Assembly (NCBI GenBank): GCA_029263095.1 | Contig: JAJCYA010000002.1 | Coordinates: forward strand, 32,511-96,510 | DNA from: Acidimicrobiia bacterium | Lineage (GTDB): Bacteria > Actinomycetota > Acidimicrobiia > Spongiisociales > UBA11373 | DNA length: 64,000 nucleotides | Direction of reading: 5' to 3' | Shown here: positions 1 through 64,000 of the stretch, piece by piece | Numbering within the stretch: position 1 is the stretch's first letter | Layout: each line of letters begins with the position of its first letter | Program-made: the position numbers and the translations under genes | Notes under the pieces: generated by a model | Database searches by the model: none | Told to the model about the DNA's origin: nothing | The model's input: only the letters and a program-made list of their open reading frames with translations

Positions 1-1600
1 CGTCTGGGTTCGTTGTGTTGGGCAGATCCTCGTGTTCGCGGAATTCCTGCTTGATGGCCTCGCGTAGATCCTCACCACGCACGCCGCGGGTTCCGTCGGC
101 GATCTGGCGCTTGATCGCCTCCTTCTTGGCACGTCGAACCACGTTCTCGATCATGGCACCCGAGGCAAAGTCGCGGAAGTACAACACTTCCTTGTCGCCG
201 TTTGCGTAGGTCACCTCGAGGAAGCGGTTGTGTTCTGCTTCGCTGTACATGTCGGCGACGACCCCGTCGACCATCTCATCGATGAGGGCGGCCCGATCGC
301 CGTCGTGCCGTTCGAGTTCACCCTCGTCGAGTGGCAGTCCACCGTGGAGGTAGATCTGGTAGATCTCGCGGGCGGCCTCGGCGTTGGGGCGCTCGATCTT
401 GATCTTCACGTCGAGACGCCCGGGGCGTAGGATCGCTGGATCGATGAGGTCCTCCCGGTTCGAGGCGCCGATGACGATCACGTTCTTGAGAGCCTCGACA
501 CCATCCAGCTCCGACAGCAGCTGGGGGACGATGGTCGACTCGACATCCGACGAGATTCCCGTTCCTCGAGTTCTGAACAGGGAGTCCATCTCGTCGAAGA
601 AGACGATCACCGGCACGCCCTCGTCTGACTTTTCCTTGGCCCTGGAGAAGATGAGGCGGATCTGGCGTTCGGTCTCTCCGACATACTTGTTGAGGAGCTC
701 GGGGCCCTTGATGTTGAGGAAGTAGGACCTGGCGTCCTCCCGTCCGGTCTGATTCGCCACTGCGCTCGCCAAGGAATTGGCGACTGCCTTCGCAATGAGC
801 GTCTTGCCGCATCCGGGAGGCCCGTACAGCAGTACTCCCTTGGGTGCCGCCAGCCCATAGTCGGCGAATAGGTGCTTGTGGACGTAGGGGAGCTCCACGG
901 CGTCGCGGATGGTCTCGATCTGACCACCGAGACCCCCAATGTCCTCGTATTGGACATCCGGGACCTCTTCCAGGACCAGTTCAGCAACCTCGGGGCGAAT
1001 GAGCCGCTCATGGACCAGCCCGGTTCGGGGGTCGATCCTCACGTGATCCCCGACTCTGATGAACCGTTCGCGCATCGGTCCCGAGCGTTCGACGACGCGC
1101 TCCTCGTCCGCGCGACCGAGGATGATGATCCTGGTGTCGTCGAGGATCTCTTTGACCGTCGCGACTTCGCCTGTCGGCTCGAACGTCCGAGCATCTATGA
1201 CGTTCATCGCTTCGTTGAGGAGGACCTCCTGGCCCTGCTCAAGTTCCTTGATTTCGATCGACGGCTCGACGCTCACTCGGAGCTTGCGGCCCCCGGTGAC
1301 GACGTCGATCGTTCCGTCGGTATTAGCACCTTGCACAATGCCGAAGGCATTGGGAGGTGCGGTCAGCTTCTCAACCTCGTCGCGCAGAACGGCGAGCTGC
1401 TCGCGCGTCTCTTCGAGAGCCACCGACAGCTTCTCATTCTGGGAGACGGCCTGAGTGAGCCTGCCCTTGGACTCCAAGAGGCGCTCTTCGAGGACGCGAA
1501 CTCGCCTCGGTGCATCCTGGAGACGACGGCGCAGCACAGCGATTTCCTCCTCAAGCATCTTGATCGTGCTGCGAAGTTCGTCGTTGTTCGTTGTTGCCAT
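1..1600 (-). CDS. arc: Proteasome-associated AAA ATPase ARC/Mpa. The N-terminus is complete (ATG at 1600); the C-terminus runs off the window start
   Basis: Reverse-strand translation begins [26 protein letters not shown] (coiled coil) and continues through Walker A GPPGCGKT and an AAA core. The long + strand ORF 872..1681 is its antisense shadow. Confidence 0.88.
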
Positions 1601-1761
1601 GAGGGCTCACCTCTGGTCCAGACGACCGTGGACCGGGTCTCCCCGGTCCGGGCGCAAAGTATACGCCGCGCCCGGCGGTGAGCCCTTTCTAGGTTGTCTT
1701 GAGTCAAACGCGCGCCTGGGTAGACTCGCCGCATCGCGAGCACCATCGGAGTGTTTTCACC

Positions 1762-2007
1762 ATGAAGGTTTGGATCGATCAAGACCTCTGCACAGGAGAC
1801 GGCCTCTGCGAAGAGATCGCACCAGACGTCTTTGTGCTCCTGGACGACGGTCTGGCCTATGTGCGTGAAGGCGACACGATCTTTGCCGCATCCGAAGGCA
1901 ATTCGGAAGGAGCCGGGGGGCTCGCTCTGGTGCCGGCCGGGCAGGAGGACATCACCATCGAGTCTGCAGAAGAGTGCCCCGGGGAGTGCATCTTCATCGA
2001 GCCGTAG
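1762..2007 (+). CDS. Small [3Fe-4S]/[4Fe-4S] ferredoxin (81 aa)
   Basis: MKVWIDQDLCTGDGLCEEIAPDVF...ECPGECIFIEP, the classic actinobacterial Fdx cysteine pattern. The gene is divergent from arc. Confidence 0.8.
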   Translation: MKVWIDQDLCTGDGLCEEIAPDVFVLLDDGLAYVREGDTIFAASEGNSEGAGGLALVPAGQEDITIESAEECPGECIFIEP

Positions 2008-2027
2008 GGTCCCGACTCCAGTTCCGC

Positions 2028-2837
2028 CTACCCATCCTCTTCGATGTGGAGCTGAGCTGAAGCGTGGGTGGCGACCGTCAAGAACCCGGTGTGACCCACC
2101 ATTTGAGTTTCGGGGCGAACCGAACGCCCCTCTACTTTCCATTCGCGGTGTAGCCCTTCGAAGGTCTCGGGACCGATGAACCAACCGCAGCGACGCAGTG
2201 TGTCCGTCAGACGCTGTACCTGGGGAACGGTCGGCACGTAGGCACAAACGACTGCACCCGCCGAGAGCAACCCCGCGGCGGCTTCGACGACCGTCCACGG
2301 CTCCGGTAGGTCGAGCATGAGTCGATCCACACCGGGATAGGAATCGAATACGTCGCAGACATCGCCTTCCAGCATCGTGAGGTTGTCGGGCAGACCGCCG
2401 TGGAATCTCGCGATGATCTTGGCTGCATGCTGGCGGTGATCGTCGCGACGTTCGACCGTGACCACGCGTCCTTCCGGCCCGACGGCGCGCAAAAGGGCCA
2501 GGGTCAGAGCTCCGGACCCCGTACCAGCCTCGACCACTGTGTGACCGGGAGCGACATCCCCCCAGTGGATCATCGGGCCCAGATCCTTGGGGTAGATGAG
2601 CTGGGCACCTCGCGGCATCTTGAGCACGTAATCGCTGAGGCGGGGTCGGAGAGCTACGAGCCGACTGTCGGTGTTCGAACGCAAGAGAGATGCCGGCGCC
2701 GCACCAATGATGTCGTCGTGCTTGAGAGACCCGGCGTGATACTGGAACTCGCCGCCCTCGGCCAGATCGATCAGATAGCGCCGCCCCTTGGCGTCGAGAA
2801 GCAGGCAGAGGTCGCCGTTGGCGAAGGGGGTGCTCAC
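2028..2837 (-). CDS. trmI: tRNA (adenine58-N1)-methyltransferase TrmI
   Basis: 269 aa with GDxxLDLPEPW-like and AGTGSGALT SAM motifs, homologous to Rv2118c-type TrmI. The gene starts with GTG and lies next to arc, as in mycobacterial synteny. Confidence 0.85.
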   Translation of the reverse strand: MSTPFANGDLCLLLDAKGRRYLIDLAEGGEFQYHAGSLKHDDIIGAAPASLLRSNTDSRLVALRPRLSDYVLKMPRGAQLIYPKDLGPMIHWGDVAPGHTVVEAGTGSGALTLALLRAVGPEGRVVTVERRDDHRQHAAKIIARFHGGLPDNLTMLEGDVCDVFDSYPGVDRLMLDLPEPWTVVEAAAGLLSAGAVVCAYVPTVPQVQRLTDTLRRCGWFIGPETFEGLHREWKVEGRSVRPETQMVGHTGFLTVATHASAQLHIEEDG

Positions 2838-2944
2838 CCGTCGCCGAGGAGAGCGGCGAGGTACGGAAGGGTGAGCGACAGCACCATCGTGCCGGCTATT
2901 ACGAAGACGAGGATCTTTACGAATCGTTCGCGGTGTCGGAACAT
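2834..2944 (-). CDS. Possible 36-aa hydrophobic micro-protein whose stop overlaps the trmI start (GTGA)
   Basis: ATG..TGA frame reading MFRHRERFVKILVFVIAGTMVLSLTLPYLAALLGDG. It falls below the ORF-track length cutoff; the 4-nt overlap with the trmI GTG suggests translational coupling. Confidence 0.3.
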   Translation of the reverse strand: MFRHRERFVKILVFVIAGTMVLSLTLPYLAALLGDG

Positions 2945-3302
2945 GACCGGCAACTCTAGAACTCCTCAGACCCGTCGGGGCGGAGTCGACTGTTCTGCCT
3001 CCAGCCAGGACCTGGGCGGCATTACCATCGCAGTCGTGGATCCACTACGAACCGGTGCAAGGCTTCTTTCGAGAGGCATGAGAGGTGGCAATGCCGCACT
3101 CACATTCGTCGGGGCCTTCCTAGCCGCCCGCGGGATCCTGCGGTGGCTCGACCGGCCTGACCGAGAGTTGCTCTACTCCAGACGCCTCGCCCCCGGGGAG
3201 AGTCTCAGAATCGGCCTGGTGGAACCCGACGACCAGTGATCGGTGGTTGAGGCGGCGATCCTCGGCGAACCCAGGCCACCGTGTGCGTCGGGCTCCGGTC
3301 GG

Positions 3303-3500
3303 TCAACCGAGTCGGTAGACCTCAACCAGAGCTGAACCTTTGCGACCCTTCCGTCGGCCCATGAGGTACACGATCAGCAGGAGAACGACCACGCCGATCG
3401 CGGCGGCAACTCCCACGTTGCGGGCGCCTTCGGCCGTTTCGTCGATGACTCCTTGAATCTCTCTGAGCTTGTCCTCGAGGTCGGATCGTTCGACTGTCAC
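3303..3500 (-). CDS. Small membrane protein (65 aa), coupled by a GTGA overlap to the upstream holin-like gene
   Basis: VTVERSDLEDKLREIQGVIDETAEGARNVGVAAAIGVVVLLLIVYLMGRRKGRKG: an amphipathic helix followed by one TM segment and a basic tail. Confidence 0.4.
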   Translation of the reverse strand: MTVERSDLEDKLREIQGVIDETAEGARNVGVAAAIGVVVLLLIVYLMGRRKGRKGSALVEVYRLG

Positions 3501-3790
3501 TTGGCTGCCCTCCACATGACGAGACCGGTGATGGCGAGGAGCGCGAGGGCGGACGCGATGTAGCCGAGACCACTCCAGATCGCTCCATCCGGCATCGCCT
3601 CCACGATCAGGCGCATACCGACCACAGCCAGGAACAGCGAGGCCAAGACGAACAGGAATGCGGCTGCGAGGCTGAATCCGAAGAGACGCCCCAGCTTCTT
3701 GGCGGGCACAATCGTGTGCTCCCGCAAATACTCCTTGGCGAGATCGATGAACTCTGAGATCAGTTGCGGCAGCTCGGTCGGGCTGGCCAT
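3497..3790 (-). CDS. Two-TM membrane protein resembling the actinobacterial 'Holin-X' family (97 aa)
   Basis: MASPTELPQLISEFIDLAKEYLREHTIVPAKKLGRLFGFSLAAAFLFVLASLFLAVVG...ITGLVMWRAAK: an N-terminal amphipathic region followed by two hydrophobic helices. Confidence 0.5.
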   Translation of the reverse strand: MASPTELPQLISEFIDLAKEYLREHTIVPAKKLGRLFGFSLAAAFLFVLASLFLAVVGMRLIVEAMPDGAIWSGLGYIASALALLAITGLVMWRAAK

Positions 3791-3831
3791 CGGGATGCTC
3801 CGGGTTTGGTAGAACCAGGCTACCCGATGCC

Positions 3832-5160
3832 GTGCCCTGCCCCGGTGTGTTGGGCCACACCCCGGTAATGTCGCCTCTCGTGAATGCCAGCAGCCGGTCT
3901 GTCAGCCAGCGCAACCTGAGGCTCATCGTCGTCGGTCAGGGCGTCTCGTACTTGGGCGATTACCTGGCGTTCTTCCTGGCACTGCCCGTGTTCGTGCGGG
4001 ATCGGACCGGCTCAGCCGGGTCGTTGGGGCTGCTGGCGGCAGCCGAGACGGCGGCAGTCCTCCTCTTTGGGCTGATGGCGGGTGTGCTTCTCGACCGTGT
4101 GCGGTTGCGAAGGGCCGTAGTCCTCGCCGACCTGTCTCGCGCCGTCGCCTTTGGACTTCTCGCACTCGCGGTGGCACTCGAGGTCGAGGCAACCTGGATG
4201 GCCTTCGCCGTAGCGTTCGTCGTAGGGTCCATGGGGACCGTGTTCGATTCCGGTCTCCAGAGCCAGATGCCGACGGTTCTGGAGGATGATCAGCTTCCGG
4301 GTGCCAATGCTGGGGTCGAGTTTGCTCGCAACTTGGCCATGACCCTCGGGTTTGTTGTGGGCGGGGTCGTCATCTCGGCGGGCGGGGGGATTGGTGGTGC
4401 CTTCGCCTTCGATGGGCTCACTTACCTGGTCTCGGTGCTCGCCATCCTGGCGCTCAAGGAGTTGCGTCCGCGCCCGAAAGCTCCCGTCGAACCCGTGATG
4501 CAGGCCCTGGCGTCGGGACTTGGCCACCTGTGGTCGACTCGTCCGCTGCGATGGGCGACGGGAGCCGCGTTGATCACGAACCTAGCGTTTGCGCCATTGG
4601 CGGCCGTCATGACTCTCTACGCCGAGGCGGATCTTGGGATCAAGGACGAGCAGCAACTCGGCATCTTCTTCGCTGTCTTCTCTGCGATCGCGGCCCTGGG
4701 CGCTATCTCGGCGTCGCGCCTCATGGCATGGGTCGGGGTCGGGCGGTCGGTGATCGTGGGCGGCCTTCTGTTCGGAGTAGGTGCGGCGGGTGCCGGGGTC
4801 GCTGAAGGCTGGTGGGCTGTGGTGCCATTCGGAATCGGTACGGGTGGGGTTGCGATCAATCAGGCTGCCTTCGTCACTCTGCGTCAGCGGCTCACACCTC
4901 CCGAACGGTTGGGCAGAGTCATCTCGGCCTCCCGTACGATCGCTTGGATGGGAATCCCGATTGGGGCCACCCTGGGAGGTGTGCTGGGAGACGCCATTGG
5001 ACTGCGCGCTCTGTTCATTGGCGGCGGGGCCATAATCGTTGGCGTCTCAATAGTGATGGGAGCCGGTCCCCTCGGACAATCGGATTCGGCCGCAGCGAAG
5101 GCCGACGCTAGGGCCACACGGGTTTTGAGTACAGACTGGCTCAGGGGGGGTGGCGCGTGA
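3832..5160 (+). CDS. MFS transporter (12 TM). An alternative start is at 3868 (MSPLVNAS)
   Basis: Hydrophobic periodicity typical of MFS proteins, with GxLxDRxGRR-like loop motifs (LLDRVRLRRAVV). Confidence 0.85.
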   Translation: MPCPGVLGHTPVMSPLVNASSRSVSQRNLRLIVVGQGVSYLGDYLAFFLALPVFVRDRTGSAGSLGLLAAAETAAVLLFGLMAGVLLDRVRLRRAVVLADLSRAVAFGLLALAVALEVEATWMAFAVAFVVGSMGTVFDSGLQSQMPTVLEDDQLPGANAGVEFARNLAMTLGFVVGGVVISAGGGIGGAFAFDGLTYLVSVLAILALKELRPRPKAPVEPVMQALASGLGHLWSTRPLRWATGAALITNLAFAPLAAVMTLYAEADLGIKDEQQLGIFFAVFSAIAALGAISASRLMAWVGVGRSVIVGGLLFGVGAAGAGVAEGWWAVVPFGIGTGGVAINQAAFVTLRQRLTPPERLGRVISASRTIAWMGIPIGATLGGVLGDAIGLRALFIGGGAIIVGVSIVMGAGPLGQSDSAAAKADARATRVLSTDWLRGGGA

Positions 5161-6059
5161 GCGATCGCAAACTCGTGTCGACTGCTGCCGGTCTGCACAC
5201 CGGGCCATTCGGCTGGGTCGAGTGGCTTCTGATGGCAGGCACCGCCATCATGTGGGGGTCTTCGTTTCTATGGATCGCCGAGGCCCTGGAGACAATCGAA
5301 CCGGCCACGGTGACTCTGGGGCGGCTCGTCCTCGGTGCCGTAGCGCTCGGCGCCTCTCGGCGTGCCAGAGCCCCGGTAGACCGAATCGATCGCAGTCGGA
5401 TCGCCCTTCTCGGCATCGTTTGGATGGCTGTTCCGTTACTTCTGTTCCCCATCGCTCAGCAGTGGGTGGACTCGTCGATCGCCGGCATGGTGAACGGCGG
5501 TGTCCCCCTCTTCGCTGCAGTTATAGCTGCCTTGCTGCTGCGCCGGCTTCCGGGGCGAGTCCAGTCTGTCGGGCTCGTGCTCGGCTTTGTCGGTGTCGTC
5601 CTTGTCGCGCTCCCTTCGGTCACGGACGCCGATGGAAGCCCTCTGGGGGTGGGCCTGATCGTGATCGCCACGGTCATGTATGGACTCGCCGTCAACCTGT
5701 CGGTCCCCCTGACTCAGCGGTACGGGGCACTCCCGGTTCTGTGGCGCGCCCAGCTGACGGCCATTGTTGTGACTGCCCCCTTTGGCATCGTTGGGCTGGC
5801 GGACTCGTCGTGGGCGTGGTCAGGCGCAGTGGCGATGCTCCTGCTCGGCGTGTTGAGCACCGGATTGGCCTTTGTGGCGATGGCCGAACTCGGAAGGCGG
5901 GTCGGGCCGACTCGAGGAGCGATCGGGATCTATTTCATACCTGTAGTCGCCATGGTCCTCGGTGTGGTGTTTCGCAGCGAGACGCTTGCGGGGGCAGCCA
6001 TAGCCGGCACAGCATTCATCATCATCGGGGCGTGGCTCAACAGTCGCAGGGAGAGCTGA
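5157..6059 (+). CDS. EamA/DMT-family transporter (10 TM)
   Basis: Two EamA-like halves. The GTG start overlaps the MFS stop. Confidence 0.8.
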   Translation: MSDRKLVSTAAGLHTGPFGWVEWLLMAGTAIMWGSSFLWIAEALETIEPATVTLGRLVLGAVALGASRRARAPVDRIDRSRIALLGIVWMAVPLLLFPIAQQWVDSSIAGMVNGGVPLFAAVIAALLLRRLPGRVQSVGLVLGFVGVVLVALPSVTDADGSPLGVGLIVIATVMYGLAVNLSVPLTQRYGALPVLWRAQLTAIVVTAPFGIVGLADSSWAWSGAVAMLLLGVLSTGLAFVAMAELGRRVGPTRGAIGIYFIPVVAMVLGVVFRSETLAGAAIAGTAFIIIGAWLNSRRES

Positions 6060-6108
6060 GTCATGTGTCGATGGCGGCGTACCGAGATCCTGCCGGGATT
6101 GGAGGATC

Positions 6109-7335
6109 TCAGAGGGTGCTGAGTTCCTCCAGGACGCCGAGCACCCGATCGACCTCTTTCGCCGTCGTGTAGTGAACGAATCCGATACGCACCAGCCCGC
6201 CCTGCTCGAGCAGGCCGAGTTGCCGCATAGCTTCGACGGCGTAGTAGTGGCCATCCCATACGTAGATTCCACGTCGGCCCATCTCCGCCGCAACTTCCTG
6301 GGCGCCCATTCCAGCCACGTCGACCGCAAAAGTGGAGACGCGCTGATCTCCGGCATCCGGCGGGCCGTAAAGACGCACGCCCGGCATCTCGGCCACGCCC
6401 GACAGGAATCGGGTGCTGAGGCCGTCCTCATGGGCGCGGATTGCATCAAATGCCGATTGCAGACGGTGGCGACGGTCCTCTCCGGTTCCCAACGAAGCCA
6501 AATAGTCGATCGCGGCTGTAACTGCGGCCAACGACTCGAATGACTGCGTGCCGGTCTCCCACCGATCGGGAGCCGTTTCGGGCGCCGGACGCACCTTGTA
6601 GGGAGTGAGAGTCTCGAGGTGCTCCTTCTTGCCGTACAGCAACCCAGTGTGCGGCCCAAAGAACTTGTAGGCGCTCGCCGCCAGGAAGTCGCACCCGAGC
6701 GTCCTCACATCTGAGAGACGGTGGGCGCTGTAGTGGACGGCATCGACGTACGACAATGCGCCGACAACGGCTGCTGCCTTGACGATCGGAACCAAGTCGG
6801 TCACCGACCCCAACGCATTGGAGGCCGCTGTGACTGCTACGACCCGAGTTCGCTCGTTGATGGCGGATGTGACCGCAACGGCATCGAGCAACCCCGTTGC
6901 AGGGTCGAATGGAACTGGGACGACTTCGGCTCCCTTCTCCTGGGCGACTTCGCGCCACGGAGATACGTTGGCGTCGTGATCCAGGTTGGTGACCACGACG
7001 CGGTCACCCGGCAGCCAGTCCCGTGCGATCGCACGCGACATCGCAAATGTGAGACTCGTCATGTTCTGCCCGAACAGGATCTCGCCTGGGGAAGCACCAA
7101 GTAGGTCGCCGGCCGCGAGGCGCGCCGCATCGGCCAATTCCGCTCCGTCTCTGCTCGCCGCAAAGCTCCCACCGTGGTTGGAGACCCCTTCGCGTAGCCG
7201 CGCTGCAATAGCGTCGATTACGACGCTCGGAACCTGTGTCCCTGCCGGCCCGTCGAGCCAGGCCACTTGCTGCCCATCCTGATGCCGAGAAAGCGCAGGG
7301 AAGGCGGTTCGTACTTCAGCCACGTCATATGCCAT
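6109..7335 (-). CDS. Class-V aminotransferase, a cysteine desulfurase-like protein
   Basis: NALGSVTD...SAYKFFGPHTGLLYG carries the PLP lysine motif SxxK and a fold-type I pattern. The start is probably at MAYDVAEVRTAFPAL (7335), though the ORF extends to 7368. Confidence 0.8.
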   Translation of the reverse strand: MAYDVAEVRTAFPALSRHQDGQQVAWLDGPAGTQVPSVVIDAIAARLREGVSNHGGSFAASRDGAELADAARLAAGDLLGASPGEILFGQNMTSLTFAMSRAIARDWLPGDRVVVTNLDHDANVSPWREVAQEKGAEVVPVPFDPATGLLDAVAVTSAINERTRVVAVTAASNALGSVTDLVPIVKAAAVVGALSYVDAVHYSAHRLSDVRTLGCDFLAASAYKFFGPHTGLLYGKKEHLETLTPYKVRPAPETAPDRWETGTQSFESLAAVTAAIDYLASLGTGEDRRHRLQSAFDAIRAHEDGLSTRFLSGVAEMPGVRLYGPPDAGDQRVSTFAVDVAGMGAQEVAAEMGRRGIYVWDGHYYAVEAMRQLGLLEQGGLVRIGFVHYTTAKEVDRVLGVLEELSTL

Positions 7336-7615
7336 GGGAAGATCGTAGGAGGTCCCCTGTTGCGTCAACGGAGATGTTCCACACCGAGCTGTTCACAGTC
7401 GCGCCGAGCACACCATTTCAGACGTGATCAATCGCGACGACTCCGGTTGGCGACTACTGCGCAGCCGTTGCCCCGACCTTCGATATGACCCTGATCGCCC
7501 TTGCCGCGCTCGGCGTGCGCCCGGCGCTATGTAAGGCCTTGCGAATCTGACCCGCGGTACGGTTTGACGGCTAGATCCTCAGAGCCGCGGACGCGGTCGA
7601 GGTCTAGCGGCCGGT

Positions 7616-8260
7616 CTACTCCCTAACGAAGTAGTCGAAGGCGATGATCGACGCCACCTGCCGGTCAATGGTCCAGGCAGTGGCCCAGGCATGCGCCGTG
7701 TGGGCGCCATCCCACACCGACTCGGTGGCCCAGCAATCGGTGATGCTGCCGGGCGCTAGGTAGGTGTCGTCACACCAGACGTGGCCGAATCCTTCGAGAT
7801 AGACGTAGACCCCCCAAAGCTCCTCATCGCCGCTGTTCTCGACCTCGAAGTACCACTCCACCAGGTCCTCGTCCTCGAGGATCACGGTCTCCTTGCCGTC
7901 ACGCGGGCCGACGAGTTCTGCGCTCAAGGTGAGGGTCCCGTCGGGTGCGGGACCGGAGGGGACCGTGGTGGTGGTCGTCGTTGGCACCGGGACGGTCGTC
8001 GTAGCAGTCGGTTCGACCTGCTCGACCGGGACCGGGTCCTCGGCTTGTCCGTCGAATAGCGCGCTATCAGGAACCGACACCACTGGATCAGAGATGGAGT
8101 TCTGGATCACATTGGGCGTGGTTGTGGGGACGGATGCAGGGCCGACGGGCTCGGTGGCCTGTGACCCTGCCGTGAGGCGTGGGCTCAGGGCGAGAAACCC
8201 GGCAAAGAGGACCCCGGCGATGACGGCGATCATCACGGTTCGCCCGACGTTGTCTGACAT
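7616..8260 (-). CDS. Hypothetical membrane-anchored protein with an N-terminal TM, a Thr/Pro-rich linker and a C-terminal Trp/His-rich domain
   Basis: MSDNVGRTVMIAVIAGVLFAGFLAL, then PTTTPN...TTTVPVPTTTTTTVP, then ...WYFEVENSGDEELWGVYVYLEGFGHVWCDD. Confidence 0.5.
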   Translation of the reverse strand: MSDNVGRTVMIAVIAGVLFAGFLALSPRLTAGSQATEPVGPASVPTTTPNVIQNSISDPVVSVPDSALFDGQAEDPVPVEQVEPTATTTVPVPTTTTTTVPSGPAPDGTLTLSAELVGPRDGKETVILEDEDLVEWYFEVENSGDEELWGVYVYLEGFGHVWCDDTYLAPGSITDCWATESVWDGAHTAHAWATAWTIDRQVASIIAFDYFVRE

Positions 8261-8363
8261 GAGATAACCCCTCGACTACCTGTAGTGGCTACATGCCCAC
8301 TCTAAGCGGTGCTCCCTTCTGCGGCCAGGGAAGCCGGGGATCATTCCGGATCGGTCGCCGTGA

Positions 8364-10037
8364 CTAGTACCCGGCGCCGATCTCACTCAATACGAGTCGT
8401 GCCATCTCAGCATGCCCCAATTCGTTGGGATGAAGAGTCCCCGAGGTGAGAAACCGCGGCGTTGGTCCCTGCAACGCAGCGCTCTGACTGGCTGTCCTGT
8501 ACCAAGAGACTGCTCCATCATTTTGCAGGACGGGAGCACCGTGGCGTCCCGGGGGGCGATACCAGCCGTCCGTGTAGTCGATGCGGCGCCGGGAGAGGAG
8601 AGGAGAATCCTCGAAGTCACCGGGATACCCGTAGTCCGGCCAGGGAGCGCAATACCCGTGACCCCGAGTAAAGCCGGCGGCCACGCGCCCCACCCAGGTC
8701 CACCCGTGAGCGTCGGCCGCAGCCTGCAGCGAGAGATTGAGTGGCTCCAGAAGACGCTGAACGGCAGCCGTCTGCTCCCGATCGTCGACCTCGTGAAATC
8801 CGAATGGCGGCGTCACATCACCGACGATCTCGTCACACTGTCCGCCGTCGGGGCTCCCGCCCGTCGGATTGGGGTACTCGACAAGGACGACACGATCGAT
8901 CGTGAAGGACTCGAGTCGGTCCGCCAGTCGTCCAAAGGCCCGGTCGAGCCCCTCGAGACCGGGCAGGACGCTCCGCGTGCCTCCCACCGATCTGCACCCG
9001 ATGTCGAACGGTGCGTCGTATGTGACGCTTACTCCCCTGTCCCACACACCGTCTTCGGCCGACGACCACAGATTGTCGATCAATACCTCGTAACAGAAAG
9101 GGTTGAACAGCGGGTCGGCTTCGACCAGGGCCCGGATGATCCTCGAGAAGCCGACGTCGTTCCCTCCAACCTGTATCAAAAGGATGTCGATCCGCCGATC
9201 CCCGACTATGCGTTCGACATCGTCCAACTGAGCGGGGATCGCCGGATCGGAACGCGGCCGGAGCAGGCCGCTGTCGATCCGGGCACCCGACGCAGCGAGA
9301 TCCACGAAGGTCACAGATGTCCGGTGCTCCCCATCTTCGAGCGCCAATGCCACCTGCGCCGGCCACCCGACGGATGAGCGGTGGGCGAGCGCATGACTTT
9401 CCACGGCTGCGGGATCGGCCGCGTCCGCCCAGGAAGTCACACCGTCGACCATCGGTATGTCAGGGCTTCCCTCGCCGCTGGGGTAGGAATCGCCGATGGC
9501 CACGACCAGGATGTCATCCACGACCATTGACCCCCGGCTGTGGAGTGTGATGCTCCCCCACGGCAATCGCACACGAACCCGGAGGTCGACGTCGTGCTCC
9601 CCTTCGGGAAGCAGCAGCTTGAGATCGGGCCTGGGCCGATGGTATGTGCCGGACCCGGCAGGACCGGAAATGCGCCACTCGTAGGTCACGAAACCTGCCT
9701 CGGGCAATCCGATGTCTGCCGGAGTCGGCGTCGCCACCAGTCGGACCGGTAGCCGGATGGCGGGGCATTGCCTGGGACAGCTATCGGGGACCCTGTTGTG
9801 GGTGTACTCCGGGGAGTTCTCGATCTCGACCAGCCCGTCTCCATCGGCATCGAGCCCAAAGCGCGGCTCCATCGACCAGTCGAATGAGGCTCTCGTCGGC
9901 GTCTCCTGGGCGATCGACACCGTAGGCAACACTTCGAGCAGACCGGTGATGACAATGGCGACTGTCAGCGCGGCGAACCACCACCCCTCTCGTGGCGGAG
10001 GCACGAACGAGGTCGCTGGGGATGACTCCGATCTCAT
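8364..10037 (-). CDS. Membrane-anchored SGNH/GDSL-family hydrolase (557 aa)
   Basis: Block I VAIGDSYPSGEG, block III LIQVGGND and a C-terminal DxxH-type histidine (LHPNELGH). The ATG overlaps the histidine-kinase stop (ATGA). Confidence 0.75.
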   Translation of the reverse strand: MRSESSPATSFVPPPREGWWFAALTVAIVITGLLEVLPTVSIAQETPTRASFDWSMEPRFGLDADGDGLVEIENSPEYTHNRVPDSCPRQCPAIRLPVRLVATPTPADIGLPEAGFVTYEWRISGPAGSGTYHRPRPDLKLLLPEGEHDVDLRVRVRLPWGSITLHSRGSMVVDDILVVAIGDSYPSGEGSPDIPMVDGVTSWADAADPAAVESHALAHRSSVGWPAQVALALEDGEHRTSVTFVDLAASGARIDSGLLRPRSDPAIPAQLDDVERIVGDRRIDILLIQVGGNDVGFSRIIRALVEADPLFNPFCYEVLIDNLWSSAEDGVWDRGVSVTYDAPFDIGCRSVGGTRSVLPGLEGLDRAFGRLADRLESFTIDRVVLVEYPNPTGGSPDGGQCDEIVGDVTPPFGFHEVDDREQTAAVQRLLEPLNLSLQAAADAHGWTWVGRVAAGFTRGHGYCAPWPDYGYPGDFEDSPLLSRRRIDYTDGWYRPPGRHGAPVLQNDGAVSWYRTASQSAALQGPTPRFLTSGTLHPNELGHAEMARLVLSEIGAGY

Positions 10038-11421
10038 TCCTCTGAGATTGGCAGGGTGAACCCGACTATGGCGCCACCCTCATCGGCATTTCGGGCGAAG
10101 ACCTCGCCGCCATGATCCTTGGTCACGGCGGCCACGATGGAGAGACCGAGACCCGATCCGGGTCGAGATCGGGCTTGTGGGGACCGGTAGAACCGCTCGA
10201 AGACATGGTCGATGTCCGCCTCAGGTATTCCGGGGCCATGATCTCTGACGGAGAATTCGTGGCCGCGGAGTCGGATCTCGATCTGCTCGCCCTCGCTCCC
10301 CCACTTTGACGCGTTTTCGAGGAGGTTGGAAACGGATCTCAGGAGTCTGTCTGGTGCACCGTTGATGATGGTTCTCTCCAGGTCGACTGCAACCTCGAGT
10401 CCGCTGCGTCGCTTGAGTCGCTCGATCGCCTGTTCCACTACCGCACTCAGGTCGAGCTCGACCTGAGTCTCCTCGTCACGACCGATGGTGGCGAGATCGA
10501 CGAGTTCACTCACAAGGTGCGACAGCTCGCCCACCTCCGAGGTGAGGTCGGCCAGTAACTCTTCGCGCTCGTCACCCTCTACTGCTCCCAAGGCCAGCAA
10601 CTCGATATTGGTGCGAACACTGGTGAGAGGCGTCCGCAACTCGTGCGAGGCGTCTGTCACCAAGCGCTGCTGACTGGTCCGTGCTTCTTCGAGTGCTGCA
10701 AGCATCCCATTGAATGCATCGCCCAATCGACCGAGCTCGTCACCCCGATCGACCTCGATTCGCGCACCGAGTTCGTGCGTCTCCGCGACGTGTTCCGCGG
10801 CGTCTGTCAACAAGCCGACCGGCCGCAAGCTGCGACCCGCGATCAACCAGGCAATCATCGCCGCGATTGCGACACCACCGATTCCGAGCAAGCTCAGTCG
10901 GAGCCGGAGTCCGGACAGGATTTCGTCGGTCGCGGTGACATCGCGCCCAACCTGGATCGCAACGCCTGGACCGACTGGCCGAGTCAGCATCCGATAGTGA
11001 ACACCGGCGACATCGGCATCCCGAAGGTAGTCGACACCCCCTTCGGCGGCGATCACCAGGTCGCGTTCGTCGACGGGGAGAACGACCGCAGATAGACCTA
11101 TCGTCACGATCGTCCCGCTCGACTCTACGAATTGAGCGATTGCGTCCTCGCGGATTACTTCACCGAAAGGTGTCAGCGATGAGCCGGAGACAGGACCTTG
11201 GTTGCCCCCCAGAACCTGCCCTCGGCCTGGTCTGTTGCGAAACTCATCAAACTCGAGAGCACTAATGAGGCCAACCGTGGGACCCCGCTCCCGAAGGAAA
11301 TCATCGACCTCGCCGCGCGCCTCGTCGCTTGCAAACCCGTATGAGAACAGAGCGACAACGGTCACCGCCATGCCGACTGCTACGACGATGAAGGCTGCGA
11401 GCCTGGCGCGCAGATTCATTG
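10034..11421 (-). CDS. Sensor histidine kinase of an MprB/OmpR-partner type two-component system
   Basis: TM, then HAMP, then the H-box [11 protein letters not shown], an N-box and G-boxes (GSGLGLSIV). The start at [10 protein letters not shown] overlaps the response-regulator stop (ATGA). Confidence 0.88.
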
Positions 11422-12096
11422 CCGACGCGCTACGTACCCGACGCCGCGAACGGTGTGGATCAGTCGTGGCTCGCCTTCCCCTTCCGTCTTTCGCCGCAGA
11501 TACCCGACGTAGACGTCGAGAGAGTTCGACGACGTGGCGAAATCGAACCCCCAAATGCGGTCATAGATCGTGTCGCGCGACAGCACGATGCCGGAATTCA
11601 TGAGGAGCAACTCGAGAAGATCAAACTCTGTCTTGGTCAGATCCACGGGTCGTTCGCCCCTGGCGACGGTCCGCGCCGCCGGGTCGAGTGTGAGATCTGC
11701 CAGGCGAAGCAGACCGGAATCCGGCGGGACCTCGCGGCGTCGCAGGAGCGCACGCACACGTGCCAGCAGCTCCTCGAGGGCAAACGGCTTTGTGAGGTAG
11801 TCGTCGGCGCCCGCGTCGAGTCCTGCGACCCGATCCGCCAGTTCATGCTTGGCTGTGAGCATCAGGATCGGCGTGGCGTCGCCGGCAGCACGCATCTTCC
11901 GGCACACGGCCATGCCGTCGAGTACCGGCATCATGATGTCGAGGACAATCGCATCCGGCGGCTCCTTGGCCGCTTCCACCAGTGCGCGCTCGCCGTTCTC
12001 GGCCGTGACGACGTCGTAGCCCTCGAACTTGAGGGCGCGTTCAACCGACCGTCGCACCGCGTCGTCGTCTTCGGCGATCAGCACTCTGTGTGTCAC
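11416..12096 (-). CDS. OmpR/PhoB-family response regulator
   Basis: [22 protein letters not shown]...DIMMP (receiver domain) plus a winged-helix C-terminus ending ...[11 protein letters not shown]. Confidence 0.9.
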
Positions 12097-12234
12097 GGTT
12101 GCAGCGTACCGACTGATCGTGAGAGCCCCGTGAATGGACTGTGAAACGCTGGTGAGAGGATTCCTCCGGCACTGAACCGATGTGGCGACTCCCGCGGAGC
12201 GAGATCCGGCGGAGTCTGTAGTTAGGGTTCGGCA

Positions 12235-12705
12235 ATGAGCCTCTACTCCAGGTTCCTTCGAGCGGTCGGCGGACAGAACTGGTTCGCAGCCGTTGCTGCT
12301 CGGACGGTCCCTCGGCTCGACCGCGTCGTCTACCGACTTACCCGAGGCCGCAGGCTGGCGACTCCCCCTTCGGTTCCCACATTCTTTCTCACAACAACCG
12401 GCCGACGCTCCGGGGAGTCCCGGACCGTTGCGGTTTCCTATGTCGAAGACGGCGGCGACTTCGTCGTCGTCGGCTCCAACTGGGGCAAGGCGACAACCCC
12501 CGAGTGGGCATTGAATCTTGCTGCCAACCCTCGAGCATCCGTTGAGATCGGTGGGGAGGAGACCTCCGTCGAGGCGCTGTTGGTGCCGGTCGGCGAGCGA
12601 GACGCCTTGTGGGAGGCGTTCGGATCCATGTGGCCCGCATACGCGGTGTACCGGCGGCGAGCGAAGGACCGGGTCGTACAGATGTTCCGGCTGGTATCGA
12701 CCTGA
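12235..12705 (+). CDS. Deazaflavin (F420)-dependent nitroreductase-family protein, a PNPOx-like split barrel
   Basis: A 156-aa protein with [38 protein letters not shown], characteristic of the DDN/Rv3547 family. Confidence 0.75.
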
Positions 12706-12779
12706 AATACCCCCCGACGCGGCATCGCGACGAGCTTGGTTGATCTTCAGTCGCTGGGACCGGCGGAATAGGCGGCGGG

Positions 12780-13477
12780 TGGGATTGATTGATACGTCTG
12801 TGTCCAGCGATCTCGAGTTTGTCTACGTCGGCGACCCCATGTGCTCCTGGTGCTGGGGTTTTGCACCAGTTCTGGATCGCATGCAGGCCGTCTACGACAT
12901 CCCGATCCGAGTCGTCGTCGGCGGGTTGCGTCCCGGGCCCGACGCAGATGTCCTCGACGATCGACTCGAATCCTTCCTGGCCCATCACTGGCACCAGGTC
13001 GAAGAAGCGTCGGACCAGCCGTTCGACGACGAGTTTCTGAAGCGGCGTGATGGGTGGCGTTACGACACCGAAATGCCGGCCATCGCCGTCGTAACCATGC
13101 GCTCCCTGGATGAGAAGGCCGTGCTTCCATTTCACAGTCGGTTGCAGCGTGCGTTCTACGCCGAAGGGATCGACATCACCGATCCGGACAACTATCCGGC
13201 ACTCCTCGAGGACTATACGGTGGACCACGAGGAATTCATGTCGCGGCTTCAGACAAGCGAGATGCGCGAACTGGCATGGGCCGACTTTGCCGAAGCGCGT
13301 TCGTTGGGCGTTGCCGGCTTCCCTTCTCTCCTCGTGTTCGACGGCGAACAGTACGGCGTGGTGACGAGAGGATTCCAACCTGCGGAGAGCTTGCTTCCAG
13401 CCCTCTCCGATTGGCTGCTGAACCGATACACCGACACCGGTGAGGGTTTGTTCTGCGAGCCGGGTGTCACCTGCTGA
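12780..13477 (+). CDS. DsbA/FrnE-like thioredoxin-fold protein
   Basis: [17 protein letters not shown] carries the CxxC motif typical of DsbA-like/2-hydroxychromene-2-carboxylate isomerase family proteins. The start codon is uncertain, with GTG at 12780 or TTG nearby. Confidence 0.65.
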
Positions 13478-13520
13478 CCACGGGCTGGCAGTTTGAAGCG
13501 AAGCTCAGACGTGGGATCTG

Positions 13521-14351
13521 TCAGTTGGAGCCGAGGAAGTCGAGCAGAAGCGCCGTCAGTTCATCGCCGTGCGTTCCAAAAAGGTCGGTCGCGTGAGCGG
13601 CGCCGGAGTAGATCATGATCTCCTTGGGCTCCGGCGACGCATCGAACACCGCCTGGATCATCCCCGGGATGGGTCCATCGCCATCGGCGGCGATGAAGAG
13701 CTTCGGCTCTGCGACCTGGGGAGCCAGCGCCACGGCATCTACCCCATCGACATCTGAAGGCCCTGCAAGGTTTACGACACCCGCCAGGTCGTTGGCGGCA
13801 CCGACCGCCATCGCTCCCACGCCGTTGACGGACGCCCCGAAGAAGAAGACGCGCGGGGCGCCTTCTCGGCGAATGAAGTCGACCGCGGCCTGGGCATCAA
13901 CGTCCACCTTGAATGGAATCTGATCGCCCTCCGATCCGCCATGCCCCCGCATGTTGTAGGCCAAGGCGGTGAAACCCTCAGCGGCGAGCACCTCGGCGAA
14001 TGGGAACCAGGTCTCCATTTCCGCCAGTCCCATCGCCCCGAGCACGATGGCGTCGCCGCCTGCTCCAAAGACCGTCCCTTCCAGAGTCAGGCCGTCACTC
14101 GTCGCAAAGGTGACACGCTGCGGACCGGGGACTGTTCCAGATGTTGTTGCCGGCGCCTCAGTGGTGGTGCCCTCATCCGCCGCCGTCGAGGCCGTCGAGG
14201 CCGTCGAAGCCGTGGAAGCCGTGGAAGCCGTAGTGGTCTGCACTGCGGTGTCGCCGGTGCTCGCGACGGTGGGAGCCGACTCATCGGTGCCGCCTCCGCA
14301 GCCGGCGACCACAAGGGCGAACGCAGCGACGATTAGAGATCGGCGGATCAT
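13521..14351 (-). CDS. Secreted lipoprotein alpha/beta hydrolase, dienelactone-hydrolase-like
   Basis: MIRRSLIVAAFALVVAGCGGG (lipobox), then a (STA)n repeat, then AYNMRGHGGSEG...FFFGASVNG...AAHATD. The ORF-track N-terminal extension (His/Asp-rich) is unlikely to be translated. Confidence 0.7.
   Translation of the reverse strand: MIRRSLIVAAFALVVAGCGGGTDESAPTVASTGDTAVQTTTASTASTASTASTASTAADEGTTTEAPATTSGTVPGPQRVTFATSDGLTLEGTVFGAGGDAIVLGAMGLAEMETWFPFAEVLAAEGFTALAYNMRGHGGSEGDQIPFKVDVDAQAAVDFIRREGAPRVFFFGASVNGVGAMAVGAANDLAGVVNLAGPSDVDGVDAVALAPQVAEPKLFIAADGDGPIPGMIQAVFDASPEPKEIMIYSGAAHATDLFGTHGDELTALLLDFLGSN
14181..14234. repeat. 9-bp tandem repeat (x6) encoding (STA)n in the lipoprotein hydrolase linker
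   Basis: GCCGTCGAG/GCCGTGGAA units. Confidence 0.7.
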
Positions 14352-14530
14352 CTCGATTCTCCTGTGTGGTCGGCGCATCGGGCATCCTAGACGCCACGCC
14401 TGGGGCGGCATCCCAGACAGAACGCCGGTCGTCCGCTGGGGGCAGAGGCCGCTAGGGAGGACGAGTCGATCCGCGTTTCGAACCCAGGCACTCTCGGTAC
14501 CGGTCCGACGCCCGCCTCGCGGCCGTGTTC

Positions 14531-15352
14531 TCAGGGGCTCGTCGTTCCGCCGGTGGCGTTCGTAGTCGTCGTCGTTCGTTGGGTGACGGTCGTGGTAGTA
14601 GTCGAGGTGGATGTGGTCGTGGATGTGGTCGCCCTCGAAGTGGTCGTCGTCGGTATCGGCCTCGTCGTAGTCGTCGTCGTAGTTGTGGGCCGGACTGTGG
14701 TCGACGGGCAGGTACATGGGGTGTCCGGATCGCGTGGATCTCGAAGCGGGTTTCCGCAGTAACACCGAACGCGGGGCCGATCCTCATCGTCGACCATGAC
14801 GGCGGTACCGGCAGGCAGGATAGTTTGGCGTTCGGTAACGGCACCGTTGCTAAAGCCGTGGTTGGTCACCCGGGTGTCTGTCAGGAGGATCGTCGGCGTG
14901 AGGCCCCGGACGAAGTCCGGGATCTGATCGACTGGAATCCCTTGCACGCCAGCCCACGCCGCGGCCTTGTCGGGTTCACTCATGAGGTAGGCAATGAGCA
15001 ATTCGGGCACACAAGTCTCCGCCAGGCTTCCCCCGTACAGCCCTACTTCGCTCGGAAGGGGTGGATTCACCGAGGTGGTGGTCGTCGTCCCCGTCAGAAA
15101 GACCCGATCAGCGAGCGCCATGAAGGCATCGGGGCCCTCGTCATTGGGTCGTTCGTAGAGCACCGCGTAGCCGGTCGAGTTGTCGGCGATGTCGCCACCA
15201 TCTCGGATCAGCAGCAACGCAACTACGCCAACCAAAAGCGCCCCGATAGCGAACGCCATACCGGCAATCACCCAAGCCGGTACGCCCAATGGCCCCGGCT
15301 GTTGTCGCGGTGGCGTGGGGGGAGGAAGATCTCGGTCGAAGGTCTCGCTCAT
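14531..15352 (-). CDS. Hypothetical membrane-anchored protein with a poly-Thr C-terminal tail
   Basis: MSETFDRDLPPPTPPRQQPG, then a TM, then a globular region (VRCYCGNPL), then TTTTTTTTRPIPTTTTSRATTSTTTSTSTTTTT. Confidence 0.5.
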   Translation of the reverse strand: MSETFDRDLPPPTPPRQQPGPLGVPAWVIAGMAFAIGALLVGVVALLLIRDGGDIADNSTGYAVLYERPNDEGPDAFMALADRVFLTGTTTTTSVNPPLPSEVGLYGGSLAETCVPELLIAYLMSEPDKAAAWAGVQGIPVDQIPDFVRGLTPTILLTDTRVTNHGFSNGAVTERQTILPAGTAVMVDDEDRPRVRCYCGNPLRDPRDPDTPCTCPSTTVRPTTTTTTTTRPIPTTTTSRATTSTTTSTSTTTTTVTQRTTTTTNATGGTTSP

Positions 15353-15493
15353 CACCTTCCCTTCAGTCCCCGCAACGATACATAACCGGCGTTGTGAATG
15401 ACGGCCGGACGACAGTTGGCGCCCCAAGCTGTTGCAGCACCGCGATCCAGCAGGAATCGGCTCCGCTGGAACCTCGATTGAGTCGCCGGGTGA

Positions 15494-17320
15494 CTACACG
15501 AACCGCCAGGCCGCATTGGAGCCAACCCAGTTGCCGCTCCCCCGCTCCTGGAAGGCGCGGATGGCGTAGGTGCCGGTGTCGGACCACACCCAAGAGAAGA
15601 CCAACGAGGCACTCCCGGTGGCATCGGTGATCGTCTGGATCGGATCAGGATGAAGCGGATCCGATTGCTCAGCTTTCTCTACCTTCGACTGCGCCTTGCT
15701 GACTTCCACGACCACGGGCGCCCCGGGGTCGAAGCCCGCCAAGGTCACGCGAATCTTCGATGGGTCCCCGACGGCATCGTCCACCACCATTGCCGGAGCC
15801 TCAAGCCACCGCACCACTTCCCGATAGAAGGCGGGGTTCTCCCAGAACTGGGTGTGGCTCTTCCAACGCTTGTAGCCCGTCTCCGGCTGGTCTTCGATGT
15901 GGAAGTAGTCCAGCCGGTGGCCAAGGAAGTCGGACCATGACCACATGTTGACCCAGTGGAACCGGGCCGGCTTCTCCGGTTGATACGGCGAGAACTTGTA
16001 GGGACCGTAGGGGCGACCCGAGCGGCGTCGCCGGAAACTGGTGTGGGAGCTCAGGATCTGGGCCCGTACCCTGCGTTCTCGCTTGACGGTCTGGTGGAAG
16101 AAGTAGACGGCCTTGTCGAGCGGCGATCCAAAAGACATGAGGCCCCGCAATCGTTGGAAGGCCGCCTCTCTGGAATCCGCAGGAATGGCGGGGAGTACCG
16201 AGGGGCCCGATCTGCGGTACGCCCGGTGTTCGGATGCGATCTGGTTGATGGCGTCGTAGGCAATGACGCTACCGAGGGAATGGGCAGCCACGTAGACATC
16301 GTCGTACTGCTCGTCGCGCAGGAGTTCGGCAAGTCGCTCGGAGTTGATCCGCAAGATCTCCTGCCGCACGGTGTGGTAAGCGGACAGCTGATCGGCGCCG
16401 TCGAAGTAGATGGCCACGTCTCCAAACCAGCCGACCAAGAAGGTGGAGGCCTTCCAGGCTGCGCCTACACCCGCCGCGATCCCGAGCAGCGTAAGGAAGT
16501 CACCCCAGTCCGAGACGTCGGTGATGGCCCCGAGGGTCCGCCTGAGGGAATCGATCTTGGCGATGATCACGATCACCGGAATCACGAGTGCCCCGGTGAT
16601 GATCGACAGAATCATCCACGCTCTGAGCCGCCGCCACCTCTCCTCGAATGGAACCTTCTTCAGAGCGAGCCTCTTCTCGTACGACACCAGTCTCCCGATC
16701 CCCCATGCTCCCCAAAGTGACGCCACGAGAACCAGGCCGACCGCCATCAGGAGCATCAGCTCGACGATCGTTGCGACCCCCGGTTTGACGACAAGAAGGT
16801 TCTGCTTGATCGCCGCCCACAGATCTCCGATCTGTCCCGGGAGCCAGCTACCGAGAGCCAGCAGAGCGAGTCCGAAGAGAGGCAGCAGTGCAGCCAGCAG
16901 GATCTCGCGCAAGAAGAATCCGACCCGCCCAAGACGGCTCTGATCCGGGTTAGAGGTGAGAAGAGCGGCGTGCTGCGCCCATGCCCTCACCGGCACCATC
17001 GACGTCTTGGCCAACCACTTCAGCGTCTCTTGGAGCCTGATCCACCCTTTTGGCTTGTCGGCCCAATAGACCTCGTGCACATCGATGTTGCTGATCTTGT
17101 TTGGCCCCTGAGAGTCTTTCAGGGCGATGCCGACGTGGCTTCGCACAGTGGAGCCGACACCCGCGAGCTCATTGACGACGTGGTGTGTCAGAGAGACGTT
17201 GTGGGGAGACGTCCCGTATTGAGTCGCCAGATTACGGACGAAGTCGTCGGTGATCTGGTAGCTCCGCTGCTCTCCCATACCGTGGATGAGGAGCAGTGCG
17301 ACGTTGCGGCGAGTTGCCAT
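15494..17320 (-). CDS. Alpha/beta-hydrolase-fold protein split by an internal polytopic membrane insertion (608 aa)
   Basis: N-terminal LLIHGMGEQ (oxyanion/HG region), then roughly four hydrophobic helices between residues 130 and 300, then a nucleophile elbow AAHSLGS and a C-terminal soluble region. Confidence 0.6.
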   Translation of the reverse strand: MATRRNVALLLIHGMGEQRSYQITDDFVRNLATQYGTSPHNVSLTHHVVNELAGVGSTVRSHVGIALKDSQGPNKISNIDVHEVYWADKPKGWIRLQETLKWLAKTSMVPVRAWAQHAALLTSNPDQSRLGRVGFFLREILLAALLPLFGLALLALGSWLPGQIGDLWAAIKQNLLVVKPGVATIVELMLLMAVGLVLVASLWGAWGIGRLVSYEKRLALKKVPFEERWRRLRAWMILSIITGALVIPVIVIIAKIDSLRRTLGAITDVSDWGDFLTLLGIAAGVGAAWKASTFLVGWFGDVAIYFDGADQLSAYHTVRQEILRINSERLAELLRDEQYDDVYVAAHSLGSVIAYDAINQIASEHRAYRRSGPSVLPAIPADSREAAFQRLRGLMSFGSPLDKAVYFFHQTVKRERRVRAQILSSHTSFRRRRSGRPYGPYKFSPYQPEKPARFHWVNMWSWSDFLGHRLDYFHIEDQPETGYKRWKSHTQFWENPAFYREVVRWLEAPAMVVDDAVGDPSKIRVTLAGFDPGAPVVVEVSKAQSKVEKAEQSDPLHPDPIQTITDATGSASLVFSWVWSDTGTYAIRAFQERGSGNWVGSNAAWRFV

Positions 17321-17456
17321 GCCTCCCCCGGCTCGGTCGCCAGCCAGGCTACACCGCCGACCCTACGCCGGCTCAGGAGCACGGGAGGCTGGAGTGGTTT
17401 AGACGGCGTTAGCGCGTCTCTCGATAGGTTGGCGCCCGAGGAGTCGAAGGAGCCCA

Positions 17457-17711
17457 GTGGTCCTCGCAGCTGCAATTGCCGTCGCCATCGTGACACTCGC
17501 GGTTGGTTTCCTGGTGATCAGGATCTGGAGTCGGGGTGGACCCGCCCCGCCCCCGGAGCAGGGGGCCGATCCGCTGCTGGCGGCTGGACTGATCAACATC
17601 GCGGTCGGTTCGGCCTTGGTTGCGACCTTGGGTGTGCTCATGCTCATTCAGGTCGTCGTTGGGCTCGCCCTGGCGACGGTCGGGGGTCGTCGCACGCGCC
17701 GTTCGTCTTGA
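17457..17711 (+). CDS. Possible small two-TM membrane protein (84 aa, GTG start)
   Basis: VLAAAIAVAIVTLAVGFLVIRIW...LVATLGVLMLIQVVVGLALATVGGRRTRRSS. This rests on hydrophobicity only. Confidence 0.3.
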   Translation: MVLAAAIAVAIVTLAVGFLVIRIWSRGGPAPPPEQGADPLLAAGLINIAVGSALVATLGVLMLIQVVVGLALATVGGRRTRRSS

Positions 17712-17797
17712 GTCCGATCCGGTCGTTCCCGACGCCCTACGTCCACCGCAGAAGGCCGGATTACGTGAGACTAGACCGTCGCAAACCCTCCGAGGTT

Positions 17798-19630
17798 CTA
17801 CGGGCACCCGGTCGGCGGGTCTAGGGGTGTTGTGAACGCGAACTCGGGGAACCCCTCGGTAGGGATGGGAAGCCGGCGTCCCTCTGCCACAACGACGCCG
17901 CCTCCGGCACGGTTGAACTGCACGTCGGCTGTGCGGTTTTCGGCGTCGAGCGTGATCGTGAGCTTGTAGGGCATCTCCATCGGGAGATATGTCCCGGCTG
18001 TTCCGATGGTTCCGGTGCTGACGAGGTCGGTCTCGCCAACTGCATCGTCCATCTGAAGGTCGAACGTCGCGGACATGCTGATCTCAGCACCCCCAGGAGT
18101 CCCATCAAAGGTGAATTCTCCGGTCCACGAGGTGCCGTCACACGATCGAGCGTTGACGGTGGCGGTCTGCCCGGACTGAGAACGCGACCAATCGAAGGCG
18201 TATCCCGTTCCGATGGTGACACTCGTGTCTCGCCTGACGTTGTAGCCGAATCGTGATGCTTCGAAGGTGAGCGTCTCGGTACCGGGATCCCCCGATGTGT
18301 AGGTGCTCGTCCAACGGCCGTCGGTACCAGTGGGACCCAGCTTCGGGGCAACGGATCCAAGCTTGGCACCCTCCACGGTCACGATGGCGCTCACAACCGG
18401 ACGGTCATTCCAGTCCAGCACGGTCGCATTGAAGGAGAGTGTGTCTCCATCGGCCTCGAGCGCTCCGGATGTTGGATCCACGGTCAGCTTGAGACAAAAC
18501 TCATCCGCCCCTGGGATGGACGGCGAGATGGGACTCTTCATCGACTCGGCGATCAACTCGGTGTCGTCGGCGACCTTCTCGGGATCACTGAACTCGTCGA
18601 GAGCCTCCTGAAACCCGTCGTCGGACCAGGTCACGTCCTTGTCCACAGAGACCGTCATCTCGCCATTCTCCGTCTCAAACGTGTGCGTGTACCGATCGCC
18701 ATCTTCGCTCGCGTAGTCGGTTTCCGTGCCGGGCATATCAGAGCCGCTCTTGGTGTACCCAATCGTGTAGTCGCCGACTGTGACCGAGACGCTGACTGTG
18801 ATGGAGCCGTCGGCGTCGCGCCGCACCGTGGTCTTCCGAGACTGCTCCGACGTCTCCACGCCCTTCGGGCCGTCGGTCGTCACTCCAGTAGCAGTAGCGA
18901 CTCCGCCTTCGCGGGCTCCATCCTCGCCCCAGCACACGTCGTGATAGGCCTCGCCTTCGGTGTGAGCGGTGACTCGCTCCCCGGTCTCGGAGTCCGTGAT
19001 GTCGCCATCGACCGACCAGGTGGTCGTCTCCCGACCGGAGCTCTCGTCGAACGTCCTGTCTGCCTCCATGCCAACGGTTCCACTCTTGGTCCCTTCGGCG
19101 ACTGTTCTTGTCTCGCTGACCGGGTCGAGCAGGAGTCCGTAAGCGGCCGCAGCGTCAGGCCGATGCCTGGTGGAGGCGCGTGGTGACAACGGTCCCGATC
19201 CTGCGGCAGAGGCGGCGGCAGCGCGCAGATCGGTCGCCAAGGCCCGAAGAGCCTCTCTTTCCAAGCGAGAGCCGATCTGTGTCGGGTTGCTCGTCGCCAG
19301 AATGCCCGACCAATCGAGCTGGGACAGTGCGCCTACGACATCGGTCGCAGTGGCCGGTGAGGGGGTCCGGGCGGTGCCCTCAATCAGAACCTCGGCGGCG
19401 ATAGCAGCGAAGATGTCGACTGCATCGCCTGACTCGACGCGCTCGGCCGCGCTACGCAGCCCAGATGCGGTCGTCGCAGGGATATCGACCGGCGGATCGG
19501 AACCGTCCGGAGACCCTGAGGACTCCGGTGTGCCAGCCGAGCACGCTGCCGTCAGCAACACCAGCGCGAGCAGCGAGGTCCACCACCCGCCTTCCACGTT
19601 CACCGACGTCACAGCACCCATGCGCCGCAT
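17798..19630 (-). CDS. Large secreted lipoprotein of unknown function, Thr/Gly/Asp-rich
   Basis: MRRMGAVTSVNVEGGWWTSLLALVLLTAACS (lipobox). The ORF could start 15 codons upstream (19675). There are no recognisable catalytic motifs. Confidence 0.55.
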   Translation of the reverse strand: MRRMGAVTSVNVEGGWWTSLLALVLLTAACSAGTPESSGSPDGSDPPVDIPATTASGLRSAAERVESGDAVDIFAAIAAEVLIEGTARTPSPATATDVVGALSQLDWSGILATSNPTQIGSRLEREALRALATDLRAAAASAAGSGPLSPRASTRHRPDAAAAYGLLLDPVSETRTVAEGTKSGTVGMEADRTFDESSGRETTTWSVDGDITDSETGERVTAHTEGEAYHDVCWGEDGAREGGVATATGVTTDGPKGVETSEQSRKTTVRRDADGSITVSVSVTVGDYTIGYTKSGSDMPGTETDYASEDGDRYTHTFETENGEMTVSVDKDVTWSDDGFQEALDEFSDPEKVADDTELIAESMKSPISPSIPGADEFCLKLTVDPTSGALEADGDTLSFNATVLDWNDRPVVSAIVTVEGAKLGSVAPKLGPTGTDGRWTSTYTSGDPGTETLTFEASRFGYNVRRDTSVTIGTGYAFDWSRSQSGQTATVNARSCDGTSWTGEFTFDGTPGGAEISMSATFDLQMDDAVGETDLVSTGTIGTAGTYLPMEMPYKLTITLDAENRTADVQFNRAGGGVVVAEGRRLPIPTEGFPEFAFTTPLDPPTGCP

Positions 19631-19726
19631 GGTAGAGATCGCCTTGCGAGCGAGTCCGGTGCCGATGGTGGTCAATTGATCGGCTACGTGTGACGATACC
19701 CAGTAGGACCGGCTCTGGGAGGCCTG

Positions 19727-20098
19727 TTGGGGCTCTACATCCGTAGACCTCGGCGTGGCGGTATTGCTACGAAACTCGGCGTGGCGGGCATCCTGCTCGT
19801 CGCGGCCTGTTCATCGCCGGGCGCCGAGGGTTTCGACGTTGTGACTCCAGCTACAGATTCGGTGTCGACCTCGACCACGACGCCGTCTGTCACCAACGGC
19901 CCCTCAGATGCACCAGAATCGAACGGTCCGGATTCCACGGCTGCCAACCCGACAGCGGCGTTCTGTCGAGAGTCGGCGCTCCTGAGCGTCCCTCCGGTTG
20001 AATCTGGGGACTGCGGAATCATCCTGCCATTGGACAACCGACGTGGATCTTCTCATCGAACATCAGTCCGCCAGCTGCGTGGATCCTCTGTCGTTTGA
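19727..20098 (+). CDS. Possible small lipoprotein (low-complexity)
   Basis: ILLVAACSSPGAEG lipobox. The compositionally biased tail makes this a weak call. Confidence 0.25.
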   Translation: MGLYIRRPRRGGIATKLGVAGILLVAACSSPGAEGFDVVTPATDSVSTSTTTPSVTNGPSDAPESNGPDSTAANPTAAFCRESALLSVPPVESGDCGIILPLDNRRGSSHRTSVRQLRGSSVV

Positions 20099-20193
20099 GG
20101 ATCCCGTCGCCTACAGCCGCTGAAGGTTCGGTGTCCTCTACGGAGCTGCCACCGGCTCATAGCGAGTTGCGGGCTCCTACGATCCCCCCCGTG

Positions 20194-21624
20194 AACGACC
20201 ATCCCCTGATCATCCAGGGCGGCATGGGTGTGGCCGTGTCGGATTGGCGTCTTGCCAAGGCGGTGTCTTCCGAGGGTCAGCTCGGCGTCGTATCCGGCAC
20301 CGGTATCGACGCTGTGCTCGTCCGACGACTCCAACTCGGTGACCCGGGTGGCGAGATCCGGCGCGCGCTCGATGCCTTCCCTATCCCGGGCGTCGTCGAT
20401 GACATTCTCGATCGCTATTTCATCGATGGCGGCAAGGCACCTGAAGCACGTTTCAAGCAGAAGCCGATGGGCAGACTCAAACCGTCCCGTCGCCTACAAG
20501 ATCTCCTGGTCGTCGGGAACTTCGTCGAGGTCTGGCTCGCCAAGGAAGGTCACTCCAACCCGGTGGGTATCAACTACCTGGAGAAGATCCAGGCGCCGAC
20601 GCTCCATTCGCTATACGGCGCCGCGCTGGCGGGTGTGGATTACGTCCTGATCGGGGCCGGAATCCCACGCGCTATCCCTGGGATCCTGGACCGGCTCTCT
20701 GATGGGTTGCCGGTCGAGATGAAGGTGGACATGAAGAAGGCCACCCCCGACGATGACCCCTTCGTTCGATTCGACCCAGTGGAGTACGGGCGCGGCATGC
20801 TCCCCCAGATCGGGCGACCTGACTTCCTTGCCATCGTGTCGTCCCACGTGCTCGCCAACATGCTGGTCAACAGGGTCGAATCCCGAGTTGACGGCTTCAT
20901 TGTCGAATCCCCAACGGCAGGCGGCCACAACGCGCCACCGCGCGGCAAGGTCGAGCTGAATGATCGGGGCGAACCCATCTACGGAGAACGGGACATCCCC
21001 GACCTGGCGGTCTTTCGTGATCTAGATCGGCCTTTTTGGATGGCAGGTCTGTACGCCAGACCCGAACGGCTCAAGGAAGCTCTCGCCGAGGGTGCGGCCG
21101 GGGTCCAAGTGGGCACAGCGTTCGCGTACTGCGAGGAGTCGGGTCTGCAGCTCACCGTCAAGGCTCAGGTTCTCGAGGAGAGCCGCAAGATGCGTGCCCG
21201 AGTGGTTACGGACCCGCTCGGCTCGCCGACGGGGTTCCCCTTCAAGATGGTGGCGCTGGCCGGGACCTTGGCCGACGAGGCGGTCTACGCCGACCGAACG
21301 CGTGTGTGCGACCTCGGGTATCTCCGAGTGGCCTACGTCGATGAGGACGGCAAGAAGGGATGGCGGTGCCCATCCGAACCGATCGACGACTACGTCCGTA
21401 AGGGCGGTGATGTTGCGGACACGGTTGGGCGAAAGTGCCTCTGCAACGCCCTCCTGTCCAATGTCGGCCTCGGTCAGATCAAGCGAGACGGTTCTGAGGA
21501 GCCGATTCTCGTGACATCGGGCGACGACGTAGTCGACGTCGCCCGATTCCTTCCGGAAGGCGCGGCCAGCTACCGGGCCAAGGACGTCATCGACTATCTC
21601 CTCACAGGCATCACCACGGGTTAG
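20194..21624 (+). CDS. Nitronate monooxygenase (NMO, 2-nitropropane dioxygenase-like; FMN TIM barrel)
   Basis: VNDHPLIIQGGMGVAVS...GAGIPRAIPG...ESPTAGGHN motifs. The ORF-track start at 20095 is probably too early. Confidence 0.8.
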   Translation, partial: NDHPLIIQGGMGVAVSDWRLAKAVSSEGQLGVVSGTGIDAVLVRRLQLGDPGGEIRRALDAFPIPGVVDDILDRYFIDGGKAPEARFKQKPMGRLKPSRRLQDLLVVGNFVEVWLAKEGHSNPVGINYLEKIQAPTLHSLYGAALAGVDYVLIGAGIPRAIPGILDRLSDGLPVEMKVDMKKATPDDDPFVRFDPVEYGRGMLPQIGRPDFLAIVSSHVLANMLVNRVESRVDGFIVESPTAGGHNAPPRGKVELNDRGEPIYGERDIPDLAVFRDLDRPFWMAGLYARPERLKEALAEGAAGVQVGTAFAYCEESGLQLTVKAQVLEESRKMRARVVTDPLGSPTGFPFKMVALAGTLADEAVYADRTRVCDLGYLRVAYVDEDGKKGWRCPSEPIDDYVRKGGDVADTVGRKCLCNALLSNVGLGQIKRDGSEEPILVTSGDDVVDVARFLPEGAASYRAKDVIDYLLTGITTG

Positions 21625-21747
21625 CCCGCCGCCGGACGACGCTTCACCTTCGCCGCTCTCACAGGGGATCTGTCAGGTACCCGACAGAACGCTCCTAATC
21701 ACGTCGCCTGCTGGTTGATCTCAGGGAACGATCAAAGGCGTCGACAG

Positions 21748-22845
21748 ATGACAACGGACCTCGATCCTCAACCGGATGCGGTACAGGAGGAGTTGTGGCC
21801 GACTGAGGGTGGGCCCTCCACCACCAGGTCCTCTTCCCCATCGAGTTGGGTGGCAGGTATCACGGTGCTCGCCATCGCCGTTTTGGCGATCGGGTTCGCC
21901 ATTGGCCGATCGCTTGCCACCTCTACCCCGCCCGTCGTCGCTTCTTCCTCGCGAGGACCGATCGTCGTCACAGCTCCCGCTTCGCAACAAGCTGTTGACC
22001 CAGGCAACATCGCTGCGGTTGCGGCGTTGCTGAGTCCGTCGGTGGTCCAACTCGAATCCGACACGGGTCTCGGCTCGGGCGTGATCTTCGATTCTTCCGG
22101 TCTGATTCTCACGGCGGCGCATGTTCTCGATGGCGCCGACACGATCCGGGTGCGTTTGGCGGATGGGCGGTTGCTCCCAGGCACCGTGGTCGGAACGCAC
22201 CCCACCACCGATGTTGGTGTCGTATCCATCGAAGGTGATGGATACCCGACCGCGGTGCTGGGCTACGGAACAGCTGCGAGCGTCGGTGAGACGGCCATCG
22301 CCCTCGGCAGCCCGTTCGGGTTCGAGCAGACAGTGACGGCCGGCATCGTGAGCGCCAACGGCCGCAACATCAACGGCGTGCCGATGGTGCAGACCGATGC
22401 AGCCATCAACCCCGGGAACTCAGGCGGACCCCTCGTCAACGGTGTCGGGCATGTCATCGGCATCAACGACGTGATCTTCTCTCAGGGCGGGGGCAACGAC
22501 GGAATCGGGTTTGCGATCGCCATCGACATTGCGATCGTCGTGGCCGAACAGATCGTCGCCGGCGGCGACGTGCAGCTGGCAGCTCTCGGAGTGGCAACGA
22601 TCCCCAACACGAGTGGTGACGGTGGTGCCATCGTGCGTGAGGTCTTTGATGGCTCGGCCGCCAGCGACGCCGGATTCCAGATCGGCGACCGGATAGTCAA
22701 AGTGGACGGAAGCTCCGTGTTCGATCCCGGCGACCTTTTTGCAGAAGTTGTCACCCATCGACCGGGTGAGATCGTGGAGATCGAATTCTCGCGGGGCGGA
22801 CAATCGCAACTGATCTCGGTCGCTCTGGACGGTATCGAGCGTTAG
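21748..22845 (+). CDS. HtrA/DegP-family serine protease with a C-terminal PDZ domain, membrane-anchored
   Basis: Catalytic triad context TAAHVL...D...GNSGGPL, then a PDZ domain (GAIVREVFDGSAASDAGFQIGDRIVKVDG). Confidence 0.85.
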   Translation: MTTDLDPQPDAVQEELWPTEGGPSTTRSSSPSSWVAGITVLAIAVLAIGFAIGRSLATSTPPVVASSSRGPIVVTAPASQQAVDPGNIAAVAALLSPSVVQLESDTGLGSGVIFDSSGLILTAAHVLDGADTIRVRLADGRLLPGTVVGTHPTTDVGVVSIEGDGYPTAVLGYGTAASVGETAIALGSPFGFEQTVTAGIVSANGRNINGVPMVQTDAAINPGNSGGPLVNGVGHVIGINDVIFSQGGGNDGIGFAIAIDIAIVVAEQIVAGGDVQLAALGVATIPNTSGDGGAIVREVFDGSAASDAGFQIGDRIVKVDGSSVFDPGDLFAEVVTHRPGEIVEIEFSRGGQSQLISVALDGIER

Positions 22846-22912
22846 GCGCAGCTGCGATGTCGCGTGACCTGAATGGGATCCGATACCTGTCTCCGGACCA
22901 GTCGACCGGCCG

Positions 22913-23230
22913 TTAGCCCGCCTCCGTAGCCAGGTGGCTCTTGAGGATTGCGGCGGCGTAAGCCTCAGGCCAATCTGCCCCGTTGGTGGCTCTTTCCTGA
23001 AAGGCCCTGTCCGCACCGACCAGCAGATACACGAGGTCTGCGCGGGTTGGTATCTCACCGAGTCGACTTCCAAGCCTCGCCTGCAGGTACCGGGCGTACC
23101 ACATCGCCCACTCAGGATCGACACCGTCGGAGGCAGAGTACGCCGCATGGTGCCGGTGAGCGGTCTCCCTCAGGAGTTCGGCAAGTTCACCTACGCCGAC
23201 CGGACCCTCCGGCTCGGACGGTGCCCCCAT
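22913..23230 (-). CDS. Hypothetical 105-aa protein, translationally coupled (ATGA) to the upstream GltS-like gene
   Basis: MGAPSEPEGPVGVGELAELLRETAHRHHAAY...WAMWYARYLQARLG. The start overlaps the stop of 23230..24843. Confidence 0.45.
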   Translation of the reverse strand: MGAPSEPEGPVGVGELAELLRETAHRHHAAYSASDGVDPEWAMWYARYLQARLGSRLGEIPTRADLVYLLVGADRAFQERATNGADWPEAYAAAILKSHLATEAG

Positions 23231-24843
23231 CAGCCCACGCCGCCGTAGCGGATGCCCGTCAGTTCGGCCATGTCGTTCTTGAAGGTAGTGAGGTCTGCGG
23301 GAGCGAACTCGCTCAGGTGGCGATGGCCGGTCGCGCGAGCCAAGACCTGCATCATCTCGACGGTGGCCGAGAAGAATCTGGCCAGTCGCTCCGCGGCGGT
23401 ATCCACCGGCAGTCGCTGTCGCAGGTCCTCTCTCTGTGTAGCGATTCCGACCGGGCAGTTGTTGGTGTGGCACGCCCGCATGCCGATGCAGCCGATGGCC
23501 TGCATCGCAGAGTTGGAGACTGCCACCGCGTCGGCTCCCAGCGCCATCGCCTTGACGAAGTCGGCAGCGATCCGAAGCCCGCCGGCGATCACGAGCGTCA
23601 CATCGCCGGCGTCGGAAGCATCTAGATGCCTCCTGGCGCGAGCAAGCGCCGGAATGGTCGGTACCGAGATGTTGTCGCGGAAGAGGATCGGCGCCGCACC
23701 TGTCCCACCCCCCCGACCGTCGAGAATCACGTAGTCGACGCCCGCAGCCAATGCAGCGTCGAGATCCAATTCGATTTGCTGAGCCGACAGTTTGAAGCCG
23801 ACCGGAATCCCACCCGTCCTCTCCCGCACCTCGGCGGCAAACTCGGCGAACTGCTCCGGGTGGGTCCACTCCGGAAACCGAGGAGGTGAAATTGCAGGCG
23901 AACCCGGCTCGAGGCCGCGCACCTCCGCTATCTCTCCGACGACCTTGTCTCCGGGAAGATGGCCACCCGTTCCCGTCTTGGCCCCTTGACCTCCCTTGAA
24001 GTGCATTGCCTGCGCCTTCTCGACTTTGTCCCACGAGAAGCCGAACCGACCCGAGGCAAGCTCGTAGAGGTAGCGGTCGTTGGCCTCCTGCTCGGCAGGC
24101 AACATGCCGCCCTCGCCTGAGCAGATAGCGGTTCCCGCCTGCTGGGCACCCCGGGCCAGAGAGATCTTCGCCTCACGCGACAACGCACCAAAACTCATGT
24201 CGGACACAAACAGAGGGATGTCGAGGTGGAGCGGCTTGTCGGCCCTGGGTCCGATCACGACGTCGGTGCCTACGGCCTCGTCCTCCAGGAGAGGTGGCGT
24301 TGCCAGCTGCGCTGTCACGAGCTGGATGTCCTCCCATTTGGGCAGGCTGTCGCGCGGCACACCCATCGCCGCTACTTCTCCGTGGTGTCCGGTGAGGGTC
24401 AGGCCGTTGCTTGCCAGCTGACGGATCTGGCGGACGAATGGCTCCTCGGGTGTGCCATGCGGATCCTGATAGGCCCCCTGGTAGGCATCGCGGTCGTACG
24501 GCTGCGGGTTGTCCTTGGCCCACTCCCCGATCTCATCGGCGTCCACCCACACGCCGTCGTCCTCCACCCACGAGTGGAAGCGATGCAACCGCTCATCGTT
24601 CTGGTACTGAGAGACGCCCGTCCGGTACCGGTAGTCCCAGTTGTGGACGCCGCAGATGAGGTTCTCGCCCCGAATCGCGCCGTCGGCCAGATAGGCGCCG
24701 CGGTGGAGGCACCTGCCGTACAGCACTGAGACGGCGTCGGCATCCTTCCAACGGACCAGCACCAGGTCGACCCCCGCCACGAGGGCACTCGTAGGTTTGA
24801 GCTGTGGGAGCTCTGACCATGTCGCGATCCGTTGCGGCTGCAT
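23230..24843 (-). CDS. Glutamate-synthase-related FMN-binding protein (GltB domain-2 family) with an N-terminal Rieske [2Fe-2S] domain
   Basis: CLHRGAYLADG...CGVHNWDY (Rieske CxH...CxxH), followed by GEGG...GGTGAAP and GADAVAVSN motifs of GltS-like TIM barrels. Confidence 0.8.
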   Translation of the reverse strand: MQPQRIATWSELPQLKPTSALVAGVDLVLVRWKDADAVSVLYGRCLHRGAYLADGAIRGENLICGVHNWDYRYRTGVSQYQNDERLHRFHSWVEDDGVWVDADEIGEWAKDNPQPYDRDAYQGAYQDPHGTPEEPFVRQIRQLASNGLTLTGHHGEVAAMGVPRDSLPKWEDIQLVTAQLATPPLLEDEAVGTDVVIGPRADKPLHLDIPLFVSDMSFGALSREAKISLARGAQQAGTAICSGEGGMLPAEQEANDRYLYELASGRFGFSWDKVEKAQAMHFKGGQGAKTGTGGHLPGDKVVGEIAEVRGLEPGSPAISPPRFPEWTHPEQFAEFAAEVRERTGGIPVGFKLSAQQIELDLDAALAAGVDYVILDGRGGGTGAAPILFRDNISVPTIPALARARRHLDASDAGDVTLVIAGGLRIAADFVKAMALGADAVAVSNSAMQAIGCIGMRACHTNNCPVGIATQREDLRQRLPVDTAAERLARFFSATVEMMQVLARATGHRHLSEFAPADLTTFKNDMAELTGIRYGGVG

Positions 24844-24918
24844 CCTGCTCCTCCGACGGTGAGGTTCGCCACCGTATCCACGACGGGCAACGGACTCCGT
24901 CAGCGACGAATTCCCGAT

Positions 24919-26217
24919 TCAGGGAGTCGGCTCCGGAGCGGTCGCCGGAGTGAGGTCCTCCCAGGAGTCGGTGGCGGCGTCATAGATCAAGGTGACTCCT
25001 GCGTTGAAGATCACGATCCGACCGTCTCCGGTGGGCGCCGCGGCGTGGACCCCGATCCAAGCCGGAGCCGGTGTCCGCGGTTCCCACTCGGCGGTCTGTG
25101 GATCAAACGCCCAGACTTCGTCGGAAGAGGCAAATGCCTTCGTGGTACCGCTCTCCGTGATCGTGGTCTGGTACCAAGCGCCGCCTATCACGAATACCAA
25201 GCCGGTACTGGGCTCGTACACCATCTGATGTAGCCAACGGGGCTCAGGTGTGGCGACACCGAATGTCTCTACTTCGGTCCAGACCAGGTCCGATGCGCTG
25301 AAGCTCCACATGGTGCCATCGCCAGCGGTGCTCTCTGTCTGGCCTCCCCAGAGGTAGATGAGTTCTGTGCCCGGGTCGTAGACCATCTGGTGACACGCCC
25401 TGGCTTCGGGCGCAGATTCTGTTTCGACGGCTTCCCATACGTTGTCGGACGCTTCATACACCCATGTGTCATCCAGCAGCTCCGCCCGATTGCGCGATAC
25501 GAATTCTCCAATCCCGCCGAGAAGCACCAGTCGATCCGACGTGGGGTCGTAGGCGATGGCATGGCCCCACCGGTCGGTGGGCGGAGCCGTCGGGGACAAC
25601 CACGACCACGCGCCGGAGGCAACATCGAGCGACCACATGTCAACCTCCGTATCGCGTACCAGTGCGAACCGGGAGCATCCCGACACGGGATCAGAACCGC
25701 CGCCCACCACGACCACCTCGCCCAGCGAGTCGACATAGGCGATGGCATGTCCCGCCCTCTGAGGGGGCACCAACGTGGCATCGAGCATTCGCCACCGATT
25801 CTCCGAGGCGCTGTAGAGCCAGGTATCGGCCAACACTTGGCCTCCCGTCCATGAGCCCCCACTTGAACCGCCGAACATCACAACGGTCTCCGAGTCGGGG
25901 TCGAACTCCATCTTGCCTGCGATCAACTCAGGCGGATACTGGGTCGGTGTTGTCCCGGTCGTGGGCGTCGGATCTGTGGTTACGGGGGTCCTCGGTTCGG
26001 GGACCGGATCCGGTGTGGCGGACTCGGAGGATGCCAAGGTGTCACTGGTGGCCACCGTTGTAGAAGGCTCCCCTCCGGTGACGGCGATGTAGCCGGCGAC
26101 GCCTATTCCGATCACAAACAGTGTGATTGTCACGGGCCAGAGGGCGGATCTGGACGTCTCATCGAGAACGGGCTCGGAGAGGAGAGCAAGGAGATCGCTG
26201 CGGTCGCTGTCCGCCAC
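24919..26217 (-). CDS. Membrane-anchored Kelch-repeat beta-propeller protein (432 aa)
   Basis: An N-terminal TM and Thr/Pro linker, then repeated GG..W units (MFGGSSGG..W, VVGGGSD, LLGGIGE, LWGGQTE, VIGGAWY) typical of Kelch blades. Confidence 0.7.
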   Translation of the reverse strand: MADSDRSDLLALLSEPVLDETSRSALWPVTITLFVIGIGVAGYIAVTGGEPSTTVATSDTLASSESATPDPVPEPRTPVTTDPTPTTGTTPTQYPPELIAGKMEFDPDSETVVMFGGSSGGSWTGGQVLADTWLYSASENRWRMLDATLVPPQRAGHAIAYVDSLGEVVVVGGGSDPVSGCSRFALVRDTEVDMWSLDVASGAWSWLSPTAPPTDRWGHAIAYDPTSDRLVLLGGIGEFVSRNRAELLDDTWVYEASDNVWEAVETESAPEARACHQMVYDPGTELIYLWGGQTESTAGDGTMWSFSASDLVWTEVETFGVATPEPRWLHQMVYEPSTGLVFVIGGAWYQTTITESGTTKAFASSDEVWAFDPQTAEWEPRTPAPAWIGVHAAAPTGDGRIVIFNAGVTLIYDAATDSWEDLTPATAPEPTP

Positions 26218-26287
26218 ACGTCGATTCTATGACCCGACAGCCAGAAAGTGGGCGGGCGACCCGTAAGTCGGACAGAGCCGGAAGCGC

Positions 26288-26875
26288 TTGGATGTCATAA
26301 CGGATCGTGAGTCGAGCGAGTATCAGGTAGTGAGTGAGCCAGCCGATCGTGTCGGGGAGGGCGTAGCGACCCCCGTTGTCGGGGGCGTCGAACCGTTTGA
26401 AGCGTTCTACAGACGCGAATACGACCGCGCCGTACGGCTCGCCTACGTGCTGTCTGGGAGCCAATGGGGAGCCGAGGACCTGGTACAAGACGCTTTCGTC
26501 TCGGCGCACCGAAACTGGCAGACCATTGGGAGCTACGAGAGTCCGGCCGGATGGGTGCGGCGCGTGATCGCGAACCGATCCGTTTCCAGATACCGGAGAA
26601 GGGCTGCCGAAGGGCGCGCTCTGTTGAAGATGGCGGCGAGTTCTAGGAGGGTGCTTCCCGATCTCAGTCCGGAGACGGAGGAGGTCTGGGATGCGGTGCG
26701 CCGACTCCCCCGCCGGCAAGCCCAAGTGGTGGCGTTGACCTACTTGGACGGGTTGTCACTACAGGAGGTGGCCGATGTCCTGGACGTAGCGGTTCCCACG
26801 GTCGGCACCCATCTTCAACGTGGCCGGAAGGCTTTGTCTCACATCCTGGCGATCGCAGAGGAGGTCGAATCATGA
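26288..26875 (+). CDS. ECF (sigma-70 family, group IV) RNA polymerase sigma factor
   Basis: Region 2 (FEAFYRREYDRAVRLAYVLSGSQWGAEDLVQDAF) and region 4 (ALTYLDGLSLQEVADVLDVAVPTVGTHLQRGRKAL). Listed from TTG at 26288; the true start is possibly downstream. Confidence 0.8.
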   Translation: MDVITDRESSEYQVVSEPADRVGEGVATPVVGGVEPFEAFYRREYDRAVRLAYVLSGSQWGAEDLVQDAFVSAHRNWQTIGSYESPAGWVRRVIANRSVSRYRRRAAEGRALLKMAASSRRVLPDLSPETEEVWDAVRRLPRRQAQVVALTYLDGLSLQEVADVLDVAVPTVGTHLQRGRKALSHILAIAEEVES

Positions 26876-27681
26876 AGCTCGACACCCGGCTCCAAGCTGC
26901 AGCGGACGAAACCCGGGACCAGTTGAGGGGGCTCACGCCACCGCCGCTCAGGTCGTCGAATCGACGCCTCGCGGCAGTTGCGGGCATCGCCGTCGCAGCG
27001 GCTCTCGTGGTAACGGTGATTGTCTGGAGCGGGATCTCTCCGCTCAGCCGTCCGGCCGCAGAGGGGATCTATCTCGCTCCGGGGGAGATTCTCCTCGCAG
27101 AGGATCCGACCGTCGTGCAAGGAGCGCCCGCCGTCGAGGCTCGATTCGATACTGCCGAGTTGGGTGAGGAAGCTCCGCTCGGTACCGTGACGGATGTCGC
27201 GGGATTGGTCTCTCGGATCGGCGAGATCCATGAGGGTGACGTCTTTAGGATCACGGTGATTGGTATCACCGGCGACGGTGCGACGGCGGCACTCGTATTG
27301 ACCGACACGGCCAACGGCGTGGATCCAAGCGGGCGAGTCCTACGGCTGCTCTGCATTTGGATCGACGAGATATCGGCATGCGGTGGGGCTCCTGCTGAGA
27401 GCCTTGCCGGCCAGTCCGGAGGGTTCCCGGGCGGTGAACTGGCGCCGTCGCTCGCGCTTAGCTTCGATCATCCCGGTCCAAGTGAGTTGGGGTGGGGATC
27501 GCTACCAGAAGGTACATCCGTGGTTGTCCTTGGTGTGAACGGCATCTCCCGATGGCAGCTGCCCGTCGGCGGAGTAGCAGTCTTCGACACCGATCTGCTT
27601 GACGGAGACGAGTTCGTCATGACCGCGCTGGACGCAGACGGCAACACGATCGTGCGTCAATCCTTGGTCGCCGGGGGCTGA
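26872..27681 (+). CDS. Putative membrane-spanning anti-sigma factor (single TM), ATGA-coupled to the sigma gene
   Basis: A short cytoplasmic N-terminus, TM AAVAGIAVAAALVVTVIVW and an extracytoplasmic domain. It has no zinc (HxxxCxxC) motif, so the call is positional. Confidence 0.5.
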   Translation: MKLDTRLQAAADETRDQLRGLTPPPLRSSNRRLAAVAGIAVAAALVVTVIVWSGISPLSRPAAEGIYLAPGEILLAEDPTVVQGAPAVEARFDTAELGEEAPLGTVTDVAGLVSRIGEIHEGDVFRITVIGITGDGATAALVLTDTANGVDPSGRVLRLLCIWIDEISACGGAPAESLAGQSGGFPGGELAPSLALSFDHPGPSELGWGSLPEGTSVVVLGVNGISRWQLPVGGVAVFDTDLLDGDEFVMTALDADGNTIVRQSLVAGG

Positions 27682-27696
27682 CCGGCTGCTGGACTT

Positions 27697-28965
27697 CTAC
27701 AGATCGTTTCTGACGAGATCCTCGAGAGTCTCACGGCGGACAACCAACCGGGCGTCACCGGCCCGAGCGAAGACGACGGCGGGACGCAGCATTTTGTTGT
27801 AGTTGGAGCCCATCGAGTGCCCGTATGCCCCGGTCACAGGCGTCGCCAGCAGGTCCCCTACCGCTAGATCGCTCGGCACTTGAGCATCCCACGCCAGCAC
27901 GTCGCCGGATTCGCAGTGCTTGCCCACCAGCCGAATCGGCTTGGACCGCTCACCGGCCACCGACCGTGGCAGAAACGTCTCGTAGCCGCTGCCGTAGAGG
28001 ACCGGTCGCGGATTGTCGCTCATCCCCCCATCGACGGCGACATATGTCCTGATGCCCGGGATCTCCTTGATGCTGCCCACCGTGTAGAGCGTCACCGCTC
28101 CTGAGGCCACTATCGCCCGGCCCGGCTCTGCCCAGATTTGTGATTCGAGACCCAAGGATTCGGCGGCCGCTCGCAGTGTTGCGGCCCACTCAGCGATCGT
28201 GGGAGCAGACTCGCCCTCGACATAGGCCACTCCGAGACCCCCGCCGACCACCAATTCCGGCAAGTCGAAGGGGGCCGCAAAGTCGGCGACCACATGAAGC
28301 GCCTCGGCAAACGACTCCACTCGGAAGACTTGGGAGCCAATGTGGGTGTGTATGCCTCGCACATCGAACGCCGACGACTCCAGGGCTCGTCGGATGGCGC
28401 GTTCGGCGTCTCCATTGGCCACGGTGAATCCGAACTTGGAGTCATCCTGGCCTGTTGTCACGTACTCATGGGTGTGGGCATCGACCCCCGGCGCCACCCT
28501 GAGGAACACAGTAGGGACCGGGTGCCCATCCTCTACCAGACGCTCCACTCGGTCCATCTCGTCGAAGCCGTCCACTACCAGCCGCCCAACACCCTGCTCG
28601 AGGGCCATTTCGAGTTCGCGCTGCGACTTGTTGTTGCCGTGATAGACGAGTCGCTCCGGCGGTACTCCGGCACTCACTGCGACGAACGCTTCACCCGCGG
28701 TGGAAACATCTATCCGCATCCCCTCCTCGTGGGCCAGGCGGGCCATCGCCAGGCAGAGAAAGGCCTTGGATGCGTACACCGCCCCGTCACCAAAGGCGGT
28801 CACGGCTTGGCGGCACCGCTCCCGAACATGATCCTCGTCGTACACGAACAGGGGGGTACCGAACTGTGCGGCAAGTTCGATGATGTCGCATCCGCCGATC
28901 GTCAGCTGACCAGCCTCACCGAAGGCCGCGTTGTCGGGCAGCAGGCTCGTCGGTAGGGCGGACAT
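27697..28965 (-). CDS. lysA: Diaminopimelate decarboxylase
   Basis: A PLP fold-type III decarboxylase with YASKAF (PLP Lys), HTHIGSQ, GGGLGV and CESGD motifs. The ORF extends to 29013 and the start is probably MSALPTSLLP. Confidence 0.9.
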   Translation of the reverse strand: MSALPTSLLPDNAAFGEAGQLTIGGCDIIELAAQFGTPLFVYDEDHVRERCRQAVTAFGDGAVYASKAFLCLAMARLAHEEGMRIDVSTAGEAFVAVSAGVPPERLVYHGNNKSQRELEMALEQGVGRLVVDGFDEMDRVERLVEDGHPVPTVFLRVAPGVDAHTHEYVTTGQDDSKFGFTVANGDAERAIRRALESSAFDVRGIHTHIGSQVFRVESFAEALHVVADFAAPFDLPELVVGGGLGVAYVEGESAPTIAEWAATLRAAAESLGLESQIWAEPGRAIVASGAVTLYTVGSIKEIPGIRTYVAVDGGMSDNPRPVLYGSGYETFLPRSVAGERSKPIRLVGKHCESGDVLAWDAQVPSDLAVGDLLATPVTGAYGHSMGSNYNKMLRPAVVFARAGDARLVVRRETLEDLVRNDL

Positions 28966-29019
28966 GGCCGGCGATGGTACCGGCCCCAGGATTCTCGAAG
29001 GGAAGGCCGACACGGCGAT

Positions 29020-29946
29020 CTATCCGGCGATCCCCTCCACAAGCACGTCGTCGATGAGCATCACATCGAAGTCGTCGCCGGGGATAATCATCGGGCCCCA
29101 CCACGCGGGGGCGGGGGCAATGCTGCCCGACCAAAGCAGGGCGAACCCACCGTTGACGTAGACCTCCACCGAACTGCCCGATACCACCAGGTGAAGCTCA
29201 TTCCAGGCATCGATCGTGAATCCGTCCGGAATCGGCGCCGACTCCTCTTCCGCGAACTCGGTGCCGCTCCATCGTTTGACCCAGACGTTTCCGTCGGCGG
29301 TGTCCACGTACGCCATCACGTAGAAGGCCAGACCGTCGGCCGGGTCCTCCGACAACACAACCGCTCCGTACTTGGCATCCGGCTGGTCCGGAAGCGGATA
29401 GAGCTGGAAAGTGATCTCGGCATCTGGGTACGCGCTGGGGTACATGACCGGTAGGACGAAATCGGCTCCCTTGCCCACGACCCGCAACCTGGCAGCATCA
29501 TCGACCGTCGCTTCCATGAATTCGCTTGGGAAGAGCGGGAACGCCGTCGTCGCCCCATCAAAGGAATCCGTGAGCAGCGGGGGAATCGTCGAAGTAGTGG
29601 TCGTCGTCGACGTCGTGGTGGAGCTGGTCGTCGTCGTGCTGCTGTTGGTGCTCGACGTGCCGGCGGTGGTGGTGGTGGTGGATGGCAGAGAGGTCGTCGG
29701 TGCGTCCGTCGTGGAGGTGGATTCGAGGGCGAACGTGGTGGACGAACCGCCCGGAAGCGTCACCAGCGGCTGACCCGGGTCCAGGGATGCACTTGAGTCG
29801 TCTCCGCCGAACCAGCCGAGACCAAAACCAGCGACCACCAGGGCGATGGCCGCACCCCCGGAATACAAGGCCCACGGAGGGAGGCTGTTGGAGCCTACGG
29901 TTGGACTTGGGCGTGGAGGCGCTGGAGGCGGGGGTGGTTGCGTCAT
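29020..29946 (-). CDS. Hypothetical membrane-anchored protein with a Pro-rich N-terminus, TM, Ser/Thr-rich linker and a C-terminal beta-sandwich-like domain
   Basis: MTQPPPPPAPPRPSP, then a TM, then STTTTTAGTSSTNSSTTTTSSTTTSTTTTTST, then a ~190-aa C-terminal domain. Confidence 0.5.
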   Translation of the reverse strand: MTQPPPPPAPPRPSPTVGSNSLPPWALYSGGAAIALVVAGFGLGWFGGDDSSASLDPGQPLVTLPGGSSTTFALESTSTTDAPTTSLPSTTTTTAGTSSTNSSTTTTSSTTTSTTTTTSTIPPLLTDSFDGATTAFPLFPSEFMEATVDDAARLRVVGKGADFVLPVMYPSAYPDAEITFQLYPLPDQPDAKYGAVVLSEDPADGLAFYVMAYVDTADGNVWVKRWSGTEFAEEESAPIPDGFTIDAWNELHLVVSGSSVEVYVNGGFALLWSGSIAPAPAWWGPMIIPGDDFDVMLIDDVLVEGIAG

Positions 29947-30125
29947 TCAAATCCAGGCTACCGACTGCCCCGCCAAACGAGCACCGATCCTCGCGACGTC
30001 TCCGGGACGGGGATGCTCTCGAGTCCGGCAGTCGCAGAGCAAGTCGGTCCGGCCATGGAGGAGAGCTCGCAGTCGGGTTCGCTCACCGACGCGATCGGCC
30101 CATACACTCCGGTGCATGATGAAGG

Positions 30126-31078
30126 CGGCAGTCAGCACCAAGTACGGCCCACCGGAAGTCGTGAGTCTCGAAGACGTCGCCAAACCGACGCCCGGAGACG
30201 ACGAGCTGCTGATCAAGGTGCGCGCCACCACCGTCAATCGGACGGACTGCGGATACCGCGCAGGCAGACGATTGCCTATCAGGCTCTTTAGCGGGCTCCG
30301 TCGGCCGAAGGTCGCCATCCTCGGCACCGAGTATTCCGGAGAGGTCGTGGCCGTAGGCGCAGACGTCACAGGCTTCGCACTGGGTGACCGGGTGTGCGGG
30401 TACTGCGAGGGCACTTTCGGCGCCCACGCCGAGTACATGACCATCCAAGCCGAGCGTCTGATCGCACGTATCCCCACAGATTGGACCTTCGAGGAGGCTG
30501 CTCCCAGTACCGAGGGCTCCCACTACGCCCTCGGCATGCTGCGGGGTGCTGAAGTCGAGAGTGGGCAGGATGTCCTCATCTACGGTGCGACCGGTGCCAT
30601 CGGATCGGCTGCCGTCCAACTCGCCAAGAGCCTCGGTGCCAACGTGACTGCGGTCTGTGGTACCCAGCATGTGGCGCTCGTCGAGCGTCTTGGTGCCGAT
30701 CGAGTCGTCGACCACGAGACCACCGACTTCACGAGGGACTCACAGAAGTACGACCTGGTGCTCGATGCGGTCGGCAAGAGTTCCTTCCGGCGCTGCCGGC
30801 GACTGTTGAAGCCCCGCGGTATCTACATCTCGTCGGAGGTCGGGCTCTTCTGGCACGGCCCGCTTCTGGCGCTCATCACTCCCCTATTCCGACGCAGGAA
30901 GCTCATGTTCGTGATCCCGAAGCGTGATCCGGAGGGGACCAAGTATCTCAAAGCGCTCATCGAATCGGGAGAGTTCAAGCCGGTCGTCGACAGGCTGTAC
31001 CCGCTGGACCAGATCGTCGAGGCGTATCGCTACGTCGAAACGGGTGAGAAGGTCGGCAACGTCGTGATCACCGTCTAG
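30126..31078 (+). CDS. Zinc-independent MDR-superfamily NAD(P)H:quinone oxidoreductase / enoyl reductase-like protein
   Basis: MMKAAVSTKYGPPEVVSLEDV...GATGAIGSAAVQLAK (Rossmann GxxGxxG) and ...GKVVI-like C-terminus. Confidence 0.85.
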
Positions 31079-31128
31079 CGAAGACGGAAGGACGGCGTCT
31101 GGCCAACAGACCTCGGCGACGACCGTGA

Positions 31129-32106
31129 TCAGCCTGTTGTGCCGAGGCCGCCCTCTGTGTCCTCTACGTCCCAGCCGTCATCCAACAGATCGTGGACCTC
31201 CGGCTCCGCCTTGTCTCCGGGGGCACGCGGGCGTCCACCCGGTCCGGGAGGCGGTACCCGAGGCTCGGGTGGTGGTGGTGGTGGTGGTGGTGAGGCAGGG
31301 CCAGATGTCCCCACGAACACGCCTTTGGCGACGGCAATGCCGATCGCAGCCACTACCACTACGCCGACGATTACTGTGGTCGACACTCCCCCGTCGTCCT
31401 CATCGAACGGCTGCGAGGCGTCCGCTCCCTGGGTGGCATCCGTCGAGGGACCGCCGGTTGCGGGATCATCCCCACGGGGAGGTGGGGGCACGTTCGCCCC
31501 GGATTCGGGCTCATCCCCCAAGGCCGCGACGATCCTGCCGTCGATCGCACGCGCCAGCGCTTCGGACCTAGCGCCTAGGTCGGCCGCCGACAACGCGGGA
31601 CGACCCTCGTAGGGACCCAGGAACGTCTTGACGTGAACGTAGAGGTCGGCTCTGCGGAATGCGACGACATACTCCTCGACCGGACCGGTCTCAGCGGCGT
31701 CGACTCCGGCGAGTCCCTCGTCACCGATGTCGATCGGGCCACCGGCAACTTGCGAGTAGTCGTCGGCTAGGAGGCCATCAACGTCACCCCACTGAGGCGA
31801 CGCAATCCAGACGTCGAAGAGGTGGACCGGAGTCTGGCCATCGCTGCTCGGGGTGCCCAGTTGGTAGGCGGCAACGCAGTCCGTGAAGTCTCGACGCTGC
31901 TCCTGCCCGATCTCGGCGCCCCCCACCTCCTGCGGCAGGAACTCACATAGGTTTTCCCGCACAACGTCGACCCCGGCCCCGGCAACAGGGGCAAGGAGAA
32001 CGAGGAGGGTCGCGGAGACAAGGAGTGACGCCCGAACACGCAACGACTTCCAGATCGACGGAGAAGCCCCGGGGCGTTGGTGGCGCCGCCGGACTTCAGA
32101 CCTCAT
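31129..32106 (-). CDS. Hypothetical secreted protein with a C-terminal TM and a poly-Pro cytoplasmic tail
   Basis: Signal peptide (LLVSATLLVLLAPVAGAG), then a globular domain, then TM (VIVGVVVVAAIGIAVA), then PPPPPPPPEPRVPPPGPGG. Confidence 0.5.
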   Translation of the reverse strand: MRSEVRRRHQRPGASPSIWKSLRVRASLLVSATLLVLLAPVAGAGVDVVRENLCEFLPQEVGGAEIGQEQRRDFTDCVAAYQLGTPSSDGQTPVHLFDVWIASPQWGDVDGLLADDYSQVAGGPIDIGDEGLAGVDAAETGPVEEYVVAFRRADLYVHVKTFLGPYEGRPALSAADLGARSEALARAIDGRIVAALGDEPESGANVPPPPRGDDPATGGPSTDATQGADASQPFDEDDGGVSTTVIVGVVVVAAIGIAVAKGVFVGTSGPASPPPPPPPPEPRVPPPGPGGRPRAPGDKAEPEVHDLLDDGWDVEDTEGGLGTTG

Positions 32107-32255
32107 GCCCGAGTACCTCGGGTCCGTTCATGTCCTCCATCAGCACCCCCTATCAGGGCATTCAGCCTACGCCGGGGCGGTCGGAAGCGTGGGCTGAATG
32201 CAACGCGGTGTACGCCCTTGGGGGAGCGAAGAATCGTCCGAGGCACGATGACGTG

Positions 32256-33575
32256 TCAGCCGTTTGGAGGTGAGACGGTGACCCAATCGACTCCGACGAT
32301 CACCACCCGATCTCCCCATTTCACGACGTCGCGACCTGGGACGAAATACTCCCCGTCGGCTTTGTCGAGGGTCCACTGGGCACCATCGGTCGACGTCCAG
32401 ATCGCCTCGGGAAACTGGCTCCCTGCCAGGGCGATGAAGCGGCTCCCCAACCAGACCACACCGTTTGGCAAGACGAGAGAGCCGACCGGTACGGGCGGCA
32501 ACTCGACCCGGTTCCACTCCTGCCCATTCTCACTCCACCAGGCGACCGCGAATCCTTCACTCGGCGTGCTGTCCGCGTTGGGGCGCTCGGAGCCCACCGC
32601 GACGAACCGGCCTCCGCCGGCAGCGAGGTCTTCGATTTGAATCCATCCACCTTCTGGTGCGTCGGCGCCTCCTCTTGCCCAGGTCACCCCATCGTCGCTC
32701 ACCCACGAGAGGAGTTGCGCTTGTCGGTTGCCTCTGAGTCCGACTGCAACCACGACGTCGCCAAGCGTCGCAGCTCCCGCAAGTCTGAGTTCCGGCCCGG
32801 GGGGTTGATCCTCGCTGAACGTCGTCCACGGTCCGGATCCGAAGAAGCTGACGGCGGTGAAGTCGGAGTCATCGGTGCGGTAGGGCTCCCACCACTGGCC
32901 GTTGGCGAACAGATGAACTCGCCCGTTTTCGCCGGTGATGTAGCCGAGATCCATGATGCGGAAGTTCTTCGGACCATCCAGGCGCTGATCGATCCCCGTG
33001 TCGTCAGGACCCTGGAGCAGGATCGCTCCATCGACGCCGCTGGTCACGAGCCACAGGTCGGCTCCGGCACCTTGGCTGCTCACACCCTGCTGAGGAGGAG
33101 CTGCGAACACGCCGTAGAGAGTGTCATCGACGCTCCCCAGCACCATCTGGTGGCGGATAGCGCCCGCACTCGGGAGCGTGCTCTCGGTAGGAAGTCCAAG
33201 TCCCACCAGGTCGACGCGTTCCCAAGTCGAGCCGTCCAACGTGAACGCCAGGATGAACTCGTTCTCTTCATCACGTCCGGCCAGCCACAGGCGGTCGCCG
33301 GCAGCCGCTGCGCTGGCCGGCTGGAAATCGATCTGACTCGTCGTCCACCCTTCATTCGGCAGCGTCGTCGTAGTCGCGGCGGCCACCGTCGTCGTGGAGG
33401 AGACCACCGCTGTCGTCGTCACCGTTGGCGGAGGATGCGGGGCGGTCGACTCGTCTGGGCCGGAAGTCCCGAGGGATGCAGTATCGGCTCCGCCGCATGC
33501 CGCCACAGCGATCGAGATCGTCGCAAGGAGCCCACTGAGCACGGACGGTGTCGAGTGAGGTACGCGACTGCTCAT
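32256..33575 (-). CDS. Secreted lipoprotein with a BNR/sialidase-like beta-propeller (439 aa)
   Basis: Lipobox IAVAACGG, a Thr-rich linker, then repeated S-x-D-x-G-x-T/W-like units (SDDGVTW, STDGAQW, SENGQEW, TLDGSTW). Confidence 0.6.
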   Translation of the reverse strand: MSSRVPHSTPSVLSGLLATISIAVAACGGADTASLGTSGPDESTAPHPPPTVTTTAVVSSTTTVAAATTTTLPNEGWTTSQIDFQPASAAAAGDRLWLAGRDEENEFILAFTLDGSTWERVDLVGLGLPTESTLPSAGAIRHQMVLGSVDDTLYGVFAAPPQQGVSSQGAGADLWLVTSGVDGAILLQGPDDTGIDQRLDGPKNFRIMDLGYITGENGRVHLFANGQWWEPYRTDDSDFTAVSFFGSGPWTTFSEDQPPGPELRLAGAATLGDVVVAVGLRGNRQAQLLSWVSDDGVTWARGGADAPEGGWIQIEDLAAGGGRFVAVGSERPNADSTPSEGFAVAWWSENGQEWNRVELPPVPVGSLVLPNGVVWLGSRFIALAGSQFPEAIWTSTDGAQWTLDKADGEYFVPGRDVVKWGDRVVIVGVDWVTVSPPNG

Positions 33576-33799
33576 GATCGGCTGAGAGAGTACTCAGGCG
33601 ACAGCGCTCTGGGCGGATGAGCGGTCTCTCTCGGCTAGCGACCAGGTAGCCGATCTCGCCGATCAGGGACCGGGAAGGCGGAGGGGCGTCGCGTGAAGCG
33701 CTTCGGCCACTGCCATTCCAAAGGCCGTGTCACAGATTCGGGCACCTCGTGCGAGTTACCCCATGACACGCCGAGCCTGGCAGGAGAGCATGGAATGAT

Positions 33800-34330
33800 G
33801 TGGCGATCGAGATGACAGGCGAAGCAGTGGCGATCGAGAGCACCTCGATGAGCGAGGACTTCCAAGAGTTCTACTCCAGGGAGCGCCGGGCTGTGGTGGG
33901 ACTGGCATACGTGCTGTCCGGGAGCCGGTCGGGAGCGGAGGACCTCGCTCAGGAGGCGTTCATCGCTGCGTTTCGCAGATGGGACGAGATCTCGGGATAC
34001 GACGACCCGGGCGCATGGGTGCGGCGGGTCGCAGCGAACAGAGCAACGTCGTGGATCCGAAGGCGTGCCGCTGAGACGAGAGCGCTCCTCCGTATCAAGG
34101 GGTCCGATTTCACGATGCCGGTGCTTGATGCAGAAGCCGACCTCATCTGGCGAGAGGTGCGGCGCCTACCGACGAGACAGGCCCAGACGATCGCGCTTCG
34201 GTACCTGGACGGACAAGAGGTTTCTGAGATCGCCGAAACGCTCCAGTGCTCGGTGAACACCGTCCACACGCACCTTCGGAGGGCAAAGGAGAGGCTCGCC
34301 CGCCGATTCGAGGACAAGGAGATCTCGTGA
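33800..34330 (+). CDS. ECF sigma factor, paralogue of the one at 26288
   Basis: FQEFYSRERRAVVGLAYVLSGSRSGAEDLAQEAF...ALRYLDGQEVSEIAETLQCSVNTVHTHLRRAKERL. Motifs align colinearly with the first sigma. Confidence 0.8.
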   Translation: MAIEMTGEAVAIESTSMSEDFQEFYSRERRAVVGLAYVLSGSRSGAEDLAQEAFIAAFRRWDEISGYDDPGAWVRRVAANRATSWIRRRAAETRALLRIKGSDFTMPVLDAEADLIWREVRRLPTRQAQTIALRYLDGQEVSEIAETLQCSVNTVHTHLRRAKERLARRFEDKEIS

Positions 34331-35394
34331 AGACGATCGACGAGAGATTGGAATATGCGGCTACTGAAGCCCGGCAAGCTGTGGCGCACCTTCCGTCGCG
34401 GACCGCCAAGTTGCCGGGCCGACCGAACCGTGTCGCCCGACACACAGCCCAACTCGTCGCGCTGGTCGCGCTGATCGTCGTGGCAGTCGGCGGAAGCTTG
34501 GTTCTCTTTGACGGGGACCCCGATGTGGCGAGCGGAGTCGCCGAATTCCCTCGCCTCGCGTTGGATGTGGACGCTGTTGGGGCCGACCTCTCCTTGGTCT
34601 TCGCCGAGGACGGAGCGACGTCGCCCCAACCTGCTCAACCGAATCTGCTGGACGTATACGGGGATCCCTCCGCCGGTATCTCCTCGGGTCGGATCTTTGT
34701 TGTGACGGACTTCGACGGCTCGGACTATTTGCGCAACGAACCGTTCAACTCTCCAGGTGTGGTTCCGGTTTCGGTGCCGACAGGGGTTGCCTACCTCCAC
34801 GACGAGGGTCTCGCCTCGGTAATCCTTTGGCAGATCGAAGAGGATCATGGTCTCGCAGTCACGATCCAGGGAGTCGGTATAAACACCGCAACGCTCCTCG
34901 ACGTGCTCGCAGGAATCCAGTACGACGAGACCGGCGCGGAGGTCGATTCCCTGCCGCCTGGCTTCACCCTGCTCTACTCCGGCCCCACGCGTACTGAGGG
35001 CGAACGCAAGGTGTATATCCACTGGGCGACGCCGCTAGGCGATGGCCCGCAGGCCACAGCCACGTTGGAGCTTCATCAGGGGGCCGAGGCCCCCTTGGAG
35101 AGGGGCAGGTACACCATCACGCCTGACGCCGGTATCTCCGCGATCAGCGAGACCCAAGTGCTCGCGAAGCCGGCCCTGCGAATGGAGCTGGGCGATGTGG
35201 TGGTGTTCCAGTGGCTCCAAAGCCCAACCGTCTACGCGCGGCTCATCGTGCTGGGTTTCTCCGATGCAGATGGAGTTGCCGCCGCCCTCCGCGAAGTGGA
35301 CGACGCCACCTGGGAGCAGATGTTCAGGAACGAGCGACCCACCGATCCCGCCTCGACAGAGACAACGGCCGCGCCGACGACGTCGTCGCCGTAA
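34327..35394 (+). CDS. Putative membrane anti-sigma factor (single TM), GTGA-coupled to the sigma gene
   Basis: GTG overlaps the sigma stop. TM LVALVALIVVAVGGSLVLF and a large extracytoplasmic domain. Confidence 0.5.
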   Translation: MKTIDERLEYAATEARQAVAHLPSRTAKLPGRPNRVARHTAQLVALVALIVVAVGGSLVLFDGDPDVASGVAEFPRLALDVDAVGADLSLVFAEDGATSPQPAQPNLLDVYGDPSAGISSGRIFVVTDFDGSDYLRNEPFNSPGVVPVSVPTGVAYLHDEGLASVILWQIEEDHGLAVTIQGVGINTATLLDVLAGIQYDETGAEVDSLPPGFTLLYSGPTRTEGERKVYIHWATPLGDGPQATATLELHQGAEAPLERGRYTITPDAGISAISETQVLAKPALRMELGDVVVFQWLQSPTVYARLIVLGFSDADGVAAALREVDDATWEQMFRNERPTDPASTETTAAPTTSSP

Positions 35395-35507
35395 CTGAAC
35401 CTCCGGCCACTGGTGCTCAACTAGAACCACGCTCTATCGCGAGGCCGCCATAGCGAACCGCCCGGCCTCTCAAGTCTCTGACCATCACAGAAGAGTGATT
35501 GCAATCG

Positions 35508-37190
35508 TCAGCTGGCGCGCCACACGTTGAGGATCGGGTGGTTGTAGCCGGTCTCTCCGACCCGATTGAGGGGGTATCCGAAGACCTCGTAGGGGTGTCG
35601 AATGTCGAAGTGGGAGCCTTCGAATAGGGCGGCGCCGAAACCTTGGAGCTGACCCGGTGTGAAGACCTCGAGTGCGGCCGCCAGAGCACCTTCGGCCATC
35701 TCGTAGGCTCCAGCAAAGTCCGAGGGGCAGATGTCGGCCTCGCAGAAGCCATCTCCGGTCTGGGCGCCGATCGGCCCCCCCGTCATGAAGAGCATCACCG
35801 GAGTGGCGTTGTCGATCTCGGTGGCGAGGGCTCGTACCGCCCGGCCGAAGATCTGCCGCAGGTCGGGTCCGACGGATTCGGGAGCACCGACACCCGCGAT
35901 GACGCCTTCGAACGCGGACCAGTGCGGCCTCCGATCTGCGGGCGGCACCTGGCCGGCGACGCTGAGGAACCCTGCTTGCCAGAGCCGGAACCCTGCCCGG
36001 CGCCACTCAGCTATCCGCACCTGTTCGTAGTCCGAAATGGCGGATTCCATCCGAAGGCATGCGGTCTGCTCGGCCGGGTCCGGATAGCAGTAGGCGGTGA
36101 GGGCCGTCTCCGCGAACCAGGGTTGTGCATACCCGATCACGACCTCCTTCTCGCGCAGCAGGTACGCGTCGTCCCAGACGGTGAGCAGGGTGTCCATGAT
36201 GTCGAGAACGGCCAGCCGGTTGAATGCCTGGAGCACCGCGTCGGGGTGTACTCCGGCGATCTCGTCCCAAGGTATCTCGACTCGCTCTGAGACGAACGAA
36301 TCGAGCGTTGCCGGTTCGGCGGCGTCCATAACCGTCTGGAGCTGCTCGGGGCTCATGCCTAGGGAGGTCATCAACACGTCGCCTCGTCGCACCAGCGAAG
36401 GATCGTCGCCGCACGACGGCACTTGGGAACAGTCTTCGCCGTTGACGACGAAGGTCCCGTCCGGCAGCCACTCGACGCTCGACACCTCACGACTCACCGT
36501 CACGATCCAGGGGGGCGACAGCACCTCTCCACCAAACGTTGTGATGTATCCGTCGCGCTGTGGTCCCACCTCAGAGTCGCCCAGCGAGTAGGGACCTTCG
36601 CCGAGAGCGTCAACGATGTTGAAGAACAACTTGGGGAGCTCCGTCTGAGGCTGCTGCAATCGCAATGAGCCATCCGGGGTGCGACAGGCTGCATACAACT
36701 CTCCTCCGACGAGGGCGTTTGAGTTACCGGCGGCTGCCTTATCAGGATCCAGGTAGGTGTCGAGGTCGAGTTCGAGAGGCTCGAGCCCAGCACAGTCGCC
36801 TGCCTCGTCGAAGGCGACTACGCACATCGTCTGTACCCCATTCTCGCCGGGAGTGCCGCGGTAGCGAAAGCGCAGACAGGAGATCCCGGAGTCGAGCGCG
36901 GTGACTTCGCCCTCGCCGACCACAACCGGCTCACCCTCGAAGTCGATGACCTCCAGCAGCTCCCCGAAACCCGCCACCGATCTGCTGTCTCCGACGGGAA
37001 CGAACACATGGGACGCAAGCCGCGCGGGAGCCCCGTCTGGGGTCAATCCATCTCCAGATGTCGTCGCCGCACCCGTGGCACCGGGGCCGCAGGCCGAGAC
37101 GACCAACGCTCCGACCAGCAGCAAGCTGGGTGTTGGGCGTCGACCAACACCCAGCCCCGCGGGCTCCGTCCGCGCGCCCATACGCCGCAT
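35508..37190 (-). CDS. Hypothetical secreted lipoprotein (560 aa)
   Basis: LLLVGALVVSACGPG lipobox. It is Cys-rich, with no recognisable catalytic motif. Confidence 0.55.
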   Translation of the reverse strand: MRRMGARTEPAGLGVGRRPTPSLLLVGALVVSACGPGATGAATTSGDGLTPDGAPARLASHVFVPVGDSRSVAGFGELLEVIDFEGEPVVVGEGEVTALDSGISCLRFRYRGTPGENGVQTMCVVAFDEAGDCAGLEPLELDLDTYLDPDKAAAGNSNALVGGELYAACRTPDGSLRLQQPQTELPKLFFNIVDALGEGPYSLGDSEVGPQRDGYITTFGGEVLSPPWIVTVSREVSSVEWLPDGTFVVNGEDCSQVPSCGDDPSLVRRGDVLMTSLGMSPEQLQTVMDAAEPATLDSFVSERVEIPWDEIAGVHPDAVLQAFNRLAVLDIMDTLLTVWDDAYLLREKEVVIGYAQPWFAETALTAYCYPDPAEQTACLRMESAISDYEQVRIAEWRRAGFRLWQAGFLSVAGQVPPADRRPHWSAFEGVIAGVGAPESVGPDLRQIFGRAVRALATEIDNATPVMLFMTGGPIGAQTGDGFCEADICPSDFAGAYEMAEGALAAALEVFTPGQLQGFGAALFEGSHFDIRHPYEVFGYPLNRVGETGYNHPILNVWRAS

Positions 37191-37328
37191 ACAACGAGGC
37201 TAAGCGGATCGCTCCGCCGGACCGGGCTTTGTTCGCTGGACCCGTGCTGTAGGAGAGGCGACGTTCGTTGGGTCAGACCGGGGCTGGCAGATCAAGTTGT
37301 GGCAGTCCGGTAGTGGCTCGTAGCGGGC

Positions 37329-38414
37329 TTAGCTTCTGTCGTTTCTGCCGGGCATATCCGGGAGCTCCTTGATATGGATGTCTCGCTGCGGGAACGGGAT
37401 CTTGATCCCGTCTGCGGCGAAGCGGCGGTAGATCTCTGAGTTCAGCTCGTGCAACACCAGCCCCCTGTCGACCGGTCGCTCGATCCAGCACAGCAGCTCG
37501 AAAGCAAGACTGGAGTCGCCGAACTCTCGGAATCGGACCCTCGGCTCCGGATCGCGCAGAGTTATCGGGTGACTCTCACCGACGTCTGTGAGGATCGCCT
37601 CGACTCGGTCGATATCGGAGCCGTAGGCGACTCCGACTGTGGTCCCAATGCGGAATTGACTGGGCGGGCCGCCTGCCTCATTGACGATCTTGGCCGCCCC
37701 CATGACACCGTTCGGAATCGATACCTCGACATCGTCGCGGGTGAGTAGTCGAGTGGAGCGCAGACCGATATTGGTCACCTCACCTCGCTCACCGCTGTCC
37801 AGGCTGATGAAGTCGCCTATCTCGTAGGGCCGGTCCGAGAGGATGGCGACACCCGCGAACAGATTCGACAGGGTGTCCTGAGCAGCAAAGCTGAGTGCTA
37901 AGCCGACGATGCCGGCCGACGCCACCCAGCCGGTGACGTTGATGTCCCAGATGACGAGGACCATGTAGACGCCCGCAACGAAGAACACCACTGCAGCAGC
38001 GTTGGAGAACAGTGGTTCGGTGGAGGGTTGGACGATTCCGAAGCGATCCGAGTTCCGTTTCATGGTGCCCAGCAGCAACCTCAAGAATCGAAGCGCAAAG
38101 ACGACCCAGACGACGACCAGAATCGTCTCGACCACCAGCACCGTTCGTCTCTCCAACGCGAGATCGAGGTCAAGGCGGTAGGTAGCGAGAATCAAGCCCA
38201 CTAGTCCGACCGTCGTAAAGATCGGACGGTGTATGAGGTCCAGGGCTTTGTCGTCGAAATCGGTCTCCGAGCGTTTGACGAGCCTTCGGAGAAACCCGGT
38301 CAGCACCCAATCAAACAGCCTCGCCAGCAGCACGAATAGGACGACGATTGCCAGCGCTTCAAGGTAAGGAAACCGCTCGAAGAAGTCGAGGGTGTCGCGC
38401 CACACATCAGACAT
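37329..38414 (-). CDS. Small-conductance mechanosensitive channel (MscS family)
   Basis: Three TM helices followed by the conserved MscS beta-domain (GDFISLDSGERGEVTNIGLRSTRLLTRDDVEVSIPNG). Confidence 0.85.
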   Translation of the reverse strand: MSDVWRDTLDFFERFPYLEALAIVVLFVLLARLFDWVLTGFLRRLVKRSETDFDDKALDLIHRPIFTTVGLVGLILATYRLDLDLALERRTVLVVETILVVVWVVFALRFLRLLLGTMKRNSDRFGIVQPSTEPLFSNAAAVVFFVAGVYMVLVIWDINVTGWVASAGIVGLALSFAAQDTLSNLFAGVAILSDRPYEIGDFISLDSGERGEVTNIGLRSTRLLTRDDVEVSIPNGVMGAAKIVNEAGGPPSQFRIGTTVGVAYGSDIDRVEAILTDVGESHPITLRDPEPRVRFREFGDSSLAFELLCWIERPVDRGLVLHELNSEIYRRFAADGIKIPFPQRDIHIKELPDMPGRNDRS

Positions 38415-38577
38415 CCGTTCCCACCGCTCCTGTCCCTTGCCCTTACCTAGAAACTGTAGGTGACGCGCACCCTCGCAGCACGGCTACGTGCGACCGGCGC
38501 CAGACCCGGCAATCGGACGCTCCACGGGTCTCACACGGTCAGTTCGGGTCCGCCTCGCCGGCTCCTCCTCAAAGAGG

Positions 38578-39660
38578 TTAGGGAGATCGGCCGGCAGGTA
38601 TGAGTTGTCGACGGTGGGGCGGGCTGGTGGGGTCGATACGCATGCCGCGGCCGTGGATGGCGACGTGGTGGTGCCACCAGCACAGGGTGACGAGGTTGGC
38701 AGGGTCGTTGGTGCCGCCTTGGGACCGGGGAACAATGTGGTGCACTTCGAGGCGGTAATTGCTTTGGCATCCGTCGACGGTGCATCCTTGGTCGCGTCCC
38801 AGGATGAAGCGTCGAAGCTTGGGTGGGATCACCCTGGTGGTGGGTCCGACTCCCAGCGGGACACCGGGGCCGGTGTCGACAAGTACCTCGACCGAGCCTG
38901 CGCACATGATCCGATCCATCGTCTCGGGTCCGACCCGGGGGCCGTTGGCGACCATCACGCCCGCCTCGGCTCCGGTTGCTGAGGCGAGGGCGGCGTCGAC
39001 GATGACGGTGACCACCGGGCCGCCGCGACTGGTTGTGGAGGAATCGGATCCGCCAGACAGCCAGTCCTGGGAAAGTGCTACCAGAGCGTCGGCGCGCCGT
39101 TGCCCGGCGGTGGCTTGGGTGTCACGAGGCAGCAGGTCGGCTCGGTCCTCTAGTGCTTTGGTGACGACCCGCCAGTCGTATCCAGTGAGTTCGGCGTGGA
39201 TGAATCCGACCGACTCATCCAGCGACGCCCAACTACGTACTGAACGCTTGGAGTGCGCCTCATGCTCGGTCCTGCGGGTGATACGTTGCTGCAGAGCACG
39301 GAGTCGGCGGATACCGGCGATGTCACGCTCGTCGGCTTGGGCCACCGTGGCGTCATCGGCGCCGACACCCACGAGTGCCGCCACTGCCGCCACTCGGTCA
39401 AACGACCACGACCCGGACTCCAGCTTCGCGATCGTCTGGGAGCGCTCAGGAGTCCGCCGGGCAGCTTCGAGCAGGTCACGAGCGGTGTGTTGGGACACGT
39501 CGAGAGCACCGGCGAGTTCATCGGCACCGGGATCTGGATCGCGCCGCAGAAGCCCACGCAGAAGGTGGACCTGACGTGCTCGGACGGCAGCCACCTGCTG
39601 CTCACACTCACGCAACGCAAGAAACACCTCCTCACGCGACATGATCGGCTCATCGAACAT
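38578..39660 (-). CDS. DUF222 + HNH endonuclease domain protein (REP13E12-like family)
   Basis: C-terminal HNH motif CQSNYRLEVHHIVPRSQGGTNDPANLVTLCWWHH, with an N-terminal DUF222-like helical region. The ORF extends upstream through the recombinase remnant, so the real N-terminus is possibly disrupted. Confidence 0.8.
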   Translation of the reverse strand: MFDEPIMSREEVFLALRECEQQVAAVRARQVHLLRGLLRRDPDPGADELAGALDVSQHTARDLLEAARRTPERSQTIAKLESGSWSFDRVAAVAALVGVGADDATVAQADERDIAGIRRLRALQQRITRRTEHEAHSKRSVRSWASLDESVGFIHAELTGYDWRVVTKALEDRADLLPRDTQATAGQRRADALVALSQDWLSGGSDSSTTSRGGPVVTVIVDAALASATGAEAGVMVANGPRVGPETMDRIMCAGSVEVLVDTGPGVPLGVGPTTRVIPPKLRRFILGRDQGCTVDGCQSNYRLEVHHIVPRSQGGTNDPANLVTLCWWHHHVAIHGRGMRIDPTSPPHRRQLIPAGRSP

Positions 39661-39720
39661 AGGAGCATCATGCCCGCCAGGTGTGACACAAAACGAGCAA
39701 ACCGAGAGGGTCGGACTGAG

Positions 39721-39803
39721 ATGAACATAACCCTCCAGGAAGTGGGCCTGACCGGAGGGTCTAGTTCTCAGCCTGTCGGAAAGCCGACGTCTCTGAACGA
39801 CGA
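39721..39803 (+). pseudogene. Remnant (last ~15-25 codons) of a large serine recombinase C-terminus
   Basis: MNITLQEVGLTGG... parallels the '...APPMNVLLSEVGLKGG' ending of the longer remnant at 42432 and of actinobacterial serine recombinases. Confidence 0.35.
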
Positions 39804-39873
39804 CCCCAACGCGAATGAGTTCCGGCAAAGCCGGAACTCCCAAGGAACGCGAAGCGTTCCCGGTGTTGGAGAG
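39804..39873. repeat. 70-bp repeat copy 1, containing two perfect hairpins; its last 14 nt equal the tRNA-Leu 3' acceptor region
   Basis: CCCCAACGCGAATGAGTTCCGGCAAAGCCGGAACTCCCAAGGAACGCGAAGCGTTCCCGGTGTTGGAGAG. It is identical, bar one T/C, to 42758..42827. Confidence 0.8.
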
Positions 39874-39919
39874 AGGACTCGAACCTCCACGGGGTATTCC
39901 CCCACTAGGCCCTCAACCT
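39860..39919 (-). repeat. Partial copy (3' 60 nt, anticodon loop to 3' end) of tRNA-Leu(GAG), an att-type direct repeat
   Basis: 59/60 identity to 43998..44057. The match ends inside the anticodon stem, which is a classic integrase crossover position. Confidence 0.75.
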
Positions 39920-40157
39920 CGAACCGCTCTTGCAGGCCCGGCGTCCGGGGGGCAACTCGGTGCCCGTCGCTACGCCCCCGGGACACATTGTGCAGCTCCG
40001 AAGGGGGCGGTGGGGAGTCTCCGACCTGCCGATAGAGATGCCTTCATCGCGTTGCACCCACACCGTGGTCCGGGGGTGCCTGTCTGGGTGCCACAACCGG
40101 ATATCCGGTCCTTGCCTCACCTCCCCCCAGCCAAGTTTGGTGGCCTCAGTGTGGCTG

Positions 40158-40481
40158 TCAGGGCTTCCGGGTGGAGTCGTTCGGCGCATCGACGATCGTG
40201 AGGTCGCCGACGCGGTCCACGATCAGCTGAACGGCTCTGGAGTTCGTATTGATGTCCTTGTGCGGGATAGTCATCTTGATTACGCGGGCCGCTCTTCGAA
40301 TCTCTTCAGACCCTATGTTCTCCGAGAGTGACTTGTCTTTCTCGACCAGTTCCCGGGCCTGCTCGGGTGTGAGGTCCTCGGCCTTGTTGGCGGCGTAGAG
40401 ACCAATGACCCGTCTGTCCATCTCTGTGAGATCGAACTCGACGCTGAGCCGACGTTGATTCTGCTTTCGCTCCTCTGACAT
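40158..40481 (-). CDS. Small protein (107-111 aa) with a possible ribbon-helix-helix-like N-terminus, in an operon with the radical-SAM gene
   Basis: A strong SD GAGGAG lies 5 nt upstream of the ATG at 40481. The alternative GTG at 40493 overlaps the rSAM stop. RRLSVEFDLTEMDRRVIGLYA is a beta-strand-helix pattern. Confidence 0.55.
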   Translation of the reverse strand: MSEERKQNQRRLSVEFDLTEMDRRVIGLYAANKAEDLTPEQARELVEKDKSLSENIGSEEIRRAARVIKMTIPHKDINTNSRAVQLIVDRVGDLTIVDAPNDSTRKP

Positions 40482-40489
40482 TGCGCTCC

Positions 40490-42445
40490 TCACACCGTTT
40501 CGCGCCAGACGATTAGGTAGCTCTTGTCAAGCTCCTCGTATCGGCGTGCGACGTTGTCTCGAACCGTCTCAAGCTTACCGCCCGAGATCCCATGTACTAC
40601 TGGAACGATCTCTTCGAACAGGAGCTTCCCCGCCGCGAGCTCCAACAGCAGGCCATCGGTGGGCGAGAGCTTCAGGAGGCCTCGGTGTGATCGAACTGCC
40701 AACCCACCGTGGTCGGGGGCCGTGGTGAGCTTGACGGTCCTCACGGGCTGAAGGCGCTCGAGGCCCAGATCCGCGGCTTGTCTGAAGTCGATCCCCGTGT
40801 GCGCTGCCTGTGGGGCGAACCAATTGACTAAGGATTCGTGGCTCTGAAGCTCTTCATACCACTCGGTGGAGATCCCGTGCGCGTAGTAGGCCCACATGTG
40901 AGCGTCGATAGTCTCGTTGGGTAGGTCCGGCAGAAGCTCCGACATTGTCGCATCGACACGTCGGTCAAACTCGCTCCCCGCCGAGAGGATATCGGTCTTC
41001 GAGAGAGATTCGGTGCGACAGAACACGTGCTCGCAGTCTCGACCAGTGACTGCCAGGGGGTCGAGGATCTGAACCCCGTAACGTTCAGGCGTCTCCGCCA
41101 TCGGCGTGCTGGTGTATGGAGTGAAGAAGGCACCAGATACCGATGTCATGCCAGGCGCCATCCGAAGAAGCGAGTCTGCCACCTCGAAGGTCTCGTGGAG
41201 AGTCTGGGCCGATTCAAGCGCGCCCCCGATGATGAAGTTCGCGTGGAGAGAGAGCAGTCCTGCATCTCGGGCAGCCTCTGCAACATCGAACAGCTGCCGG
41301 TTGGTGGTCTTCTTGTTGTAACTCCGCAGAACCATTTCGGAACCGGATTCCGCTCCAATCTGGAGACGGATAAGGCCGGCGGCGACCATCTTCGGCAGCA
41401 GATCCACGTTTCGCTCTCTCGAGAGCACGTCAACCCGTGCCAGGCAGAACCACTTCACTGCGCCGTCGTACCGTTCGATTAGGCCATCGCAGAACTGGCG
41501 AAGACGGCCCGCAGATGCGGCGAAGTGGTCGTCGTTGATCGCTATGTAGTTTGCTCCTAGGCCTACCAAGTAATCGAACTCCTCCAAGCAGCGTTCCACC
41601 GAATGCATCCTGAAGTTCTTCAGCCCGGCTTCGAGCCCCTCGTAGCAAAAGGCGCACCGGGCGGGGCAGCCGCGGCCAGTGATCATTGCCGGTGCGGATG
41701 AGTCGAATGGCTCGAGCGCCAGTTTCTTCCGATCGGGGATTCCAAGAGTGTCGAGGTTCTCGATGATGCGCCGCACAGGGTTGGTTACAAGCGAGCCATC
41801 GGATGCACGGAATACCAACCCCGCGCAACCTTCAAGTTCGCGGGGCCTAAGCGTCTTCATCTCAAGTAACTCGAGGAATGTCTCCTCACCGTCACCGAAC
41901 ACTCCGATGTCCGCTCCGATCAGCCGATCCATCGTCTCAACGGGTGCAGCGGTGATCTGGGGACCTCCAACGACAATGGACACTCCCGGGCACCGATCTT
42001 TGATGGCCGGAAGGATTCGCCGGACGTCCCACAGATTCTCCTGATCAACGTAGAACCCAAGGACCCGGACATTCCGTTCGGTGACGGTTCGCGAAATCCG
42101 ACCAACCAAGACATCGTTAGATGAGAGTGTGTCAACCAGAACACGGTGCCCGCGATCGTGAGCGTATTGGGCAAGATAGAACAGGCCCAGTTGCATGCGT
42201 CTGAAGTGTCTCCAAAGTACCGGCGAACTCTCTACGAACACCAGAAGCGCGGCGAGGCTCTGTCCGGAGGCCAAGGTCTTAGCCCGAGTGTCGACCACCG
42301 GCTGGTCCTCCTGTGGGTTGATCGGCTCAGAAGCGCCCCACGAAGCTAGTTGAGATGTCAGAACGGTGTGGACGCCCAAGCGGAGCGAATGGTCATGTAG
42401 TCGTTCTAGGTCTGAGGCCTGGGCGCGTCGCTTGCAGGAGCGCAA
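40490..42445 (-). CDS. B12-binding-domain radical SAM enzyme (class B rSAM, 651 aa)
   Basis: N-terminal cobalamin-binding-like domain (LGLFYLAQYAHDRGHRV...GFY...VVGGPQ) and rSAM cluster motif ITGRGCPARCAFCYEG. The start is uncertain, possibly at MQLGLFY (~42199). Confidence 0.85.
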   Translation of the reverse strand: MRSCKRRAQASDLERLHDHSLRLGVHTVLTSQLASWGASEPINPQEDQPVVDTRAKTLASGQSLAALLVFVESSPVLWRHFRRMQLGLFYLAQYAHDRGHRVLVDTLSSNDVLVGRISRTVTERNVRVLGFYVDQENLWDVRRILPAIKDRCPGVSIVVGGPQITAAPVETMDRLIGADIGVFGDGEETFLELLEMKTLRPRELEGCAGLVFRASDGSLVTNPVRRIIENLDTLGIPDRKKLALEPFDSSAPAMITGRGCPARCAFCYEGLEAGLKNFRMHSVERCLEEFDYLVGLGANYIAINDDHFAASAGRLRQFCDGLIERYDGAVKWFCLARVDVLSRERNVDLLPKMVAAGLIRLQIGAESGSEMVLRSYNKKTTNRQLFDVAEAARDAGLLSLHANFIIGGALESAQTLHETFEVADSLLRMAPGMTSVSGAFFTPYTSTPMAETPERYGVQILDPLAVTGRDCEHVFCRTESLSKTDILSAGSEFDRRVDATMSELLPDLPNETIDAHMWAYYAHGISTEWYEELQSHESLVNWFAPQAAHTGIDFRQAADLGLERLQPVRTVKLTTAPDHGGLAVRSHRGLLKLSPTDGLLLELAAGKLLFEEIVPVVHGISGGKLETVRDNVARRYEELDKSYLIVWRETV

Positions 42446-42700
42446 CGAGATTGCTCAGGCGTTTGGGGACGTCGCCCGGCACCTGGCCGACCTCGACATT
42501 GACGAGATCTGGCAGGAAGCGACCGAGAAGGAGCGGTGGGTTATCGCCTCCGCCTTGCTCGACGAGATCACGGTCTACCTGGAGCACCTCGAAGTGGAGG
42601 TCTCAGGAGCACCCCCTATGAACGTCCTGCTGTCAGAAGTGGGACTGAAAGGTGGCCCAGAGGTACCCCCCACCAACTCGCTTCGCTCCCTGACTCCCCC
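42432..42700 (+). pseudogene. C-terminal ~85-codon remnant of a large serine recombinase, with no N-terminal catalytic domain
   Basis: ERNEIAQAFGDVARHLADLDIDEIWQEATEKERWVIASALLDEITVYLEHLEVEVSGAPPMNVLLSEVGLKGG matches the conserved C-terminal 'ER..LI..L...V...DHLEV...GAP.LNV...EVGLK' signature. The recognition is from memory and is not alignment-verified. Confidence 0.45.
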
Positions 42701-42757
42701 ACAAGGGTGTCGGGTTGCGGGAGGGGGGAGTGATAGGCCTGGGAGCGATTGCGCGGC

Positions 42758-42827
42758 CCCCAACGCGAATGAGTTCCGGCAAAGCCGGAACTCCCAAGGA
42801 ACGCGAAGCGTTCCCGGTGTCGGAGAG
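42758..42827. repeat. 70-bp double-hairpin repeat, copy 2
   Basis: 69/70 identical to 39804..39873. It is followed by non-tRNA sequence that forms a 7-bp terminal inverted repeat (GTGTCGG...CCGACAC). Confidence 0.8.
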
Positions 42828-42929
42828 CCTTCGGTGGGTGAGTTAGACCCCGGTTGGCGGATCAGGCAATGGACCGACACAGTGCAAGGAGGTCGCCTCC
42901 ACCACTGATCAGACAGCCGAGCGTAGAAG

Positions 42930-43952
42930 TCAGGTCTCGGCTATCACCAACGTCCAACCGCTTGCCCAACGTGGCCCGACCGCCGACAAACCGGCGGCCT
43001 CTGAACCGCCGAAACCGGAGGCCCGCAGCATCCGTTGAATGTCGCCGGAAGTCTGAGGCGTCGTCGCATTGCCCGAGAGTGAGGCCAGCAGCGCCCAATG
43101 GGCCCGGCTCGGATGCGCCAACCCGCTCTCTTCCCCGAACTTGCCCACGATGATGAGCCGCCCTCCCGGGTTCAACGAGGCGAAGAACTTGCGAAACAAA
43201 CCTTCGGTGTAGATGCCAACGTCGCAATAGACGATCGCATCGAAACCGCTCGGTAGGTCCTCGGCCATGAAGTCAAGGGTCTGGTAGCCGATGCGTCCAG
43301 CGAGGCCAGCCGCATCGGCGATCTCTTGACCTGCAGCACAGACGTTGGCGATGTCAACCACCACCGCCTCGAGGTTGGGATTGCATCGCAGCATGGCCAG
43401 CGACACGACGCCAGAGCCACCCCCGACATCCAGCAGACGTTCAGAGCCGTCGAGAGGGACGAGGTCGGCGACCTGCTCGGCGAGCGGCAAATGCACCTCG
43501 TAGAGCATCTGAGTGAACTCCGACGCACGCTTTGGATCGTCGATCATCTTGGCGAGATAGTCGGGCCGGACAAGGCCCTGCGCCTCCCAGGGAGTCCCCG
43601 GTTCAGTGAGCTGGACGGCGAGATCGCGAACTGCGGGGAACCTCTCTCGGGCCTCCCGGGCCAGGTAGGCCCAGGTCTCCGAGCTGAAGGCATCATTGAT
43701 CGCCTGGCGCGCTGCTATCGACGTCGAGTATCCGTCCGCACCTCGATCCAGCAGGCCCAGCTCGACGATCATCTCCAGCCAGGGGTGGCACCGCTCCTCG
43801 GGGACTCCCGTCGCCTTGGCGACCTCCCTGACAGTCAGGGGCCGCTCATCGAGGAGCCAGAACAGTTTGTGCTCCATGGCCGCCCCGACGGCAGCGGACG
43901 CCACGTAGCGATCGATCAGCTCAAAGATGCTGTCGGGGGTCATTGGACTCAT
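42930..43952 (-). CDS. Class I SAM-dependent O-methyltransferase (family-2 OMT with an N-terminal winged-helix dimerisation domain)
   Basis: LLDVGGGSGVVSLAML (motif I), VVVDIANV, and a C-terminal OMT fold. Confidence 0.8.
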   Translation of the reverse strand: MSPMTPDSIFELIDRYVASAAVGAAMEHKLFWLLDERPLTVREVAKATGVPEERCHPWLEMIVELGLLDRGADGYSTSIAARQAINDAFSSETWAYLAREARERFPAVRDLAVQLTEPGTPWEAQGLVRPDYLAKMIDDPKRASEFTQMLYEVHLPLAEQVADLVPLDGSERLLDVGGGSGVVSLAMLRCNPNLEAVVVDIANVCAAGQEIADAAGLAGRIGYQTLDFMAEDLPSGFDAIVYCDVGIYTEGLFRKFFASLNPGGRLIIVGKFGEESGLAHPSRAHWALLASLSGNATTPQTSGDIQRMLRASGFGGSEAAGLSAVGPRWASGWTLVIAET

Positions 43953-44000
43953 GACCTATGAGTATGACACCCGTCCACCCAAACAACCCCGGGGGTCGCC

Positions 44001-44085
<85 letters not shown>

Positions 44086-44123
44086 ACGTGGGTCCGGGAT
44101 TATACGCCCGTGACGCGGATGCT

Positions 44124-45203
44124 CTAGACGACCTTCTGAACCTCTGGGAAGTGGCATGCCACCCAGTGGTCGGGCTCGATTTCTCTCATCTCGGGGACGT
44201 CGTCCGAACACCTTGGGAACTCGGCCCTGGGACACCTGGTGTTGAAGCGACACCCGGTGGGGGGGTTGATCGGCGACGGGATGTCGCCCTCCAGGATGAT
44301 CCGGCGCCGCTCCCGCTCCACCGTCGGATCCGGAATCGGCACGGCCGACATCAGAGCGTGGGTGTAGGGGTGCATGGGCCGCTCGTAGAGGGTGTCCCGG
44401 TCGGTAACCTCGGCCATCATGCCCAGGTACATGACTCCGACGCGGTCGCAAACGTGACGGACCACCGAGAGGTCGTGGGCGATGAAGAGATAGGTGAGGC
44501 CGAACTCCTCCTGAAGGTCGCCCATGAGGTTGAGCACCTGAGCCTGAATGGAGACATCGAGGGCTGAGACCGGCTCGTCCAGAACCATGAAGGAAGGGTT
44601 GAGGGCGAGAGCCCGTGCCACTCCGATGCGCTGCCGTTGACCTCCAGAGAACTCGTGCGGATACCGGTTGGTGTGCTCGGGGTTGAGGCCAACCACTTTT
44701 AGCAACTCCTTGACACGCTCCATGCGATCGGAAGTGCTTCCGATGCCGTGAACCAGCAGAGGTTCCGCGATGATGCTCGCCACCGTCATCCGAGGGTTGA
44801 GTGATGCGTACGGGTCCTGAAAGACGATCTGGATTTCGCGTCGCAGCCTGCGCATCTGATCCTTGTTGGCCGCGGCGATATCGATGACCTCGATCGCATC
44901 CGAGGAATCCCCGTCCGGCTCGCCTCGGTACCAGACGTTGCCGGATGTCGGTTCCAGCAGCCGCAAAACGCAGCGCGCCGTGGTGGACTTGCCGCACCCC
45001 GACTCCCCGACGATTCCGAGCGTCTCACCCCGGTCGATGTGGAATGAGATGTCGGAAACAGCTTGAACGGCGGCGATCTGCTTGCGGAAGAAGATCCCCT
45101 TCGTGATCGGGAAGTTCTTGACGAGGTTCTCGACCTGCAGGAGCCTCTCCGGCGGCATCTGCACGGCGGGATCGGTCCCACGTGTCGTCGTGTCCTGTGT
45201 CAT
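44124..45203 (-). CDS. oppF: Oligopeptide/dipeptide ABC transporter ATP-binding protein (OppF-like)
   Basis: Walker [10 protein letters not shown], signature LSGGQRQR, Walker B FMVLDEP and a C-terminal oligopeptide-ABC extension. The start overlaps the oppD stop (ATGA). Confidence 0.9.
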
Positions 45204-46210
45204 CCGACCGGTTCTCCCTTCACACGGATCAGATCCAGGTCTGGAGCGAAATGGCACGCCACCCAATGGTCCTCAGAGATCTCACGCGGCAAGGGGGTGT
45301 CGCGGGTGCAGATCTCCTTCGCAAAGTCGCAGCGTGACCTGAATCGACACCCGTTGGGCGGATCGATCAACGATGGGGGCGCTCCCCGAATCGAGTAGAG
45401 CCGCTCCTCGCGGACCTCGTCGAGTCGGGTCATAGAACCGAGCAACCCCGCGGTGTACGGGTGCAGCGTGTCGTCGAAGATGAAATCGGTTGTGCCCCGC
45501 TCGGCCAGGCGGCCGGCGTACATCACCTGGATGTTGTCGCAGAACCCCGCAACCACACCCAGATCGTGTGTGATGAGCATCACGGCTGTGTTGCGCTCCT
45601 CCGTTAACACCAGCATCAGGTCGAGGATCTGGGCCTGAGTGGTGACATCAAGAGCGGTAGTCGGCTCGTCGGCGATGAGCAGATCCGGATCACACGACAG
45701 CCCCATGGCGATCATGACCCTTTGCCGCATACCGCCCGAAAGCTGGTGCGGATAGTCCTCCATTCGCACCTTGGGATTCGGGATGTGCACATCGTCGAGA
45801 GCCTGGATGGCGATCTCCGCTGCCGCACTCTTGCCGACCGACTGGTGGAGCATGATCGTCTCGATCAGCTGGTTCCCGATTGTGTAGACCGGGTTGAGGG
45901 CCGTCATCGGATCCTGGAAGATCATTGCGATCTGTCCGCCGCGCACCTTGCGCATTTCCTCATCCTTCAAACCGAGGAGATCCTCACCCTTGAAGGTGAT
46001 CTCTCCGGTCACTATCTCGCCGGCCGGTGGTTCGATGAGTCGCATCACTGAGAGCGCGGTCACCGACTTCCCGGAACCCGACTCTCCGACAACACCGAAC
46101 TTCTCGCCCTTGTGGATGGTGAAGCTCAACCCGTCCACGGCGCGAACGATGCCCTCCTCGGTGGAAAAGAACGTGCGAAGGTTGCTGACCTGAAGGAGTG
46201 GTTCAGACAC
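45200..46210 (-). CDS. oppD: Oligopeptide ABC transporter ATP-binding protein (OppD-like)
   Basis: [27 protein letters not shown]. Confidence 0.9.
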
Positions 46211-46221
46211 GAAGTGACAAC

Positions 46222-47190
46222 CTACTTCCGCTCAATCGTCTGGGTCGGGTCGAGGGCATCTCGCAAACCGTCACCCAGGAAGTTCACCGAAAGCACCGTC
46301 ACTATCAGGGCGACCGATGGGAACAGCACCAGCCACCACGCTCCGGAGCCACCCACCGCCAATCTCCCTCCGTTGGCGGCCATCTGCCCCCACGCCGGCT
46401 CCGGTGGGCGCACACCGAATCCGAGGAAGGACAGCGCCGCCTCCAGAATGATGGCCGTGCCGATCACCAGCGTGGCGTTCACGATGATCGGGCTGAGGGC
46501 GTTCGGAAGAATATGTCGGAAGATGATCCGTCGGTCTCTGGCTCCCGCAGCGCGGGCCGCTTCGACGAACTCCTTCTCCCGCAAGGAGAGAAACTCGGCA
46601 CGGACAATCCGGGCGAGCGTCCCCCACAGCAAGGTACCTAAGAGAACGGCCAGACTCAGCGCCTCCCTGCCTTGGAAGGTCTCCCGCAGCCAGGCGGCAG
46701 CCACGATGGCGACCGGAAGCAAAGGGAGGCTGAGAATCAGATCGGTAAACCGCATTAGCAGGGTGTCGATCCAGCCGCCGTAGTACCCGGCAATCGAACC
46801 GACCAGGGTTCCAAACGTGGCGACCATGAGCCCGGTGAGGACGGCGACGGTGAGGCTGGTGCGCCCCCCGTAGATGACCCGCGCCAGCACATCCTGTCCC
46901 AGTTCATCGGTTCCGAACCAATAGTCGCCGCGCGGAGACAGCAGGTTCACGATGCGGCCGCCCTCGTCCTCGAGCTGCTGGGTCGGATTCTGGAGCGGAA
47001 GCACATCGGCGAACACAGCCAGGAGCAAAATGACGCCAAGCACCACTGCGGCCAACATCGCCAGGCGGTGCCTTACAAACCGGCTCTTGAACAGTTGCCA
47101 CTGAGTGATCGGCTCGACGGTCAGACCCTCGGCCTCGATGTCGAGCGCCGAATAGGAGTTGGGATCGTCGCCGCGGGGGCGATCAGTCAT
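46222..47190 (-). CDS. oppC: Peptide ABC transporter permease (OppC/DppC-like)
   Basis: BPD_transp_1 motif EAARAAGA...IFRHILPN. Six TM helices. Confidence 0.85.
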   Translation of the reverse strand: MTDRPRGDDPNSYSALDIEAEGLTVEPITQWQLFKSRFVRHRLAMLAAVVLGVILLLAVFADVLPLQNPTQQLEDEGGRIVNLLSPRGDYWFGTDELGQDVLARVIYGGRTSLTVAVLTGLMVATFGTLVGSIAGYYGGWIDTLLMRFTDLILSLPLLPVAIVAAAWLRETFQGREALSLAVLLGTLLWGTLARIVRAEFLSLREKEFVEAARAAGARDRRIIFRHILPNALSPIIVNATLVIGTAIILEAALSFLGFGVRPPEPAWGQMAANGGRLAVGGSGAWWLVLFPSVALIVTVLSVNFLGDGLRDALDPTQTIERK

Positions 47191-48184
47191 AGCGGACCCT
47201 CGGGTCGAGCCAGCCATACGCCAGGTCTGCGAGCAGGTTCATGACCACAACCATGAACCCGATGAGCATCACGACTGCCATCACAATCGGCCAGTCGTTT
47301 AGGAAGATCGCCTGGATATAGAGGCGACCCATCCCCGGCCAAGCAAAGATCGATTCGGTGATCACGGCGCCGCCGAGAACGCCGGCGACATCCAGCGATA
47401 CCAGCGTGATTATCGGAATGAGGGCATTGCGAAGTGCGTGCTTCACTATCACGCTGCGACGCGACAACCCCTTCGCTTTGGCCGTTCGCAGGTAGTCGCT
47501 ATGCATCACCTCGAGCATGGACGCCCGCTGATACCGCGAATAGCCGGCGATCGAGATCAGGGCGATCGACGTTGCCGGAAGCACCAGGTGTTGGAGGGTG
47601 TCGCCGATGCGCGCTCCAAACGAAAGGTCGGAGTAGCTCGTGCTGTTCATGCCCGAGGTGTAGAAGAACTTGACCCCGGTCCACTGTTCTAACTTTAAGG
47701 CCAGGATGATCTGGAGTCCGATGCCGAGCACGAAGATCGGTGTCGAGAACGTGACGAACGAGAACGTCGTCGTCGCTTGATCGAAGAACGAGTACTGCTT
47801 GATGGCTTGGTAAATGCCTAAGGGAATACCGATCATCACCGCTAAGCCGAGGGCGGTGAACATGAGCCTGGCGGTGCCGCCGAGGCGGTTTAGCACAAGC
47901 TCCTGCACCTGCTGGGGGCCTTGGAAGGAACGCCCCCACGCTGTGGGGTAGTTCCAGACCTGCACGAAGTTCCCTACCCATGTGAGGTACTGCTTGGTAC
48001 CCGGCTGGTCGAGGCCGTAGAACTCGGCCATCTCCTGGATGGCCTGCTGGGTGATCCGGGGATTGGATTTGAGACGGTCCAATGGATCGCCGCCGGTGTT
48101 CTGAAGAAGCGTAAAGGTAATGATGGACAGCGCCAGAAGCGTGATCATTCCGTAGACCAGTCTCCTGATCACGTATTGGAGCAT
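47183..48184 (-). CDS. oppB: Peptide ABC transporter permease (OppB/DppB-like)
   Basis: The start MLQYVIRRL is typical of DppB/OppB. EAA-like loop LRTAKAKGLSRRSVIVKHALRNAL. Confidence 0.85.
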   Translation of the reverse strand: MLQYVIRRLVYGMITLLALSIITFTLLQNTGGDPLDRLKSNPRITQQAIQEMAEFYGLDQPGTKQYLTWVGNFVQVWNYPTAWGRSFQGPQQVQELVLNRLGGTARLMFTALGLAVMIGIPLGIYQAIKQYSFFDQATTTFSFVTFSTPIFVLGIGLQIILALKLEQWTGVKFFYTSGMNSTSYSDLSFGARIGDTLQHLVLPATSIALISIAGYSRYQRASMLEVMHSDYLRTAKAKGLSRRSVIVKHALRNALIPIITLVSLDVAGVLGGAVITESIFAWPGMGRLYIQAIFLNDWPIVMAVVMLIGFMVVVMNLLADLAYGWLDPRVRYD

Positions 48185-48395
48185 CTGTCCGCCGACCTCC
48201 TCCCGCGCCGCGCAAATCGGCCCGGCGAGTATACCGATCGAGCGACGGTCCCCCGCATAAACGCCGGTTAACTGTTTACAAGCCGACAGTTCAATCGGTC
48301 GTTCAGCCGCCCTCAGAACGACAGCCGCGCCAACACCGCTCGGCTGCCGGTCTCTAGCCGATGCGTGACCTCCCAGGCCGCCCCGACCCAAACGA

Positions 48396-48423
48396 GAAGG
48401 GGCCCGCCGAAGCGGGCCCCTTC
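48396..48423 (-). terminator. Strong GC hairpin in the oppA-oppB intergenic region, a possible intra-operon attenuating terminator
   Basis: GAAGGGGCCCGC-CGAA-GCGGGCCCCTTC, a perfect 12-bp stem. On the transcribed (-) strand it is followed by the weak U-tract UUCUCGUUUGGG. Confidence 0.35.
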
Positions 48424-48455
48424 TTCACACGTTGAAGTGTGTATCGGATTCGACC

Positions 48456-50315
48456 TTAGAGGTCGACCCGGTACCACTGCTCAATGTTCCAGGTGTCACC
48501 GGCCTGAGATGGGTTGTGCTTGTAGCCACCCAACTCGTCGGCCCAGACGGCCCCGGGGTCGAGACGTGCATAGAGCGGAATGATCACGACCTGGTCGGCC
48601 AGGATCTGCTCCGCCTCATGAATGATCTCCGTCAGTTCGTCCACGTCCACGGTCGAGTTCATGTCGTCCCGTAGCACGGCGAACCGGGCGGTGTTGTCGT
48701 CGATGACCGACGACGCGCCCTGGTTGAAGCCCTCCGGGTCAGCACCCTCCACTGCGGCAGTGCCCCAGCGGTAGAAGTTCTGGCCGTCCGGCGGTGCGCC
48801 CTCAGGATCGAAGATGTCGTGAATGCTCACGAGACCTGCGAATCCAGGCGTACCAACCCAGGCCCACTCGCCGAGATCCCAGTTACCAAAGTCGAGGGTC
48901 TCGCCGAAGAACAGCGAAGAATCCTCGAGCTGGTTCTCGTAGACAATGCCCGCATCGGCGAACATCTCGACGAACAGCTGCGACAACGTCACACGGGCGT
49001 CGTTGTTCGAAGTGGTCGAGAAGATCGTCGAAACCGGGTTGGCATCGCAATCGGTGTCGTCGCGGGCGCAAAGGTCCGCAACGAGCGCGATAGCGGTGTC
49101 AGGGTTGTAGTCGTACTGATCCCAAGCACCGAGCGAAAGCGTCGGGCTGAAGGCGTCCACGTACGAGCTCATCGGCTCGACCTGGCCCTTGAGGATCTCG
49201 TCCACAATCTTGGTCTTGTCGATGGTGTGAGCCACGGCTTGGCGGTACTCGAGGAACTCGTTGTACGAGCCCGCGTTCCGCACCAGCCGGTTGTCACCGA
49301 ACTGGAAGTTCAAGTGCTCCCAAATCGGACCCGACAGGACCTCCACCGAAGCGCCTTCACTCTCGAGGGTCTGAAGATCCTCGATCGTTTCAATGCTCGG
49401 CGGCGGATTGATGACGTCGACCTCACGTGCCTTGAACGAGTTGATCAGGGCTGCGGTCTCGGGAATGAACCGGAAGATGACGGAATCGAGGAAAGGCAGC
49501 TGCTGCCCGGTCTCGGCATCGGTCTTCCAGTAGTTCGCGTTACGCGTCAGGCGAATGAACTCGCCCTTCTGCCACTGATCGAATTCGAACGGACCACCCG
49601 ACACCCACATGGTGTCGTTCCAGTCGTTGATGAAGTCCGAACCCTCCACATCGTGCTTCGGAATCAGGAAGCCGAAGATCAGCTCAGCCTGAACGGTCGG
49701 AGCAGTGAGGGTGAATTCGAATGTCTTGGGGCCTGCCACAACAGTCGCCGGATCAATGTCTTCGTAGACGGTCCGGGTGATCGGCAGATCGGGATCCATG
49801 ATCGTGTTGTACGTGAACTCGAAGTCATCCCCAGAAATGGGGGTGCCATCGGCCCACACAGCCTCATCAAGAATCGTGTACCGAATGGTCTCGGTACCGT
49901 CTGCATTGATCGAAATTCCGCCGTTGGCCACGGTCGGGAGCTCCGTCACGACTTCCGGGATCAACTCGAGGGTGAACCCATCGATGTCCTGGACGCCGGT
50001 CCAATACCCATTGCCCACGATCGAAACGATGAAGTTGTCACCGCCCGGTGCGAAGGTGTTGAGCGTCGGAGGCTCCTGGTCACTGGCAACGATCGCCTCA
50101 CCACCGTAAGGCTTGCCCGTGGGGGCGGCCTCAGTGGTGGTAGGAGCGGCGGCTGTCGTGGTCGGCGCTGCAGTGGTAGTGGTCGTCGCTGCCGGTGCTG
50201 AAGTCGTTCCCGTCGTCTCTGCCGTGTCGTCGTCACCGCAAGCGGCCACGACGAGGACAAATGCGAGGAGAAGACCCAGCCACGTCAAGCTACGACGTTG
50301 CCACAGGTGCTTCAA
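48456..50315 (-). CDS. oppA: Peptide ABC transporter substrate-binding lipoprotein (SBP family 5, OppA-like)
   Basis: Lipobox VVAACGDD, a Thr/Ala-rich linker, and family-5 SBP length and motifs. Confidence 0.85.
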   Translation of the reverse strand: MKHLWQRRSLTWLGLLLAFVLVVAACGDDDTAETTGTTSAPAATTTTTAAPTTTAAAPTTTEAAPTGKPYGGEAIVASDQEPPTLNTFAPGGDNFIVSIVGNGYWTGVQDIDGFTLELIPEVVTELPTVANGGISINADGTETIRYTILDEAVWADGTPISGDDFEFTYNTIMDPDLPITRTVYEDIDPATVVAGPKTFEFTLTAPTVQAELIFGFLIPKHDVEGSDFINDWNDTMWVSGGPFEFDQWQKGEFIRLTRNANYWKTDAETGQQLPFLDSVIFRFIPETAALINSFKAREVDVINPPPSIETIEDLQTLESEGASVEVLSGPIWEHLNFQFGDNRLVRNAGSYNEFLEYRQAVAHTIDKTKIVDEILKGQVEPMSSYVDAFSPTLSLGAWDQYDYNPDTAIALVADLCARDDTDCDANPVSTIFSTTSNNDARVTLSQLFVEMFADAGIVYENQLEDSSLFFGETLDFGNWDLGEWAWVGTPGFAGLVSIHDIFDPEGAPPDGQNFYRWGTAAVEGADPEGFNQGASSVIDDNTARFAVLRDDMNSTVDVDELTEIIHEAEQILADQVVIIPLYARLDPGAVWADELGGYKHNPSQAGDTWNIEQWYRVDL

Positions 50316-50370
50316 GCGCTTTCCTCCTTGTCGATTAACAATGGGACTCGCGGCGAACCTCCGAAGAGGT

Positions 50371-50607
50371 TCAGTCGAGAACCCACGCCAGAGCGAGGGT
50401 TGTGATCGCGAACATCACTGCCACGGCCACAGTCAGCCTGTCAAGGTTGCGCTCGGCCACCGTGGATCCACCAAGGTTCCCCAGTGGGCCCATGCCGCCG
50501 CCGAAGGCGTCGGCCAGCCCCCCGCCCTTTCCCGCATGAAGCAGGATGAGCGAGATCAGCCCAAGTGACATGACCAAATGAACCGCGACGAGAATGCCAG
50601 CGATCAA
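50371..50607 (-). CDS. secG: Preprotein translocase subunit SecG
   Basis: LISLILLHAGKGGGLADAFGGG is the canonical SecG glycine-rich loop between two TM helices. Confidence 0.8.
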   Translation of the reverse strand: MIAGILVAVHLVMSLGLISLILLHAGKGGGLADAFGGGMGPLGNLGGSTVAERNLDRLTVAVAVMFAITTLALAWVLD

Positions 50608-50722
50608 GACGAGTCCCTTTCATTGGCCGGCCCGCTCACAATGCAGGCCGATCGATCGGGAAGTATGGGCGACCCGAGCGCCATTGGCAAGTCACAATGC
50701 CGGCCGGAAGGGCCATGTTTAT

Positions 50723-50750
50723 GCGTGCGTTATGTAGCGTTATACGCACG
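50723..50750 (-). promoter_or_regulatory. AT-rich inverted repeat immediately after the gpmA stop and upstream of secG
   Basis: CGTGCGT-N13-ACGCACG with flanking GTTATG direct repeats. It is an unusual low-GC patch in a 68% GC genome. Confidence 0.3.
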
Positions 50751-51530
50751 TTATGTTGCCGGTGTCTCGGATTCGGCGTCGGAACCCGCACTCCCCTGCG
50801 CCGCCACCGCTGCGGTCGCCGCCGAGATCGCAGCCGGATCGCCCAGATACTCAGATCCGAGAGCCTCGAGGTTGGCATCGAGCGTGTAGATGAGCGGTAC
50901 GCCGGTCGGAATGTTGAGCAGCGGGATCTCCTCGTCACTGATGCCGTCGAGATGCTTGACCAGGGCGCGCAACGAGTTGCCGTGAGCAGAAACGATCGGC
51001 GTTCTGCCGACGCGCAGCTCGGGAACGATGGCGTCGTGCCAATACGGGAGCATGCGTGCCACCACATCGGCGAGACTCTCACTGGCGGGGAGCAGGTCGC
51101 CGGGAAGCGCCGAATAGCGGGGGTCATGGCTGGGGTGGCGTTCATCGGTCACTTCGAGTGGCGGCGGGGGTACGTCGTAGGAGCGCCTCCAGACATGTAC
51201 CTGCGCCTCCCCATGCTCGGCAGCCGTCTCCGCCTTGTTGAGGCCCTGGAGAGCCCCATAGTGTCGCTCGTTGAGCCTCCAGGACCGTTGCACGGGGATC
51301 CACAACCTCGCCATGACCTCCAATGCCTCCTGGAGGGTGAGGATCGAGCGGATCTGAACGGACGTGTGGGCGGTGTCCGGTTCGACGCCCGCTTCCACCA
51401 GAGCCGATCCGGCGTCTCGAGCCTCAGCCACGCCCCTTTCAGTCAGGCCAATATCTGTCCAACCCGTGAATCGGTTGTCCAGGTTCCACTGGCTTTCGCC
51501 GTGACGAAGCAGTACGAGCGTGTGGCTCAT
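50751..51530 (-). CDS. gpmA: 2,3-bisphosphoglycerate-dependent phosphoglycerate mutase
   Basis: [12 protein letters not shown] (active-site His), RSW, HGNSLR. The probable start is at MSHTLVLL; the ORF extends to 51551. Confidence 0.9.
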
Positions 51531-51635
51531 CTGCGCCACGGTAGCCAACACGTGACGAGCTCAGACTCTGGACATCGCACCGCTGAGATCGGCGACTCCC
51601 CAGCCACTGCCGAGAGCGAGCGCAGCGACCCCCAG

Positions 51636-53405
51636 CTACTCCGTCGGAACCCTCCAGACATCCACATTCCACAGTGGTCCTTGTACAGGATTCACCGCGA
51701 TTCCCGACACCGCGCTGGGCCAGTACCCGACACCGACTTCGCCGGCGAGGATCAGCGGCAGGATCACGACCTGATCGGCAAGGATCCCCTCGGCCTCTAC
51801 CAACAGCTCGCGGATCTCCCCAGGTTGGGCGACCCGATTTAGTTCATCGATGATCTGGCCGTAGCGCTCGGTGGCCTCGTCGATCACCACGCTGTCTACC
51901 GTCCCCCAACGGAAGTAGTTGTCACCGACGAACGGAAGCCCGGCGGGGTCGAACAGGCGCATGAAGTCGGCGGCTGCTCCCAGCCCTGATCCGGCGCCAA
52001 GGCGCCAGGCAGAAACATCCCAGGTGCCATCGTCGAGGGTCGTCCCGAAGAACAGAGATGCATCCTCCAACTGCAGCTCAGCGTCGAAACCGGCGTCTCG
52101 CAGCATCGTGACGAGATCGCCGCCGAGGGCAATGGCGGCAGCATCTTCGCCCGGTACCGTCAGAAGCATCGGCGGTCTGTCGGTCTCCAACACCTCAGCC
52201 ACCGACGCCAGATCCAAGTCGTATGCGGCAAATGGCTGGTCGCCGAGGCCGGGGACAAACCGGTCGAGAATCGAATCTGCCACTGCGGTGCCCCGTTCCT
52301 CCGCCAAGGAATCGCGATCGATCGCATGAGCAACGGCGCGGCGAAAGCTCGTCGAATCGTTCAGCGAGTCGACGTTGCGGTTGGCGGGACCGAACTGGAA
52401 GTTGAGGTGTTCCCACTCGCCGCTGGGAGCCACCTGGATCACGACCCCTGCGGCGGCGGCACCAGAGAACTCCTCGGTGCGAGCCTCGGCGCGGTCGAAC
52501 ACCGCCAGATCGACTTCCCCCCGCTCCAAGCCGTCCACCAGGCGTGGATCGATCGACAGGCCCGGTTCGTAGAACCGAACAACGATCCGGTCCAGAAACG
52601 GGAGTGGGGCCCCTTCAGCCTGAGTCACCTTCCAATAGCTCTCATTGCGAGACATTTCGATGAACTGGCCCGGCTGCCAATCACTCAGCGTGAAGGGCCC
52701 GCCCGATACCCAGGCCTCGTCAGTCCAGTCTCTGGCGAAATCGGATGCTTCCACTGCGTGCCGCGGCACGATGATGGAGAAGAGATCAACCGGGTCCGTC
52801 CCCGCCCTCATTCGGAACGACAGCTTCCGACCGTCCGCCCGTGGAGATCCCGGTACCACGGCCGAGTACAGATCGGCCACGTCGGCTCGGATCGGGAGTG
52901 CCGGATCGATTGCCAACCGATATGTGAATTCCAGGTCGCCTCCGGTGATCGGCATCCCGTCGGCCCACCGTGCACCCTCCACGATCTCGACCGTTACGTC
53001 GAGCGTGCCGTCTTCGTTGTCGATGATCGTCCCCGCTTCGAAGGAGGGAACCTCGACGAAGGCGTCGGGTATCCGGCTACCTGTCTCGGGGTCAACGTCG
53101 TAACCCTGGACAAACAACGCGGGAGCGAGAAGATCGAGCACTGCCGCATCCGTGCCCTCGAGGAACGGGTTGAGTGTGCGAGGAGCGCCGCCGTCGGCGA
53201 TTCCAACGACCAGAGTGCCCCCGTACGCTGAGGATCGCGCAGTGGTGGAGGTCACCGGGTCGCCCACAGATCCAATGGTTGTTGCAGCACCGGTCGTCGG
53301 CGGGGCGGGCTCGACACCTTGAGCCCCGACGCAGGCGGAAGCCCCCAACACAACGACGAGGGACATCGCCGAGAGACGAGGGCGCGGTCGTACCAAGAGC
53401 TTCAT
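51636..53405 (-). CDS. Second family-5 substrate-binding lipoprotein (orphan, with no adjacent permeases)
   Basis: Lipobox VVLGASACVG. Paralogous to OppA in length and motif spacing. Confidence 0.75.
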   Translation of the reverse strand: MKLLVRPRPRLSAMSLVVVLGASACVGAQGVEPAPPTTGAATTIGSVGDPVTSTTARSSAYGGTLVVGIADGGAPRTLNPFLEGTDAAVLDLLAPALFVQGYDVDPETGSRIPDAFVEVPSFEAGTIIDNEDGTLDVTVEIVEGARWADGMPITGGDLEFTYRLAIDPALPIRADVADLYSAVVPGSPRADGRKLSFRMRAGTDPVDLFSIIVPRHAVEASDFARDWTDEAWVSGGPFTLSDWQPGQFIEMSRNESYWKVTQAEGAPLPFLDRIVVRFYEPGLSIDPRLVDGLERGEVDLAVFDRAEARTEEFSGAAAAGVVIQVAPSGEWEHLNFQFGPANRNVDSLNDSTSFRRAVAHAIDRDSLAEERGTAVADSILDRFVPGLGDQPFAAYDLDLASVAEVLETDRPPMLLTVPGEDAAAIALGGDLVTMLRDAGFDAELQLEDASLFFGTTLDDGTWDVSAWRLGAGSGLGAAADFMRLFDPAGLPFVGDNYFRWGTVDSVVIDEATERYGQIIDELNRVAQPGEIRELLVEAEGILADQVVILPLILAGEVGVGYWPSAVSGIAVNPVQGPLWNVDVWRVPTE

Positions 53406-53455
53406 CAGGGAGTCATCGGCGCGCTACGGCGCCGTCGTGAGAACTCGTTCGGTGC

Positions 53456-54226
53456 TCAGACCCAGAAACGCACGACGGCAGCAAACTGATCGGGATCGAG
53501 CGAGGCACCGCCGACCAACGCACCATCGATATCGCGCTTGGCCATGAACGCCGCAATGTTCCCCGGATTGACCGAGCCGCCGTAGAGGATCCTCACCGCG
53601 GCCCCTGCACCGTCTCCGTGCGAATCTGCAATCTCCGCCCGTAGGACGCCGACGGACTCTGCGGCGGTGTCGGGATCGGCGGTTCGACCGGTTCCAATCG
53701 CCCACACCGGCTCATATGCGACGACGCTGCGAGCCACGACATCGGGCTCGATTCCCTTGAGACCCGCCCTCAGTTGCGATGTGATGACGGCACTGGTCTC
53801 ACCGGCTTCGCGTTGCTCGAGGCTCTCTCCAACCGCCACGATCGGTGTCAAACCGCCCTCGAGGACCGCTCCGGCCTTCTTGCCTACATCAGCTTCGCTA
53901 TCCCCAAAGATCGCACGGCGTTCCGAGTGGCCCACGATCACGTAGCGCACGCCAAGGGCGGCAAGCATGGGAACCGACACCGCCCCCGTAAACGCGCCTT
54001 GACCCCGCCAATCGACGTCCTGGGCCCCCAGAGCGATCGGGAGATGGTCCGTCTCGATCACCGTCTGGACCGAACGCAAAGAGGTAAACGGCGGACAAAC
54101 TGCAACATCGACCCGCTCGTAGTCCGCGATATCGAGCCGATAGGAGAGCTTCTGCACCATCTGGATGGCTTCCAGATGGGTGGCATGCATCTTCCAGTTC
54201 CCTGCGATGAGTGGTTTACGCCCCAC
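53456..54226 (-). CDS. tpiA: Triosephosphate isomerase
   Basis: IAGNWKMH, VGHSERR and YGGSV motifs. Confidence 0.92.
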   Translation of the reverse strand: MGRKPLIAGNWKMHATHLEAIQMVQKLSYRLDIADYERVDVAVCPPFTSLRSVQTVIETDHLPIALGAQDVDWRGQGAFTGAVSVPMLAALGVRYVIVGHSERRAIFGDSEADVGKKAGAVLEGGLTPIVAVGESLEQREAGETSAVITSQLRAGLKGIEPDVVARSVVAYEPVWAIGTGRTADPDTAAESVGVLRAEIADSHGDGAGAAVRILYGGSVNPGNIAAFMAKRDIDGALVGGASLDPDQFAAVVRFWV

Positions 54227-55397
54227 GAGATCTCCTCACTGCCTCGACTGCGACCAGCGTTCCGTCTTCGATCAATTCCAGACCCGCTCCTCCGCCGGTG
54301 GACAGGTGGTCCACCCGCTCATGGAGCCCCATCCTGCGTAGCGCCGCGACGCTGTCCCCGCCGCCGGCCACCGAGTACGCAGAGGAGGCGGTGACGGCGG
54401 CTGCGACCGTCCGGGTGCCGTGAGCAAACGCCTCCCACTCAGAGACGCCCATCGGCCCATTCCAAAAGATTGTGTCCGCCCCACTCAGCATTGCGCCGAA
54501 CCGTTCCGCGGTCTCGGGGCCGATGTCGAGGCCCATGCCGGACGAAGGAAGATCGGCCGCCGGATGGATCGCATGCGGCGCATCGGACGCGAAGTGGTCT
54601 GCCACCACGATGTCGACCGGCAGGCTGATCCGGGAGCCGTACTCGGATTGCAGCACATCGCGGACGTCATCAACCATGTCCACTTCGACGAGGCTGTCCC
54701 CTACCTGGAATCCTTCGGCGGCAAGCAATGTGAAGCACATGGCTCCACCGATCATCATCACATCGACCTTGGGGAGCAGTGCCCGGATCACGCCGAGCTT
54801 GTCGGACACCTTGGCACCACCGAGCAACACAACGAATGGGCGGGCCGGATCACCGAGGACACGACCGAATGCAGCCAATTCGTCGGCCATGAGGAGACCG
54901 ACCGCTGATGGCAATCGCTCGGCCACGCCGACTGTTGAAGCGTGGGCGCGATGCGCGGAGCCGAATGCGTCCAATACGAAGAGGTCTGCCAACTCGGCGA
55001 GGGCTCGAGCAGTGTCCGGAGAGTTCGAGGTCTCGCCCGGTTCGAATCTGGTGTTCTCCAGAACGATCACGCGGTCGCCGCCTTCTTCCACCAACCGGCG
55101 ACTATCCACTCCAGCGACGTCGGATGCCGTGACTACATCAAAGTCGCCCAACTCCTGCAGCCGGGCTCCCACCGGGCTCATGGACAGGGCAGCATCATGA
55201 CCATGAGGGCGCCCCAGATGGCTACAGACCACCACGGAGGCGCCCCCGCGACGGAGCGCATGGATGGTCGAAAGCGACGCCCCGATCCGGTAGTCGTCTA
55301 CGACCAGCCCGCCCTGCAAAGGTACGTTGAGATCGGCGCGCACCAGCACCGTCGCACCGGCGAGATCCAGATCGGCAATTGTTCTGAGGTCAGTCAT
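54216..55397 (-). CDS. pgk: Phosphoglycerate kinase
   Basis: RADLNVP...ASHLGRP...GGGA..LE motifs. Confidence 0.92.
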   Translation of the reverse strand: MTDLRTIADLDLAGATVLVRADLNVPLQGGLVVDDYRIGASLSTIHALRRGGASVVVCSHLGRPHGHDAALSMSPVGARLQELGDFDVVTASDVAGVDSRRLVEEGGDRVIVLENTRFEPGETSNSPDTARALAELADLFVLDAFGSAHRAHASTVGVAERLPSAVGLLMADELAAFGRVLGDPARPFVVLLGGAKVSDKLGVIRALLPKVDVMMIGGAMCFTLLAAEGFQVGDSLVEVDMVDDVRDVLQSEYGSRISLPVDIVVADHFASDAPHAIHPAADLPSSGMGLDIGPETAERFGAMLSGADTIFWNGPMGVSEWEAFAHGTRTVAAAVTASSAYSVAGGGDSVAALRRMGLHERVDHLSTGGGAGLELIEDGTLVAVEAVRRSRGA

Positions 55398-55448
55398 GAG
55401 GAGTAGTTCACGCTAGACGTCCGCGGATCGGTCCGGACCGGTGGTCAC

Positions 55449-56423
55449 TCAGGCGACCCCTAGGCGTCGCATCACCGCCCCCAGCCGAGCCGGATCATGA
55501 GCCGGCCAGTCGGAGCCGTCGCGAGCAATGTCGCCCAGTTCCAGCCGGATTCCGGTCTCGGCCACCTGGCGCACGTCCAATTCGATCCGTTCTAGACCGT
55601 CGGGCACAGCAAGCGGACCGTCGTGGGAGACGACCACATCGGGCGCCCTGATTCCGGCAATTCCGACCAGCGCCTCGAGATGCTCAATACCGCTCATTCC
55701 CAGAGTCTCGCCGTCCTGACTGGTGAGGTTGCACACATAGATGAGCGCAGCCTTGGAATCGTTGACGGCCTCTGCCATCTCACCAACTTTTAGTGGAGCG
55801 ATTACGGATGTGAAGAGGCTCCCAGGGCCGAGCACGATCTGATCCGCGGCGGCGACAGCTTCCAGGGCCCTCCGGCTGGCGGCGACATCTGGAACCACCC
55901 TGAGATCGGCGATCATCCCTCGCGACAGGGCGATCGCAACCTGGCCCTTGACGACCGCTCCATCCACGTTCGCCTCCAGGTCGAGGCGCTCCTCAGCGAC
56001 CGGAACCACCGCCCCCCTGGTTCCCAGCAAGCGTCCCACCGTGTTGACAGCATCGGAAAACCCTCCACCGAGATCCGACATGGCGGCCAGTATCAGGTTC
56101 CCGAGGCTGTGACCGGCGACGTCCGAATCCGCAAAGCGGTACTCGATCAACGAACGCCACAGTGAGGGTTGGTCGGTCAGAGCGAGGAGGGAGCGTCGAA
56201 TGTCGCCCGGGGGCGGAATGTCGAGCCCCGGAGCAATCCGTCCCGACGACCCGCCGTCGTCGGCGACGGTGACGATCGCCGTCACGGCATCGGCGTAATC
56301 CAAGATCGCTCGCAATGCGGCTGATAGGCCATGACCGCCCCCAATCGCGGCGACTTGCAGACCGTCGTAATCCTCCTCCAGCTGCTGGAGTAACGGCTCC
56401 ACGAGAAGGTCGGTCTCGCTCAC
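55449..56423 (-). CDS. YvcK/CuvA gluconeogenesis-factor family (CofD-like, UPF0052)
   Basis: IGGGHGL...GPGSLFTS motifs. Located between rapZ and pgk. Confidence 0.8.
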   Translation of the reverse strand: MSETDLLVEPLLQQLEEDYDGLQVAAIGGGHGLSAALRAILDYADAVTAIVTVADDGGSSGRIAPGLDIPPPGDIRRSLLALTDQPSLWRSLIEYRFADSDVAGHSLGNLILAAMSDLGGGFSDAVNTVGRLLGTRGAVVPVAEERLDLEANVDGAVVKGQVAIALSRGMIADLRVVPDVAASRRALEAVAAADQIVLGPGSLFTSVIAPLKVGEMAEAVNDSKAALIYVCNLTSQDGETLGMSGIEHLEALVGIAGIRAPDVVVSHDGPLAVPDGLERIELDVRQVAETGIRLELGDIARDGSDWPAHDPARLGAVMRRLGVA

Positions 56424-57286
56424 CGTTCTACGTCCCGATGTCTCGCTGTCACGTCAAGGTCCTCGAGTCCGACAAGGTACGAGGCGACGTGCTCTGCGAT
56501 GGCAACGGAACGGTGCCTCCCACCGGTGCAACCGATCCCGATCGTGAGGTACGACTTGCCCTCGCGTTGGTAGCGAGGCACCAGGAAGGCCAGCAGATCC
56601 TCCAGTCGCTCCAGGAACGCTCTTGTGTCCTCCTGCTCGAGAACGTGCCGGCGCACCGGCTCGTCGAGACCGGTGAGTGGCCGCAGCTTCTCGACCCAAT
56701 GGGGATTGGGGAGGAACCGAACGTCGAACACGAGATCGACCACTCTGGGAACCCCATTCTTGAAGCCGAACGACGTCACCGATACGCGCAACGGTCGCTG
56801 CTCCACCTCGCCTGCGAAGCTGGCCGTTATCAATTCGCGCAGTTCGTGCACGTTGAGTTCCGACGTGTCGACCATCTGATCGGCGCTGCGGTGGAGCCCC
56901 GACAGGGCCTCGCGCTCCTCGGCGATGGAATCTGCCACAGTCTCTGCCGGAACCGGATGCGGGCGACGCGTCTCGGCGAACCGGTTGACGAGGACGTCGT
57001 CATCGGCATCCAGGAACAGCGTGGTCGTGGGCACCCCATCGGCAGCGAGCCGTCGCATCACCAGGTCGAGATCGTCGAAGTCGAGGCCGCCGCGCGTGTC
57101 CACGACGACGGCCAGACGGGTATGCGCCCCTTCGGGGAGATCGGCACCTCCCACGACCTCCGAGATCAGTTCGGCAGGGAGATTGTCGATCACGAAGTAT
57201 CCGAGATCCTCCAGGGCCTTCGCCGCCTGTGATCTTCCGGCTCCGGCCATGCCCGTGATGATGACGAGATGGGGTCGCTCAACCAC
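56420..57286 (-). CDS. rapZ: RNase adapter protein RapZ (YvcJ), a P-loop NTPase
   Basis: VIITGMAGAGRSQAAKALEDLGYFVIDNLP. Confidence 0.85.
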   Translation of the reverse strand: MVERPHLVIITGMAGAGRSQAAKALEDLGYFVIDNLPAELISEVVGGADLPEGAHTRLAVVVDTRGGLDFDDLDLVMRRLAADGVPTTTLFLDADDDVLVNRFAETRRPHPVPAETVADSIAEEREALSGLHRSADQMVDTSELNVHELRELITASFAGEVEQRPLRVSVTSFGFKNGVPRVVDLVFDVRFLPNPHWVEKLRPLTGLDEPVRRHVLEQEDTRAFLERLEDLLAFLVPRYQREGKSYLTIGIGCTGGRHRSVAIAEHVASYLVGLEDLDVTARHRDVER

Positions 57287-57758
57287 CGTCGGCCTCCATA
57301 TCCAGCAATGCCTGCTTCATTGCCAGGCCACCTGCGTACCCACGGAGCGATCCGTCGGAACCGACGACCCGGTGACACGGGATCATCGGGGCGAAGCGAT
57401 TCTTGGCCATGGCTGCGCCGACCGCACGGGCCGCACCTGGTCGTCCGACGCGAGATGCGACCTGCGAATAGGTCATTGTCGTCCCGGCGGGAATCGCCGT
57501 CACGACTTGGTACACGGCTGTGTCGAATGCGGTGGCCGACGCCGGGACAATACACCCTTCTCCGGAAGGCCAACCCCCAGACCCATCGAAGTACCCGGCG
57601 AGTGCACCGGCCAACCGTTCGACTTCCGCCGGCGGCGCCGTCACGGTCCCATCCGGCTTCGGGAGGCCGGGAAGCACCAGCCGGTCGATCGCACCGGTAT
57701 CGTCCCACCCGATCCATCCCCTGCCGTGGCGAGTCTCATACGACGCCCACGACATCCC
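57279..57758 (-). CDS. ogt: Methylated-DNA-protein-cysteine methyltransferase (Ogt/MGMT)
   Basis: Active site IPCHRVVGSDGSLRGYAGG. The start is uncertain (ORF to 57800) and it overlaps the uvrC 3' end. Confidence 0.75.
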   Translation of the reverse strand, partial: GMSWASYETRHGRGWIGWDDTGAIDRLVLPGLPKPDGTVTAPPAEVERLAGALAGYFDGSGGWPSGEGCIVPASATAFDTAVYQVVTAIPAGTTMTYSQVASRVGRPGAARAVGAAMAKNRFAPMIPCHRVVGSDGSLRGYAGGLAMKQALLDMEADGG

Positions 57759-59583
57759 CTCCCCCGTGGAGGACGCCGTAGAGACGTTTTGCGACCTCAT
57801 CAGGGAGAACCTCCTTCAATTCATCGGCCTCTGCCTCTCGAATCCGCTTGAGCGACCCAAAACGCCTCAGAAGAGCTTTCTTGCGAGTCGGACCGATCCC
57901 GGACACATCATCCAGTACCGAGTCAACCATACGGCGTCCTCGCAGCTTCCTGTGGTAGGCGTTGGCAAACCGATGCGCCTCGTCGCGTATCTGTTGGAGG
58001 AGGTACAGCGCCTCCTCGCCACGGGGTATCCGGACCGGCTCGGCTCGACCCGGGAGGTACACCTCTTCCATACGCTTGGCCAGGCCGGCCACCGGAATAT
58101 CGAGGTCGAGCTCATCGACCACCTTCATCGCCCGTGAAACCTGCCCCGCTCCCCCGTCGACCAGCAGCAAGGAGGGCGGATACGCAAACTTGCCTCGCTC
58201 AGCGACCGGCTGCTCACGTTCGATCAGGTAGGCCGTGAATCGGCGGTGCAGCACCTCCTCCATGGAGGCAAAGTCATCCTGGCCTTCTACGTCACGCACC
58301 TTGAATCGCCGGTAGTGGCTACGCCGAGGGAGTCCGTCTTCCATGACCACCATCGACCCCACGGTGTCTCGCCCCTGAATCGTTGCGATGTCGAACGCCT
58401 CTATCCGCAGCGGTGGCTCGGGAAGACCGAGCACCTCTTGGATGGATCGCAGCGCCTTGGCGCGCGCGTTGTGATCACTCTGTCGTCGCAGGCGGTGACG
58501 AGCGAACGCCTCCTTGGCGTTGGCGGCGGCCGTTTCCATCAGCCGACGCTTGACTCCGCGCTGGGGAACCCGAAGGGAGACACCTGCCTGACGCCGGTAT
58601 TCGAGCCAATCGGACCACAGTTCCAAATCTGAGGGAAGCCTTTGGACGAGCACCTGGGGTGGCGGCCGCTCCGATCCATAGGCCTGGCTGAGCATCCGTT
58701 CAGTGAGCTCGGCGGTTGTCACGTCCTCGACTTTGTCCACGATCGTGCTGAGACGTCCGCTGACTCTGCCGTTGCGAACGTTGAGAACCACCAGCGAGGC
58801 CTCCAGATCGTCCTCCTCGATCGCAAACAAGTCGAAGTCCTCCTTACGCGTGGAGGCGACCTCTTGCTTGGCCAGCGCCTTTTCGATCGCAGCGAGCCGA
58901 TCACGGTGCCGAGCCGCCAACTCGAACTCGAGAGCTTCGGAGGCGGCTTCCATCTCGGAGCGGATCGCCTCCCCTATCGATTCACTGTTGCCTGATAGGA
59001 ACGCCGCCAGTCCATCGACGTACTGCTGATAGACCTCGGGCGTCACTTCGCCGACGCACGGGCCGGAGCAACGTTCGATGTGGAAGAGCAGGCAAGGGCG
59101 ACCCGATGCTTCGTGTCGCCGGTACTTGCCATTCGAACAGGTCCGCACCGGGAAGGTTCGAAGCAGAAGATCGAGCGTCTGACGAATTGCGTAGGCATGG
59201 GCGTACGGCCCGAAGTACTCGGTGCCGGAACGGCGACGCCCCCGCATCACGGTCGCTCGCGGCCACTCTTCAGAGCGGGTTATGGCGAGGAAGGGATATG
59301 ACTTGTCATCCCGCAGCCGAATGTTGAACCGGGGCCGGTGCTTCTGAATGAGGCTGTACTCGAGCATGAGCGCCTCGACCTCCGTGTCGGTGACGATCCA
59401 ATCGACCGAATCGGCAGCCGCGACCATTGCTCGTGTTCGAATGGCCAGGTCGCGCGAGAAGTAGGAGCCGACCCGTTTTCGAAGCGACTTTGCCTTTCCG
59501 ACGTAGAGGATCGCCCCGTGCACATCACGGAACTGATAGGCCCCAGGACCGTCGGGAATCTCCGCAGAAGGTGGGCGCTGCAC
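57736..59583 (-). CDS. uvrC: Excinuclease ABC subunit C
   Basis: N-terminal GIY-YIG (GAYQFRDVHGAILYVGKAKSLRKRVGSYF), a UvrBC domain and a C-terminal (HhH)2. Confidence 0.92.
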   Translation of the reverse strand: MQRPPSAEIPDGPGAYQFRDVHGAILYVGKAKSLRKRVGSYFSRDLAIRTRAMVAAADSVDWIVTDTEVEALMLEYSLIQKHRPRFNIRLRDDKSYPFLAITRSEEWPRATVMRGRRRSGTEYFGPYAHAYAIRQTLDLLLRTFPVRTCSNGKYRRHEASGRPCLLFHIERCSGPCVGEVTPEVYQQYVDGLAAFLSGNSESIGEAIRSEMEAASEALEFELAARHRDRLAAIEKALAKQEVASTRKEDFDLFAIEEDDLEASLVVLNVRNGRVSGRLSTIVDKVEDVTTAELTERMLSQAYGSERPPPQVLVQRLPSDLELWSDWLEYRRQAGVSLRVPQRGVKRRLMETAAANAKEAFARHRLRRQSDHNARAKALRSIQEVLGLPEPPLRIEAFDIATIQGRDTVGSMVVMEDGLPRRSHYRRFKVRDVEGQDDFASMEEVLHRRFTAYLIEREQPVAERGKFAYPPSLLLVDGGAGQVSRAMKVVDELDLDIPVAGLAKRMEEVYLPGRAEPVRIPRGEEALYLLQQIRDEAHRFANAYHRKLRGRRMVDSVLDDVSGIGPTRKKALLRRFGSLKRIREAEADELKEVLPDEVAKRLYGVLHGGGDVVGVV

Positions 59584-59661
59584 GATCCCCAGAGACTAGG
59601 TATTGGGCGCTGGGTATTGGGACGACCGGTCGCCGTCTACCCCACGCCCAACGCCCAACGC

Positions 59662-61800
59662 CTACATGTAGTACTCGGGTATGCAGTAGATGGCCAGCAT
59701 GTAGCCCATCCACGGCAACAGCCCCATCGGTATCAGAGCGGTCGACTTCCGGAGCCACATGCTCTGGCTGTAGCCGTGGTTGATCCCCCACCAACCGAAG
59801 AACGGCAGGAAGAAGAACGGGAACCACCCGCCCCAGAACGGAGTCAGGTTGATCGCCCACCAGAACCAGAAACCGACGTAGGCGACGAATAGACCCCACA
59901 TCCACGGCTGGAACCACGGCTGCCTACGGGGTCGGTACCACAAGTAGAAGGCGACCGGACCCAGCCAGAAGACCGGCAGCAGCAGGCCCCAGGTCGGTGA
60001 ACCGACCAAGAACATGAGCAGAGCCGCGACTCCTAGGTAGCCGCCGACCACGTACCAGTGCCATTGCAGCCACCAACTTCGGTGCCGTGCCCAGTAGTAG
60101 GCGTAGCCGGGGATGACGCCGAACCAACCGAGGAGCGGTAGCCACCACCAATTCGGCTGGAAGAACCACAGTCCCAGCAGCAGGAAGGGGATACCCACCC
60201 AGATCACCATGAACCAGGGAACCCAGCAGGACCACCATTCCTCTTCCTTGAAGTGATTGAAGATGGCGCAGAAGATCGTGAGTGCCAAGAACCCGATGAT
60301 CACGAAGCACCACCAGGGGCCCCACAGCGGGATCCACCATGCCAGGAACGGCAGGAATGTGAAGGGAACCACCCAGCACCACTTGGGACCGTGGATCACC
60401 CTCCAGCTATACCCGTGGCTGACGAACCACCAACCCAGGACGCCGAACCCCACCACCGGCAACCACCAGGCCCACCAGACCGTGAGGCTGATCACCCAGA
60501 TGAAGTTCCAGATCAGGTAGGCACCGGCGAAGCCCCACATCCACGGTTGCCACCACGGTTGACGGCTGCCCCGGAACCACAGGTAGAACCCCACCCACGG
60601 AACCCAGAACAGGGGGAACAGCAGGCCCCACTCGGGAGCACCTACCACGACCATCCCGACTCCCAGGGCCGCCAGGTATCCACCGACGACGTAGAGGTAC
60701 CACGGCTGCCACCAGGAACGTTTCTGCGCCCAGAACCATGTGTAGCCGCCGATGATCGGGAACCACGCAAGCAGCGGGACCCACCACCACGTCGGCCGCC
60801 ACCACCACATTCCTGCGAGCAGGAACGGTACCCAGGCAAAGATCACGATGAACCAAGGAATCCAGCAGGTCCACCAGTCGTAGGTCTTGAGCCAGATGTA
60901 AAGGATGGCGAGCAGCACCACCAGGAAGAGCGCGACAACGCCCCAGCACCACCAGCAGGTCTCGCTGGTGCGCTCTCGCGTGGTCGTAGAGGTGGTGGTT
61001 GTCGTTGCCGGCTCGGTGGTCTCGGTGGTCGTTGCGGCCTGCGTGGTCTCGGTCACGACGGCGGCCTGCGTGGTCTCTGTCACGACGGCGGCCTGAGTGG
61101 TCTCGGTCACGACGGCAGCCTGAGTGGTCTCGGTCACGACAGCGGCCTGCGTCGTCTCGGTCACGACGGGAGTGGCCTCTACCGGCACCCCACGCGATGT
61201 GTCGTAGACCGGCATCTCTCCGTGATACCCAAAACAGTCACCTTGAGGCTCAATGGTGATGCCGGTGAAGATGCTGGTCGTCGACTCGAAGCCGGCATCC
61301 TCGGTCCGCATGTGACCTGATGTCAGCTCGAGGTCTACAGCCGTATGACCGTTGATTGGGACACCCGAATCGACCAGTAGGGACCCGTTGGACATGATGC
61401 GCCACTCGCCGCCGACCTCGGGTCCCGCGGCGAAGGGGGCAGAATTCTGAGCGTACCCCTCCGACACGCCGTCATGGCGTTGGGTGCCGAACAAGTGGTC
61501 GAGCGTAAACACCTGTACGAACCAGGAGAAGTAGTCGGGCGGGACTCCCCCCGCCCAAGGAGCGGTCGGAAGGAGGTAGAGACATAGCGTTCCCGTTGGC
61601 GACGACATGGCCATGGCACTCTCGAACACGAAGCGTGGGTCGAGGCCAGCTTCCCCTACTGTCTGAGCAGCAAACAGTGCGGGTTGGGCACTCGGAACCG
61701 GGCCCGGATCGGCGGCGCTTGCCACTACCGCTCCACTCCCCAACACCGTAGACATAACGGTTGCGGTCAAGAACAACCGCAAACTGCGCGAACGTCGCAC
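59662..61800 (-). CDS. Extremely tryptophan-rich polytopic membrane protein with an N-terminal secreted domain, a TETTQAAVV x5 linker and an internally duplicated W-rich multi-TM domain (712 aa)
   Basis: Signal peptide MRRSRSLRLFLTATVMSTVLGSGAVVASA; tandem 9-aa repeats; then two ~190-aa repeats beginning CWIPWF.../CWVPWF..., each built from TM hairpins preceded by basic-WWQPW-type motifs (RPTWWW, KRSWWQPW, RQPWWQPW, QPNWWW, HRSWWLQW, RRQPWFQPW). Confidence 0.6.
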   Translation of the reverse strand: MRRSRSLRLFLTATVMSTVLGSGAVVASAADPGPVPSAQPALFAAQTVGEAGLDPRFVFESAMAMSSPTGTLCLYLLPTAPWAGGVPPDYFSWFVQVFTLDHLFGTQRHDGVSEGYAQNSAPFAAGPEVGGEWRIMSNGSLLVDSGVPINGHTAVDLELTSGHMRTEDAGFESTTSIFTGITIEPQGDCFGYHGEMPVYDTSRGVPVEATPVVTETTQAAVVTETTQAAVVTETTQAAVVTETTQAAVVTETTQAATTTETTEPATTTTTSTTTRERTSETCWWCWGVVALFLVVLLAILYIWLKTYDWWTCWIPWFIVIFAWVPFLLAGMWWWRPTWWWVPLLAWFPIIGGYTWFWAQKRSWWQPWYLYVVGGYLAALGVGMVVVGAPEWGLLFPLFWVPWVGFYLWFRGSRQPWWQPWMWGFAGAYLIWNFIWVISLTVWWAWWLPVVGFGVLGWWFVSHGYSWRVIHGPKWCWVVPFTFLPFLAWWIPLWGPWWCFVIIGFLALTIFCAIFNHFKEEEWWSCWVPWFMVIWVGIPFLLLGLWFFQPNWWWLPLLGWFGVIPGYAYYWARHRSWWLQWHWYVVGGYLGVAALLMFLVGSPTWGLLLPVFWLGPVAFYLWYRPRRQPWFQPWMWGLFVAYVGFWFWWAINLTPFWGGWFPFFFLPFFGWWGINHGYSQSMWLRKSTALIPMGLLPWMGYMLAIYCIPEYYM
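61017..61169. repeat. 27-bp tandem repeat (~5.7 copies) encoding the TETTQAAVV linker of the W-rich protein
   Basis: GGTCTCGGTCACGACGGCGGCCTGCGT units with 1-3 substitutions each. Confidence 0.85.
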
Positions 61801-61862
61801 TCCAGCCCTCCCTCAGAGACGAGTGCGAGTCTAGGTGCGGGGACAGTCGGCGTGCCGGGCGA

Positions 61863-62534
61863 TCAACGCCTCCACTTGGCCCCGATCAGTCGAGGAATCT
61901 GCGTTTGTGCTGCCAGCAGAGGATCTCCCGCGGGGTCGAGCGCGCGCTCGACGAGGCGTTCGAGTCGCCAACCTGCGTCGGCCGCGGCGGTCAGAAGATC
62001 ACCAAACGACCGGTGGTGAAAGACGACGGAGCTCGTTCCAGCCGGTTCGTTGGAGAATCCTCGGTCGAAGTACTCGCCCCACCGCCACAACACCTCACCG
62101 TCGCCGGGGTCTACGAACGGTCCCGACCCTGGAGCCGAGAAGACCGGATGGTTGGCCACCACGGCGAGTGTCCCGCCCGGGGCGACGACTCGGGCCGCCT
62201 CGGCAAAGAAGGGTTCCGGATCGGCAATGTGCTCCAGCACAAGCACGGCAAACGCGGCGGTCATGGCATCGGCCGCCAACGGAAGGTGTCCGACGTCCGC
62301 CACTACAGCCGGTCCTCGCACGGCCGCTACTCGCACAAGGTCGCGAGACACATCTACGCCGACTGCGCCGTACTGTTGCAGAAGCCGACCATCGCCACAC
62401 CCGAGATCAAGAGTCAAACCGCCGACGACACCGTCGAGCAGCTCGGCAAGGAGCGGATCGACATCGCGACGGTACGCCGGATCGCCTTCGACCTCTCCCT
62501 GCCACCAAGCGGCGGTCGGGCCGTCCCAGGTCAC
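61863..62534 (-). CDS. Class I SAM-dependent methyltransferase (223 aa)
   Basis: [11 protein letters not shown] (motif I) ...[10 protein letters not shown]. The substrate is unknown. Confidence 0.7.
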
Positions 62535-64000
62535 CCCGAGAGAACCTCTCGCAGGAACTTGCCGGTATACGACTCGGGCACCGCAGCCACGACTTCCGGG
62601 CTCCCGGAAGCCACCACACGCCCGCCCTCGGCCCCGCCCTCAGGGCCCAGGTCGACAATCCAGTCGGCCGACTTGACCACGTCCAGGTTGTGCTCGATGA
62701 CCAGGACGGTGTTTCCGGCATCCACGAGCCGCTGCAGAACCATCAGCAGCTTGCGCACGTCCTCGAAGTGGAGACCGGTGGTGGGTTCATCGAGGATGTA
62801 GAACGTGCTGCCGGTGGAGCGCTTGCCCAACTCGCTCGCGAGCTTTACGCGCTGAGCCTCGCCGCCAGAAAGAGTCGGTGCCGACTGCCCAAGGCGGATA
62901 TACCCCAACCCGACGTCGAAGAGTGTCTGGAGGACGCGGGCGATCGGCGGCTGGTTCCCGAAGAACGCCAACGCCTCCTCGACCGACATCTCCAGTACGT
63001 CGGCGATCGAATGGCCTTTCCACAGGATCTCCAAGGTCTCCCGGTTGTAGCGCCGGCCCTTGCACTGCTCACAAGGGATGTACACATCGGGAAGGAAGTG
63101 CATCTCGATCTTGATGGTTCCGTCGCCCTTGCACGCCTCGCAACGGCCCCCTGCGACGTTGAATGAGAATCTGCCGGGCTTGTATCCGCGGGCCTTTGAC
63201 TCGGGAACCGAGGCAAAGAGGCCTCGAATCCGATCGAACAACTTGGTATAGGTCGCGGCGTTGCTGCGCGGTGTCCGCCCAATGGGTGACTGGTCGATGT
63301 TGATCACCTTGTCGATCTGATCGAGACCCTCGACCCGCTTGTGCGCGCCCGGGAGGTGCTTCGAGCGGTACAACTCGAAGTGCAGCGCCTTGGACAGGAT
63401 CTCCTCCACCAGCGTCGACTTCCCGCTGCCGGACACGCCCGTGACGGAGATGAACAATCCCAACGGAAATTCGACATCTATCTCTTGGAGGTTGTTTTCT
63501 GCGGCGCCGAGGACCCTGATCGACCTCTCGTCGGCCGGGCGCCGATGCTCGGGGAGGGGAATGCTGCGGCGACCAGCCAGGTAGTCGCCCGTTATCGAAG
63601 CTTCCTCGCCGATGATCGCCTCCAAGCTCCCCTCGGCAACTATGTGGCCGCCGTGTTCGCCTGCCCCAGGTCCGATATCCACGATGTGATCGGCAATCCG
63701 GATCGTCTCCTCATCGTGCTCGACGACCACGACGGTATTGCCTAGATCGCGCAGTCGTAGCAGCGTCTCGATCAGGCGTTGATTGTCACGCTGGTGCAAG
63801 CCGATCGACGGTTCATCGAGGATGTAGAGGACCCCCACTAATCCCGACCCGATCTGAGTGGCGAGGCGGATCCGCTGCGCCTCGCCACCGGCCAGCGTCG
63901 CCGCCGAACGAGCAAGCGTGAGATAGTCCAAACCGACGTCGAGCAGGAACGCCAGGCGGGCACCGACTTCCTTGAGGATCGCCTCGGCGATCTTGTGGTC
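62531..64000 (-). CDS. uvrA: Excinuclease ABC subunit A (C-terminal ~490 aa; the N-terminus lies beyond the window end)
   Basis: ABC signature LSGGEAQR twice, zinc-finger CEACKGDG...CEQCKG, Walker [10 protein letters not shown]. Confidence 0.92.

Follow-up and report, generated by a model that had tools for sequence, protein, structure and literature searches.

The region at positions 59,662 to 61,800 of the stretch of DNA analyzed here (64,000 nucleotides of an Acidimicrobiia bacterium, hereafter the window) raises the question of what a protein could be that spends tryptophan, the rarest and costliest amino acid, on one-sixth of a 430-residue membrane domain. To answer it, one has to decide whether the open reading frame is a gene, whether its product belongs to any described family, and what function its architecture and distribution suggest. 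The features on which the analysis draws are the following:

59662..61800, minus strand: whole gene, 712 codons and a TAG stop (open reading frame list, dN/dS, homologues).
61806..61814, minus strand: Shine-Dalgarno-like sequence GAGGGAGGG, 5 nt upstream of the GTG (read from the sequence).
61714..61800, minus strand: predicted signal peptide, aa 1-29 (MRRSRSLRLFLTATVMSTVLGSGAVVASA then A; sequence reading, with aa 3-21 a lone helix in the AF2 model).
61156..61713, minus strand: membrane-proximal ectodomain, aa 30-215 (about 185 aa), a family-specific all-beta sandwich.
60961..61155, minus strand: Thr-rich disordered stalk, aa 216-280, 45% Thr (composition; pLDDT < 50).
61034..61169, minus strand: 27-bp tandem repeat, 5.0 copies, encoding (AAVV)TETTQ (TRF).
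60946..60957, minus strand: CWWC motif (C282, C285) at the outer end of helix 1 (conservation).
60310..60960, minus strand: Trp-rich module 1, aa 281-497, helices 1-8 (AF2 helices, module alignment, hmmsearch domain 281-497).
59665..60309, minus strand: Trp-rich module 2, aa 498-712, helices 9-16 (self-alignment, module alignment, AF2, hmmsearch).

The region is a genuine protein-coding gene under purifying selection. The minus-strand frame opens with GTG and specifies a product of 712 aa; in the part that encodes the membrane domain, GC content at the three codon positions is 0.49, 0.50 and 0.87. Against nine orthologous loci, dN/dS is 0.16-0.38, with dS near saturation, and differences at position 3 are about twice as frequent as those at position 1 or 2. 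The preliminary description of this DNA, made from the sequence alone, put Trp at roughly 15% of the C-terminal ~450 aa; the extreme enrichment is real and the estimate itself slightly low, given that aa 276-712 contain 75 Trp residues (17.2%; 16.6% for aa 260-712, and 78 residues or 11.0% for the whole protein). The other 50 predicted proteins of the window have a pooled Trp content of 1.7% and a maximum of 4.4%, and under a binomial model the chance of 75 or more Trp among 437 aa is about 1e-50 for the pooled rate and about 1e-23 for the maximum rate. Conceivably, a frame of such composition could be a shadow cast by another gene, antisense or out of frame, or else a pseudogene, and the opposite strand does carry a 355-aa open reading frame at 60253-61320. 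However, the latter translates into low-complexity sequence rich in Pro, His, Glu and Gln, as the complement of TGG-rich DNA, whereas the minus-strand frame combines its GC3 of 0.87 with a ribosome-binding site, a strong third-position substitution bias and a product conserved in more than 30 independent assemblies. The antisense frame, which the preliminary description had named as a possible refutation of its reading, is ruled against by GC3, by the dominance of third-position changes and by the dN/dS range; homologue searches together with the substitution pattern refute the shadow and pseudogene readings, whose probability is close to nil.

The N-terminal part has the appearance of a secreted domain on a disordered stalk. 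The predicted signal peptide consists of a basic MRRSRSL region, a hydrophobic core and an ASA|A site, all read from the sequence rather than called by a dedicated predictor. The ectodomain that follows shares with its homologues the motifs FSxYVQ, GFQTHDGVSE, DGALLF and PVYDLxTGE; modelled alone, it forms a beta-sandwich (pLDDT 87.6, pTM 0.83), and the AF2 model of the full protein, built on a 27-sequence alignment (mean pLDDT 75.6), places an all-beta domain at aa 46-200. These features fit the signal peptide and ~200-aa secreted domain originally proposed. A Foldseek search of the PDB gave nothing at E <= 1e-3 and, for the ectodomain, only weak, Ig V-like matches; the modelled fold is a generic sandwich that gives no hint of a ligand. 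The stalk is Thr-rich, and a Thr/Pro-rich linker occupies the same position in every homologue. Its 27-bp repeat (91% matches, score 230 in Tandem Repeats Finder) corresponds to the five near-perfect TETTQAAVV repeats noticed at the outset; the copies differ from one another by 1-3 synonymous bases, and the repeat, which is absent from the closest homologue (P0001), is specific to this genome.

In the AF2 model of the full protein, from which the boundaries of the transmembrane helices were taken, aa 211-279 are disordered and sixteen helices, mostly at pLDDT 80-90, lie between aa 283 and 711. This part of the protein is internally duplicated: aa ~283-465 and ~497-680 align without gaps at 49% identity (E 4e-51). 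The duplication claimed in the preliminary description is thus upheld, with a unit of about 215 aa (281-497 and 498-712) in place of the ~190 aa given there. Each module is composed of a first helix, three helical hairpins and an eighth helix; the hairpins open on the inner face with a basic residue followed by WWxPW and turn on the outer face at P(E/T)W or WWW. All four motifs singled out earlier (KRSWWQPW, RQPWWQPW, HRSWWLQW and RRQPWFQPW) precede helical hairpins, on the side that holds 12 of the 13 Lys and Arg residues of the loops. Hairpins B and C are related to each other at the profile level (hhalign probability 97%, E 1e-11), and a marginal relation links hairpins A and B (E 3e-4).

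With respect to topology, the signal peptide, the helix count and the charge distribution (12 loop Lys and Arg on the inner side and one on the outer side when the N-terminal domain is set outside) predict an N-terminus outside the membrane, 16 helices and a C-terminus that is likewise outside. Since each module has eight helices, the two modules would be parallel and the chain would end on the outside, and since the cytoplasmic loops are only 1-10 residues long, the protein has no room for a cytoplasmic domain. Homologues bear on this prediction in two ways. Those with a single module and a ninth helix have short basic C-terminal tails, as would be expected for a cytoplasmic C-terminus, and three distant two-module members carry, after module 2, an additional soluble Cys-containing domain of ~130 aa, whose cysteines would fit a C-terminus located outside.

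The distribution of the aromatic residues agrees with the belts that had been surmised: on both membrane faces, the short loops and the outermost fifth at either end of each modelled helix together account for 57 of the 75 Trp. The remaining 18 sit deeper in the helices, where, by our reading of their i, i+3/4 spacing, they form aromatic stripes. No charged or strongly polar residue is conserved at any of the 196 helix-core positions, and the only conserved non-aliphatic residues among them are Tyr353 and Tyr375 (both invariant), Tyr406, Tyr428, Cys511 and Cys706. What is conserved is a skeleton of Trp and Pro, with a few Tyr and Cys and, in the loops, Arg and Lys. Among the cysteines, C282 never varies across 27 sequences and C285 is conserved in at least 90% of them, and the CWWC motif that they form recurs in the distant members P0027-P0034; Cys706, near the C-terminus and on the predicted outer face, is conserved in 22 of 22 sequences. 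Further conserved cysteines are C498, on the outer face along with C706, C312 and C475 on the inner face, and C511 in the middle of the membrane.

None of the libraries searched contains a described relative, as the preliminary description had suspected. Pfam gave no credible match for the full protein, eight homologues, 24 modules or 27 ectodomains; NCBIfam, PHROGs and PADLOC gave none, and PDB sequences gave none by profile or phmmer. A description of such a Trp-rich family was not found in the literature. Matches to Stevor, Rifin, HemX and CadC, far below the cut-offs and limited to the Thr-rich linker and the first helix, were discarded as low-complexity. The opinion that the protein is no obvious TspO match also stands, there being no match to TspO_MBR at E <= 1 with the full protein or with any of the 24 modules. 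The 16-helix Trp-rich domain likewise resembles no solved structure in the PDB. Within the libraries searched, these results support a new protein family and a new membrane architecture.

A word-indexed search of 5.8 billion proteins retrieved 26 relatives at 38-71% identity, all of them unnamed or annotated as 'hypothetical' and none with a Pfam domain; those that carry a name come from Actinobacteria or Acidimicrobiia MAGs. A HMMER search with the module profile, run exhaustively over 1.84 billion cluster representatives, gave no more than 27 proteins at E <= 1e-3, 13 of them at E <= 1e-30; two of the weakest matches, P0047 and P0049, are unrelated repetitive proteins and were rejected as members. 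The phylogenetic distribution of the W-rich repeat, a check suggested at the start, proved narrow: with one genome taken per species across 185,579 species, there are 13 loci, all in MAGs, of which 12 are labelled Acidimicrobiia, Actinomycetota, Ilumatobacteraceae, Microthrixaceae or Acidimicrobiaceae and one is binned as Kiloniellaceae. With this gene as its founder, the family is a small orphan one, restricted to uncultured Acidimicrobiia/Actinomycetota.

Common to its members are an ectodomain folded as a beta-sandwich, a stalk rich in Thr, and the 8-helix Trp-rich module in one copy or two. The family is defined by a CxxC-led 8-helix module with basic-WWxPW hairpins and at least 14% Trp, a definition to which the query conforms (317 and 292 bits for its two modules on the module profile). 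Without exception, the 27 aligned proteins have a module region that is 13.8-21.2% Trp. Among these close members (35-74% identity), every one of which also has the membrane-proximal beta-sandwich and the Thr/Pro-rich linker, the majority of the 75 Trp do not vary, and the same holds across a set of about 35 homologues. When distant modules are included, the consensus of 61 modules still has 48 Trp in 217 columns, and the columns conserved in at least 90% of the modules comprise 18 Trp and 7 Pro, with no Phe, Val, Ala, Gly or Ile column; Trp and Pro are thus the best-conserved residue types. The ectodomains are more varied, with extra N-terminal domains of 200-400 aa in many members and N-terminal regions that span 170-625 aa. 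Both one-module and two-module forms occur. The identity between the two modules of a protein is 83% in P0027, as against 39-59% in other members, and in P0027 both modules resemble module 1, which indicates that the two-module form arose, or was homogenized, more than once; on the strength of such recurrent duplication or homogenization, it can be argued that the modules work in pairs.

In the window, the Trp-rich gene lies in a series of minus-strand genes in the order uvrA, a SAM methyltransferase that overlaps the uvrA stop by 4 bp, the Trp-rich gene, uvrC, an Ogt-like open reading frame, rapZ, yvcK, pgk and tpi. The same placement, between the uvrA-methyltransferase pair and uvrC, recurs in at least ten other lineages. 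To assess this linkage, metagenome contigs were scanned with an alignment of the methyltransferase, which yielded 62 informative loci: ten carry the Trp-rich gene, and the other 52 have uvrA, the methyltransferase and uvrC without it, with 33-740 bp between the last two genes. The closest relatives of the methyltransferase (71-72% identity) come from loci that lack the Trp-rich gene, and the next closest (68-70%) from loci that have it. At one of the gene-lacking loci, L023, the 237-bp spacer still encodes the last ~40 codons (...LPWMGYMLAIYCIPEYYL*), a deletion remnant of the gene. Moreover, seven family members reside in unrelated neighbourhoods that have no partner in common, for example in a luciferase-like/APH context, in an MsrB/molybdo-oxidoreductase context with a different methyltransferase, between thrA and lysA, and in a lineage where a gene of the beta-lactamase family overlaps the stop by 4 bp. 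The gene is accessory: at a single fixed site on the chromosome, some close relatives carry it and others lack it. We accordingly rejected the idea that it is functionally tied to the methyltransferase or the uvr genes: the patchy presence and the unrelated neighbourhoods point to an autonomous accessory gene at a recurrent site, independent of the methyltransferase and with no part in excision repair.

The reading that we favor, tentatively and with confidence that falls somewhat short of even, is that the product is a display or anchoring protein of the cell envelope, built on a new kind of platform with a double aromatic belt and probably consisting of paired modules. The secreted beta-sandwich, together with the extra N-terminal domains of many homologues, would be the interacting part, with a partner outside the membrane that could be the wall, particles, other cells or phage. 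The stalk, probably O-glycosylated, would hold the ectodomain away from the membrane, and its length could change through the 27-bp repeat. The membrane domain would be neither a transporter nor an enzyme, functioning instead as a rigid platform whose Trp belts are locked into both lipid-water interfaces. The modules would act as a parallel pair, fused in one chain in this protein and formed by a homodimer in single-module homologues, and the outer-face cysteines (CWWC, C498 and C706) may staple them together through disulfides. Surface exposure, glycosylation, dimerization and disulfides are thus features that we infer for the Trp-rich protein. Among the functions suggested in the preliminary description, all of them hypotheses (an interfacial anchor, a lipid or arene scaffold, an envelope structural protein), the anchor or envelope role fits best. 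The main weakness of the anchoring hypothesis is that most surface proteins make do with a lipid anchor or one helix; anchoring alone leaves the invariance of so many Trp unexplained, and 16 helices with dozens of invariant Trp imply a more specific role.

Several alternatives would assign such a role to the aromatic residues or the cysteines. The Trp-rich domain might bind menaquinone or some other hydrophobic ligand of the aromatic or isoprenoid type, with a redox-active CWWC, in the manner of a DsbB/VKOR-like thiol oxidoreductase coupled to the quinone pool. This is an unlikely reading that nevertheless draws on the position of the CxxC exactly at the outer membrane boundary, on its conservation throughout the family, distant members included, and on the presence of other conserved Cys on the outer face, the inner face and in mid-membrane; quinones, moreover, are commonly bound by aromatic-rich pockets. 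The protein, however, has no homology to DsbB or VKOR, no match to the four-helix bundle and no second pair of loop cysteines, and its outer loops are too short for the shuttle mechanism. Alternatively, the Trp/Tyr lattice might itself be the working part of a new membrane fold, a distinctly improbable proposition that draws on residue conservation. As a conduit for electrons or holes, it would connect, without a cofactor, the outer cysteines (CWWC, C498, C706) with the inner ones (C312, C475) via Tyr353, Tyr375 and Cys511; as a UVR8-like sensor, it would absorb UV-B intrinsically.

A channel or transporter, for instance one with a pore lined by cation-pi interactions and gated or fed by the ectodomain, appears very improbable. 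In its favor, two parallel 8-helix repeats, 16 helices in all, resemble the general layout of many secondary transporters; against it, a search of the 196 helix-core positions for a conserved polar pathway found none, as did the search for a family match. The protein was also compared with GT-C glycosyltransferases of the Emb/Aft/PMT-like kind; neither the outer loops nor the helix cores hold an Asp or Glu that is conserved, and nothing matches a GT-C family or structure. The neighbourhood in the window and in the other lineages invites yet another explanation, in which the gene would serve UV protection or nucleotide excision repair, with the Trp cluster acting either as a UV-B chromophore comparable to that of UVR8 or as a sink that takes up damage from UV or oxidation. 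The GWRHT motifs of UVR8 place basic residues near Trp, and here basic residues adjoin the WW motifs. Nevertheless, we regard this explanation as highly improbable given the 52 of 62 uvrA-methyltransferase-uvrC loci that do without the gene (one of them with the deletion remnant), the seven members that are found elsewhere and the want of a cytoplasmic output domain; furthermore, several of the source MAGs are named groundwater or RBG_16 (a label that we read as aquifer sediment), and the fold is helical and embedded in the membrane rather than a beta-propeller. The probability that is left after the envelope anchor and the listed rivals goes to a function not yet imagined.

Should the anchor model be right, the family would represent a new membrane-protein architecture and an extreme natural experiment on the way in which interfacial aromatic belts hold proteins in the bilayer, relevant for the design of membrane proteins and for the little-known Acidimicrobiia envelope. 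The patchy presence, the variable ectodomains and the stalk of repeat-dependent length make a role in cell-surface interactions likely, with phage, predators or particles, in abundant uncultured environmental actinobacteria. The practical weight of the finding is limited by the narrow taxonomic range and by the accessory status of the gene.

Comparison with known systems reveals partial likenesses in each case. What the protein shares with DsbB and VKOR, likewise helical membrane proteins, is a CxxC at the outer membrane boundary. With UVR8 it shares many conserved Trp beside Arg or Lys, and here also a UV-repair neighbourhood, a likeness of position only; UVR8, however, is a soluble beta-propeller, whereas the Trp-rich part is a membrane domain, all-helical and without a Pfam match to RCC1. 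TspO/MBR (PF03073) is likewise a helical membrane protein with raised Trp, and the present protein is not the five-helix bundle of ~160 aa that characterizes it. The actinobacterial surface and secreted glycoproteins with Thr/Pro-rich linkers resemble it in its predicted signal peptide, its folded and putatively extracellular domain and its low-complexity Thr-rich linker of variable length; these glycoproteins are either released by secretion or attached through a lipid, one helix or sortase, and none is known to use a 16-helix Trp-rich anchor. Finally, ordinary aromatic belts, WALP peptides and gramicidin position Trp at both lipid-water interfaces, as is the case here, and the snorkelling and anchoring of interfacial Trp is an established physical principle. 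In contrast to ordinary belts, the density of Trp in this protein is about ten times higher, nearly every loop contains WW or WWW runs, aromatic stripes appear to extend down several helices, and Trp is the most conserved residue of the family.

In the window, the Trp-rich gene is accompanied by the following features.

57279-57800, minus strand: Ogt/MGMT-like ORF, 173 aa, with a PCHRV motif read by eye
59640-59662, minus strand: 3.3 copies of the heptamer CGTTGGG, beginning at the final nucleotide of the Trp-rich gene's TAG stop codon
60253-61320, plus strand: Pro/His/Glu/Gln-rich ORF, 355 aa, opposite the Trp-rich gene
61863-62534, minus strand: SAM methyltransferase (Methyltransf_11), with a 4-bp overlap with the uvrA stop

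The methyltransferase is conserved between uvrA and uvrC across 62 related metagenomic loci, and related loci have uvrB upstream of uvrA. Among the NCBIfam models, the top match of the window methyltransferase is a weak one, to the DVU_1556 family (48 bits, with a cut-off of 155). The 173-aa ORF, which shares 65 nt with the 3′ end of uvrC, looks like an Ogt/MGMT-type protein, judging by its motif. A DNA_binding_1 gene occupies the equivalent position both in the related locus L005 and in the contig encoding the family member P0025. The uvrA/uvrC locus would thus also include this repair-type gene. A terminator-like hairpin was looked for in the interval between the Trp-rich gene and uvrC in the window, and none was found. 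The TGG-rich coding strand gives rise, through its complement, to the plus-strand ORF, which could be mis-called by a gene caller.

The Trp-rich gene itself can be lost from this locus. The closest relative of the window methyltransferase (72% identity) is encoded in locus L023, where the spacer between the methyltransferase and uvrC is 237 bp long (L023:953-1188) and retains, in frame, the 3′ end of the Trp-rich gene, that is, approximately 40 final residues ending in HGCSQDLWLRKATAVVPMAMLPWMGYMLAIYCIPEYYL and the stop codon. This coding remnant is the product of a deletion, which indicates recent gene loss in L023.

The family also varies in its modules and domains. In the Acidimicrobiaceae-type clade of P0027 (L020:6435-8597), modules 1 and 2 are 83% identical, compared to 39-59% in all other members, and each is similar to module 1; together, these sequence features point to an independent duplication or gene conversion of the modules in this clade. 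A distant subfamily (P0028, P0031 and P0033) lacks the usual beta-sandwich ectodomain and contains an additional soluble, Cys-containing domain of about 130 aa, C-terminal to module 2, for which a Pfam match is absent. A profile search with the ectodomain alignment (A3) against a collection of 5.8 billion proteins gave 0 matches, with 26 known family members missed as well, apparently at the word-index step.

With respect to the hosts, one family member is found in a contig with 62% GC that is binned as Kiloniellaceae (Alphaproteobacteria; L013, CAXMOL010000067.1), likely a case of mis-binning; all other genome hits are actinobacterial. In one lineage, in which the Trp-rich gene lies outside the uvr locus, its stop overlaps by 4 bp a gene of approximately 430 aa (L007:8067-9359, L018:1396-2670 and L021:689-1981), which suggests co-translation of the two genes. 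The L007 product, the copy that was scanned, hits PF00144, the beta-lactamase/DD-peptidase family, at E 2e-67, and the L018 and L021 products share its N-terminal sequence. This overlapping gene is a weak hint at an envelope role.
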